64,000 bases of DNA from Podarcis filfolensis (Eukaryota), in NCBI GenBank assembly GCA_964270895.1, contig OZ185437.1; one strand, written 5' to 3'. Positions 1 through 64,000 of the stretch are shown piece by piece. The stretch's first letter is position 1; each line of letters begins with the position of its first letter. The position numbers and the translations under genes were made by a program. The notes below the pieces were generated by a model. The model made no database searches. It saw only the letters and a list, made by a program, of their open reading frames with translations, and was not told where the DNA came from.

Positions 1-1984
1 GGGTCTGTCACAGCAAGTGAAGAAAGGTGTGTTTTTATTTAACATGTGGATGTGTTTTTTAAAAAAACACTTACCCGCTTACAATATATTGCTATTTTTT
101 TGCTTGTAGCAAAAACCTTAGAATTGCTGCTTTGTGTTCACCACAGATTCTGTGTATAAATTATATAGTCTCGCTGGAAGCATGGCATAGATTTTGTAGC
201 TCCTCATAAAGGAATAAGCCCAATTTCTGTTTTCTCTGCTTGCTATATAACAAAATCATTTTCTTCATAAAAGCAATGCCTAGATTGCTACTTTTTGGAT
301 GCAGGTCATTTATAAATGCCACTAATTTTGAAGGTGGTTCAGAGAAAAACAGGAAAACACTGAATTGCCTACAGAGATGTAAAAAAGATGTATATGCTGT
401 TTCTGCATATATAACTTAACGACATTTTAAAGAGACAAATTTATCTTTCAGCATTATTTATTTCAAGGTCAGCTTACCAGTCTCACGCTATTTGGGGGGG
501 GGGGTCTATGTAGAGAACATTTAAATATCACTGTCTAAAATAGTAGCGCTTAGTTTTATGTATAATGTATGAAGCCATCCAGTATGTCAAAAACACAGGA
601 ACTGTCTTCTCTTTCATTGTCCTTGGACAGGAAGACTTTAGTGAAATTACTGCTATGATAATTTAATTTATATCCTGCCAGATCAGATATTTGCTTCAGG
701 CAACTAAATGAATGCCATACTTTAAAAAATACTGCTTAAAATCATCAATAAACGCTTAAAATGTAAGTGTCAGTGTAACACTCCAGTGAAACCAAAATTT
801 CAATACACGTAAACTTACACAACTACTTAATGTTGCTTTAGGTCCCAGCTTTTCCATGCAGTTAGTATTTGCCTGTGCTCCTTTGTATTTCTGTACATTT
901 GGATCTGAAGTCAAATGCTCCATTCTGTAAATGACGAAGAGTTCCATTGACAGAAGCTCTTTCCACTGATGGAATGAAATGTTTAGATTCTTTATATTTA
1001 TTATCCCATCAGGCCTGATAGCTTTCTTTCAAACTTGAAAAGTGAACTTCATGGTGTGTTAAGGATGCATAGCAAATTTTTAACAGATTAATACACAGGC
1101 AACTGGTGTCAGTTTGATGTTTAATTTTTTATGCAGTTTTGATTTTATGTCCACAAGGTAATAACTGTATATTTGTAATGGAGAAAAATGAAGATTCCAT
1201 AGTATTTTAAGAAAAATGTGCTCAGGTACTATTGTGGCAGAATAGTTTGTGAACTCCTTTGGTCTATTCCTGCCAAGTTATGCTTCTGCCAGGCTATTAA
1301 TGCTCTGTTCCCAGTCTCCAATAAAGGGATTACAGTTTCATCCATATTGTGGTGAATAATCATTTGGTTCTTTTTTTATTTTTTAACCGAAGCACCTCAA
1401 CAGAGAAATGCAGTAGCAAAAAGAATTATATAAATATTATTATTTAACATAGTGTTAGTTCAGAAGTGCAATGTTGTACCATTGTCCTTCAGTTTTCAAA
1501 CACAGAAATACAATGCAAAATCAGTTATTTATCAATTGCTGCCTTAAGCTTTTTTTAAATTTTTTTTTTAAACTTAACCGTAGTGCTGTACTCCATAATT
1601 AGGGATTTAAAGATATGTAGTTTAATATAAAGGAAAACTGTCATTATTCAAACTAACCTTGATGTTTTTATCATGTTTCTCCAGAATTTCCAAAAAAAGG
1701 GTAAACTTACTGGATAGTGTGATTGATTCTTATAATCATAAATATATCCTTGCTTTCTTCTTTTGGTTTCCTGCATAACCTGAGCTTTTACAGTATTGTA
1801 GGAGTTTCTTGGTTCAGAACATATAGGTCAAAATATGCTTGAGGTAAATGCTATAGCCTGCAGCATTTGATGGAATAAAAGAGAAACATTCAGGAGGGCA
1901 ATTGAGGTTTAGGACAAAAAGATTAATGCTTGATATATAATAATAAGGGCCCTGCTGGGTCAACCCACTTTTGCAAATGGAGTT

Positions 1985-2420
1985 CTTGAGTATTTATCGC
2001 CTCTGAACATGGAGATTCTATATAGCTATCATGACTAATAGCCATTTGTGCAACACTTCTCTGTGAATTTCCCTAAAGCCATTTCCCAGCCACCTGAGCT
2101 ATGGATATAGCATCTTGTGGCAGTGAACTGAATTCCATAAATTAACTTTGCGTTGTGCAGAGAAGTAGGTTATTTTGTATATCCTGTATCTGCTTTGTGT
2201 CAATTCAACTGGATGACTCTTGAGTCTGTGAGAGACAGGTGACAATTCTATCTCTTACTCCACAGCATGGATATTTTTATAAGCCTATATGACGTGTCCC
2301 TTTAATTGTCATTTTTCTAAACTAAGAATCCTCAAATGTGTTAGCCTTCCCTCATAAAAAGAAAGGGATTATCAGTATCCGAAGTCACTCTTGTGGTAAT
2401 TATAGATGTGACTTAAGCAG
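1985..2420 (-). mobile_element. Decayed CR1-type LINE 3' fragment
   Basis: Reverse strand resembles the CR1 RT C-terminus (LGLFSLEKRRLRGDMI-like) and 3' UTR. Edges approximate. Confidence 0.6.
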
Positions 2421-3276
2421 CACATCCAGCCAAATGTTCAGTGGCTTCCATGTACAACTGGCAGTGTTCCTTGCAACATTTCTAGGGGAGTTGGGTCTCT
2501 GTCCTGTTTTGCAGCATAATTTCCATTAGATGAACCTCTGCCAACCCCACATATGCAGTCAAGAGGAGAACTTTTATTTTAAATAAGGCAAAAATGATAT
2601 GGTGGCCATGTTCACATGTAGCAATAAACCCAAGAATCTGACTTGGTTAATCATAAGGTGTATGTGCTGGTGCAAGCAGCCCAATCACTCCTGCTGTGGC
2701 CTCGCTTTATGCAAGCAGATAAACCGGGAAGGTGATAGTTTAGTGTTATGCCCTGGTTTTGGGATTGTTGCTTGTTTTCCCCTAATGAGCTAGGGTTCAT
2801 ACGTCAGAAACAAACCGTTAAGACTGACTAGTGATCTTAACTTGTTAGGGAGAAACAAATCACAATCCTAACAAATCACAATGCCTGATTCAGACATAAT
2901 CTTAAGCTAACCCCTTCTTGGGGTTTTTTTTAACCAGGTCACATGAAGAGAGAAGCAAAGTGGCCCAAATTGGACTGTGTGCACCTGCATACATCTCACA
3001 CACAATATTGTGTTTTAAGCCAAGATGTTTTGGCTTGCTTTTACTCCTGAACACAGCCAACACAACTCTGGTGTGTTAGTGAGGTGCTCTTTCCCCTCAC
3101 AAATCAGCTCTGGTGGTTTGGAGAGCCCCAAGAACAGTATTTGGTGGGAGGAGAGAGGATATCATTCTTTGGGGCAAGCTGAAATGCTTCTGCTGACTGA
3201 ATGTTGAATTGCCCTGTATGGCTTTTTAAAAAATAAATAAAAAATATTCATATCCATTACGTTTTTATTTTGAAAG

Positions 3277-3425
3277 TAGAATTGGAAAGCCAGCCTTCTA
3301 AGGACTATTTGGATGCTTTGAAAAAACTGAAGGGTGAGCTGAATGATTTGGAAAGCAAGGCACAATCTGTCATGAATACAGTGAATGACTTTAGTAAAGT
3401 TGAGAGAGCCTTGCAGCAGACAAAG
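3277..3425 (+). CDS. UTRN: UTRN exon (DMD ex22 paralog), 149 nt: (V)ELESQPSKDYLDALKKLKGELNDLESKAQSVMNTVNDFSKVERALQQTK
   Basis: Acceptor tttgaaag, donor GTATGT; phase 1 to 0; similar to human ELKGQPGHAYLETL...KALQEKK. Confidence 0.92.
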
Positions 3426-4778
3426 GTATGTTCCATTTTTTCACTTCAGCAAATTTAAACTCAGACGCAGCTGTCTATGCTTGGCTTTTTTATGCCATTG
3501 CATTTTAAATTAAGCTGACTAACATTGGTGTGTACCATTGGGGGTGGGTGCGGAGAATAATTAGACTTCTACCACAGTTTTGACAGGCTTATATGTGAAA
3601 ACTGCTACTCAGTAAGATAGGTGTGACAAGCAATGTGTGTTGTGTTGTATAAATAGTTGTGGATGTATGAAAAACACAGGCCTAATGTGAGTGATGCATT
3701 CAAAATATCCATGCTTCCTTTTCCATAGTTTCAGGCAAAATAGCGAGTGTTAGCTAAGCTGTTTTGCCTAGCAGTCAATCAGACCTTCCATGTCCTTGCA
3801 GAGCATATGGGAGGGAAAGAAAGAACTAGGCAACAATAGGTTCCACAAACTGGACACAACTTTCCTAAAATAGTATCGCATACATGCATTTACAAAGATC
3901 AGTGTGGAGGAAATTATTCTCCACCCATATTAGGTACTCAGGGAGACCCACATGGGTAGCCAGCTGAAATACCTTCCTGACACCAAAGTTTTCAAACTTG
4001 ATGGATTGTAACCCATTCCCTGGGTTACAAATCATGCGTATCTGCCTAAAGAAGGAGGTTTGATCCTTTTTGCCCACCCCACCCTTCGATATGTATTGCT
4101 GGCCAGTTGGATGCAATGGTAGGGAATTAGGGCTGCAAATCATGCCTTGCTGCAGGAGGAGAGGGATGAGGGCCAATTTCTTCTTTGCCATGCCAATTGA
4201 TATGCTGTGCCAGCTGGTAAGAGGCAGGAGTGGGGAACTGTGGCCTGCTTGCTTCTTTTTTCTGTACTTCCTTTCTCCAGTAGATATTTGTGCAATTTCA
4301 GAGCTGTTTATGGATTTCTTCCCCACTGCTGCCATGTTTTTTGGTTGGGGGTGGGGCATAACGGGTTCACCACCCATAGATTTGTCTCAGAAAACCTTTT
4401 GCCTCACTTTTCTCTAGAACAATTATCCTGTGAGTTGTAATAGAAGCAGCTGGACATGCAAGCTGGAGATGGCTGGGGCGTGTCCTAGGAGCCTCATTTT
4501 ATGTACTGTTGTCCTAAAGTATCAACAGAAAAATCAGAACTTTTGAATGAATTCACATGGGGGGGGGGGAATCCTTGTGGCTCTGGAAATTATATTGACA
4601 CAAATCCCATTTTGGCATGAGAAAATATTGTTGGGTGACACAAAGGCCACATCCATTGCTATATTTTCTTTGTAGTGTTGTAATATGTACAGTTAAAGAT
4701 GATATATTTTACACAGAACATGGAATTGCTGCCATGTGCAAAAGTGAAATGTATTTCTGTTTAATCCTTTCCCTGCAG

Positions 4779-4991
4779 ACAATCTGTGAAACTCTGGAAA
4801 ATCAGAAAAGTGTGGTTGATAAACTTGCTGCAGACACACAAGTCTTAGAGAAGCATATTTCTTCTGAAAAATCAAAGCTCTACAAGCAAGAATTCAAGTG
4901 TTTGCAGGGATACAGGGACAAGTTAAATATGAAGGTTTCTAAAGACATTCACCTACTGGAAGAAATTATTTCCAAATTGAGAATATTTGAG
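4779..4991 (+). CDS. UTRN: UTRN exon (ex23 paralog), 213 nt: TICETLENQKSVVDKL...SKLRIFE
   Basis: Acceptor ccctgcag, donor GTAAAT; 71 codons. Confidence 0.94.
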
Positions 4992-7269
4992 GTAAATATA
5001 TGACCACGATTGTGTGGGTCAGTCATCCTGCTAAGAGGACAGAATACCACCAAATTAGGACATCAAAGCAAATCTAGGAGAAAATGAATCCAAACTCTTT
5101 TGGAAGTTCCCCTTTGAAGGGGGTTGGGATCACAGGGGTTATGCCTTTTGATTATGGGAAATGTTGTCTGAGCCCACAATATTCTGAACTAAACCACAAG
5201 ATGTTAGCAGCTTTAGAACAGGAAAATAAATACTTGCCTTGACTCATGCTAAAGTTAATGTTAATGCTAATTTGTAGAATTTTTAGTAATTGTCAAAAAT
5301 GGACCTTGACTTGTTACCTTATTCTGGTTTGTTTTCTTCGGAATATTTATGAGCATAATCTGTCTTCTGAAGGACGGATGTGCCACATGGTCAGATTAAC
5401 AAGAGAGGTGAATAGTGGGCTAGATTTGAGCGTGAGCCAGAGAGCAAGGGCTATATTTTCACATTGTTGTAATGAAAGAACAAATGGACCAGAAAGGAAG
5501 GGCTGCATTTTCACATTGTTCACTCATTAGAGCAATGCTTGGCAACAGACTGAATGTGCAAAGCAATGGGCAGGGGGGAATCAGATAAAGCCAAAGCTTT
5601 GTGCCTGGTCAGCTGGGTGGATGTTGGTGATGTCAGTGGATATGGAAAGTATACAAATAGATGAGTATCAAAAGAAGGATCTAATGAAGTATTAATCAAA
5701 GTAGAAAGGTCAGGGGGGAAGGAATGAAATCAGTACCTTTAGGTTTTGTAATGAGAAAATAGTGGTTTTGGTGAGGGAGATGGAAGACAAGTTACATGGG
5801 GCCAGAAGCAAAAATTGAGGAATGTCAGGACAGCAAAAGGAAGTGGCATGTTTTATGATGGACATGGAGAACCTCTGGCACACAGGCCTGATTAGGCCTG
5901 GCACAGATCCCAGTTTGGTCTGCAAGGCCGCTTCCTCAAAATCATGCCCGCCTCTCCCACTCCTCATGTCATATCTGACATCAAGTGTGGGGCAGACAGA
6001 GATGTGCCTGCCAGCATACTCTTGATTGTTCCTTGTGAAGGGAGGTTGACTGCCAGCCAGTCGAGCCCACTGGGATGACATTGGAACAGAGCTATCCATT
6101 GAAAACTCTCTTGCACCGCCAACCCCTGCTGAAAGCAGAGCTTGATGTTCTAACAGATGCTACTTCAAGCCTGCTGGAATTTGCTGCACTAGGGAGTTCT
6201 CAATAGAGCTTCCTCATACAGATGACCCCTGCCAAAAGTAGGGCTCAAAGTCTGCACAGATCAACTGATAGACTCAGAATTCAGGTCCACTGAAACCTCA
6301 TCAAGAATCACTGGTGCAAATGACCACTACCAAAAAGAGAGCTTGATGTCAGCACCAATCAGCTGAGTGGTGCTGACTTCAAGGCTTACTTGGTGGGCTT
6401 GAATTTTCCTTTGTAGCACTATTTGAATTCAAGTTGTGTGTCATCTGACATCATAATGACATCAAATGATTTGAACAGTGACTGGCACCCACTCACCTGT
6501 CAGAGTGACCCACTGTGGGCAGGGGAACCCAGCATCAGCACCACCATTGTTTTGGGGGACTAAAGGCAAGTTGCTCCATAGATATCTGATGGTATTAATA
6601 GGTGCAGATGGGGCAAGAAATCATTTTTGGAGGTTGGGGGACAGGGGGACATAGCGACTCTGTTGGAGCTAAAGGAGAATGTTGGGTTCACTATAGTGGA
6701 GAGGAGGGATAATGACAGTGGAGATGTGGCAGCTAGAAGTCAGGAGGGAAAATGATCAAAGGGATCATGGGAAATCCTTGGCCATAAGATGTCTGCTTTG
6801 GGTACATAAAATGCCTTGTCAATGTTAGGCAATATATAAATAGTATTTTGGCTGAAGAATATTTACTGCTCAGTTCTACAGGCTAGAGTGTATCTCTATT
6901 GGCCTGTAGTGAATACCCTTGGAACTACTGTGTGTGCTCCCTGTTTTGGAAACTTTTCTTCACAAGCAAATCAAGTCAGCTGAAAAAATGCCAGAAGCTG
7001 GAGGTAGAACAAAAAATGCCAAGAATCTGGACATAAATTATCCCTCTGTATCAAGATGCAGAGCACAATAGGTACTTTGATGAATACCTAGAACAAGTAT
7101 CCTTTAAGATGGCAATATATATGCACAATCAGCAAAGAATAAAAATGAGAAGCATAACTGAATTCTGGTAGAGATATTTCTAAAACCACTGAGGCTGATC
7201 ATATAGTTGATCTAAAATAGAACAGAATTTAATTCCCAACCCAACTCTGCTGAATTCAAGGCTCTCTAG

Positions 7270-7700
7270 CCTGTTCACATCCTTCTTGACTTCTTTGTTG
7301 CCTTTTGATACAGTTGACTGTCCTCTTTTCTACTTTATTCCCTTCACAACCTAAACCCATACCTGCTCTCAACTGTTTCTTTTCCTACTCTTTCAGGGAT
7401 TTGCTCTCTCTTAACTTTCTCCCTTGTAGACCCTCAGGGATCTTTGGAGTCCCCTGGTCTTCTGTTTCCCTGCATTCTTGGTTTCTGTGGTCACCTCAAA
7501 TCACATGGATTTCATCATTTCCTATATGATGCTGCCCAGCTCTCTACCTTAGAGCTTCCACCTTTATCCAGTCCTGTATCTCCATTTGTGCATATGCATT
7601 TCTCCTTGAGTTCTTCATTAAACTCATGTTTGGTCTCAGACATATTGAACCTATCCCTCCTTTTCTTATATATCCATTCACAGTGGCATCACCTATCCAA
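7270..7700 (+). mobile_element. Decayed L2 LINE reverse-transcriptase fragment
   Basis: Remnants of FDTVD, PQGS and SHGF-x-LY-DAAQL (YADD region). Confidence 0.55.
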
Positions 7701-7884
7701 ATGTCTATATTCTGGTCAGAGTCCCTGCCGTCTCTATTTTCTTTGGTACCAACCTCTCTGCTTCCTTTTGTGCCCACTTGTATTTCCATACCAAGTGGGC
7801 TGCAAGAGTAATTTGACATTGAACCCTTGGGCTCCTCAGTGTCTTGTCTTGTAGAAGGGGGAAGGCAAGGTCAAAATTTGACGG

Positions 7885-8205
7885 GCCCCAGACCTGGTGC
7901 TGTCCTCCCAAAGCTGGATAGGTGAGGTACCTGGCTTTGGGAAGGAGGCACAACGTTCTGTCAGAGTCCTAGAGTTCTCCCACCTCCTTCCCAAAGCTGG
8001 GAAAATGCTAACTAGGTTTTGGGAAGGAGGCAGGAGGACTCTAGGACCCTGTCCTCACACCTCTTTCTCAAAGCCCAGTGCCGACATTGGAAAGGTAGTG
8101 CAAGGGCTGCAGAGGAGGCATGAAATGTTGCTGAGGGCCACCAAAAAGGGGCCTCAAGGGCCACATGCAGCTCTTGGGCTGTGTGTTCAACCACCCGGCA
8201 CTAAA
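7885..8205. mobile_element. Non-autonomous hAT-like element with alternating internal inverted units
   Basis: CTTTGGGAAGGAGG and CCTCCTTCCCAAAG units alternate; hAT-like terminus; related copy at 17530-17680. Confidence 0.5.
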
Positions 8206-8739
8206 ATTACTTTGTCATGTCTCCCTTCTCTGGAACTCCTTATTAGAATACCATGACACCATGCCTCTTTCATATCACTGAAATTTCAAATCTCATCTTT
8301 TGTATGAAGTGTTAGGCTCTTGGGGGCAGTCAGTTCTCTTTTTTGTTGTAGTTCTCTAAGCACCATTCTATTAATAGTGCATTATTGCTGCTGTTGGCAG
8401 TTGTGGTGAAATGTAATTATTGGGTTGGATCCTAATTTCACCTCCTGTGAACAAAAGGGCTCCTTCTGTCAATGGAAGGTTTTTGATTCAGTGAAGGATC
8501 CTGTTGACAGAAGGGGGAGGAGGCAATCTACCAATTTTGTGCTTCTGCAAGCAAAGTCTGTGTTCATGCCAGAAGGAGCTATGTTTACAACTCAGATTTT
8601 GCAGACAGTATGAAATTATGCTTTTATTTCACAAGCCAGTTGCTTATTGCTCTGTTTTCAAAATGCCTCAAACCCTTCAAACCCATGTTCTATGCTGGTA
8701 CAGAAGATTTGAGTGAGCTGCTATGTTTTACCCCCACTT

Positions 8740-8905
8740 AACGGAGTCAGTATGCTTCTGAGTGCCAGTTGCTAGAAATCACAGATTGGGGGGAGCAGTG
8801 TTGCTCTCAGGTCCTGCTTGTGGGCTTTCACAGGCATCTGGTTGGTCCCTATGAGAAATGGATCCTGCACTAGATGGGCCTTTGGTCTGATCCGCCAGGC
8901 TTCTT
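8740..8905 (+). mobile_element. CR1-type LINE 3' tail
   Basis: ggcatctggttgg...ctagatgggcctttggtctgatcc motif; reverse copies at about 19750, 55670 and 57020. Confidence 0.6.
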
Positions 8906-9133
8906 TGTGTGTTTTTATTTCTCTTCCTCCAGTGTTGGTGCCATTTGTCCAGAATTTGGATTATTAGTTAGTCTATAATTGGGTTTTTGGTTAGCAAATC
9001 TTTACATGAGCCTGACAATGGGGGAAAAAATAAGCAAGTGGGAATTACTATTGTATTTGGGGTTTTCCAATCTGGAAGACAAATAGATCAAAACAGTTAA
9101 TTACATTTCTTAACTTTTTTATGTTCTGTTCAG

Positions 9134-9247
9134 ACGGATTCAAAACTGGTTCAGAAGTGGCTGGATGGTGTAAAAGACTTCTTAATGAAAGAGCAAGCGA
9201 TCCAAAGGGATCCTGAAGGCCTTCAGAGACAGCTTGATCAATGCATG
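9134..9247 (+). CDS. UTRN: UTRN exon (ex24 paralog), 114 nt: TDSKLVQKWLDGVKDFLMKEQAIQRDPEGLQRQLDQCM
   Basis: Acceptor tgttcag, donor GTAAGC; translated by hand (not in the ORF track). Confidence 0.95.
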
Positions 9248-10584
9248 GTAAGCCCTGCTAATGTAGAACAGAGTTGCTTATTTACCTCTGTTATTCTTTG
9301 GCTACTTCAAAGCATCATATAGTGCATTTCATAAAAACCCCTCTCTCTCTCTAAAAAAAAGGATAAAGCAACACAAAAGTGTGTTTTGCATTCCTTTGTT
9401 CCCTGATACCATGGTACTAAAATGCAGTTGTGGAACCTTGTTTTAAAAATTTGACAGCCTGTTCAGTATTACAATATAGATAGGAGTACTAGAACTGTCT
9501 CACTTCTTTTTTTAAAATGAAGATTTCTAACATAGAGATAGGTAGTGTGTAATCCTGCAAGATCTTCAGAGTAGCCTATAATTAGCTGGAGCTTTGCCCA
9601 TGTGGAGATGCTGTTGGAATAAAAACAAAAGAAAAACAACATTGGTCATAGGGGGATTGGGAGAAAAGTGCAGTTGTGCTGAGATTATTTGAATTGCGCC
9701 ATGCATTCAAAAACATAAAAGTACGGGCACACTTTCCCTAAAATATAGAGGTATTTCAGTACGGTTAAATCGAAGTGTGAGGTTAGTACCCTCCATAGTA
9801 TATGATTGCAGCCATTATAACTGGCTTCCAAAAATCTGCCTTACCTGTGTGCTTGGGTGTGCCTGTCATGATATTTGATCATATCCTCCTTTTGAACAGA
9901 AGACCAGACCCACATATTCCAAGCTTATTTAGAGTTTACTTGCTTCCAAAAGTGGGTTGCCATCTGGCATACGGGGCTGCTAGTCAAGAAGCATAAGATC
10001 AAAGAAGCCTCTTTTGGGCACAGGGACTGTTGCACAGTCCTTTGCATATTAACCAGCCTAGTAGCTGTAATGTTTTTAGTTGACTGAATTTATCATTAAA
10101 GGTAGTGGGGACAGAGCCAGAGTACCCTTGATACCCTTTTGAGTCTTGACTGTGAGACCATTCCTGAATAGAAAGAGACAATGGCCAAAATCCAGGTAAC
10201 TGCTCAGGAAACTCCATGACATCAACAGCCCATCATAATATATGACACACATTTTCTTTGCAAGTTGAGATTTTCACAAGCCATTTGTAATGTAATATTT
10301 GTGTGTGGGCAGCAGCTGCTCAAAGCTATTCAGAGAAAAGTATTCCCTGTAGTTGAATACAAACCCTCACACACCTGAAGAAGCTCTCTGGATTGGATCC
10401 ATTTTCAGACTCAGATGAAAGTATGCAACTGGATATTTATTTTAAAATAATTTTGCATGTGGAGTAATTTAGGAGTTATAAAAAATAGAATCAGAAATAT
10501 TTGTACGATGCCTTCGGAAATGGACAACATTTCTGCCTGCATCCTGAAAAGTGGTTGTTAAAGTGTTTTCTCTCTTGTGATCAG

Positions 10585-10731
10585 CTGTTTGTTACTGAAA
10601 TGGAGAAGACTGAGTTGTCCTTAAAGGAGATGAAAGAAATAGACTCTGCTTTAAGAGGCCAGCCAGTTAATGCCTGGGTGAAATCTAAGCTGACAGATGT
10701 CCAGTCACAATGGGAGAGACTCAGCAAGCAG
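10585..10731 (+). CDS. UTRN: UTRN exon (ex25 paralog), 147 nt: LFVTEMEKTELSLKEMKEIDSALRGQPVNAWVKSKLTDVQSQWERLSKQ
   Basis: Acceptor gtgatcag, donor GTTAGT; 49 codons. Confidence 0.93.
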
Positions 10732-10864
10732 GTTAGTTACTGACAGCATTACTCTTTATTTGCATTGTCTTGTCCGTCACTTTGTATTCATAGTACTGTA
10801 TTAGCTTTCTTGTATACATTGAAATAACAGACTTGGTAGCCATATAAATAATATATTTAGCATA

Positions 10865-11065
10865 GTTTAGCATAGGAAGGTTAGAGTGCAAGCTGTGATC
10901 TGGGATGACACCCTGTTCAAATCTCATCTTAGATATGAACTTTAGGTAGACCTAGCAAGTCATTCTGCCCCTTGGCCTCAACACCACCACGTGGGATAAG
11001 AATAGTGATTTATCTTCCAGGATTATTGTAATGGTTGCTTATCATGTATGTATTCAGCACTGTAT
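10865..11065 (+). mobile_element. MIR-like CORE-SINE relic
   Basis: B-box remnant gttcaaatctc followed by a core-like tract (gacctagcaagtca...ggcctca...gggataagaatagt). Confidence 0.5.
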
Positions 11066-12220
11066 ACATTATATTATGTAACAGAATGGCAAACGCCACC
11101 GACCATTTCCAAAGGCACCATAGGTAAGTCTTCTTTTGACAAATAGTAATGCAATGGCTTGGCAAGGCCTCTCTGGGTGGGGTATTCGTGGCCACAGGCC
11201 CAAGACTTCCTTCACAGTAAACTTCCTTAGAGGAGGGGGTGGGGGTGGGGTTCAACTTTCTAAAAGAAGTATTTAATATATCCTTTCTCTTCTTGGCTTT
11301 GCTGCTGGACAAATGCTTGAGGTCCATGGGATCAATAAACACCGAAGTAAATCATCTTGTTTGTAACTTTGTACAGCATAATGTTTCAGCTAGACTGCCT
11401 TTTTTTGCTATCTAATAAATCAGTGTCGTCTTTTCCAGCCACTGAGACCTTTTAGGTCTTGCCTGCCCATGTTTTCTGCCAGACCAAAAGAAAAAAAAAG
11501 GAGTTTGTGACTAGCAAAAAAATGACAGATCAGGTCTGCTGCTTGTGCTGGTTGAATGCTCATTTTATTTCTTGCCCCGTTAGACAATACTGCCCCAATT
11601 TAAATTGTGTCTGTGGAATCTGAAGTTTAATTTACCCAGATAGGTATTTCTTACTCCTCTTTTTATTATATTTTAGGAAGCCATCCCTTAAAAGGCCAGA
11701 CATTTCAACTAGTGCTTGGCATCCTTCAGTCTAGGCAGTACCAGTGGGCACATATTTATTCTGGATAAGATTTGCATTGGAACCTCCTGTCCATTTAATA
11801 TGTGTATAATGTGTGTGTTTGCCTGAAGTAACAGAAACCTAAGCACATGTAACAGTAAATTGTGGTGTTGATTCACTCCAATAAACATCCTGTTTGAATG
11901 ATCCATATCCTAGGGATGTTCAACCATGGATTTGTTATTATAGAACTTAAAACTATAGCAAGCATTCTATAGCTAAAAATAAACAGAATAGTATTCTATT
12001 ACATCTGTCAGTTCTAGTAAGCTGTGATGAAAGATCTTTTTTTGTAACCATAGCAACAGTATTTGCCAGATATTTTATAATGCAATAATTACTTTAGAAG
12101 TGAGCTGCTGAAACTTTCAATCCTCTGATATTTATACTTTACATTGAATCAGTGCTGAGACTCTCTTCAAATGATGCAGATAGCTTTTACCTCTCTGTGT
12201 GTTTTTGGTTGAACTGCTAG

Positions 12221-12391
12221 ATCATTAGTCAGAAAAATCAATTATCCGAAAGTCAAGAAAAAGCTGTAAACCTCAAAAAGGATTTGACAGAGATGCAAGA
12301 ATGGATGACTCAGGCCGAAGAAGAATATTTGGAGAGAGATTTTGAATACAAGAGTCCAGATGAGCTGGAAAATGCTGTGGATGAAATGAAG
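12221..12391 (+). CDS. UTRN: UTRN exon (ex26 paralog), 171 nt: [57 protein letters not shown]
   Basis: Acceptor ctgctag, donor GTGAGA; close to human utrophin. Confidence 0.97.
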
Positions 12392-13637
12392 GTGAGAAAA
12401 TGTGATTGTGCGAAAGGTTATGTGGGTCTCTAAGTTTATGTGCAAATTATCCATTATTAAACAAGAAATTGCTTTTTTGAATTGCTTTTATGAGTTTTTG
12501 AATTTACTTTTAAAAAAATGTTAGCTGTAGAAAACCCCGAGTGAATAATAGAAATGGGTGTGGTGTGATGTTGGAAAGTAGCTTAGGTTTCAGGAAATGA
12601 TCTTTTATAAGGCTTTGAGAAAATGAAACAAAATGAAAAAATGAACTGTGAACCTCTGTGTCTAAACCTTTTTTGGAAGGGAGAATGGGATATGAATTAT
12701 GAAATACTGGAACTAATCAGTAGTGGTGGAGGAGATCCTATGTAATTGTGAGAAGTGGATCTTACTTGGTCTGGCACTATTTGCTTATCTTGGCCTAATG
12801 GTCTTGGACTATTGCTGGAGTTTCAGGGGCTGGCAGAAGCAGAAGTTGTAGATCTTGCTATGTAGCGGGATGAGGGACAGAAGGGGTTGAAGCTATATGT
12901 TTTCAAAGTGCAGAACTGAATACAGAGTTAGCATATTTGATGAGGGAACTTTGCACTCTCAAACTGAGAGGAGGCATAGGATTCACTGTAAGTAGGTGCA
13001 TTTCCCTTTTTCTGCCACCACCACTTTCATCCAAACTTGTGTCATGATCTAGTTTTTTGTCAGATATTTTTAATTGCAGTGTCATGTTGGTATTTCAGCT
13101 CTGTGACAGAATTGGAAATAAGACATGAGATGGGAGGACCACCCTAACAAACATATTTTATGTGGCTACTCACCTGGGAAATGTTTTATTGAAATGCTTT
13201 AAAATGTTATGAATGTAAAGGATTTTTCTATAGTGTTGTTTTTGCAATTTCTGTAACACTGTTTTGGTAAAAATATTAATGAATTGAAATGGCAATAGTC
13301 TGGCTATGAAAGATAGATCATGTTCAAAGAAACGTCTTTGCACATTATGAAATCTCATGCAATAATAAATTATTTCAGGTGCTACAAGAGTCTTTGTTGT
13401 GTTAGAAATCATGTCATTTGACAGCATGATGAACATGACAGCATGATGTGATAAATAATACAACAGAGCGTCAAGTGAAACTTCATGGAGCACAATGGTT
13501 CTGTTCCTGCCAGCTTCTATAATGAAATATTGAAAAAAATTGAATGAGTAGAAACTTCCATTTGTATACTAAAGACTAAGACTTTGTAATTGTCTTTGTC
13601 AGTAACCATTTGATCAGCAATCACTTTCTTTGGGCAG

Positions 13638-13817
13638 AGAGCAAAAGAGGATGTGCTACAGAAAGAAGTGCGGGTGAAAATTCTGAAAGACAACATTAAG
13701 ATGTTAGCTGCTAAACTGCCATCTGGTGGTCAGGACTTAACAACTGAGCTTAACCTTGTATTGGAGAATTACCAGCTACTCTGCAACAGAATCCGGGGGA
13801 AATGCCACACTTTGGAG
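13638..13817 (+). CDS. UTRN: UTRN exon (ex27 paralog), 180 nt: [21 protein letters not shown]...[10 protein letters not shown]
   Basis: Acceptor gggcag, donor GTATTG; 60 codons. Confidence 0.97.
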
Positions 13818-14051
13818 GTATTGCCGAATAATCTAACCTCAGCAGAAATGTTTCATATGTCTGTGATATATTGGGCAATAGGAAATGCTAGTACATCATT
13901 GAAAAGCTGAAGAACTAGAAAACTTGAAAACATGAAAACTTTTATTTAATGTGACCATAATTTCTATATTAAATGATACTTGAGGTCAGATGTGACCATG
14001 TGTACATCTGCAAAGCATTTCAGAGAATACTTCTCAACACATGCTTTAGTT

Positions 14052-14187
14052 CAGGCTTCCTCAACCTCAGCCCTCCAGATGTTTTGATACTACAGTTCCC
14101 ATCAGCCCTGACCACTGGTCCTGCTAGCTAGGGATCATGGGAGTTGTAGGCCAAAAACATCTGGAGGGCTGAGTTTGAGGAAGCTTG
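14052..14187. mobile_element. hAT MITE, 136 bp
   Basis: TIRs CAGGCTTCCTCAA / TTGAGGAAGCTTG; 8-bp TSD CTTTAGTT / CTCTAGTT. Confidence 0.85.
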
Positions 14188-14403
14188 CTCTAGTTGTCCC
14201 AAAGGGAGACACCAGCTTGCTTTGGACAATCATATCTCACCTTAACAAGTGAATGGTTTAATATCATACTGTATTCAAAAATGAACATTCGTGGTTTCTT
14301 GGTGTGGATGAAATTGGAAAACTATGCTTAGAGATTTGTTGGTTTAATCATGGCTATCTCCAAAGCGACTGTGTACTGTACATGGGCAGAATATACCTTT
14401 GTA

Positions 14404-14775
14404 CAGTGGTGCCCCGCAAGACGAATGCCTCGCAAGACTGAAAACCCGCTAGACGAAAGGGTTTTCCGTTTTGGAGGTGCTTCGCAAAACGAATTTCCTA
14501 TGGGCTTGCTTCGCAAGACGAAAATGTCTTGCGAGTTCCTGCGGGGTTTTTTTCCTCCCCCCCCTTTTCCCAAGCCGCTAAGCCGCTTAACAGCTGATCC
14601 GCTAAGCCGCTTATCAGCTGATCCGCTAAGCCGCTAAGCCGCTTATCAGCTGATCCGCTAAGCCGCTAATAGCGCTAATCCGCTAAGCCGCTAATGGGCT
14701 TGCTTCGCAAGACGAAAAACCGCAAGACGAAGAGACTCGTGGAACGGATTCTTTTCGTCTTGCGAGGCACCACTG
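14404..14775. mobile_element. Tc1/mariner (Tigger-like) MITE with internal minisatellite
   Basis: TIRs CAGTGGTGCCCCGCAAGACGAA / TTCGTCTTGCGAGGCACCACTG; TA TSDs; CpG-rich. Confidence 0.9.
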
Positions 14776-15181
14776 TATCTTCATTTGCTAAGCTGACAGA
14801 GCATGCCAAAATTTTATTTAGAGAGATTATACTGTATTGATGTGGGTATTGGTACAGAGCAAGATCCATTGGTTTATCTCATAGCTCTCACACTTTCCAG
14901 TGGAACGGTATGCATTTAGGTGTAGCAAAAGATGGGATAGGTGGTAAAACTTGGGCCAGGATAGGACATGCTATACTGCAGAGTGTGGTTTGCCAGGGCT
15001 TGTTGCTAAAAAAATTGTGGAGTGTATGCAGAGGTTAATGAAGATCTTGCTGGTTGACAACTAACTCTATTTAGAGTGCCAATCGAAACTTGAGAAATAG
15101 GTGCCTCTCTAGATTGAATAGGGATTTGTCTCTGAAATGTAATTTAGTTGTGTTTTTTTAATGAAATCCCATCACCTTCAG

Positions 15182-15316
15182 GAAGTCTGGTCTTGCTGGA
15201 TTGAGCTGCTCCACTATCTGGATCTAGAAACAGCCTGGCTGAATACTTTGGAGGAAAGGATGAAAAGCACTGAAAACTTGCCAGATAAAGTGGATGCTGT
15301 CAATGAAGCGCTTGAG
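15182..15316 (+). CDS. UTRN: UTRN exon (ex28 paralog), 135 nt: [45 protein letters not shown]
   Basis: Acceptor ccttcag, donor GTATGG. Confidence 0.97.
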
Positions 15317-15594
15317 GTATGGTAGGCATTCCATCAATTCCTGTATGTTCAAGGAAAAGGCAGAAAATGAACATAGACTTTTAATTTATTTATTAGAACA
15401 ATATTTTTCTGCTACATTACATCATATGATCGTTGCATTGGTAATGAATAAACAGTTCCACCTAATCTTTATAATAGTTAAGCTATTGTATATTTGGTTT
15501 TATTTATTGATACAGATGTCCTTTGGGGTTAATTCTTCCAAAAGTGCTTTAAATCTCAGTAATTGCCTTAATTAACTGGTGTACCTTTTTCCAG

Positions 15595-15725
15595 TTGGAG
15601 GACAGTGACCTGAACTCTGTAATCCATGCCACAGTGACACCTAGATTAGACAGTTGCAAAGTGCTTTATGAGTGGCTGTCCATAAAGATGGTGTGGAAAC
15701 TACAACTGGCCAAATTTGGGGATCC
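15595..15725 (+). mobile_element. Decayed L2 fragment
   Basis: Translates to SVIHATVTPRLDSCKVLYEWLSIKMVWKLQL, matching the L2 motif IHALVTSRLDYCN. Confidence 0.7.
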
Positions 15726-15825
15726 AATCAACACTAGTGTATGCCAGTCCAATACGCCAGTGCTCATTGCATCCCCTCAATCAGGGCTTGCTCAGCAGCA
15801 ACCCAGTGAGACAAAGAGTAAAGCA

Positions 15826-16034
15826 TGATCACTGATAAAAGCTCAAGACTGCAAGTGAAACAAATCAATCGGCTTATTTGTGTACAAAGCTTAATGTTGT
15901 TATACAGTTTTAAGATAACCAAGTAACTTAAATAATTATGAAGTTCGTGAAAATAAAGCAAAGACTCTCCTCCCTGGAAGAGAGGGGGGTGGTTGTGGGC
16001 GGGAGCCCGAGCTCCGCCCCTAGCAATCGTCACA
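15826..16034 (-). mobile_element. Candidate short solo LTR
   Basis: Minus-strand termini TGTGAC...GTGATCA and a GC-box hairpin; no TSD found. Confidence 0.35.
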
Positions 16035-16435
16035 ACTTTTGTGGTATTGGTGGGTAGGTTAGGCATTGGAATAATGTGTTGTGGTGTGTCGAAGGGCTAG
16101 GTGTGGCCATCGCCTATGCCTCAATTTTTGGGTATTCCGTTAAAGGAATCTGGCGGTCGTGTACTCTGTCCGACGCCTGCTTGGCGGGAGGCCATGGCAC
16201 GACCCTCGGTGACATCAGGGGAGAGCCTATAGTTGGATTAGCATCAACAGGCTCCACCTACTGGCGAATAAACCCCCTTGTTTTAGACATCCAATGCCTA
16301 AGCCAATACCTTTTCACTGCTGTAATCAATAAAGTTGTGGCCTTTTCTTGCCCATTAACCTTATATCACGTGTTCTCTTGCGTATTCATTCCACATTGCG
16401 GGGGTCGGGTCCTCGAACCACAGCTTAAAGTAATG
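16035..16435 (+). mobile_element. Young retroelement terminal fragment (DIRS- or LTR-like)
   Basis: CpG-rich relative to flanks; AATAAA at two sites (aataaagttgtggcc). Family assignment is from memory only. Confidence 0.4.
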
Positions 16436-17529
16436 TGATATAAATTGTATATGCAAGTCTTGGTGATTGCACTGACAAAGTAATCAAATAATTAATATGG
16501 ACACCTCCTAACTTCCTCTAATTTTGAAACAGATTTTCTAAGTTCCCAAGCATACTAGCAGGTTGGACTAAAGTTCATTGTTACAAATCCAGACTGATAC
16601 AGCAGGATCTTTTGAGCTTCAGCTGTGTGAAAGCATGTGAAGCAGAGTTAGACAGCAGGTAGCAGCTAGCAGTGAAAAGGAGCAAAAATGATTCTCCGTA
16701 CACTTTTTATGTTGATTGGAAACTGGGCCAAGAGGATGGGAGTTTTCCATCTTTTCAATTAATTTAACCACATGAGTGAAGGACAAAGACTATAATCTAT
16801 CTGGGAAGGGGAATTGTGCATCTGGGACCCCTGCTTCTTCAGCAGTTCTTCACTTAAGTCACCTTTGACGCACTTCAGCACTGGCTTTCACCTTTGTTTT
16901 GACTCCATGGATATTGTATTCTTCATGCAGGTAACATTATGTTGACAGTGTGATGTTTCCTTTTAATCTTAGCAACATCCAGGATGCCAGTCTCACACAG
17001 CAGTTAGCAAAATCTAGCAAAACATTCAGTACTGCTTGCACAGAAATGACAGGCGTCTATATATACATCCATCATGACTACTCTTCTGTGTGTTTGCTAA
17101 AGTTGCTGGTTCTGCAGGCCTAGCAGGGTACAGGTTAACAAGTGCTGTCAGGTGCGCACCAGCATGATGTTCAAACAGTGGTGCTCAGACAACATAACAG
17201 GTTACAGGTGTGTTTCTGGGCAAAATTATGAGTTCTCACTTTGTCTTAAATGCATTGGGTCCTGGATATTTCAGGGCGAAACTCTCCATAGCTTGAGATC
17301 AGCTGAGGAGGATCTGCTTCAGGTCCCATCATTGCTGCAGGTCAGATTGGCTTCAACAAGAAGCAGAACCTTGTTGGTTGTTGTCCTGGAGCTACTCAAT
17401 GCACTTCCATGAGATGTGTTTGGTGTTTGGCAGGCAGGTTAAAATAATTGTTTCCACATGCTTTCAGATACAGGCAACTCACATTTTATGTGAGGATTTG
17501 GTTCTGGGGTCCACACATAAACATGTAAA

Positions 17530-17680
17530 TGCTTGCCTGGCTTTGGGAAGGAGGCGCAAGGGCTTTGTCAGGCTCTCAGACCCCTTCCAACACCTTCCCA
17601 AAGCTGGCAAGCGAGGTGCTGGGTTTTGGTGAGGAGGCACAAGGTAGTGCACTACCTTCCCAAAGTCAGGTAAGTCTGCG
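17530..17680. repeat. Second copy of the CTTTGGGAAGG / CCTTCCCAAAG palindromic repeat family
   Basis: Shares units with 7885-8205. Confidence 0.55.
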
Positions 17681-17876
17681 ACTGCAGCTTTGCATGGGTT
17701 GGGGCTGGGAAATAAATTGAGAGCAGGTTTCCTCTGCTCTCCATTTGTTTATTCCCCACCCAAAGCTGTGATCGTGCAAGTAAAATAAATGTAAGATTTG
17801 AGTTACCTATACTAGTTTTTGTTGCATTGTTGTGATGCATTTTTTTAAAAAAAACTAACAACGCAATTCTTGTTAG

Positions 17877-18026
17877 TCACTGGAATCTGTCCTACGCCAT
17901 CCAACTGATAACCGGACTCAAATTCGGGAACTTGGCCAAACGTTGATTGATGGAGGGATCCTTGATGAAATCATCAGTGAAAAATTGGAAGCTTTCAATG
18001 CCCGCTATGAAGAATTAAGTCATGTG
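17877..18026 (+). CDS. UTRN: UTRN exon (ex29 paralog), 150 nt: [50 protein letters not shown]
   Basis: Acceptor cttgttag, donor GTAAGA. Confidence 0.97.
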
Positions 18027-18509
18027 GTAAGAATTTCTATTTTTAGTAAGATGGATAATTTGTTTTCACTAGTGCCTCTATATTCAGTATGTAACAAAGC
18101 TTTAAATAGTAACAGTAATCTTTGGCACCTAGTATCAAGATCAGACCTGTACAACTTGCTACCCACCAAGCCAAATAATGCACAAATCATCCATTGTGGC
18201 CTTCCAGGTGTTTGGCAGCTGTCAGACACACAGCAAAAATTGAAGCCTTACTAAGCCCCTGATTAGCTAACATTCAGACTGGTTGGCTGCATTTAGGTTG
18301 GTGGGTCACAATCCACTGTGCAGGGCAGAACAAAAGATGATATTGTTGATTTATAAATGGACTCCTTCCATGCTTCTAAAAATCAGTAAGAGGCAATATG
18401 TAAACTAATGTTTTGCCATCATAAGTAAGCAAGGGAAAAAAAGACTGTGAGAATGTTCCCATAAGCTTTTGTGCAAAAGGGAAGAAAACCTTTCTGTAAG
18501 CGGAATATT

Positions 18510-18987
18510 TGTTGTTGTTGTTTAGTCGTTTAGTCATGTCCGACTCTTCTTGACCCCATGGACCAGAGCACACCAGGCACTCCTGTCTTCCACTGCCTCC
18601 CGCAGTTTGGTCAAACTCATGCTGGTAGCTTCAAGAACACTGTCCAACCATCTCGTCCTCTGCTGTCCCCTTCTCCTCGTGCCCTCAATCTTTCCCAACA
18701 TCGGGGTCTTTTCCAGGGAGTCTTCTCTTCTCATGAGGTGGCCACAGTATTGGAGCCTCAGCTTCAGGATCTGTCCTTCCAGTGAGCACTCAGGGCTGAT
18801 TTCCTTAAGAATGGAGAGGTTTGATCTTCTTGCAGTCGATGGGACTCTCAAGAGTCTCCTCCAGCACCATAATTCAAAAGTATCAATTCTTCGACGATCA
18901 GCCTTCTTTATGGTCCAGCTCTCACTTCCATACATCACTACTGGGAAGACCATGGCTTTAACTATACAGACCTTTGTTGGCAATATT
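18510..18987 (-). mobile_element. RTE-BovB LINE, 5'-truncated 3' end
   Basis: Open frame KAMVFPVVMYGSESWTIKKADRRRIDTFELWCWRRLLRV...; (CAA)n tail; TSD AGCGGAATATT / AGCAGAATATT. Confidence 0.93.
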
Positions 18988-19658
18988 AGCAGAATATTAG
19001 TTGAAGTGTGTTAACGGTTAACCAGATTAATTCTGAAAATCACAAAACAGATTAAGAACTGGGTTGGCGACTCAGATTCATTTTAGAGATTAGCAGGATG
19101 CTACCAGCAATGTGTAACACAGGGTTGGATCCAAAAGGTCCCTTCTACTTTTTGAGGGAGGGACTCCCTCTGTTCATGGAATACACTGAGATCTGCTGAA
19201 GAGTCTCGCTGGAGGAAGAGGGGGTGATTTTGCCACTTCCCTCTTATACCTGCAGTTCCCATCCAACCTCCCCTGCAGCTTTTCAGAGGATACGGGTTTC
19301 TGCAAAAATGACCTTGCCCCTCTTCTAGTGGGTGTGCACAGCAAATGGAGTTCTACTTATAGGAACACTTGTCTCAACTATTAGTTATACTGCCATACAG
19401 TGAATTTATACTATCTTGGTGGAGCCACAGCTATTCTTTTGAGCAAGGGACTCCTTTGCAGCAGCTTTCAGTTCTGATCACATTTCCATTGCATATTGCC
19501 TTACTCTATTCACTCACATCTGTTCTGATGACTGATACGGCCAAGTGGTTTTAAAAGAATCACTTAACCTCTGTTTTTGAGTGCGACCTGCTCCCTGACC
19601 TTTGAAGTGTGTGATTGTGAAAGCATTAGTAATGTTTAAGACCCAAGGGATCTTGCCT

Positions 19659-19664
<6 letters not shown>

Positions 19665-19700
<36 letters not shown>
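19665..19700. repeat. (AG)n microsatellite
   Basis: Seen directly. Confidence 0.98.
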
Positions 19701-19702
<2 letters not shown>

Positions 19703-19749
19703 GAATAAAATGAATTTCAGCAGTAATGTTCTAAGAACAACAATGAAAA

Positions 19750-20220
19750 GAACATAAGAAAAACCCTGCTGGATCAAATCAAGCACTCCTCTAGTCTAGC
19801 ATCTTGTTTTCTCAGGCCAACCAGATGCCTATGGATAGCCCACAAGCAGGACATTAGTGTAATAGTAGTCTCTTCTCTTGTGTTTTGTGGCAACTGGCAT
19901 TCAAAGGCACACTAATTATACAGTGGTACATCGGTTTAAGAACATCCCTGTTCGCTTTATGAACTCTGCAAAACCGGTAGTAGTGTTTCGGTTTGTGAAC
20001 TTTACCTCGGTCTAAGAATGGAAGCCAAATGGTGGAAGGGCACCGGCGGCGGGAGGCCTCATTAGGGAAAGCGTGCCTCGGTTTAAGAACAGTTTCGGTT
20101 TAAGAACTGACTTCTGGAATGGATTAAGTTCGTAAACCAAGGTACCACTGTACCGGAGGTGGTACACACATCCATCATCATGAGTATCCATTGATCACCT
20201 TTTTCTTAATGGATTTGGGC
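19750..20220 (-). mobile_element. CR1-type 3' tail interrupted by a MITE
   Basis: The CR1-tail motif continues on both sides of 19921-20150. Confidence 0.6.
19921..20150. mobile_element. Tc1/mariner MITE, 230 bp
   Basis: Ends CAGTGGTAC / GTACCACTG; TA TSDs. Confidence 0.88.
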
Positions 20221-20759
20221 TTGTCCACACTTTGCTTAGACACTAGGCACAGGTCCAAGCGGTTTTCTGTTTGTCCTACCACTTTCCTTTGGAAGATCCG
20301 CTCTTTACTGCTGACTTGGAGCAAACGTCAATCCACGGAAAACTCATTTGCCATTTGTTCCGGTTCAGCTGTATGGAGTGGGTTTTCTCTGGGGAAAAGC
20401 CATCCATGTTGGCAGCCTTTATAAACACGTTATAGTAGGAAATGATTGATAGAATTCCCTAGAGAGTTCAAGCTGTGCCTCCAACCATGCCATTCTTGCG
20501 TATGTTGAGATGAATGATGCTGATGGGGGAACATAATCATGTACATCTTTGTTTGGGCTTCCCATGTTAAGGATCTCTGAATTAAGTGCTCTTCTGTTAG
20601 GAGTGGTTCATAATCTTGAAAAATTCAGTGCTTAAATTGCAGCCCTTGTCAGCAAGAAAGGAAATTGCAGTTCTCATTTTATTTCATATTCATATTTTTC
20701 TGTGTTCAAATTCAAAAGTAATCATGCTGTGCAACTTACTCTTTTGCTTCAAAATTCAG

Positions 20760-20921
20760 GCAGTGAGCAGACAGATTTGCTTGGAACAGCAGCTTCAGAC
20801 AATGCGGGAAACCGAGCACATGTTGCAAGTCCTACAAGAGAGCTTGAAGGATCTGGATAGACAGCTAACTTCGTACTTGACCGACAGAATAGATGCCTTC
20901 CAAATGCCACAGGAGGCACAG
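20760..20921 (+). CDS. UTRN: UTRN exon (ex30 paralog), 162 nt: [20 protein letters not shown]...[10 protein letters not shown]
   Basis: Acceptor aattcag, donor GTATTT. Confidence 0.96.
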
Positions 20922-21220
20922 GTATTTTCAGTAGACTTTTGTTGCCACGCAGGATTTTTGGGTGTAGGATGATGATAGATTGCTTCTTGAAAGGAATCTG
21001 TGCCGTATAATTTAGCTGTGTATGTGTGTGTAGGCGGACACATTGGAGTACCTGCTGTAATACGGCTAATGACTTTGAAAAAAGGAGCCTATCATCAAAG
21101 CCAGCATGACTGATGTTGACACTGTAGCACTCATAATAGACTTCTGTGGTGTGATTTATTGCTAGTAAGGCTGATATCTGCCATGTACTGTTTTTTGCCT
21201 TTCCAATAACGACTTGGCAG

Positions 21221-21349
21221 AAAATCCAAACTGAAATTGCTGCTCATGAATCCACCTTGGAAGAGCTAAAAAAGAACGTGCGGTCGTTGATGCCAGCCTC
21301 CCCAGAATGCAGATCTCCTCGTAGTGGGTCTCAATTGGATGCCTTGCAG
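21221..21349 (+). CDS. UTRN: UTRN exon (ex31 paralog), 129 nt: KIQTEIAAHESTLEELKKNVRSLMPASPECRSPRSGSQLDALQ
   Basis: Acceptor ttggcag, donor GTAAAT. Confidence 0.95.
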
Positions 21350-22709
21350 GTAAATATCACAAGCATTTGCCGGTGACCAGAACTGAGTGTAACTGACCGC
21401 ATAAGTAAAAAATGAAGAGGGCATCTGTGGATGATAAACATGAGTCCTGCTACTTGAATTTGATTTGCAGAAGTTTAATAGATAAATAATTTTGTTGCTT
21501 TATAAATTTCTTGTGCGTCTTTGATTTGTGTGGATGCTGCTTTTCAATATTAATTGTTCTATTAATCATTAGAAAATCACTCTGAGATCCAGTGGATGAA
21601 GGGCATCTTAGAAGTTTGTTTAGATTATCTGTTGATCTGACTTCTAAATTTCAATACATTTGTTGTCATTGGAACAGCTCCAAAAATAAAATGGGAGGTT
21701 GACACTGCTAGTTGTAGAAATAAAGCATGATCTGAATTATTTCAGAATTCGTATGCAGGATGTGTTCTGACAAAAGGCAGCTTTCTTTGTGATTCGGGGG
21801 CGGTAAGCGCACTTATGGGTGAAGGCTATGCACTTTATTCATGTACAACAGGAATCAGTGCACAATACATATAGCTTCTGAGTGTAAAGCACTGGCAGTG
21901 CTGGATTTAGGGTGGTGTGGGCAGTTCTTCTCCACAGGGCACAGAGCTAAGAGGGTGCATCATCAACATCATCAACATCATACCTATATTTATATGTGTA
22001 TCTACTCAAAGTTGGGAGTGTGTGCCGAATTTTGTCCTTGCTCAGAGTGCCATATTACTAAAGCCTGACCCTGGGACAGGACTAGCCTGCATACAGCATA
22101 TTACATTGTAAATTACACAATAAGTCTACATAAAACCTAATTAGCTTGGAACAATTTCTTAAAAATAGGCAAAGGGTTTTATCCTGAACACTGAGCACAA
22201 TACCTTTGAGACTTGGTGATAAGCCCAGGCTGGTGGGGAACTGATGGACCACTTCTCATGGCTTGCCAGGCTGGACCCCTAGCATGGGAACTAGGGAACT
22301 GACAGTAGGTCTTTGTAGACAACTAATTCAGTATAAGGCAGCTTCCTGTGGGTCATATTAGACATAAGTAAGAGGTATTTCTCGCATAGTGGGAGAAAGG
22401 ATGAAATCATTTGAGGGAGCAGGAGACCTTGGATAGCTGAGGGTTTTGCTGGAGGAGTGACAGTCACAGGTAGAGACGTATTGAGGTTTAAGAGCAGAGA
22501 GATGTGATAAGGGCATGAGAATCTGGAGTCCTTTGAAGATAAGGACAAACATCCTGTGCTAGGCTCAAGACTGTACAAGAAACTAGGGTAGGTATCTGGG
22601 AGACGTGCTGCATGGTCTAAGCAATGAGATGAAGGAGGAGGGTTGTTGAAACCTCTTGGGCGTTTCTTTCTGGTCACAGTTTGATATTGTTGCCTTCTTT
22701 TATAAACAG

Positions 22710-22883
22710 AGGAAACTGCGGGAGGTATCCACAAAGTATCAGCTTTTCCAGAAACCAGCGAACTTTGAGCAACGTATGCTGGATTGTAAACGGGTTCTGG
22801 ACAGTGTAAAGGCTGAGCTCCGTGTCTTGGATGTGAAGGATATTGACCCAGATGTAATTCAGTCTCACTTCGATAAGTGCATG
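22710..22883 (+). CDS. UTRN: UTRN exon (ex32 paralog), 174 nt: [30 protein letters not shown]...SHFDKCM
   Basis: Acceptor taaacag, donor GTAATA. Confidence 0.97.
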
Positions 22884-23449
22884 GTAATACAGAATTTTGG
22901 CTGCACTTTCCTACTTTCCTCTCCCTCCATATTATATCCATGAGGTCATGAAGATTTAAGATACTTTGCTTCTGTGTCTCAACTGAAATGAAGACTCCTA
23001 CCAAAGATATCCTTCTATAGAAGCGTATCCACAGATTTGGTGGAAAGCTTGGATAAAAGGAACAATTCTTTTTAAGTGATTTGGTTCTTATACCTAGATT
23101 GAATTATCAAAAGAACGTAACACTTTCATATTATCAAAATAGTTCTAAGGGAAGCTTACTTAACTTTTCACTTTAATGGTACCTAGAGACAAATTTGATG
23201 CAGCGTACATAACATAATTTTATCTTTGTCATATTTAGCATTAAAGCAAAAAACCCCAAACATCTATTTCTTAAAACTCTGGATGAAACATTTGTTATGT
23301 CCAGGATGTTTGAATTGATGCATTGTTATGTCTCACCTGCTTTCAAGAAGTAATATGACATGAACAAGTTTAACCATTATTTGGAAACAGAAACAGACAA
23401 GCCTTGAGACGTTAAACGGTAACAAATGTGTAATTCATTCTGGCTCTAG

Positions 23450-23605
23450 AAACTCTACAAGACTCTCAGTGAAGTAAAGCTTGAAGTGGAAACTGTAATC
23501 AAAACAGGAAGGCAAATTGTACAGAAACAACAAACAGATAACCCTAAGAGCATGGATGAACAACTGACAGCATTGAAGTTTCTATACAATGATCTGGGTG
23601 CACAG
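23450..23605 (+). CDS. UTRN: UTRN exon (ex33 paralog), 156 nt: [52 protein letters not shown]
   Basis: Acceptor gctctag, donor GTAAGA. Confidence 0.97.
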
Positions 23606-24196
23606 GTAAGAGTTGTGTGCTGCTTTTGGGCTTTGGGGCCAGGCTATCTGAGGACAGTCTTCTGCCACATGAATCAGACTACCCTTATGACCATTAGAGG
23701 CCTTGCTCTTTGATTTTTTGCCTTCAGAGGTACTGTTGCCTGGGACACATATAGGGTCTTTTCTGTAATGGTTTTAAGATTGTAAAAAGCTCTTCCTTGG
23801 GAAACCATGGCAGGCTTCCTTCTTTTTGTTTTTTATATAAATGGTCAGTGCATTTTATTTTTTAAGGCTTTTGGATTGTTTTAACTTTGCACACTGCATC
23901 TTCAAATGTTTTAGTTTTGCTCTCTTTCTGAACTGTTTGTTCTTCAGTACCTCATTGTGATGTATAATCTAAATTGTAAGCCACCTTGGATGCTCTGTCT
24001 AGCAAGCTGGATCACCTCTTTCTATATGCTTTGTTGGCACTCTCAAAGAACTCTTAATAGATTAGCGAGACAAAATTTGCTGTTGCAGAAGCCTACTTCA
24101 GCTTGCTGTTCTATAGGATTGGTTACTTTATGTTTAAATATACTTTCCACCAGTTTTCCTGTGCCAGACATTAAGCTAAGCAGGGACATTAAACTA

Positions 24197-24582
24197 GGGA
24201 CGCGGGTGGCACTGTGGTCTAACCCACTGAGCCTCTTGAGTTTGCTGATCGGAAGGTTGGCGGTTCGAATCCCCACAACGGGGTGAGCTCCCGTTGCTCT
24301 GTCCCAGCTCCTGCCAACCCAGCAGTTTGAAAGCATGCCAGTGCAAGTAGATAAATAGGTACCACTGCGGCAGGAAGGTAAATGGCATTTCCATGCGCTC
24401 TGGTTTCCGTCACGGTGTCCCGTTGTGCCAGAAGCGGTTTAGTCATGCTGGCCACATAACCCGGAAAGCTGTCTGTGGACAAACGCCAGCTCTCTTGGCC
24501 TGAAAGTGAGATGAACACCGCAACCCCATAGTTGCCTTTGACTGGACTTAACCGTCCAGGGGTCCTTTACTTTTACCTTACC
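24197..24582 (+). mobile_element. Sauria SINE, full length
   Basis: GGGACGCGGGTGGC head; A box; B box GGTTCGAATCCC (24262-24273); (TTTACC)n-like tail; flanking duplication. Confidence 0.92.
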
Positions 24583-24782
24583 TATACTTTCCACCAGTTT
24601 TCCTGAGCTAAGCAGCGTGTCATTTCCAGGATCCCCTCTGGATCCCTTTTTTCTTTTTTCTTAGTATGACCTTTTATAAAAATACCACCTGGGTGTTGCC
24701 AATTACTTTCACTGCTACGTACTTCTTATTGAAGAAGCAGAACTCCTTATTTCTGTTTTTACATGCTGGGTTTCTTATGCAG

Positions 24783-24953
24783 GTCACTGAAGGGAAGCAA
24801 GATTTGGAGCAGGCATTGCAGCTGTCATGTAAGCTCAAGGAAGTCTCTCTTTCCTTGTCGAAATGGCTAGAGGCTACGGAGGCTGAGTTAGTGCACAAGT
24901 CCACCTCAGAGAATTTGCTCACTGATCTGGACACTGAAATCGCATGGGCTAAA
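24783..24953 (+). CDS. UTRN: UTRN exon (ex34 paralog), 171 nt: [21 protein letters not shown]...DTEIAWAK
   Basis: Acceptor ttatgcag, donor GTAAGA. Confidence 0.96.
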
Positions 24954-25734
24954 GTAAGAAAAACTGTATCTTGTCCTTTCTCCTTTGTATTCCTTTGTGA
25001 TTTAAAAACTGAAAACAAAACAGAGACAATTGTTTCTATTTCATCTTTGGAGCAACTGTTAACAAAAATGAACTTTCTAATGAGTAGCCCATCTTGAAGC
25101 CTTGTATATAAATTAAACAAATTATATAAGCGCTAGAAATTTCCAGACTATGTAGAAGCACCAACATAATTCTGTCCCTCTAGTTCACTTGTGAAGCTAC
25201 TGTTGCCTTAATTTTTGCTGCAGTGTCAATAGCAACCCAGCTGCAAGGCTCATAGTGCTTCCAAATAATTTATTTAATAGTTTTTCTCCTTTTCTGTTTC
25301 CCTGATGGAACAATCTGTCCTCATCCCCCCATGTTCAGCTTGCCTGATGGAACAACCGGCCCCCCCCCACTGTTCTTGCGGGGGATGGTGGTCTCTGGAC
25401 CACCCAGAGCAAATTTGGGGAGGGCACCAGAGAGCTGGAGGCTAGGGGAAGGAAAGGTGGAAAGTCCTGTTGCACTAGAAGGAATTGTTGTGCTGCTTTT
25501 TGCTGGTTCAATACTTAGTCCATAGTGCAACTTTTTCCTGGTTTACATTAAGCTGATGAAGAAAAATTGACGCATGCTTTTCAAGCAGAATTTTCTGCTA
25601 TGCAAATGGTGGTCAACTATGCATTGCTGATTATAAATAGGAAAATCTTAGGCATTTTCTTCCAGCATTAGATTCTAAAAACATTGCATATGGTACATGA
25701 TTATTGTGAGTGGGTAGTGTTTATCCTCTGTTCT

Positions 25735-25982
25735 CAGAGGTGTACCAAGGGTCTCTTCTGCCCCTGGCAAGGAGCTGTATTGAACCCCCCCCCCCCCATA
25801 ATTTTGCCACGGTGTGAGAAGGATGGGAGGCTTCTGCATTTGATCTTGCTGCAACAGCGGAGGTGTGGCACCACACACATATACACCATACACTTCATAG
25901 TCTGAATGGTGATTTTTTGCACTCCACCTGGGCCTGTGTTCTCGTCGGGTGCTGTTTTTGCCAACCCCTATCTTCACCTCTG
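25735..25982. mobile_element. hAT-type MITE, 248 bp
   Basis: Ends CAGAGGTG / CACCTCTG; perfect 8-bp TSD TCTGTTCT. Confidence 0.8.
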
Positions 25983-27228
25983 TCTGTTCTTCTAGGATAA
26001 GTTAGAGTTTAGTAATATAAGCCTTTTTGTTGGCTGTTGCTCAAAGAAAATTATTTAAAATGTTGAAATTAGCTATTAGATCTGTAACCACTATACAAAA
26101 CCGCATTGGAGGAGCTAATCTCTATAATTCCACAGCAGCAACACTTAATATTTGCTATCTCTTACATGATAAATTCCCTCAGTGATGGATTAAAGTGGTT
26201 AAAATAGCTATATAAAGATATTTTTTTTTACCTATTTAAAAAATCAACCAAGTAGCTAACTACACAAATACCATAATTTGTTCCAAATTTCTCCCCAATA
26301 CTTAGTTCTGAGCATATATTTAAGCATATATTGTGTCTATGCTTCTTTTACTGCTTTTTCCCAAGCTGGCATGGATAATTTAAAACCTTAAACTATCTTT
26401 TAAATTTGATTGCCTTATTATAGACATTTTTAAAAAAAATCTTTTCTCTAAAAGCTGAATTGTGCCAGCCAAAAAGAGGCGTATTAGATCCAAGACTCAC
26501 CAATGTGTTTCATTTTCCATAACGTAATACAGTTCTTGGCTTTTTGAATTTAATTGCTTGTTTTAATTATTGATTGCTATTTTAGAGAATGTCATGGTTA
26601 GTCAATTATTTGCCTAATTGAGTGCAAAAAGTCATTAGCCTACAAGGAGGAGTATTGTGTTCTGAGGATTGATGTTAAAAATGGAACAGTATAATTTCTT
26701 GTCGTGCAAGGAAACTGCACAAATCCTTCTTATGTTAAAATGGCTACAAATAATTGTGATCTGAGGACCTTTTTACTATCTGTATACAACATACTTCAAT
26801 ATGATTAGTAGTATTTAAATGTTTCAGTGTAATGTATTTGAAATGTTGCAATATCCTCTGTGCTCCACAGTGATTTAGAGAAAAGGCACTACTTTATTAA
26901 TTAACAAGTGCTTGCGCACATACTATTATACAAAAATGTATATTATAGTGGGAAGAATTACATAAGGTTCCCTCCACTTCATGAAAAGTACATGCACACA
27001 TGCAGACAAAAAGTAGTTTGAATTGCTCCATAATAGATAGATATATAGTTCCCCACATGCAGAACAAGAAACTTTATGAAATAACAAATGGAACTGGAAC
27101 ATGGAGTAATTGCATAATAAAATAAATGGCAGAATCTAATAAAATCAAATTTGATAAAGGCAAGAGGAAGATATAAGTTGTCTTAAAAATTACAACTTCA
27201 TTTCCCAACAGTAGCTAATTTCAGGTAG

Positions 27229-27721
27229 CAGGGGCTGCCCAAGACATTTTGGCACCTGAGAGAAACCACAAAATGACATCCCTCTTCCCACTAGACCATA
27301 TAACACCGGTCTTGAAAGACCTACACTGTCTCCCAGTACGTTTCCGAGCACAATTCAAAGTGTTGGTGCTGACCTTTAAAGCCCTAAACGGCCTCGGTCC
27401 AGTATACTTGAAGGAGCGTCTCCACCTCCATCGTTCTGCCCGGACACTGAGGTCCATCGCCGAGGGCCTTCTGGTGGTTCCCTCGCTCCGAGAAGCCAAG
27501 TTACAGGGAACCAGGCAGAGGTAGTGGCACCCGCCCTGTGGAACGCCCTCCCACCAGATGTCAAAGAGAAAAATAACTACCAAACTTTTAGAAGACATCT
27601 GAAGGCAGCCCTGTTTAGGGAAGCTTTTAATGTTTAATAGGTTATTGTAATTTAGTGTTCTGTTGGAAGCCACCCAGAGTGGCTGGGGAAACCCAGCCAG
27701 ATGGGCGGGGTAGAAATAACA

Positions 27722-27755
<34 letters not shown>

Positions 27756-27873
27756 GATATTAGGAACAAGGGCAGAGTGGGGGAATAAATATGTACATTG
27801 GGATCTGTTACCCCTGTGGATCCTGCTACCTGAGATGGTCACCTCACCTTGCCTCATGGGTGGGTCAGCCCTG
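27229..27873. mobile_element. Older hAT-like MITE split by an L2 insertion
   Basis: CAGGGGCTG and CAGCCCTG ends enclose the L2 copy; TSD not preserved. Confidence 0.45.
27291..27755 (+). mobile_element. Young L2-clade LINE 3' end with (TTA)n tail
   Basis: Translates to DHITPVLKDLHCLPVRFRAQFKVLVLTFKALNGLGPVYLKERL; tail at 27722-27754. Confidence 0.9.
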
Positions 27874-28206
27874 TCCATTACTCTGTATGATCACAGAAAT
27901 GCAGAACTGTCAAATGGTCCCAATAACTTCACAATGTTTCAACTGCCTTTTATTGAAGGAGAATTTTCATGCTGCTAGAACTTCTGTGAAAATTCTACAA
28001 TGCGTGCAAATATCGCTGTCAATGTTAGAATACCCCGTGTTCATTTGGGCATATATGCAGTTGGCTGGTAAGTGCCTTACATGATATGAAAAGGCAAGGT
28101 GGTCAAATTAGAAACATGGTCATATGCTATGAATGCATTTGATGCCATCTTTGACTTTGCAATCATGAAGAATTTGGTTCTGTTAATAGTTTCTGTTGCC
28201 TTTTAG

Positions 28207-28386
28207 AATGTGCTGAGAGAACTGGAAAGGAAGAAGGTTGATCTTAACAGTGTAACAGAGAGTAGCGCTGTACTTCAGACCTTAGTGGAAGGCAGTGAGA
28301 CGACTTTGGAGGAAAAGCTCTGTGTTCTTAATGCTGGATGGAGTAGAGTCCGAACTTGGACGGAAGATTGGTGCAATACACTTTTG
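28207..28386 (+). CDS. UTRN: UTRN exon (ex35 paralog), 180 nt: [16 protein letters not shown]...[16 protein letters not shown]
   Basis: Acceptor cttttag, donor GTAAGC. Confidence 0.97.
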
Positions 28387-29274
28387 GTAAGCTTATATGC
28401 AATTTTTACATTACAATATTTGCTGCCTTTAAAAATATTTTTTTTTTTAGCCGAGTTATCTGTCTGACATTAAGATTTCCAAAGTGTAATTAGCTTCAGC
28501 AGAATAAGGTACATTATGATAGCCGCCTCACCGTGTGTACTGTCACAAAGCATAGAAATTCCTGTGAAGAGAGAAGATATCAGCATGCCCGGTAGATTTA
28601 GGATTGAAGTTACTTAATAAGAAAGGTGAGGGGCCAATATAATTTTAAAATGTGTCATGAATTTTAGAAGATCATTTCGCTCAGTTTAAAATGTGCCTAC
28701 CTGAACTTTGTAAGATTCTTGCTATCTAAACAGCCAGTTTTAATAGCCTTTACTTTTTGACACGAATATGTTGTAACCATAATCCCAAAGAAAATATTAA
28801 GAGAATCTAACGCACCCATGGCAGTTTAATTCATTCTTGTGTCCTCTCTGATCTCTGTTGTGAGTTATCTATTTATCTGTCATCTCCCTGATTTGAAGTC
28901 ATTCACCATTGAGACTGGTCATCTATAATATCTCTGAAGCCCTCTTCAGACATTTGCCTGAATATGTGTAGGATTAATGAGGTGGGAGGCGTTTTGCATA
29001 TGATCCCCACCTCAAACTTCACTATATGCACCAGTTCCCATTTCTGGAATGAGAGGAAGACAAGGCAGAAGTTCAGATCATGGGAGAATTCCAGTGCTTA
29101 GAATCTTCATTCAGATGTTTCCCTTCCATGTGGGAAGTTCTGAAGGGGGGGATGGGTATCTGTGAGGATATGCATTCAAACAAACATCTGAAGGTTTAAA
29201 AAAGTAAAAATCTTTCTCGGGTATCTTTCCAAAATCACCCTTGGTCTCCCTGAAACATTACAGGGAATAGGGGA

Positions 29275-29930
29275 AATGTGATCTTGTTGCTCTTGCTTGA
29301 TCTCTCAGTGGCTTTTGATACTGCAGTATCCTCCTAGACCATCTTCATGAGTGGGGGACTGATGGAACTATGGGGCCAGGTTTATAGAATAGCATTGGGG
29401 GAATTATGTGCCAGACTCCTGCCAATTGTGCTGTTCATTGCTGCAGGGCAATAAGGTATATTATGATAGCCTTCTCACCATGTGTTCCCAGTGCTGTTCA
29501 ATATCTATAAGAAGCTGCTGTGAGTGGTAATTGGGAGATTTGGGGCACAGTGCCATCAGATTGCTGATGACGCCCAGCTCTATTTCTGTTACACCTGAAT
29601 CAGGAAAGGCTGTGGCTGTTTTAAACTGGTGCCTGGATGCAGTGATGGGCTGAATGAAGGGCAACAAACTGAGACTGAATCCTAGTAAGATGGGGGACTG
29701 TGGTGAGTGGCTCCCAGGTACAGGAGTTGGGGAGTTTACTGGTTCTGGATGGGGTTGCACTCTGCTGAAGGAACAAGTTTATAGTTTGGGGGTGCTCCTC
29801 GATCCATCACTGGAAGCTCAGGTGATCTCTGTGGGGATGCCTGTTATCAGCTTAAGCTGTACGGCACTTCACCCTTTCCAGGACATGTATAGTTTAGCCA
29901 CTATTGTTCATGTGCTGGTAACCTCAGAAT
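29275..29930 (+). mobile_element. Decayed L2 RT fragment
   Basis: Remnants of LLDLSVAFDT, ADDAQLY, NKLRLNPSK and LGVLLD. Confidence 0.8.
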
Positions 29931-30630
29931 TTATGTTGAATCAAAGCATAAGGTGAACACACTGCAGAATTTCACCAGTGCTTTAAAAGTTGCTACCTTT
30001 GCTTCTTTCTCTATACTTTTGCAATCTGAAAACCTTTGCTATAAAGTGTTACTATCAGAATAAACCAATTCTTTAAAAATCAAGAACTTTTGGAAATCCA
30101 ATTTCACAACCATGTATTCTTTTATCAGTGAAAGAATCATTCATGTAAAATTGACAGAAAGCAATCTATAATGAGCAGCGTTGTTTGAATATGTTAAGGA
30201 TTTGTTATGTGTTTGAGCATACTGGTTTACTCATTGGCTATTAAACCCTGTTATGATGTGGGGATATGAATGCTGCATATTTTCAATGCTCTTTTCGGAA
30301 GTATGTTCTTAGGGAGAGGTGAAGTGGGCCTGGGCAGGCTTTATCCTGTAGCAAAAATATGGATGCAGGAGATAGAAAATAGTGCAAAAGGGGATAGGGT
30401 GCGGATTTAATACCTTCTAAATTTTAGTCTAATTTTCTTTTTGAATTGAGTATGCAAATTTATTGTAAACTGTCCAGAGGTCTTGGCATGGAGTGGGCCA
30501 GAAATCTAAATAAACGTAGTGATGACTATCTATTGCTAAGTGTTTCCTGTTAATATGCAGCATTTTTTCATTTTATTGATCATTCTCTAGGTATTTCTTT
30601 CATTGATTTATCCTTGTCTTTGCTGTCCAG

Positions 30631-30759
30631 AATCACCAAAGTCAACTGGAGATTTTTGATGAGAATGTCGCCCACATAAGTACTTGGCTGTACCAAGCTG
30701 AAGCCCTGTTGGATGAGATTGAGAAAAAGCCAGCCAGCAAGAAAGAAGAGACAGTGAAG
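30631..30759 (+). CDS. UTRN: UTRN exon (ex36 paralog), 129 nt: [43 protein letters not shown]
   Basis: Acceptor tgtccag, donor GTAGCA. Confidence 0.96.
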
Positions 30760-30930
30760 GTAGCAAACCTAATCTCTTACTGACATGGCTTATACAGTAA
30801 TAGTATATTTTGGTTCCAAATGAAACTCCGCCAGATCTCTTGGTTGATAACTCTCTTGCTACACTCCCACCCTGTTTTATCCTGCTGTGTACTGAACACT
30901 AAGCTTGTGCTGTTTTTCCCCTCTTCTCAG

Positions 30931-31101
30931 CGTCTAACATCAGAATTGGATGATGTTAGTCTCAGAGTAGATAATGTGCGTGAACAAGCTATTATGCTGA
31001 TGAATGGCCGTGGTGTGTCATGCCGTGAGCTGGTAGAGCCGAAGCTGGCTGAACTGAACAGGAACTTTGAGAAGGTATCACAGCACATCAGAAGTGCTAA
31101 G
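30931..31101 (+). CDS. UTRN: UTRN exon (ex37 paralog), 171 nt: [28 protein letters not shown]...QHIRSAK
   Basis: Acceptor cttctcag, donor GTAAGG; the preceding intron is only 171 nt. Confidence 0.96.
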
Positions 31102-31190
31102 GTAAGGATGGAAGATGTTGTGCAAAACAAGGATGTTGCTTCATGATCCCAAAGCATTGATTTCTTCCCATTTTGAAGTCCATATGTTAA

Positions 31191-31494
31191 GGGGAATGTA
31201 AGTTGAGCAGTTAATTTGCACACAACCCTTCCATGACAAGGAAAGTGTGCACATTTCCTGGTCAGTATACATAAACCCCAAAAGGCCACAGAGAATGTGC
31301 ATATTTCAGAGAAAGAAGCAGCTGAGGTGCAAACAACAGGCCATTGTGGACATTCACCAGGCCTCATGGAGACTGTGCACATAATCCTTCCATGAAGATG
31401 GAATTATGCACATTTCCTGGTCAGTAGGCATAATCCCTAACAGCTCTTGGGTAATGTGCCCATATTGACGGGATTTTGCACACTTACATTCCCC
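31191..31494. mobile_element. TTAA-flanked MITE with GG termini (Kolobok-like)
   Basis: TTAA at 31187-31190 and 31495-31498; 13-bp perfect TIR GGGGAATGTAAGT; internal 64-bp direct repeat. Confidence 0.75.
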
Positions 31495-31706
31495 TTAAGA
31501 TCCTTGAACAGTTCTTAATGCTTTGGTGGAATGAATGCTACTTAGTTATTTTTAGATCTCAGCTAGGTGCAAACTCCTGTTTTGATAAGAAGTGTATGTG
31601 GTAGGGAAGCTGCTTCTTAGTATTTTATTGATGAGCTGGTTGATTATGATCTTTTTTTTTTTTTTGGCTGGGGAGAACTTTGATGATAACTTAGAGAAAG
31701 ATAGTA

Positions 31707-31966
31707 CAGTGGTATCTTGGGATGCGAACGGGATCCGTTCCGGAGCCCCATTCGCATCCAGAAGCAAACGTAACTAGCGACGGCACATCTGCGCACGCAT
31801 GCGTCACTTTTCGCCGCTTCTGCGCATGCGTGTGATGTCATTTTTAGCATCTGTGCATGTGTGAGTGGCAAAACCCGGAAGTGATGTGCTCCATTACTTC
31901 CAGGTTGCCATGGAGCGCAACTCGAACATGCTCAACATGAAGCATATTCAACCCGAGGTATGACTG
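31707..31966. mobile_element. Tc1/mariner MITE, 260 bp
   Basis: Ends CAGTGGTATCTTGGG / CCCGAGGTATGACTG; TA TSDs. Confidence 0.82.
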
Positions 31967-32667
31967 TACATTGCTGTACATTGACAAACAAATATCTGCT
32001 TGCTCCTGACAAGATATATTGTTTAAGTAATAATTCTTGGGTGTTCTTCTTTTAAAAAGCACACATGCATTTAATTTACAAAATACTACCAGTCTAGTAG
32101 AAAGGGTACATAACACTAAGCTTGAGATCCAACATAACACTAGCACAAGATGATTGAGAACTTGTTCTTGAACAAGCAGTATCACACAAGCTTAACTGTC
32201 ACCAAGTATCATAATAATAGTGGTTGTGCTAAGGATTTCACAACATCTTTTACAGAATACGGCTGTTGCAGTGCGCTAAGAATGAGGCTCCCACTTGCAG
32301 AATGGCTGTTCCTTGAACAGGCTGTTACAACTGGATATCACCCGTTGACTTTTGATATGCCTCCAACTCTCCAAAAGCATATAAGCTAGGTCTTGAGTAT
32401 CCCAGTTACTCATGACTAGGCATTTCCTTAGCCTGGGTCTCTGGGAATGCGAATCAGCTTATCACTCTCAGCCTTATTCTGCGTTCTTAGGTGCAGCTTA
32501 GTATTTTTCATTTTTCAACTGAGCCAGTGAAACAGGATAATATGTAGCCAAAGTTCTCCTACACTGCAAAATCTGATTCTGAACGTGATGTTCATGTGCA
32601 ACTTTACTGATGCAGTTATTTAGGCATTAATCAATGTGTGTGTTTTTGTCTTCCCATTTGCCATCAG

Positions 32668-32823
32668 ATGCTTTTCAGTCAGGAGGCTCATAAAGTGTTT
32701 GTCAAGCAAGGGACCCATGGAATTGCAGTGGATTCTGCAGACATTGATAAATTCGAAAGTGAGTTACAGGATATGCTGAAGGTTGTAGAGAAACACATGG
32801 AATCAAAGGAAGATGATGAAAAG
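32668..32823 (+). CDS. UTRN: UTRN exon (ex38 paralog), 156 nt: MLFSQEAHKVFVKQGTHGIAVDSADIDKFESELQDMLKVVEKHMESKEDDEK
   Basis: Acceptor gccatcag, donor GTGTGT. The 5' end is divergent and a second in-frame acceptor lies 15 nt downstream. Confidence 0.88.
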
Positions 32824-32924
32824 GTGTGTGAGATTAGAATGAAACAGATTATTGCACTTGCCTTTATTAAACATATTTTCAGCTATTCTTCTGTACATTT
32901 TTATGCATGTTTCTCTTCACAGAT

Positions 32925-33125
32925 ACTGGGTTGTGTTCACTGTAGCACTTACGCGAGCGGAATGAATTCTGCTGCAGAAAGGGACTTTACATCCTTTCCT
33001 CCCCCTCTGCACCCCCTAAATCTTTCCTGGGGATTCCCCCAACCTTCTAGAGCAGATTTTGGTAAGGTGTAGGGTGGATGTGGTTGGGAGAAGGAAGAGT
33101 CCCATTACGCAAGTGGAAGTTGTTT
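32925..33125. repeat. Old unclassified interspersed repeat
   Basis: Motif (cccctaaatct...agagcagatttt); related tracts near 19130-19330, 29000-29200 and 47260-47400. Confidence 0.35.
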
Positions 33126-33238
33126 TGTTCAGGCATATTTTTTGTTGTTGAATACTGCCTGTTATATTCCTCTTGGGAGGAGGGGAAATATTTTCCCTTA
33201 AAGTATCATTTAGTGTTTTTGTGCTGTTATCATTTTAG

Positions 33239-33376
33239 TTGGATGAAGAGAGGGCTCAAATTGAGGATGTTCTACAAAAAGGTGAAAAGCTACTGCAACA
33301 GCCAATGGAAGAGAGCAGGCATGAGAGAATTCGTTTGCAGCTTCTGCTTCTGCAGACCAGGCAAAGCAGCGCTAAG
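33239..33376 (+). CDS. UTRN: UTRN exon (ex39 paralog), 138 nt: [46 protein letters not shown]
   Basis: Acceptor cattttag, donor GTGAAG; 46 codons, as in human. Confidence 0.95.
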
Positions 33377-34481
33377 GTGAAGCTATTGTGTTCTCCCTCC
33401 ACCCACCCATCCAATAGGATAGACATCTGCAGTATAGTTTCCTCTCTCCCAAGCAACATGTGCCTGCCTGCATCAGAAAACTCTGTAACTCTCATGCACG
33501 CACCCATGCCCAACTTCTGATTTTTCATTTCATTGACACAGATGTCTTTTCAACCCAGGTGCACATGGCTTTCCACTTCTGATATATTGGAATCTTTTCT
33601 CTCGTCACCCTGAAACTAGGATGGGTAAATGGATGAATTGGTCATTAAATATTTTAGTTCTGCCCAAAACCCAGTACTCTCTGCACACAGTTATTCTTCT
33701 GTATGAATTTGACCTTCTGAGTCAGCTCTTCACCCACTTTCAATGGAAGAAAGAAAATATGCTTATAGGTGCATGTGCTATTGAAACTGGGTGAGGGATC
33801 GGGGCCAATTAGATCTGCAATTGCCTCCATATTAAAAAAAATGTCAATATTGGGTAAAATTGTTCAGCTCTTTTATTCTTGTCTGTGACTGATGAAAGGC
33901 AGAGCCCTGTTTCTAATTCCCTGTCATCTTCCCCAACGGAACCAGAGAGTTCCATATTAGGCCCATAGAAACTGAGTAGGCGTTAGCCCCCGCCTCCAGC
34001 CACAACTTAATTTACACCAGCATGGTGATAAGGGAAATGGGGGTGGGACAGAAGAGGGGTTGCATTTTTTTTTAATTTCTGGATTACTGATGTACCATTC
34101 AGCATTTGAGAAGCCTCTTCTTCAACCTGGCAAGATCCTGTTTTGCCTCAGATGCCTTCAAGGAACCCCACCTCCAGCCGAGGATTGGGGAACCATTTAA
34201 ATTTGGTTCCCTGGGAAATAGGCAAATTGATCCTTGGTAGAATTATTTTTCAAATAAGGCAATCTGTGTTAAGACAGAAATTGGTATTGTGGCAGCATGC
34301 AATATCAACCCGGCTCCCTGGCAGATGTTGTTTGGGGTCGTAATTGTCAACAAACGCTTTTGCCATTTCAGCTTGCACTTCTTTTGTAGATTCTAAACAT
34401 CTGTGATTGAGCATACACAACTGCTTTTCTTCTGCTTCTGTCAACCATTTGCTTTATATTCCCTTCATTCTTTGCTTATAG

Positions 34482-34634
34482 GAACTTAGGTCATTACAAA
34501 GGAGACAGGTGGTGGAGCTCTCCCCTTCATTCTCCCAATATAAGACAGAACAAGACAGTCATTTGCACTGGCTCAATGAGACAGATGGAAGCCTTTCTGG
34601 AACAGAGGAAGCAGAAGAGGAGGGGAGGTTGCAG
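34482..34634 (+). CDS. UTRN: Extra UTRN exon homologous to dystrophin exon 40, 153 nt: ELRSLQRRQVVELSPSFSQYKTEQDSHLHWLNETDGSLSGTEEAEEEGRLQ
   Basis: Polypyrimidine tract plus tag acceptor, donor CAG/GTAGAT, phase 0-0, no stop codon. Aligns without gaps to recalled DMD ex40 (DLRSQRRKKALEISHQWYQYKRQADDLLKCLDDIEKKLASLPEPRDERKIK, 153 nt). Confidence 0.82.
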
Positions 34635-37600
34635 GTAGATCTTATTTATTGTGAAAAAAATATTTTAAAAACTTTCCCCTTAAGTTACACTAACAGACCA
34701 TCTAGCCAATATACTTTCACTACCAGTACTGTAACTGTAACTACAGGTTGGGGTTTTTTAAAAAATTTTTTTGTCAATAATGTCATCATATTTTTGACAA
34801 AATAAAATTGTCAATAAATTCTAAAATGGACCACTGCACAAAATTTACCCTTTGGTAAAGGACGCTGATAGAGGATCTGTCCATCTAGCTGGAGTTTAAT
34901 GTTTTAGACCCCACTAAGGAAGAGGACACATTCCTATAATTGGGCTACAAGAACTTGCCATCTCTTTTTGAAATGTTACATTGGCCATTAACACATTCAG
35001 TTGTGAGTGGATCCAGCAATGTTATGACTGAGTTTTGAGGCTAGATCTGTACAGGGTAGTGAAAGATCAGATTCGAAAGCATATTTACTTACATTCAGGT
35101 TGCTGCATTTCAGATAAATTATTTATCAATAGCATGTGAAATCTTGAAAGAAGTGGATCTTCTTTATTTACTATATTTTCAGTCTTGTTTTTCAGATAAT
35201 TGTCTGCTAATGTGTCTCATATTAAAGAGAGAGAGGGAGGGGGAAAAGAGAGAGAGAATGAGAGAAAGACCCTGTCATTTGGTTTATAAACTACGGTAAA
35301 AAGACAGGAGAAAAGGGAAAAGGTGAAGGAGGGAGATTAGTTATTCAAAGCCAGAACAAAGTGGTGAGCTGTGAGAGGGCATTTATATCCAGTTCAGGCA
35401 AGCTTGTTCTTCATCTGCTTGAATAGCAATTGATGACTTTGGTCCCTTTGGCCAATGGATGAGGCCAGAGTGTTCTTTCTTCTTACTTTAGCAGTCCCAG
35501 GGGCTAAACACAGCTAAAGCTGAGTATTTTTTCAGGCAGGATGGGGAGAAGTGAGCTCTTTGTAGCTGCTTCTTATTTGGCTGATGGTAAGGGCCAGCTG
35601 GTCTCCCTGTTGCCTCAATGTTTCTTTCGGGAGGTAGTGACCCTAGGTTTCCTGGCTGTTGGCAAAAGCTGGAGTGTGCTACTCTTCAATTCTCTGGCCT
35701 CAGGACAACTGGGGTATCTATGAATGGGAATCTGTGATTATTTTTATCTCTGCTCATTAGCCGTCTCTTCTTAAGGCTTTTCCTGGGCCTTTCAACTTTT
35801 CCTTGTGTTCAGATTTTGCTCACAGGTGAGCATGACCAAAGGAGAAAGGGTCATATCCTGCTATGTTTCTGGGCAGTTTCTTGAACCTTGGTAAACCCTG
35901 GGTCAAGTGAACCCCAATCCGATTTTGATTTGACCCCTTATGATTTTATTTTGGATGTGTTTAAATTGGATGTATTAAAATCTGCTGTTTAGTCAAATAT
36001 TTGTGAGAATTTTATTGAGTGCAGTACTGTGATACCGACTTCAGAAAGCTTGTCTGTTTCAATTATTCATACATACAAAGCTTTTCATTTTCCATTTCTA
36101 ATGCGTCCACTTTTCTCAAATATTTAGTCTGTCATAAGAATTGTTGTTATATTTTATATAATAGTGAGGAGTCGTCTGAAGCAGTAAGTAATTTTTTGGA
36201 CAAGCTTGTGCATTAGGCAATCTGTCAAATACTTTTGCATTTCTGGTTATGGGACTTTATAATTAAATGAATCAATCTCTTTATGACTCTCCTATAACTT
36301 TAAAGCCCAGAGCCAATTATTGAGGAGAACATAGAATGTGAAAGACTCAAAATCAAGCTTATGCAGCATAGAATAATGATGCCTAAAGTCCTCCCAATTT
36401 AGTGCCCTGTTTTGTCAGCAGCTACCTCCATTTCTTCCCATGGAGCTAACAGCAGCTTTAAAGTCAGGGAATTTAGGTTGGGATGATAGTGTGAGGAGAA
36501 TGGGTGACAATTATTTTCTTACAAAAAGGGCTGAAATTGGTGAATTAATATGAGAGTGAAGGCGGCCAGCAACAGGTTTGGATCAGTTTTACCCCACAAA
36601 AAATGTATTTAGGAAAAGTACCAGTTGTTGCTTTGTAGCAGCAGATCATCTCCCTTCTGCACACTGGACTTCACATAGGAAACCTCCTGTTAAGAATTGA
36701 TGTCAGCATGCAAATATCAGACAGGGTAGGAGCCTGATTGTCAGCCCCATTCTCCTTTGTACAGGTAGTGCTCAAGTAATGAAGAGAAATCAAAAAGATG
36801 GATTTGCATGTGTAGAGCTGCACCAAGTATTAATCATTGGTTTGCGGTTTATATTTTAAAAATATTTTATATGAATTGCCCCAGTCTATTTTTCTGGCTC
36901 AAATGCCCTTTGTTTGTGTAGGATCTGGAAAATCATAGTTGCTGTCTTCTCTGAATTGAACCTTGAACATTAGGGTGCTGAGGTTTGAGGTTTTCATTAT
37001 TTTTTGGCATACTGTAGGTGACAAAACAGCAATTGATCAATAGTACTGCAACTTGTTTAACATTTCTCTGTTGGAGACCTTGTTGATGACCTTCACTCTG
37101 CGCTGGACTCTGATGAAGATGCAATTCTGTATATGGTGGTTCAGAAAAGGAATAAACCATATTTTTGTGCCTGGTTTTGATTGGCTTCATCTTTTAGTGA
37201 TTAGCCAGTTGGGGATACTGTATTATCTAGCTCATTGCATCTGGTATAAGGTTGGCTTGGTAACCATTCATACACCAAACTGAGCTCCTTGGAGGAAGGG
37301 CAGAATACAACTTTGATGAACAGAAGCAGATAATTGCTGTTCCCTTTTGAATGAACTGCCTTTGGGGATCAGATCAAGGTCTGTCTCGTCCTGTGTTATG
37401 CTTCCAGCAGCAGTTAACCAGATGTCTCTGGAAGCAAGGCATGAAGGTGACCATTTACTGGTTGTTTATCAACACCAGCTTATGGTGCTTCAATTCAGAA
37501 CCCTAATCTCTATGAATTTGTCTAATTGATTCTTTTAAACTAGGGTTGGGGAACTCATGGTTTTCCAGAAGTTGATGGGGCTCAGGCACAGCACTTCAAA

Positions 37601-38260
37601 GTACTTTTATTTCCCACATTCCTCCTGATGCTTTCTGCTTTAAAGAAGGAGAGAGAAGCTCCCCAAACAATGATATGCTCTGTATGGAATAAAGTTACAA
37701 GACTGATTATATGTTTTAACCTTGTTGTATGGCTCCTTTCCTATTTTGAGAAAGCTCTTGCTATCTGTAGGAAAACAAGCTTTTTAGTGTTCTCTTTTGA
37801 CTTAGCCTACTGTGTCTATAGACATAAAATGTCAGAAGTCATCATGGGCATGCATTAGCCTCCATGCCAACTGAGAATTATAAAAATGAATGTCCACATT
37901 TCGAGAACCTGGGAAAAGACTTTCTGTTAATTTAGGGTGGGCTATCTCCACCCTTTCCCCATAACTGGAGCTGATAAATTGACTTGCTTGACTGGAGTAT
38001 ATTTGTATTGGTATATAGGGTGATTCATTTTAAAGAAAGTAAATTAAGTTATTGGTGTACCTGCAATGGACAAAGTAGATATACTTCCTTCTAATTATAA
38101 CAAGGAGTCACATGGCAGGGATTTTAGTTTTGGGGATAGGATTTCAATTTTAAAAACTTGATTTTATCTGGTATATTTTAATAGTTTATTTTTCAGTTCA
38201 GTACTTTTTAAAAAGGCCTTAATCTGCATTGAACCTGAAAGATAGGACATAAAGCAAATA

Positions 38261-38480
38261 CAGTGGACCTTCGGATTACGTTACCTTTGGGTAACGTAAC
38301 TTTTGGGTTGCGAACGTGGCAAACCCGGAAGTGTATACTTCCGGGTTTCGCCGTGCGTACATGCGCAGAAGCGCTCTGCACGCTTTACGCATGTGTAGAA
38401 GTGGCGCCTCTAGATGCGGACTTTTTGGGGTACGTATGGACCCCCAGAACGAATTAAATTCGTATCTGGAGGGTCCACTG
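38261..38480. mobile_element. Tc1/mariner MITE, 220 bp
   Basis: Ends CAGTGGACC / GGTCCACTG; TA TSDs; internal palindrome AAACCCGGAAGT...ACTTCCGGGTTT. Confidence 0.88.
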
Positions 38481-38558
38481 TACAAATAAATGAAATTTGT
38501 TTTTATCTTATACTGATGTTATTTTAAAAGAGCTAAGCTTTAGTTTATTTTTCTTTAG

Positions 38559-38744
38559 GCAGTCTTGCAGAAGATTCAAGGTCCCCTCTCATCAACAATG
38601 AGGGCATCTCCATTCCCTGCAGAATATCTGGTTGAAATTAACAAGATTTTGCTGGCTATAGCTGATGCTGAGCTCTTGCTGAATGCTCCAGAACTTCATT
38701 CTGGTGTCTATGAAGATTTTTCTACTCAGGAAGATTCATTAAAG
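38559..38744 (+). CDS. UTRN: UTRN exon (ex42 paralog), 186 nt: AVLQKIQGPLSSTMRASPFPAEYLVEINKILL...FSTQEDSLK
   Basis: Acceptor ttctttag, donor GTACTA; YLVEINKILL matches human. Another in-frame AG lies at +12. Confidence 0.92.
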
Positions 38745-39196
38745 GTACTAGAAACTGAAACAAAATATTAGAATAGAAAATTGAGTATTAAAAATGGTGA
38801 TTATTTTCCCCAAACATTCTAACTTGTATAAGCATAAGGAAATTCAATGTATTTCTAAATGTTACAAAATTGCCCCGTGAGTCATAGGCGCCAATTTTTC
38901 TAGCATGGTCGCACAATCTTAGTATAACGCTGCCCTGAATTTGTTACACAGCAGCGATTTCATATATTGAAACATAACTGTAAAAGGCCATCGTCCACAT
39001 GTTGTTTATGGGAAAGGAAAATTACATGATTACTAAAGACTGGCACAATGGTCTTGGGCCTGCTCCTGACATTGTACATGCTGTGTTGCCCTGATGTGCA
39101 CGTCAGCATTTAGAGTGGGGCCAACTGGTGTGCCCAATGCTTGGGGTAGGGCCAAGGGCACAGACTTGCTCCTTAATGTATGTGCAAGATTTTTTC

Positions 39197-39560
39197 TTGA
39201 TCAAGAGTCTGGAAACCAAGCCTCATGATGAGTGGTTGAAGGAGTTCTAGATGCTCAGTCTGGTAAAGGGGAGACTGAAAGGAGATATGGTAGCCATCTT
39301 TAAATATCTAAAGGGTTGTCACTTGGAGGATGGAGCAAATTTGTTTTCTCCTGCTTTGAAGGGTAGGACCTGAACCAAGGAGTGCAAGTTACAGGAAAGG
39401 AGATTCCGTCTAAACCCTGGAAAAAAAATTCTTACAGTAAGAGCTGTTCGGCAGTGGAATGGACTCCCATAAGAGGTGGTGGACTGTCCTTCCTTGGAGG
39501 TTTTAAATCAGGAGTTGGAGGCCATCTGTCATGGATTCTTTAGTTGAGATTCCTGCACTG
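39197..39560 (+). mobile_element. CR1 LINE 3' end
   Basis: Remnants of RLKGDMVAIFKYLKG, KLQERRFRL and VRQWNGLP; 3' UTR follows. Confidence 0.85.
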
Positions 39561-39681
39561 CTTGCTATGTTTACTAGATAGTATCATGTCTCCAAGAGCA
39601 GGGGGTGGATTGTAGGCTCAGGGAAATTAAATATATTTGATACTTCTCCATTCAGGAGCTGTGTAAGTGTGTGTGTGATTG

Positions 39682-39682
<1 letters not shown>

Positions 39683-39720
<38 letters not shown>
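39683..39720. repeat. (TG)n microsatellite
   Basis: Seen directly. Confidence 0.98.
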
Positions 39721-39724
<4 letters not shown>

Positions 39725-40036
39725 AATTTACTTTTTAAGAATGAAAGTAAGTACATGCTCAGACAAAATAAACAGAAAGCATTGTGTTTGGGCTCTTAAG
39801 CTCATTGGATACAAATCTATTTTTACCCTTAGTAAGATATTATAGAAGAACTCATTGTGGTTTAAAAAATAATTAGGGAAAGAAACCTATACTAACAGTG
39901 TTAAAATTACGTTGTTCATGCTTTTTGCAATCCAATCAAAGGGTTCAATTTGTCAAGTTGGCAGTCATCCTTGAGGGTATGCTAATACTTCCTTGTAGAG
40001 CACTTGAACAGGATTTTTGTCTTTCTATGCTTACAG

Positions 40037-40209
40037 AACATAAAAGACATGTTGGACAAACTTGGGGATCAGATTGCAGTCATTCATGAAAAACATCCAG
40101 ATGTTATATTGGAAGCATCTGGATCTGAGGCTGTTCAAATAGCAGATTCTCTGATCCAACTGAATGCAGAATGGGACAGAATTAACAGGATGTATAATGA
40201 TCGTAAATG
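40037..40209 (+). CDS. UTRN: UTRN exon (ex43 paralog), 173 nt: [29 protein letters not shown]...RMYNDRK
   Basis: Acceptor cttacag, donor GTAAGT; phase 0 to 2. Confidence 0.96.
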
Positions 40210-40554
40210 GTAAGTAAAAGGACTACATTTACTTTGTGCTGAAAAAGAAACAGTTGTGCATGCAGAAAAACTGATTTCTGTGATGAAGAAATGAATCTGT
40301 AGGGGAAATTTAAGATACACCCTGGTGGGGATTTTCTGCTTTGGGCAGAACAATTTTGTTGGGCCTGCCAAGCTTGGGTGATTTTTAAAATTATTATTAT
40401 GAATAGCTATCATGAAGTTGCTTAGCAATGTCTGTTTCATGAGCAGGCAGGGGCTCCAGGGGTGTTCTTAAGGTCAGGGATCCAAGGTGGTCCAGTATTA
40501 AAACTAAAAATTGAAATCCAAAAGGAATTCTTACCAAAAAGACTGATCTCCTAC

Positions 40555-41100
40555 TGGCATCATGGGCTCACTGGATTGGATTGGGCTCTGGCTCCACCCT
40601 CGTCACAAGGCAGGAGAAAAATCTCTTTGGGAAGGTGGCAGCTCCCAATCAGTTTTTGCTCCTGCCTGTTCTTCAGCAAGCCCTGCCATAGAAATTTTGG
40701 TTGCAGTTGGGACCCACCCTAATTAGGTAAGCTTTGTGATCCCATGATGCCCATGGGAGAGATAGTATGATTGGTACTCACCTGAAGTGTAGATTGCTGA
40801 TGGCATCATGGGATCACTGGACCATGCCCTAATATGGACTGCAAATATTGGTTCTGCTATTACCCACATGCCTTTAAGTTTGCAGTTTGTTCCTATTATT
40901 AGGAACACTGTTTGTGACGCCAATGACTGTTTGAGCTTGGTGAGACCGCAAAACTGTTTGGGAGCTGCCCACTTCCCAAAGAGTTTTTTTCTTCCGCCTC
41001 ATGACCAGGATGGAGCCCAGAGCCCAACCCAATTCAGTGACCCCATGATGTCATCAGAGATGTACAGTTTACGTGAGTACCAATAGTACTTTCTCATGAA
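40555..41100. repeat. Imperfect inverted-repeat complex
   Basis: 40555-40656 is the reverse complement of 40950-41053; about 40750-40820 is the reverse complement of about 41030-41100. Confidence 0.8.
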
Positions 41101-41537
41101 TCACAGAAGAAGCTCACTATTCAAGGCTCAACCTCTTCACTCTCAACCTCAACTCTGTCTCCTTTTCTTTCTATACGTTAGTGTTTAGCTCAGCTTTACT
41201 GTTTCCTTCATAGCAAAGCTCTGTTCCCAGGACACAGAAAGCAAGATGGCAATGCTAGGGCTGCATACCTTCCTCCTTATTTTTGGTCTGATTATCTGTG
41301 GGGTGGGCAGGGTGCTCCCTACTCTTAGGGATAGTTGTGGCCCTCTCTAACAAGAATTTCCTGGGTCCCTATAAGTAGATGAATGAAAGATGCCCCAACT
41401 TACAGCCTAATTGCTGGATGCTATAAAAAAAGAAAAATCCCACCAAAGGCAAACAGTACAAGATGTATGTTATTCTGCCTTTAACCATCAATTGAAATTA
41501 ATGTTCATTTCCCACCAGCCTGTGCCTGGCTGGGTTA

Positions 41538-41907
41538 AAGGTAAAGGTAAAGGTACCCCTGCCCGTACGGGCCAGTCGTGACCGACTCTAGGGTTGCGCG
41601 CTCATCTCGCTCAAGAGGCTGGGAGCTGGCGCCGTCCGAAGACACTTCCGGGTCACGTGGCCAGCGTGACGAAGCTGCAACTGGCGAGCCAGCACCAGTG
41701 CCGCACACGGAAACGCCGTTTACCTTCCCGCTATAAAGCGGTACCTATTTATCTACTTGCACTTAGGGGTGCTTTCGAACTGCTAGGTGGGCAGGAGCTG
41801 GGACCGAACGACGGGAGCTCACCCCGCCGCAGGGATTCGAACCGCCGACCTTACGATCAGCAAGTCCTAGGCACTGAGGTTTTACCCACAGCGCCACCCG
41901 CGTCCCA
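41538..41907 (-). mobile_element. Sauria SINE, full length, young
   Basis: Reverse head GGGACGCGGGTGGCGC; (TTTACC)n tail; perfect 13-bp TSD CCTGGCTGGGTTA at 41525-41537 and 41908-41920. Confidence 0.94.
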
Positions 41908-41985
41908 CCTGGCTGGGTTACCAAGGTCCTAAAGTCTCTTAAGGAGCTTCCATATGTAGGATTCTGGGATGCTGGGCTTTGATTC

Positions 41986-42230
41986 TGTTATGTAGAGGGT
42001 GAACATAGCAGACGACACAGAGATTTCTCCAATTAGTTCTTTATAAGTAAGCTGGAACTGAACTGAACTGAACACAGCTCAGCCGGCCCGCTTTTATAGG
42101 CAGCCGGCTGTCAACATTGTAACAACAATAGCCCAGGGTTTCCCACCTAAATTAACTTACGTGGACCTGAGTGAAAACTCTATATACAATACCCCCTGGT
42201 GTGCAGGGTGAGAACTTCAATACATAACTA
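41986..42230 (-). mobile_element. Solo LTR, about 245 bp
   Basis: Inverted ends TGTTATGTA / TACATAAC; minus-strand TATAAAAG followed by a pyrimidine-rich tract and ATAAAG. Confidence 0.65.
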
Positions 42231-44273
42231 CTGTAAGGGCTGATCCACCACCATTGCCAAACAAGTAACAATTTGAAGTTCCGGGCACTATTCCTCTGCA
42301 TATTTGAATCTTCACAATCCTTTTGGAAACTTCAGTAATCTGATTAAGTTAACAGTTAAGCAGCCAAACCACTCTTCCTATTTAAAAAGATAAATTAAAC
42401 CTTCGCAGTTAATTGGTGCAGTACAACAGATTGACTTTCTAGCTGATTCATTGAAGGGTAAGACATTCCTTGAATCTCATAAATATTGCATCTTATTTTG
42501 CATCTTATTTAAAATGTGACTGTGCTTGTTAAGCATTCCTTTGAGGCTAAGGCTTGTAACATTACAAGTAGTGTTTACAAGTACTGTCGATAGGTTTTAT
42601 TTTATGTAATTCACGGACAGTACAATTTAAGGTCCTGAAGACTGTTGATCAACACTCCCAATATATTATCGGGAGTTGCTTTTAACCCATAAAGCTAAAA
42701 TCAGTCATTATAAAGAAATGAGTTTTATTATAATGATTCATACTGACTTTTGTATCAGTCAGGTTTAAATTTTAAATGGATGGGATATTAGACTCCATTA
42801 TGATCAAATATACTTAGTTGTCAAAGTACCTCATTATACTCGTTGATTTCCAGTGGTAGAAGTCTTTGAAAGTTTCTTTGGATATATTCTACTAGAACGC
42901 AAGAATTAGCTGGTCTTCTGTTTGCAGTGTTACTCACTCCTGATCCAGACCTCTTAGGGCTCAGTCTTCATACAGACAGAAAGCTGATTATCACACTTAG
43001 TACTAATTTGTTCCTTGCTCATGTACTAAAGTGGGTTGTTTGCAGGTGCATTTATATCCAGCATGTATGGGGTATTAGGGGAGGGCAATACCTTTGGTGA
43101 GGGCCATGTCATGCTCCTTCTAACCAGTTGTTGCCACATTATTTTCTGTGTGGGTAACTAGTTTCTTCCCAATCCTCTTCATACATTTCCCTCTCTAGCT
43201 GGATCAGCATATGGGGGAAGGAATGGAGCTATGCGGAGTAGCCTATCTCCTTGGTTTCTGTGCATACAACAGTACATGAAATGGCTTCCAAATGATCTAG
43301 AACCCTTCATGCGCATGGAAACCTGAAAACCTTTGTGTGCACATGACCCTGCGCTTCAGACTTGGAGGTGTATGGGTGGGGTTAGTCGATGCAGCCCGGC
43401 CCCCTTTCATGCGTCTTTTCTGAATATGTCTTCTGCTGGTTCTGCAAATTTTGCTGCAGAATTGGTAATGTACAGCAGTTGATTAGCCGATGGTCAGGTG
43501 CAAACAACTCCAATTGTTTGACATCTCAACCCTTTTTATAAATAGATTGGTGTTGCTTTGAAAGGAGCTGCCTGTATGTTCATTTACATATAGAGCAACT
43601 TACTGTCATTTCTGAAAACAGCACAATCCATTTGTAATACATTGCAAACTGCTCTTGGGGGCATGGTGGGGTGCCAGCACCTACTCTGTTGCAAAATCTG
43701 TAGAACTGATTTTCATGGTGCTCAGTCCTGGAGAAAAACTAGTTCATATGAGCTCACTGCCACACAGCTATAGTATTTGGCTCATTTCCTACTTTTTCTT
43801 GATATGCTGTTAACAGCAGTAGGTTTTTGATGGATCTGTGGACAAATTTGATTTTGGAATAAGGGAGATATGACCTTTGTGCAATTTGTTCTGTTGCATC
43901 TCAGAACATAGGCTTTGACTATGTCCAACTCCCTTCTGAATGGCAAAAATAGCAGTGGGTGGATTGAATCATAACGTTACTGTGTATAAACCAAGAATAA
44001 TTAATCATTTTTTTGCATACCGACTGGTGAGTGACACCTAATCAATCTTTATTTTTCATGCAGTTAAATTTTATTTATCACGTGTTGCTCTTTTTGCTAA
44101 GTTGCAGTGCTTCTGTTGTCCCCTACCCACTCAATATTGCTCTTTACAAGAGCAACACCCATTCTGCAAGGATATTTCCATTTTGTGGGATTTTTTGTTG
44201 CACAAAACACTCTTGCTTTTGAAATATATGCACAGGCAATTAACCGTTTCCCCTCCCCTTCTGTTTCTTTTAG

Positions 44274-44424
44274 TTGCTTTGATAAGTCTGTGGAAGAGTG
44301 GAGACAGTTCCATTGTGATCTCAACGATCTCTCCCAGTGGTTAGCAGAAGCGGAAGGGTTGCTGGCTGAGGCCCAAACTCAAGATGGCGGCCTGGATTTA
44401 GAAATGGCAAAGATACACCAGCAG
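44274..44424 (+). CDS. UTRN: UTRN exon (ex44 paralog), 151 nt: [30 protein letters not shown]...KIHQQ
   Basis: Acceptor tcttttag, donor GTATCT; phase 2 to 0. Confidence 0.96.
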
Positions 44425-45711
44425 GTATCTATCTGATCATGGTTTGTTAAGGTGGTTTGTTAAGAACTTGCTAACATTTTGATTTGGGTCTGGAAACTAA
44501 TTGTCAGCCAGTGTGAATGCTTCAAAGTGACATGCACAAACATGGGCCAAAAGCTGTTAATAAGTGGATTTCTGCATTCTGTACTAGCCGAAATTTCCAA
44601 ACAGTCTTCAGGCAGCCACATCTAACCCAGCCCATAAACTACCAACACATGAGTGACAGTTGCCAGGTCTCCATTTCCAGTAGCAGGCATAGGGGTTGTA
44701 CCAGCCAAAGCTGATGGAAGACATGCTGGACCACAAATGGATGGAAACCTAATGAAAACCCTTGACTCTCAAATTATTAATGAAGGCGCTTCATACATAT
44801 GCATATACTGAATTTTACTGAACATATGCATTTTACTGAAAGTCTTATCCCCAATCCCCTGGTAAATAAATAAATGTTAAATAACAACACTTTACTGTTC
44901 TCCTTTTAAAAAAAACAAACCTAATTTTTTAAACAACATAACTTAAGGCATGAACCTTCATGATCTTACGTAGACAGAAGTAGTCACACTTACATTTGGC
45001 GCATTTTAATTTGCTATAACTTCATATAATTTCATTTAGCTGCAAAAAGCATTGATAGATCACTGAGTATTGTTTTATTATTTTTAGAGTGTATCTGATT
45101 TTTATAAAAAAAAATTTTGAGCTGTATTTTTTTTTTATAGCACAGTATATTGTATAGAACAGAGAGATCTCTTTTGACAGTTGATGCTTTTTTCTGGTTG
45201 TTAGTGATATGTGAAAGTTTGAGCCTGACTTTCCCTGACTTCCCTCAATTTCCTTGGGTTTCCTACCATATCTGCAGATCATGGGAACACTGTCCTTAAT
45301 TAGCCTAGCTGAAATCTTAGTAAGGCTACAGAGAACAGGCAGCATATCTATTCTGAGACAAACTAATGCAGTGTTTTCCCTTCATCCCTACCCCACAAAC
45401 CAAAATCTGTAGGCAGTATTTCCCCTTTTATCTCAAAGGCATACATGCATACTATGTGAGGAATGCTTAGCCTTCATACTGATTTGATTTCAACATCATG
45501 TTCTTGTACTGTTTGCCTTTGGTAGATTGATATTCATGAATATATTAGCTTACTCTTAATAACAAGTGCCTAATCATTCACTTAAACAACAGTGATTTTT
45601 TATTTTATTTTTTAAACGAGCAATGTGTGCCCAAGTCATTGTTTCAGGCTACACGTCAATGTCATATTGGGTAAGCAACAAAATTCAGCTTGGTTTTTAT
45701 ATTTGTGACAG

Positions 45712-45887
45712 GAACTTGAAGAGGGAGTCAGCAGCCATCAGACCAGCTTTTCGACATTGAACAGAACAGGAGAAGGAATTGTACAGAAGCTCTCTACTAC
45801 AGATGGAAGCTTCCTGAAGGAGAAACTAGCAGGGTTAAATAATCGCTGGAAAGCCATCACTGCTGAAGTTATGGAAAGACAACAGAG
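45712..45887 (+). CDS. UTRN: UTRN exon (ex45 paralog), 176 nt: [58 protein letters not shown]
   Basis: Acceptor gtgacag, donor GTAACT; translated by hand; phase 0 to 2. Confidence 0.96.
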
Positions 45888-46825
45888 GTAACTGGTTCAG
45901 TCAGGTTTTGGGATATCTTAGGAGAAGCATTGGGAACAAGTTTCTCTAGAAGCTCCAAATGACATTGCGTATTTCCTATTTGGTTGAAACGTCCATGCCC
46001 TGAATCTGAAAGGTCCCTCAAGGCTACTTTGAAACAATTAGTGATAATGATGCTGTTTTTAATGTGCATACTCGTTCCATTTCCCCTTGCTCTGTTTTAG
46101 GAAATTGCTCTTTCATTTCTTTTAATATACTCTTTGGGTATATGAGTGCTACATTCATGTTTTGGAATTGCATTTTATCTATTGATGATATTTTCACATT
46201 GCCTTTGGTCCTTCTTAGTATATAGGTGGTTAGCAAGGCTAACCCTCCCCCCAGATTTCCTGCAAAAAGGAAAAAAGGGCATTCAAGATGCAGCTAGATT
46301 AGTCTGTCTGAAGTTGAATTATTAGTTGTGTTGCCATTTTGAAATGTACATTTAAGTTAATATCTATTCCCCGCCCCAATCAAGATAAACAAAATGCTAG
46401 TTTACCACAGAGGCATAATGTACCAATGTTATAGTCATTCCCACCACCAGTCTAGCTTTATGCAGTGCATACATAATTTTAAAAATACTTGCTTGGTATG
46501 ATTGAAGACAGTGTGCAAATTCTTTCAATTTCTACACAGAATATGAAATATTGCTGGGAATTGTTTAAAATTAAATACATCTTTTTAGGCCTAAGGCAAC
46601 CCAGGGAACACTTTAAGCATTTCTTTACCTGAAGTCACATTGCTGGAGAGAATGTGGAAATGTCACATGAAGAACTTTGTACACTTGAATTGATTTTTTA
46701 AATTCAACTTTGTAGTTTGTTATATTAGTAAGCTGTAGATGGAGTGTGTTTTCTTATTGCTTTTACCTTTCTGTATTTATATTGATGTTCTTGTTTTATA
46801 TTCCACTTTGGGGTTTGCGCCTTAG

Positions 46826-46961
46826 ACTGAAAGGAGAGAATCAACCATTACTAGACTTCACAAGAAACCTAGATGAATTTAGTTGCTGGCTGGAAAACAT
46901 AGAAAATGCACAGGAAGAGAAGCCTACAATCAGCCGTGAAGAAAATTTGAAGGAATTAATG
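46826..46961 (+). CDS. UTRN: UTRN exon (ex46 paralog), 136 nt, GC donor: LKGENQPLLDFTRNLDEFSCWLENIENAQEEKPTISREENLKELM
   Basis: Acceptor gccttag; 45 codons, as in human. Frame is kept only with the donor ATG/GCAAGT. Confidence 0.88.
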
Positions 46962-48377
46962 GCAAGTTAGATAGAAATGATTGCATACTTTATTTGAATT
47001 TATTCCTCCTTATTCCTACTGGTGCTACTGAATAACTAATTAATTTGAAAGGATTCTTTAGTTCACAAATAATTGTTGTGCATTAGGTTGAGATGAATAA
47101 TTTGATACTAAGAGAGCCAATGCTACTGCTGCCTAAATGGACCCAGTCGAAGTGTACGGAACACATCACACATAACCCAAGTGCAGCGCTGGGTCTGTTC
47201 GTTGCCTGTGGCAGGACACACTGAGCAGAACTGCACTCCTGGGACATCCCAACTGGTGGAAAGGAAGAGGCGTTTTTTTGCAAAATCCTCCTATCTCTTG
47301 CAGTTCCCTGAAAATCTGCTCTGCAGAATTGGAGAATCCTCTGGAACAGTGTGGGAAGGAGGAATAAGCGAAAAACATTTCCTCCTCCTTGTGCCAGAGG
47401 AGCCTCTGGTGAATCAAAGTCCCTTTTATGAACAGAATCCTTGCATGAAATTATTGCTAAAAGTACAAAGAGCTGCAATCTAGCACACTGATTTGGGGCT
47501 TCAAGAGCACAAAACTAAGCACTGGACCAATAATCTCAATCCAGCAGACTGGGTGTGCAACGAATTTCCACTGCTGCCTATGAAAGGAAAGTGACCGTGT
47601 TAGTTTTAATTTAAACGTCAATACTAAAACTTTTCATTAATATTCCCAAAGTCAGTAAATAACTTGTATTTAGAACCTGTGGAATCAGCAGGGCACACAG
47701 AGGCCTATGTTATTGTGCATTACACAAGTCCTCCACAAATTAACCTAGTTTTTAAATTGTTTTTATTTACTTACATTTATATCCTGGTATTTTTCTATTA
47801 TGCAACCCAAGGCAGCATACATGTGATTCCCAGGAAGTTACGCATTCAGGAACTCTCCAGACCTAGTGAAGTGGTGGCCTCATGTCTTCCGATTGTAACC
47901 TGGAAATAGGGTAGCAAGTCAAGTAAAATCCTATGATCTTCTTAAACCATGCAGAATTTGAAAAATGTTCATTTCCCCCCTCTAGTTTTGCATAATTTGT
48001 TGTTCTTTAAAAAGTATTTTGGATAATTTATTCTGCTTTTGCTTCTCATAGAGAGGTGCCTGAAGTCCAGCTCTTAGCAACACTTGTTGCTTCTCCTCTG
48101 GCACTAGGCATTGTCCATATCTTTTTTTAAAAAAACTAGTCAATGCCTACCTCCTGTGACTTTTCTGTCTAAGGACTCAGCTATACAGCTGCAAATAAAA
48201 CATTTTGAATGTGTTGTAAAGTGCAATATACAACTGTGGCATTAGATGGCAACCATGAGCTATAGCAAATTCAATGCATTTTTCAAAACAATTTTTTTTT
48301 TTAAAAAAAAAGCATTTTCACAACGATTTTAACAGGTCTGTAGATTCCACCAAAAGTGCTTTCTTTAATCGCTTTAG

Positions 48378-48527
48378 GGCTTGATTGAGGAGATGGACAT
48401 GCAAGGAGAAAAACTTAAGTGGCTAAACAAGAATGAACCTGAGCTGATTTCAAATAAAAGCATTGGAGCTCGAGAGAGAGAGAATATTTCTGATAGACTG
48501 AGGACCCTGAATATTAAGTGGAAGAAG
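48378..48527 (+). CDS. UTRN: UTRN exon (ex47 paralog), 150 nt: GLIEEMDMQGEKLKWLNKNEPELISNKSIGARERENISDRLRTLNIKWKK
   Basis: Acceptor gctttag, donor GTATGG; phase 0-0. Confidence 0.94.
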
Positions 48528-49924
48528 GTATGGATTGCAATATGGATTCCTTAAAATCAGCAAGTATAAAATGTATTCTTTTTAATTGAGTTCCTGCCAC
48601 ATACATATGAATAATCTTGTCGGGGGAGGCATGATTGGACAAGTTAGTGTAAAGAAGTGTTTTGTGTCGCAGGCGGCCTTCACATGCTATGGTAAACCAC
48701 AGTTACTCACCTTGAATGCATGGGTTTCTCCTGCTTCACTCCTCCTTTGGCGTGAGTGTGAGCAACCAGCCATGATTCCTACTTAGCGTTCTATCCGAAC
48801 TGGAGATTGTGGTTTATTTTGCTCAGAGAAAATTACAGCTGGTAAGCCAAGAACAAACCTTGGCTTAAATTCCTTGGTTTGTTTGGAGTTAAACAAACTA
48901 CCATCCCCGCATCAGATTTAACACTAAACTAGGGATTGTGGTTTGCTGCTCCCACTCATGCTAGGGGACAAGTGAAGAAGGGTCCACCTGTACATTCAAA
49001 ATAAACCATTAACTGTGGTTTCCAGTGAGATGTGAACATAGCCATATTGTTAAACCTATGCATGGAAATGCTTTTCTTTCTTAATATTCCACATCAGGAG
49101 TAACCAGTGTGGTGCACTCCACATGTTGGACTATAGTTCCAGTGATCCCTGACAAGCGGCTATGTTGGCTGGGGTTTATGGCAACTGCAGAGCAACAACA
49201 TCTGGAATGTAACCACAATTAACTAGCCTGGTCTAGATCAATAGCTTTCTTTTGTTTGAGGCAGCATGCATTGTATCAGAAGCAGAATTCCTAAATGTGA
49301 CCCTGGAATACTTTTCACAAGTGGGAAGTAAACATCCTTCATGCTTTATGAATTTTAATTTAATTTATTATACTTGTGTAGTAAGCTCAAAGCAACGTAC
49401 AGAGGGCTCCATGTTTTCTTCCCAGAAGGAAACACCCGCTGAGCACTCCCAGACCACTCACTGAGCTTGTAGAAAAGTAGGGGAACTAGCATGGCATAGA
49501 AAAAAGTTCCACCCTAGTCCTCACTTTATATCCATTTCTATTATTTTGCTTCTTCGATTCTTTTAATTGGATCAACAATCAAACATGAAATCTGTTGTCT
49601 GTATTCTGAAGAGGTGGGCTCCCAGCAGGAATGTACTAAGTGGCAGCTTAAAATGATCAGAATTGTGGCTGGGGTGGGTGTGTTTCCTAAAAGTATACAT
49701 TTCAAGCGCCAAAGGCCAGGTTAAAGGGGTGCATCTTCAGCATTCAGTGGAAACTATATAGTGAAGATACCAGATGCAGCTCTGTGGGGAGAGAGTTCCA
49801 CAACTGCTACAGAGAATGTCCTCTCCTGGAACACATGCATCCCTGAGCTTCTGGGGGTGGTGTAACTGAACGTAACACCCAAGGGAGTCTTCCAGGGATG
49901 GATGTGGTATTTCATATATTTGTG

Positions 49925-50200
49925 GCCTAAGCCATCAGTTCAAACACTAGCATGACTTTGAATTGGGTCCAGACATGAACTGACAACAAATGCATCTGCT
50001 TTAAATAAAACAGGGTTTGTATGAATGAATGTAATGCCATCCAATATTTTGCTGCTGTATTAGGACCAGTTGGAGTTTCTAAGACACTGTCAAGCCCCAC
50101 ACAGAGCGCATTGCAATAATGCAGTCTGGAAGTTACCAAGGCATGGGGTAGAGTGGCCAAGTCAGCTGAGTCCAAAAGGGACCTTAGCTGGCACCTGAGC
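49925..50200 (-). mobile_element. Decayed L2 fragment
   Basis: Translates to DLATLPHALVTSRLHYCNALCVGL. Confidence 0.75.
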
Positions 50201-50507
50201 CTCCAGTCACAGTGTTAGATCCAGGAAAACCCCAAAGCTCATTCCAGGGAAGTACAATCCGGTCCAGCACAGACTGTCCCCGCCTCCCAGTTATGATAAC
50301 TGAGGACACCTAACACTTCCGCTTGGATTCACAATCATTCCTCCTCATGGTATAACTCACTTGTATTAACGTATATTGTTAATATCGTACTTCCCCAAAC
50401 AGTAGCTGCTTTTGGGTACTATATTTCAGTCTTTGAATGACTATTGCAACTCTTTCCTCCTCCCCTAGTTCTTTGTTGCACTGAACAACACAATGTTTGT
50501 TGTCATA

Positions 50508-50644
50508 NNNNNNNNNNNNNNNNNNNNNNNNNNNNNNNNNNNNNNNNNNNNNNNNNNNNNNNNNNNNNNNNNNNNNNNNNNNNNNNNNNNNNNNNNNNNN
50601 NNNNNNNNNNNNNNNNNNNNNNNNNNNNNNNNNNNNNNNNNNNN
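50508..50644. other. Assembly gap (137 N)
   Basis: Seen directly. Confidence 0.99.
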
Positions 50645-50919
50645 GGCTCTATACTGAGCTCTTCATTTTGCACCTTTGCCACCCATTCTTAGTAAAGAAT
50701 CCCAAATGTGCAACTTACATTCAAATGCACCCCAGACCCGTTTTAGGGGCTAAATGCAAACCCCTTCATCTCTAAACTCTTGGTCTTGGGGGGTTAATGG
50801 ATTTTGTGCTCAGCTTTCTATAGTAGTATCGCTTTATCTGTATAATGCTAAAAATGTTAATCCTCAGTTCTTGACATGAAAAGGTTTTTGTAATGTGACG
50901 TTTTTCTCTGCCATATTAG

Positions 50920-51004
50920 GTGTTCAGAGAAGCACCCAACAGAGCGAGAGAACTGGAGGCCCATGTTCATCAGCTTCATCTGGTGCCACAGACAATGCCA
51001 CCTG
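50920..51004 (+). CDS. UTRN: UTRN hinge exon, 85 nt: VFREAPNRARELEAHVHQLHLVPQTMPP(G)
   Basis: Acceptor atattag, donor CTG/GTGAGC. Phase 0 to 1 bridges the flanking exons. Similar to human ICREVPTTLKE and to the start of DMD ex48. Confidence 0.85.
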
Positions 51005-51790
51005 GTGAGCTCCGAAAAGAGAACGTGCTTCTTTTACAGGACAGTTTTCAGAATTCTTTGTCATCTCATTTTTTGATCTTTAAGGCCATGAACGTTTTAG
51101 ATTCTGTTTCTGTTTAAGGGCATGGCACTGAGTCACTAAGACCATGCGTCCAAGTGTATTGAAAGGAAATTGGCTTCTAATACATTTTATGAACAAAAGA
51201 AAGTACATTTGCAGACTTCAAAATTAACAGAAATTAATCCCTTTCACCATTTGAAGTTCTGTACTGACATATTCTTCCATCAGTATGATTCAGAGGATCA
51301 ACAATGAATTCTTGCTTCTGACTCAATAGCACTTATTTCACTGGCAATAAATGTTTGAATTTGTTTCTTCCTGGAACTTAATCAGATAGTAAACTAGGAT
51401 CAGCTGCAGGTTGTGACTTTTCCTGTGGGTGACAGCTTAACGATGTGTAGATTTTGACCACACATTATTTGAATGTTCCTAAACTGCCTGGGTATTGGGA
51501 TTGGCAGTGAATTTCTCACACCTCACCAGATCTGTCAGTGATGAGTATGTCATCAACATTTTCACATCATTCTGGACCAGGAAGGCAGTAATCCAGATGG
51601 TGTTTGGAACAGAAGGCTAACCCTTTAAGGTTTTTAACTTGTTTAGATGGGGTTGGAGAAAAAATACAGAGGATGTTTTTAAAATGGCAAGAATTGCTAT
51701 TTTGTTGCTTGTTTTTCCAACTGCAAATAAATTCAAGTCCCATACTAAGTGCAATTTGAAATACCAAGTGAATTGTGTTGTCTTGTTTAG

Positions 51791-52005
51791 GTTACCCTGT
51801 TCTCCAAAAGATGGTGCTAGTGTCCTCTGCCTCTGAAAATGTTGCTCAAACTCAGCAGGCTTTGGAAATTTCTGCACCTGCTGATCTGGATAAAACTACA
51901 ACAGAACTGGCTGACTGGTTGGCACTGATTGACCAGATGCTCAAGTCCAACATAGTTACTGTGGGAAATGCTGAAGAAATCAATCGGACAATTGCACGCA
52001 TGAAA
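51791..52005 (+). CDS. UTRN: UTRN exon (ex51 paralog), 215 nt: [16 protein letters not shown]...[20 protein letters not shown]...ARMK
   Basis: Acceptor tgtttag, donor GTATGT; phase 1 to 0. Confidence 0.96.
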
Positions 52006-52292
52006 GTATGTGGTGCCATGAAGTGTTGTGTTGAAATCCTGAAGATATTTTGAGTCCCTGCTTTATTTTTTGGTGGAAAAAGATAGAATTTGGTTTAGAT
52101 GTGGATGATTTCTTTGCTTGTCTTGAAAGGCTTTGAGCCTTTGTGAGTATTACGAATGAATATTCGCAAAGACTTGAACGCTTTGCATATGTTTGATGGA
52201 ACTTGCATAAAGTGCTTGCCTTTGCTCCTTACTCTACTCAACCCTGCTTGAAACTTATATTGGAGCAGAAGAAATTGGGGCCCCCTTCCCAC

Positions 52293-52473
52293 CAGTGGCG
52301 TAGCGTGGGGGGTGCAGGGGGGGGCGGGCCGCACCGGGCGCAACATCTGGGGTTAGGGCAAATCCATGGGTTAGGGGGCGCAAATCGATGGGTTAGGGGG
52401 CGCAAATCCACGGGTTAGGGGGCGCAAATTACTTGCCTTGCCCCGGGTGCTGACAACCCACGCTACACCACTG
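52293..52473. mobile_element. hAT-type MITE, 181 bp, with GGGTTAGGG-containing tandem repeats
   Basis: 17-bp TIR (16/17 match); perfect 8-bp TSD CTTCCCAC. Confidence 0.9.
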
Positions 52474-53911
52474 CTTCCCACTGAGGATCCTCAGCAGCAA
52501 TGAATGGTTTGTGTCCAGTTCCAACTGAACCTTCTCCATTGCAAGCTGCTGAGGACTGGCTACCCTAAAGCACTGCTGCCTCCACTTTTCTTCTGCCCCA
52601 AGCAGGTTGCTGGGAAAACTTGAAGCAGGCGAAGGTGGCAAATGTGCACAGTCTTGCTCAATGAACAATGCTGTGTTTGCCCTCGTCTTGCTGTTTGATT
52701 AATGGTGCTCCCATTTAGGAGCGCTTCTTCTTTAACACATTACTTCTGAATTTGTTCTGTGTTTGATGGTTAAGTCCTATAGTATAATGCCTTTCTGTAA
52801 CCCGATGCCCTACTATTTTGAAGTCAGCACTGATAAGTGATTCCTGGGTGTTCATTTATATGTGTGTTGTGTTCTGTTGTGTCTAGCACATGACATACAA
52901 TGCAGATTACCAGAACACGTTCACCTTCCACAAAACATGATCATTATCTACAAATAGGTGTAGTGCATTCAACTAGAAATAATGAAATTCAATTAATGTA
53001 GGTTAATTGCCTTGCTCAATAATTGTTAAACATTGGGATGCAGCCTTAGGCAGCCTGTGATTGTTTAAAGAGAGATGTGAATATCTACACCGACATTTAA
53101 AATTGCACTGGCTGAAGTTAAAAGGGAAGTGATTACACATATTTATGTTGACATTTTCCTTGCTTGTGATATTAGCAACATAGTGAAGTGAAAGCAAGCA
53201 GTAGCTAACAGCTTTAGGGTACTTGTGTGTGTTTTAAACATAACCTTCATAGCAGTGGTCAAATTAATTGTCAAACACTTTGCTGCAATAATACATGTAA
53301 TGCAATTTCATGGGATTGATCTCTGAGGTCCTTTCAGCTGCCTGTCTTTGGACACACAAACTTATTATGAGTATGATGGTTCATTGTAGAGATTTTAGTC
53401 TCAGTTACTTGTTATGAAGAAAGGGTTTGTTAATATGGTACTCATGCAGGTAAAAATGGAATTTTCTTGTGAAAATAGTACTGAATATATAGTGTGTGAA
53501 GTCCTAAGGACCAAAATAAAATATTGCGAATGCCCACACCCTGCCCCACACCCTTGGAGCAGATAAATATAGGTAAGATGTCCTGATAGCCTGAGGAGAT
53601 GTCACAGAATGCATGAAAGTCTGCAAAGTTAAGCCCAGCGCAACAATAAGATTTTAATCCAGGTATATTTTCTCATCCACTCATGTCTCATCTCTGTATA
53701 GATACTGCAAAAAAAGTTGAGCCTTTATTTTAATATGTTGATCATATTGGTTAGTACAGAAGTAGTGAGAACATTGTAATATGTTGATTAAGAAGTTACT
53801 AACTTGATAACCTTCTGTAATATAAATGTGAATATTGTTGACTTTCCCCCATGGTTTATTCTTTATTTAAATCTCAGAAAGTAACACATTTTTAATTCTG
53901 GCTCTTAACAG

Positions 53912-54029
53912 ATAACAAAAGAAGACTTAGAACATCGACATCCCCGGCTGGATTTTGTTTTTACCTTGGCTCAGAATCTGAAAAATAAAACATCAAGTTC
54001 TGATGTTAGGACAGCAATCACAGAGAAAC
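53912..54029 (+). CDS. UTRN: UTRN exon (ex52 paralog), 118 nt: [39 protein letters not shown]
   Basis: Acceptor ttaacag, donor GTATGT; phase 0 to 1. Confidence 0.96.
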
Positions 54030-54092
54030 GTATGTTCCCAGTGGACAGAAGTGTGAGGAGATGGGTACAAATGCGCAATAGTTACGCTAGAG

Positions 54093-54228
54093 CAGGCACC
54101 CCCACACTCGGCCCTCCAGATGTTTTGGGACTACTGCTCCCATCATCCCTGGCTAACAGGACCAGTGGTCAGGGATGATGGGAATTGTAGTGCAAAAACA
54201 TCTGGAGGGCCGAGTTTGGTGATGCCTG
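54093..54228. mobile_element. hAT MITE, same family as 14052-14187, opposite orientation
   Basis: Ends CAGGCA / TGCCTG; TSD CGCTAGAG / CGTTAGGG; shared core ccctccagatgtttt. Confidence 0.85.
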
Positions 54229-54538
54229 CGTTAGGGGAAAGGCGACCAATTTTTATTAACAGTGACTACTGAAGGGATGCAGGGGCCAGAGCTTGCAATG
54301 GCCTGGGTGGAGACTGACATAATCTGGCAAGTCATGGTTGGAGGCAGGATGGAATATGGAGGAGACCTGAAATTTTACCACATATCAGAATCCAGCATAG
54401 AGAAAAGCAAGCTATATGTGGGAGTGGTGGGAGCTTCATTGCCTCTTTATACATTTGAACTAATATTGGCTTGGAGGAGGAGAGACATTTAGTGGTAATT
54501 ATGAATATGCATTTATGCTTGTAGCATAAATGTGTGTT

Positions 54539-54540
<2 letters not shown>

Positions 54541-54574
<34 letters not shown>
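54541..54574. repeat. (AG)n microsatellite
   Basis: Seen directly. Confidence 0.98.
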
Positions 54575-54576
<2 letters not shown>

Positions 54577-54792
54577 TCTAGCAAAGGGAATCCATGTGTA
54601 GAAATGAACTTGTCCTTCTGTGAAGATGAATGGGTTAGTTTGTGAGAGCTGTGCGTAACAGCTTCCCAAGGGCTCAGGGTTGGCTTCAGTGATTTTTGGA
54701 TGGTTACTCTGAGTAACAGAAAGATTGAGGATAATGTAATAGCCACAAAATGCTTTTTGTTTGGTTACATGTTCCTCCTTTGTCCTTTTCAG

Positions 54793-54998
54793 TGGAGAAA
54801 GTTAAGAACCAATGGGATAATACACAACATGGGGTAGAAGTACGTCAGCAGCAGTTAAAACGTATGCTTTCTGACAGCATGAAGTGGGATGACCAGAAGC
54901 AAGAAATGGAGAAGCTAATTGGACAATATGAGATCCACCTGCATGCCCTTCTGCAGTCTCCTAAAGAGAAGCTCACCAAGCAGATTGCTGAAAACAAA
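54793..54998 (+). CDS. UTRN: UTRN exon (ex53 paralog), 206 nt: EKVKNQWDNTQHGVEVRQQQL...KQIAENK
   Basis: Acceptor cttttcag, donor GTAAGT; phase 1 to 0. Confidence 0.96.
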
Positions 54999-55669
54999 GT
55001 AAGTTAAAATGTGCTTTCTAATTTGATTCTCTGAATGGTTTATGAATCCATCTTGCACTTGTCTTATTCACATGCCCAGAAAAATATATTTGATAATTGA
55101 CAATTTACATTTTGTAGATGAAAAATTGCTTTCTTTAAATTCAAAATACTTGTTGAAAGTTAGTTGTTTCTGCAGCTACCTTTTGAAAGAAGTTGCCTTT
55201 GAGAATGACTTATTATCATTTATTAAATTTGTATCTTATCCTTTCTCCTGAAGAACCTTGTAAAGGCTGATAAACCTATTCTAAAGATTGGAAGTCTTTG
55301 TTATAAAGAAGGGCTTCAAAATGCACATAGAACTTGAATGCTCCCTAGCATATAGGAAGCTGCATTATTCTGAGTTAGACCATTGGGCCATACAGCTCAG
55401 TACTATCAATACTGACTAGCAAAACGTTTGCTTTACACAGGAACACACCTGCACATTTTACTCATCCCTTCTCCCTGATTTAGTCATACCTATGCTGAGG
55501 ATCACTTGATCATTCTGGCTGGGATCCAGCAGTCTCCTTGCCTTCCATCTTTAATCCATTGGCGTGTAAAATTAGTCTGTCAGCTTGTAAAACCTTGCTG
55601 AATAGATCTTTTCAAATCTAAGTAACACCCACATTCAAAAATGTTTTGTAAAGTGTCAATTAAAAAAGA

Positions 55670-55830
55670 CATAAGATCCATGCTGGATCTTTCTGAAGGT
55701 CCATCTAGTCCTCCATGCGGTTCTCACAGATTCCTATGGGACAAGCAGGACAGGAGCCCAACAGCATTTGACCCACTTGTGAGTCCCAGCAACGCATTCA
55801 GAGTCTTACTGCTTTTGACAATCAAGACTA
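55670..55830 (-). mobile_element. CR1-type 3' tail
   Basis: acataaga...gctggatc...ccatctagtcc motif. Confidence 0.55.
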
Positions 55831-57019
55831 GCAGCTACTGATAGCCTCAGCTAAGAAACAGATGAAAAACCTGCTTTTTTTAATGGTACAACATAACCTT
55901 CATCACTAATCCAGGTTTATGTCTGTTTCATGCTTCTGTGTATATCCATAAATTTTATTACAGATAATGGAACTTTAAACTTGCAAATAAATACACCACA
56001 AATAAATGTCAGCAATGTTACAAGGAACATGAAGGGCTAAAAATAAGTATTCATGGATATATTTCATTTGTTCTATTATAGATGACCATGCATAATGTTT
56101 CACCTACATTGTATATTTTTATTTGGAAAACAAATGATTTAAACATCATTCATGTTTTGTTGTTGTTGGAGGCACATCTGCATATTATTTATGTTAGTTT
56201 AAGCGGACATAAAATTCAGACCACAGTTTCTCTATAAAAATATAATCTCATTTGTACTTTGCGACTAATATTATGTTTGGAACAGCATAGCTCTCCAATT
56301 ACTTTTTAAGGCTAGACAGCAAATATGTGAAAAGTTTAGTAGTTGAGGATTTGCAAGAATGTTTCAGGAGAGCCTTTTAAATGATTGATTCACCCATTGA
56401 TCCTCACTATTTTTAAAATGTGGCCCTTCATCTTTGTCCTCCTACCTTTGGTTATGAACTCCCTGGGCATGGATGTTTCTCCTTAGAACACATCTGATGC
56501 TAAATGCATGGTATATAGTGACACTAGTAGATGCTCTTTAAAATGACTCCGATGTTAAAGTCTATTCTCTGTTGCTAGGGAAAGTAGTTTACTCATGTTA
56601 CAGTTCCTTCCTTTAGCTAGCAGGCAGGACTGGAAGAAGTTGACAGGAAAGAGATGAACATTTTGCCCCTTCAGCCTAAAATAGATTCTGTCTGGCAAGC
56701 AGGAGGTTGGGTTGCTGCAGGGCACCACATCAGCCTCCAGTAATCCCTCCTCAACTCTTCTCATAACCCAAAAGAACTAGAGTCATTAGGGGAGAAAGAT
56801 CAGCCCTGCGTCACAACTCATTACAGAATACAGCAAAGGCCATTGATGAAGTAGCCCTTATGACGAGCAAGCAATAAACAATTGGACCCAGTACCTCTTC
56901 CCAACATGGTATTGAGAGTAACTCCACATCTTTGCCATGCACTGGAATGAAAGTTCACTTAAAGCCATTTAATCATCTCTACTTTCTTTTAACTCCTCAT
57001 CACTTCTATAAACCAAATC

Positions 57020-57470
57020 TGGTGGATCCTGCTGGATCAGACCAAAGCCCTATCTAATCTAGCATCCTGTTATCACAGTGCCGGACCAGATGTCTGTTGG
57101 AAGCCTGTAAGCACAACAGCACTCTTGTGTTCCTCTGCAAGTGGTATTTAAGGAATACTGCCTCTGATATTGAATTTAGTACACAGTCACCCTAGCTAGT
57201 AGCCATCAATAGCCTTAGCAGCCATGAATTTGTCTAAAGCCCCTTTAAAGCCAACCACATTGGTGGCTATCACTACATACTGTGGTAGTAAATGCCACTA
57301 TTTCACCTATGCACTGTATGAAGAAAAAATGTTCTCCATCTGCCCTGAATCTTCCAACATTCAGCTTCAGTGGATGACCCCATGTTAAAGTATTAGGAGA
57401 AAGGGAGTAAAGAGTCTCCCTATATACTTTCAACACACCACACACAATTTTAAATATCTCTTTTATGCCC
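57020..57470 (-). mobile_element. CR1 LINE 3' end
   Basis: Reverse translation GHPLKLNVGRFRADG; 3' UTR motif. Confidence 0.8.
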
Positions 57471-57811
57471 CCCCATTCACTTTATTGACTGGAATTTTAT
57501 TTGTGTTGTGGGGAAAGGAGCGATTTAGACTTTTCTGATTCTCCTTCCACATTACTGATGAGTTTCTGCTAGATTGCAGAATCATGGGGCTGTTCCTTTC
57601 TATTAAGATTGTAGTTGATGTCTCTGTGGAACAGACCCTTCTACCTTCCTGATTTGTCATTTTTTTATTTTTGTAGTTCACAACATTGGTTGAAAGAGTG
57701 ATCCTTTAATTAAAAAGTATAGTCAGAGTTTGAGAAACCATATTTGATTTTCAGTTTTACACTGATATCCCCCTCTTGCTTTTTCTTAACTACTCTGAAT
57801 TTGTTGCTTAG

Positions 57812-57966
57812 ATGTTACTACAGGATTTAGATAAAGGGGATACCAAGATGAGTCAATTCAATGATCTATCAAACAAACTTCTTCAAGACTACAATGGTGA
57901 TGACACAAGAAAAGTGAAGGAAATAATGGATCACTTGAATACCTCATGGATCAACTTGAAACAAAG
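57812..57966 (+). CDS. UTRN: UTRN exon (ex54 paralog), 155 nt: MLLQDLDKGDTKMSQFNDLSNKLLQDYNGDDTRKVKEIMDHLNTSWINLKQ
   Basis: Acceptor tgcttag, donor GTATGT; phase 0 to 2. Confidence 0.95.
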
Positions 57967-58715
57967 GTATGTGCAAACAAACGTGTGCCTCAAATTCATA
58001 TTCTATTAATTCAGGTATAACCTAAATTGGGGGCTTTCTTACCAAGTGTATCTAAATCAAGGAAGAACTCTAAACTGTTCCTTTGTGCAGCGCAAGCCAA
58101 ATGAAGCTGGTCAGATTTCTGATTCTTTTTTCCAGCATGGATCCATGTGTAGCCAGGTCTTTAAAGTTCCTGAGATATTTGTTTAATAAATATGGGCTCT
58201 TGGGAAGGTCCCTGTTTTTGGAAAATATAAGGTTGTATCATTAACTATTTTTCTGATCAGCATTTCCAGCCCTGTTGAGAGGAGTGCTCCATCAAGATTG
58301 CCCACCTCTTCCTTGTCTATGCTATGTTGTCAACTGTCTTGTGCTTTTGGATTTTCTTGACATCCCTATCACCAAGGGTACACAAAACCTACTGAAAGTG
58401 AAAGCAGTGCTTCCTGAATATGGAAACATTTTCAATTCCTTCTTTAAGTCATTTTTGGAAAATGGTTGAAAGAAAGGTGCTTTTTGATGTTTCCAAATCT
58501 CATTTGGTTCAGCCCCAAGTACTGTAGTGCCAGGAAATAACAGATTTCATTATGGAAAGTCCTTGAGCAGAAAAACAGCTATCTGTGTCTCCTTCAATGT
58601 AATGAGAACATATCATTGTTTAGCAGCATTCTGCCTGACCCAGTCAGGTAGTGGTCAAAGGAAAAGATTATGCATGTGCAACATACTTGGACATCCCTAT
58701 ATCCACAGGCTAGAG

Positions 58716-59034
58716 CAGGGGTAGGGAAATGGATCTGGCCAGTGGGCTTGATCATTATTTTCCTCATCTCTTGCAGGCCAAGTATGACCTGGCTATGGGT
58801 CTTGCTGAGTGCTGTTGCTCCACAACAGAGCACTTTGCAAGGGATTCAGCAAGACCCATCAATCAATCAGCTGATCATCAGTGCCTGCAAATGGACTTTT
58901 GGATGAGTCAGATGTTTCTTTACATGCCCCATGCCTGAGGTCGTATATGGCATCAGCTTTTAGAGCAAGTGGGCATAGCTTGGCGGAAATGGCCTTCCAG
59001 TTTGGGTCCACGAGCCAAAGGTTCAGCACCCCTG
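58716..59034. mobile_element. hAT-type MITE, 319 bp
   Basis: Ends CAGGGGT / ACCCCTG; TSD GGCTAGAG / AGTTAGAG. Confidence 0.7.
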
Positions 59035-61889
59035 AGTTAGAGTCTTCACAAGCAGTAGCATTGTGAAAGCAGACTATTGCCTTACAGATGTACCTCATTA
59101 CCTTGTATAAGTAATCCTCTCCAAGAAAGCCTTCTGTCCTCTGTAGGGAGTCCTGGATTACACTTTGAGAAAATATCCCTCAACTTCAGTTTTTAGTGTT
59201 TTAAGCCACAGAAGCTCCCTGTCTGATCCTGAAAGGAATAGAGTTAATGATTTTTCCCATTTGAAAATAAACTTCTTGCAGTTGAGTCACAATTCCTTCT
59301 TTGTATAATAGTATGTTTTCTGCCTCCAGCTATCATTCTCTTCGTTACCTTGAACAATTTTATTTTAACCCGAAAAAAGTTTCCTCTAGAGATGTGAAGA
59401 TGGTTTGTTTTTAGGTTGCCTCTTTTCATCATTCTACATAATTTCATCAGTCCTGTCACTTTCACTGTGTTAAGACCCAAGAGTCCCTTCTCGCCTGGAT
59501 TTCCCTTTATCTTTTGTTAGCATTTGTGGTTTCTGTACATCAACTCTCTTTCAGGCCGGTTGAGTAAAATTATTAGACTTTATGTATATGTTATAAAATA
59601 TCATAGACTTGAAAAATATGTCAAATAATAAAATGTATATACTTCATGGTGTTGGAGAATAAAAAGATAGTATGCTCATTCTCAATGTGCTCAATATGCA
59701 TTGCAAAGTATTGATAGTTGCAACATTTCTAAAATAAAATAACTTTGCAGGTAATGTTAGGGTGGTATATGGCTAATTCATTTTGGCATGAAGATTTGAA
59801 GATTAAAAAACTGGCCAATAATTTTAAGGTAAATTATGGAGGAATTTGTATTGGGACTTGATAGGAACAGTGCAATCTTATTGTAAATGAAGCCAAGCGG
59901 TGAAACAGGCTTTGAAGGCAAAAGTGAACAAGCAGCTATTTAAAAGAAGCTTGGGTAGATTATGTTTTATCTTGAAAATGTGGTGGAGGAGGAAACTGAC
60001 ATTTAGAAATCTGTTTAAATACTTTAAACCATGAAGCAGGTAAACATGCTGGAACTTATTTATGTGTATGTAGCAAAATGTATATACTGCTTGATTGTAG
60101 CAAAACCTCTGCTTACAAGAAATACTAAAATTATAAGAAAAAACAGCAATTAAAAATTGATAATTAACAGCAAGGAAAAGAAAGATTAACAACATCTGGG
60201 AGTAAAGGACTGCTGAAAATAATGGAGAATTTCAGCATTTTCTCTAATTGAAACTTCTTTAAAACCAACATGTCCCTGCTTGTTATATTAATTCAGACCA
60301 TTTTGAAACCACTGGCATTGAAGAGATTGCCCTCTCAAATTTGAGCTGCTGTATAAATTAGATATGCTACACAGTGGGCACTAATTGTTTATACTTCAGG
60401 GTTGAGACTGGGTAATTTGTCAGAATCTCTGTAACCTGGATGAATAAATTACATTCTTTGTCCCCAGTCTCAGACTCAGATATTATTTCTTGAATTTAGT
60501 CTAGACTTTTTAAAAAGTCTACTTTCATGTTTTTAAAACCCCTAAAAGGGATTTTAAAAATAGGACACCCTCCTTGCAACTTTAAAACCACTGTTTCAGT
60601 CATGCATGTGCTCACCTATACCTCCCCCCATTATGATAATCAGCAAAGTTATTCTTTGCACTTTTTGGAGTTCTGTAAAGCTACAGCAAAAATGAAGTTA
60701 GATTTACCTTTAACTTCATTGGCCCTTTAACCTCTTGTTGTTAGCTTTATCGTTGATTCAAACGTTACGTGGGTTTGGACTTCCTGTTACCTGACAATTC
60801 TTTTGCTTTATCTTCTTGAAGTGCTCATGTTCTTTAAATTAACTAGGACTACACAGGGAACAGATTTTGGACTCAAGACTGAAAAAACACATTGAACAGT
60901 ACTAAGAAGGGGAATTTCAATGTTACCTCTGTCTAGCAGCTGGGGATGAACAGAAGATGGTTCTTTCCTACTGTACTCATGTTATGTGTTCCTGGATGCA
61001 CCTGGCTGGCCAGTGTTCTGGACTGAATGGATCTTTCCTCTGATCCAGCAAGTCACCTGATACATTCACAGGATCATGTGGTTCATAGCATCTTTACTTT
61101 CTCCTTTTGTTTTTCTGCTTTGGCAGCATCCCTATACTCCAAAAACAGCACAATCCTACTGCACGATCTTAAATATACTTACATGAAATGGGATTTATTC
61201 TTAGTTAAGGGTGCACAGGATTGCATCCTTGTCTAATGAACAAATATCTCCACTTTATCTCTTCATTGCACACATGCTTCTTGATAGTATTCAGGTAGAT
61301 TTGGGCCACTTAGTTAATGCACCACAGGAAGAAATCCAGCAGGTGAAGCTCTCATGACCAAGGGGCGTTTGCCAGGGCATTTAGTGGAGGAGTTTGAGGG
61401 GTAAGGCCAGAGTGCTGTCTCACGATGTATGTAGGACCAAGAGACATGGATGTGGGTATGTGTGCTCCTAGTTCATCTACCATTGCCTCTCACACATCAG
61501 TACTTCAGAGGTTTGTTACACTGCAGGTTCTAATTTTGTCAGAACTGGAGAACTGTGGTTTAAGTGATCTCTACAAACCAGGTTATAAAACCATGGCTTA
61601 ATCCTGATCCATAATACACTACATGGATTATTTCAGAATTTAAAACAGGAGAGCATAAATAAGCATGACAAGACATTAGCAGTTCTTGATCTTAATGATA
61701 ATCATTTCCTGGAAATCATCCATCATCTGAATATCTGCCCATATTTTCACCAAACATTTCTCATTTAGGCAGAGCTGTTTTACAATTTGTTCTTGGAACT
61801 AATTTCACAGTTATTTAGATCTGGATCTGTGAGTAGTAGTAACTATCACATGGACTGTTGCATCAGTTTATTATTTTATGCTGCAGTTC

Positions 61890-62100
61890 ACACAGGGTTT
61901 TACATAGGAGATCATCTGGAGGGGCACAGTTGGTGGTCTCCTGTATCTCAGAAGCCCTGCTGGCCCCAACTAGATGTCAGGCATTTAGTACCTCTGGTCT
62001 CATGCTCTGGAATACTCTTCCAACAGAGATTCAGCAGGTGTCCTCACTGTTAACCTTCAGATGTCTCTTTAAGGCTTATAATGCCTATTCAGTTATTTAA
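61890..62100 (+). mobile_element. Decayed L2 3' fragment
   Basis: Translates to TRCQAFSTSGLMLWNTLPTEIQQVSSLLTFRCLFK. Confidence 0.7.
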
Positions 62101-62222
62101 TTTCCCGTTTTAGACAAACCGGTCATTCTTGGGCTTTTTTTGTATTGTGTTTTTTATGTTGTGCATCTCTTTGATATTTTATGTGAGTGGGTGGTGTGGG
62201 TGCATGTGTGAGTGAGTGTGTG

Positions 62223-62225
<3 letters not shown>

Positions 62226-62290
<65 letters not shown>
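62226..62290. repeat. Compound (CT)n(CA)n microsatellite
   Basis: Seen directly. Confidence 0.98.
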
Positions 62291-62294
<4 letters not shown>

Positions 62295-63576
62295 CATAGG
62301 TATGTTCCATACTGGCACAGGTTCCACTTCACCTTATATGGTGCTTCCACACGTTGGCTATTAGGAATCACAAGAAAATATCTTACTGCAGAACAGTAAT
62401 TATATTAAGATGCTTTGGTAGGAAATCTGGGTATGTATTTTTTGCTGAAAAGATCTTGTGGGAAGTAACTACAATTTTGTTGGAGCACTCCAGCATAAAA
62501 TTTAATTTGTGGAAGTGTGTGGATTCTGCTGTCGGTAGCTGCACACACTAAATCCTCTGGATATTAATGTTCTGTGATGGTATAATTCTTCCATATAGAA
62601 CTGTATTTTGTGTTGGCTCAAAACTGAAGATGGGGAAAATACCTCGATTATTATGTCTAGAGGTCCTAAGCCCCATGCATTTATCCTTTAAATATGAGCA
62701 AAGTTGTAGCTGCCTTGAAAAATGTTCTTAACTATTTATTTTAAACATATAATTGAAATGTGATCTATTCATTCTTTGTGTTTCTAAAAAAAAAAAAAAT
62801 CATGCACACAAAGTTCAACCATTGTGCCAGCAATCACCAATACTTTAAAATAACGTATTATTCAATGATATAATACTTGAAGTAGATATTTGGAAAGGAT
62901 GCTTTTGGTACTATAGCTCTGCAATTTGGCACTTGCTTATTGCAGATTTTTGGCAGGAAAAAATATATAGATTTGGCACCTTCTTAGCCTACCAATAGAT
63001 TATCACCAAAACAATCTTCAAAAATTAAATCCTGTGAGTTGATCATGTTGCCTGAATTCATTTCAGTTTGGAAAGATGAAGGTCAGTCAAAGTCAAAAGT
63101 GTTGCAAATGTTTACAGAATATTGAGGTGTGTAATAGGTTGCAATATGTGAAATATGAAAGAAACTCTCAAATAAATTATGATTCTATTAAAGGAGTAGT
63201 TGCAATCTCCCAAGTAAGTGATAAAATAAAGAACATCTGTTCCACTTTTTAACAGCATTGTGGTCTGTACACTTTAGGGAGTTGTTTTCATTCATTGCGA
63301 AAAAACTATTTGCTTGCTTCACAACGTCCTGAAAGTGTGCAGTTAAGTTCCTCACACTTGCAACATTGCAATATGGTTACAGCAAGAAGAGGAGTATTTA
63401 GTATATTGAATCATTTTCATAAATTGTAGCATCTTGCAAGTAAATGAATACGCATAGAAATTCCAGAACCTGTGGCATAATGCACCAAAACAAATGTGCA
63501 CCAACTGCTCTGTCTTAGATTTAATGATTCCTTTTTGCAATTTTTCTGAGGTCAGTGTTATTTTTTTCCCCTACAG

Positions 63577-63766
63577 AACATCTAATAGGCAGAATGCTTT
63601 GGAGGCTGAGCTGAAGGCAGTGCATGCCTTGCTCAAAGACCTTGAAAGTTTCCTCAAGTGGATACAAGAAGCAGAAGCTACAGTTAACGTGCTTGCAGAC
63701 GCATCACAACGAGAACGCGCTGTTCAGGACAGTGCTTCTGGAAGAGAACTGAAAAAGCAGATAGAG
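63577..63766 (+). CDS. UTRN: UTRN exon (ex55 paralog), 190 nt: [39 protein letters not shown]...LKKQIE
   Basis: Acceptor ccctacag, donor GTAAGA; phase 2 to 0. Confidence 0.96.
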
Positions 63767-64000
63767 GTAAGAGCACGACAAGTTTGTGTGTGTTAGTTAA
63801 AGTAGTTAACTTGCCTTTACGTTTAAAATGCTAAAGCCAGATTGCAATAAATAAAAACAACAGTAACATGCAATTAATAACGAGTCCAATGCCTGCTGAA
63901 GAATAAAGGCTGCTGCGCAGTAACGGAGGGCCATCAGCTAAGGGATCAAAATGAGCTGCTAAATCTGAGTGTGTATTTTAAAGAAAATTCCACAAAGTAA

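Follow-up and report, generated by a model that had tools for sequence, protein, structure and literature searches.

We propose that positions 34482-34634 of the window, by which we mean the whole 64,000-nucleotide stretch of Podarcis filfolensis DNA analysed here, form a genuine utrophin coding exon that is carried in the full-length mRNA models of close relatives, shares ancestry with exon 40 of the dystrophin gene (DMD) and would contribute to a hinge-like linker in the protein. We put the probability of this reading at about 0.88. It draws on near-identity to annotated lacertid utrophins, a gapless and position-specific match to dystrophin, splice signals typical of the gene and structural modelling of the encoded segment.

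The utrophin locus and its exon 40

On sequence comparison, the window is the middle of a lacertid UTRN gene. By tblastn, residues ~899-2540 of Lacerta agilis utrophin X2 are colinear with it, and the clean exon matches are 92-100% identical. The exon-39 counterpart is 97.8% identical to Lacerta agilis utrophin 1797-1842, and exact copies of its peptide occur in Podarcis and Zootoca utrophins. None of the listed lacertid utrophins is identical to the window across all exons, nor does any contain the exact exon-40 peptide. The comparison proteins came from an HMMER search of the whole library that used a conserved exon nearby (12221-12391) as query, which led to a cyprinid utrophin and to dystrophin of the snake Pituophis catenifer, and from three word-indexed searches whose queries included cyprinid, gar and Rhineura utrophins. 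The cyprinid query returned teleosts only and the useful taxa came from the gar- and Rhineura-based searches; among the utrophin matches listed (the best 120 per list) there were no mammals and no crocodilians.

DMD exons 39, 40, 43 and 45 measure 138, 153, 173 and 176 nt, and exons of the window have these same sizes. Such agreement would also be expected if the locus were dystrophin itself, in which case the exon would merely be DMD exon 40. However, the window exons are only 35-79% identical to the snake dystrophin, far from the values reached with lacertid utrophin, and an exon-41 counterpart is absent from the window. We therefore rejected a dystrophin locus, to which we give next to no chance, and treat the gene as utrophin.

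The preliminary description had reported a 153-nt, stop-free, phase 0-0 exon with a polypyrimidine tract, a TAG acceptor and a CAG/GTAGAT donor, placed between the paralogs of exons 39 and 42, and both the sequence and the peptide are exactly as it claimed (Table 1). Translation of the + strand gives 51 codons and no stops. The TAG that contains the acceptor is itself an in-frame stop, and the open frame begins exactly at 34482. At the other end the frame runs beyond the donor, up to 34802, so that the 3' end of the exon is not set by the open frame alone; it was set by the junction ...GRLQ/AVLQ... of lacertid proteins together with a gene-wide junction search. Scored by a crude consensus count, which is not a calibrated measure of splice strength, the splice sites of exon 40 are average or better for this utrophin gene and no weaker than those of its constitutive neighbours: the acceptor tract is 80% pyrimidine, among the highest values for the 31 exons mapped in the window, and the donor agrees with 7 of the 9 positions of MAG/GTRAGT, equal to the median for these exons (n = 31). 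The counterparts of exons 39, 40 and 42 all have lengths divisible by three, and skipping exon 40 keeps the frame.

Table 1. Coordinates of the exon-40 counterpart and its surroundings in the window
Feature	Position	Strand	Details
Utrophin coding exon, DMD exon 39 counterpart (upstream)	33239-33376	+	138 nt; donor AAG/GTGAAG
Polypyrimidine tract and AG acceptor of exon-40 counterpart	34459-34481	+	AG at 34480-34481
Utrophin coding exon, orthologous to DMD exon 40 by sequence comparison	34482-34634	+	153 nt, phase 0-0
Donor GTAGAT of exon-40 counterpart	34635-34640	+	CAG/GTAGAT
Intron, expected site of exon-41 counterpart	34635-38558	+	3.9 kb
Utrophin coding exon, DMD exon 42 counterpart (downstream)	38559-38744	+	186 nt

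Comparison with dystrophin argues that 34482-34634 is orthologous to DMD exon 40, as had been proposed. Against the 3652-residue snake dystrophin, the best local alignment of the exon-40 peptide is gapless over 51 of 51 residues at 1835-1885 (BLASTP, 27.3 bits, E 1e-4), directly after the match of exon 39, and shuffling the peptide 1000 times never gave a score as high. With a profile of 26 utrophin exon-40 peptides, the same protein scored 33.3 bits at residues 1836-1885 and at most 3.6 bits elsewhere. This specificity for one segment of dystrophin indicates that the similarity is positional and not a generic likeness among spectrin repeats. The canonical helix-A Trp that had been pointed out in the lizard peptide is present as well: it is residue 30 of the exon peptide, and across 38 utrophins at least 90% of its column is Trp, making it nearly invariant in this family.

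We then compared the exon with annotated proteins of other squamates. The exon-40 peptide is identical at 50 of 51 residues to residues 1843-1893 of Lacerta agilis utrophin X2. Its counterpart is found in all nine lacertid RefSeq isoforms examined that span the region, eight of them full-length and the ninth a 2229-aa P. lilfordi model (Lacerta agilis X1 and X2, Podarcis muralis X2, X3 and X4, P. raffonei X1 and X5, Zootoca vivipara X2, and P. lilfordi X2), and these peptides differ from that of the window at 1-5 of 51 residues. Gene models of about 15 other squamates also contain it, with Rhineura, Sceloporus, Anolis, Pogona, Tiliqua, Lerista, Hemicordylus, four geckos, Python, Vipera and Pantherophis among them. 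The preliminary description had allowed that the exon might already be recorded in non-mammalian utrophins, and so be real without being novel; public gene models bear this out, and exon 40 of non-mammalian utrophin is already annotated in the closest relatives of this lizard and in dozens of vertebrates. From the gene models of these relatives, which are themselves predictions, we infer that exon 40 is included in P. filfolensis mRNA.

Conservation, measured here on protein and not as dN/dS, amounts among squamates to 64% identity to Lacerta for exon 40, compared to 63%, 74% and 80% for exons 38, 39 and 42, respectively. The N-terminal half of exon 40 is 70% identical versus 57% for the C-terminal half. 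The conserved leading Glu, the Pro of an LSP motif, the Trp and the Glu of a WLNE motif would indicate continued purifying selection. These data bear on whether the segment could be a decaying pseudo-exon or a chance open frame outside the mature mRNA, as in mammals. A 51-codon open frame is unremarkable by itself in DNA of 40% GC, and such frames are not rare in AT-rich DNA; the frame also extends past the donor, and Pfam does not recognize the exon peptide alone. What exceeds chance, however, is the homology: the near-identity to the annotated Lacerta protein, the specific match to snake dystrophin at 1835-1885, a frame and length preserved over long-diverged squamates, and key residues conserved from sharks to lizards, to which good splice signals are added. 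We thus rejected a chance frame or dead exon, whose probability we consider very small, in favour of a coding exon.

Several other features of the window were recorded along the way. In the exon that encodes the hinge, Lacerta agilis utrophin maps to 50920-51006 only (29 residues, 100% identical), and the junction search placed its donor tentatively at 51024, at a poor site (AAC/gtgctt); a run of 137 Ns at 50508-50644, an assembly gap or masked sequence, lies in the intron just upstream. Open frames at 27219-27634 (+) and 17101-17409 (+) are intronic, and one of their translations has a stretch ending ...WNALPPDVKEKNNYQTFRRHLKAALFREAFNV. We take these frames to resemble interspersed repeats of reptiles and birds, and they are likely to be transposon-derived copies in utrophin introns. 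Microsatellites of the (GT)n and (GA)n types occur in introns at 39680-39740, 54500-54580 and 62190-62300 and translate as CVCVCV and SLSLSL/ERERER.

Exons 40 and 41 across vertebrates

To compare this part of the rod across vertebrates, we measured in each protein model the number of residues encoded by exons 39 through 42. Snake dystrophin, the reference, has 223. Utrophin models with both exon 40 and exon 41 span 212-220 residues and include those of sharks, gar (X3), bowfin, sterlet, paddlefish, all examined amphibians (caecilians, axolotl and seven frogs) and most turtle models. Spans of 151-161 residues, with exon 40 only, are seen in squamates, birds, lungfish, bichir and one Mauremys reevesii isoform, the missing exon 41 of birds, lungfish and bichir being read from gene models only. 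Neither exon is present in models spanning 103-111 residues, which come from some ratites, peafowl, turtles, Varanus, Naja and Pseudonaja and from one Podarcis. Teleost utrophin models have no exon 41 and carry a shortened, divergent remnant of exon 40. The extra 57-59 residues of the long utrophins are the exon-41 counterpart, the profile of which matches snake dystrophin at 1889-1942 with 33.2 bits, adjoining the exon-40 match. For gar, the UniProt entry W5NH22 lacks the latter half of exon 40 and the greater part of exon 41 and spans 141 residues from exon 39 to exon 42, versus 212 in RefSeq X3, which has both exons; gene models in this region therefore differ by annotation pipeline.

No relic of exon 41 was detectable in the 3.9-kb intron downstream of exon 40, either by tblastn with 14 exon-41 peptides or with the utrophin exon-41 profile in six frames. 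The best tblastn match in the intron, at 37631-37696 (+), covers 22 aa, of which 9 are identical to the middle of the turtle exon-41 peptide (E 0.1). The best E of the profile over the six-frame window was 1; the intron frame 37544-37855, which contains this match, had E 55. We therefore rejected it as an exon-41 relic; despite the right intron and strand, the resemblance is probably due to chance.

We considered whether exon 40 might be a regulated cassette, such that lizard tissues make both the longer rod and a mammal-like rod in which exon 39 is joined to exon 42. Exon 40 and both its neighbours are phase 0-0, so that skipping would be frame-neutral, and skipped forms are annotated in models of Struthio (X5 and X6), Dromaius (X6), Pavo, Chelydra and Chrysemys. 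Among squamates, exon 40 is missing from the UniProt-listed Varanus and Pseudonaja models, from the Naja genome annotation and from one Podarcis muralis model, with exon-precise junctions in Varanus and Naja, and Mauremys reevesii has isoforms both with and without exon 41. However, all nine lacertid RefSeq isoforms examined that span the region include exon 40 and none is 51 residues shorter; the sole lacertid model that skips it, the UniProt-listed Podarcis entry, has an imprecise junction and looks like a modelling artefact. The exon-40 splice sites are not weak, and the skipped models of other taxa may stem from projected mammalian proteins. We consider regulated skipping in this lizard unlikely and favour an exon included in the full-length mRNA.

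The distribution of the two exons bears on when repeat 15 was lost. The preliminary description had proposed that it was lost from utrophin stepwise and after the split of sauropsids and mammals, and not at the DMD/UTRN duplication. The last part stands: because exons 40 and 41 are both found in the annotated utrophins of sharks, gar, bowfin, sturgeons, amphibians and turtles, the protein models support the presence of repeat 15 in utrophin after the duplication, so that it would not have been missing from the start. The lizard state, in contrast, does not serve as a step towards the mammalian rod. Since turtles and amphibians keep both exons, the amniote ancestor would have had the whole of repeat 15, and squamates would have lost exon 41 on their own, making the lizard half-repeat a parallel state and no intermediate.

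We suggest the following course of events. In ancestral jawed vertebrates, utrophin would have had all of spectrin repeat 15, with counterparts of exons 40 and 41 coding for it. Since the two exons are phase 0-0, loss of either would leave the frame intact. In squamates exon 41 would have been lost and exon 40 retained, and birds, lungfish, bichir and teleosts, judged by gene models, may have reached a similar state independently. With the gene models at face value and the accepted vertebrate tree, bichir, teleosts, lungfish, squamates, birds and mammals would each have lost exon 41 independently. One may go further and envisage a decay of repeat 15 that was repeated in a fixed order, with exon 41 lost about six times, exon 40 mostly kept under selection, and the half-repeat of squamates and birds co-opted as a new flexible hinge or a binding segment at mid-rod, perhaps skipped in certain tissues. 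This fuller scenario is speculative, and we regard it as possible though rather doubtful.

A related pattern may exist for repeat 19. In protein models we measured the distance between two anchor exons, one exon-45-like (45709-45888) and the other at ~51811-52005 (interval 45888-51832). It is 262 residues in snake dystrophin, 240-253 in the utrophins of sharks and ray-finned fish, teleosts included, 198 in lungfish utrophin and 143-147 in all tetrapod utrophins, those of the lizard's relatives among them. The repeat-19 region thus seems to persist in the utrophins of fish and sharks and to have disappeared on the tetrapod stem. Given the 240-253 residue span, repeats 15 and 19 would both be present in the utrophins of sharks, gar, bowfin and sturgeons, which are 3597-3662 residues long.

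Predicted structure of the half-repeat

By reference to the turtle model and its Pfam Spectrin match, exon 40 encodes the end of helix C of repeat 14 and, from the former repeat 15, helix A and the beginning of helix B. The first ~18 residues of the exon-42 counterpart are a Pro/Gly/Ser-rich linker, after which helix A of the next repeat begins. We modelled the segment with AlphaFold2 for turtle, with exons 40 and 41, and for Lacerta. In the turtle model, the repeat-14 helix enters the first 11 residues of exon 40 and is followed by helices at 231-255, 260-290 and 298-320; block-mean pLDDT is 72-87 in these helices and ~50 in the loop at 291-300, and a low-confidence linker comes after. In the Lacerta model, the repeat-14 helix stops 11 residues into exon 40. 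Residues 225-285, which comprise the remainder of exon 40 and the Pro/Gly/Ser-rich start of exon 42, have pLDDT of 28-45 and consist largely of coil, the one short helix lying at 263-273, and a helix begins at 287 after this low-confidence stretch.

Profile searches gave a similar picture. Pfam Spectrin (PF00435) scores turtle repeat 15 alone at 27.8 bits and repeat 15 of snake dystrophin at 28.9 bits, and finds no match in the Lacerta exon-40 region or on the exon peptide. A Pfam scan of the exon 39, 40 and 42 peptides taken singly likewise gave no matches, because peptides of this size are too short. Overall, lizard exon 40 does not make up a complete spectrin repeat: it has the helix-A Trp, and neither a ~105-residue Pfam unit nor a confident three-helix bundle is found.

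These models suggest how the half-repeat might be accommodated in the rod. Without exon 41, its 51 residues would be unable to complete a three-helix bundle. The first ~11 would prolong the last helix of repeat 14, and the remainder of exon 40, together with the Pro/Gly-rich start of exon 42, would probably form a hinge-like, flexible linker, ~60 residues long, that joins repeats 14 and 16, as read from one AlphaFold2 model with a shallow 38-sequence alignment, where low pLDDT is no proof of disorder. Dystrophin carries a 20-residue insertion between R15 and R16 (PMC2873924), and the half-repeat would thus lengthen a site that already holds an insertion in dystrophin. The more strongly conserved N-terminal half of the exon, with its invariant-like Trp, could be a helix that packs on the neighbouring repeats, and the conserved Glu, Pro, Trp and Glu positions would also be compatible with a helix docking elsewhere.

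Implications and comparison with known rods

In reviews of dystrophin and utrophin, some of them recent and therapy-oriented, the absence of repeats 15 and 19 from utrophin is stated without qualification (PMC10789850), and micro-utrophin designs and functional comparisons such as those of nNOS anchoring and microtubule binding rest on this rod map. The public protein models examined show this arrangement to be derived. Both the repeat-15 and the repeat-19 regions seem to survive in the utrophins of sharks, gar, bowfin and sturgeons; amphibians and turtles retain the whole of repeat 15, and squamates and birds half of it. Evolutionary accounts of the utrophin rod can usefully be corrected on this point, and the natural half- and whole-repeat variants offer material on how the rod tolerates out-of-register deletions. 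A full-text literature search limited to journals outside paywalls found no paper on repeat 15 in non-mammalian utrophin, a result that argues only weakly for the absence of such work. The evolutionary point is perhaps not widely appreciated, yet it can be read from existing models and involves no new kind of element.

The closest known systems are the lacertid utrophins, such as those of Lacerta agilis (XP_032999821.1 and XP_032999820.1), Podarcis muralis (XP_077782050.1), P. raffonei (XP_053238062.1) and Zootoca vivipara (XP_060128712.1), which have the same gene, exon and junctions as the window. Others are the utrophins with a whole repeat 15, those of turtles, amphibians, sturgeons, gar, bowfin and sharks. 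Their exon 40 is clearly homologous to that of the lizard, with ~78% identity between Lacerta and turtles in the N-terminal half, but they add the exon-41 counterpart of 57-59 residues, which the lizard is without. Pituophis catenifer dystrophin X5 resembles the lizard exon at 1835-1885 in its position after exon 39, in its length of 51 residues and in its RR, E-x-S and QYK motifs, although the two are only 24% identical. Dystrophin completes the repeat with exon 41 after exon 40, whereas lizard utrophin does not, and at the helix-A aromatic position utrophins have Trp where the snake dystrophin has Phe. Mammalian utrophin, with 22 repeats, belongs to the same gene family and shares the flanking exons with the lizard gene, but it is described as having no counterpart of dystrophin repeats 15 and 19 and, according to the literature, has neither half of repeat 15 (PMC10789850).
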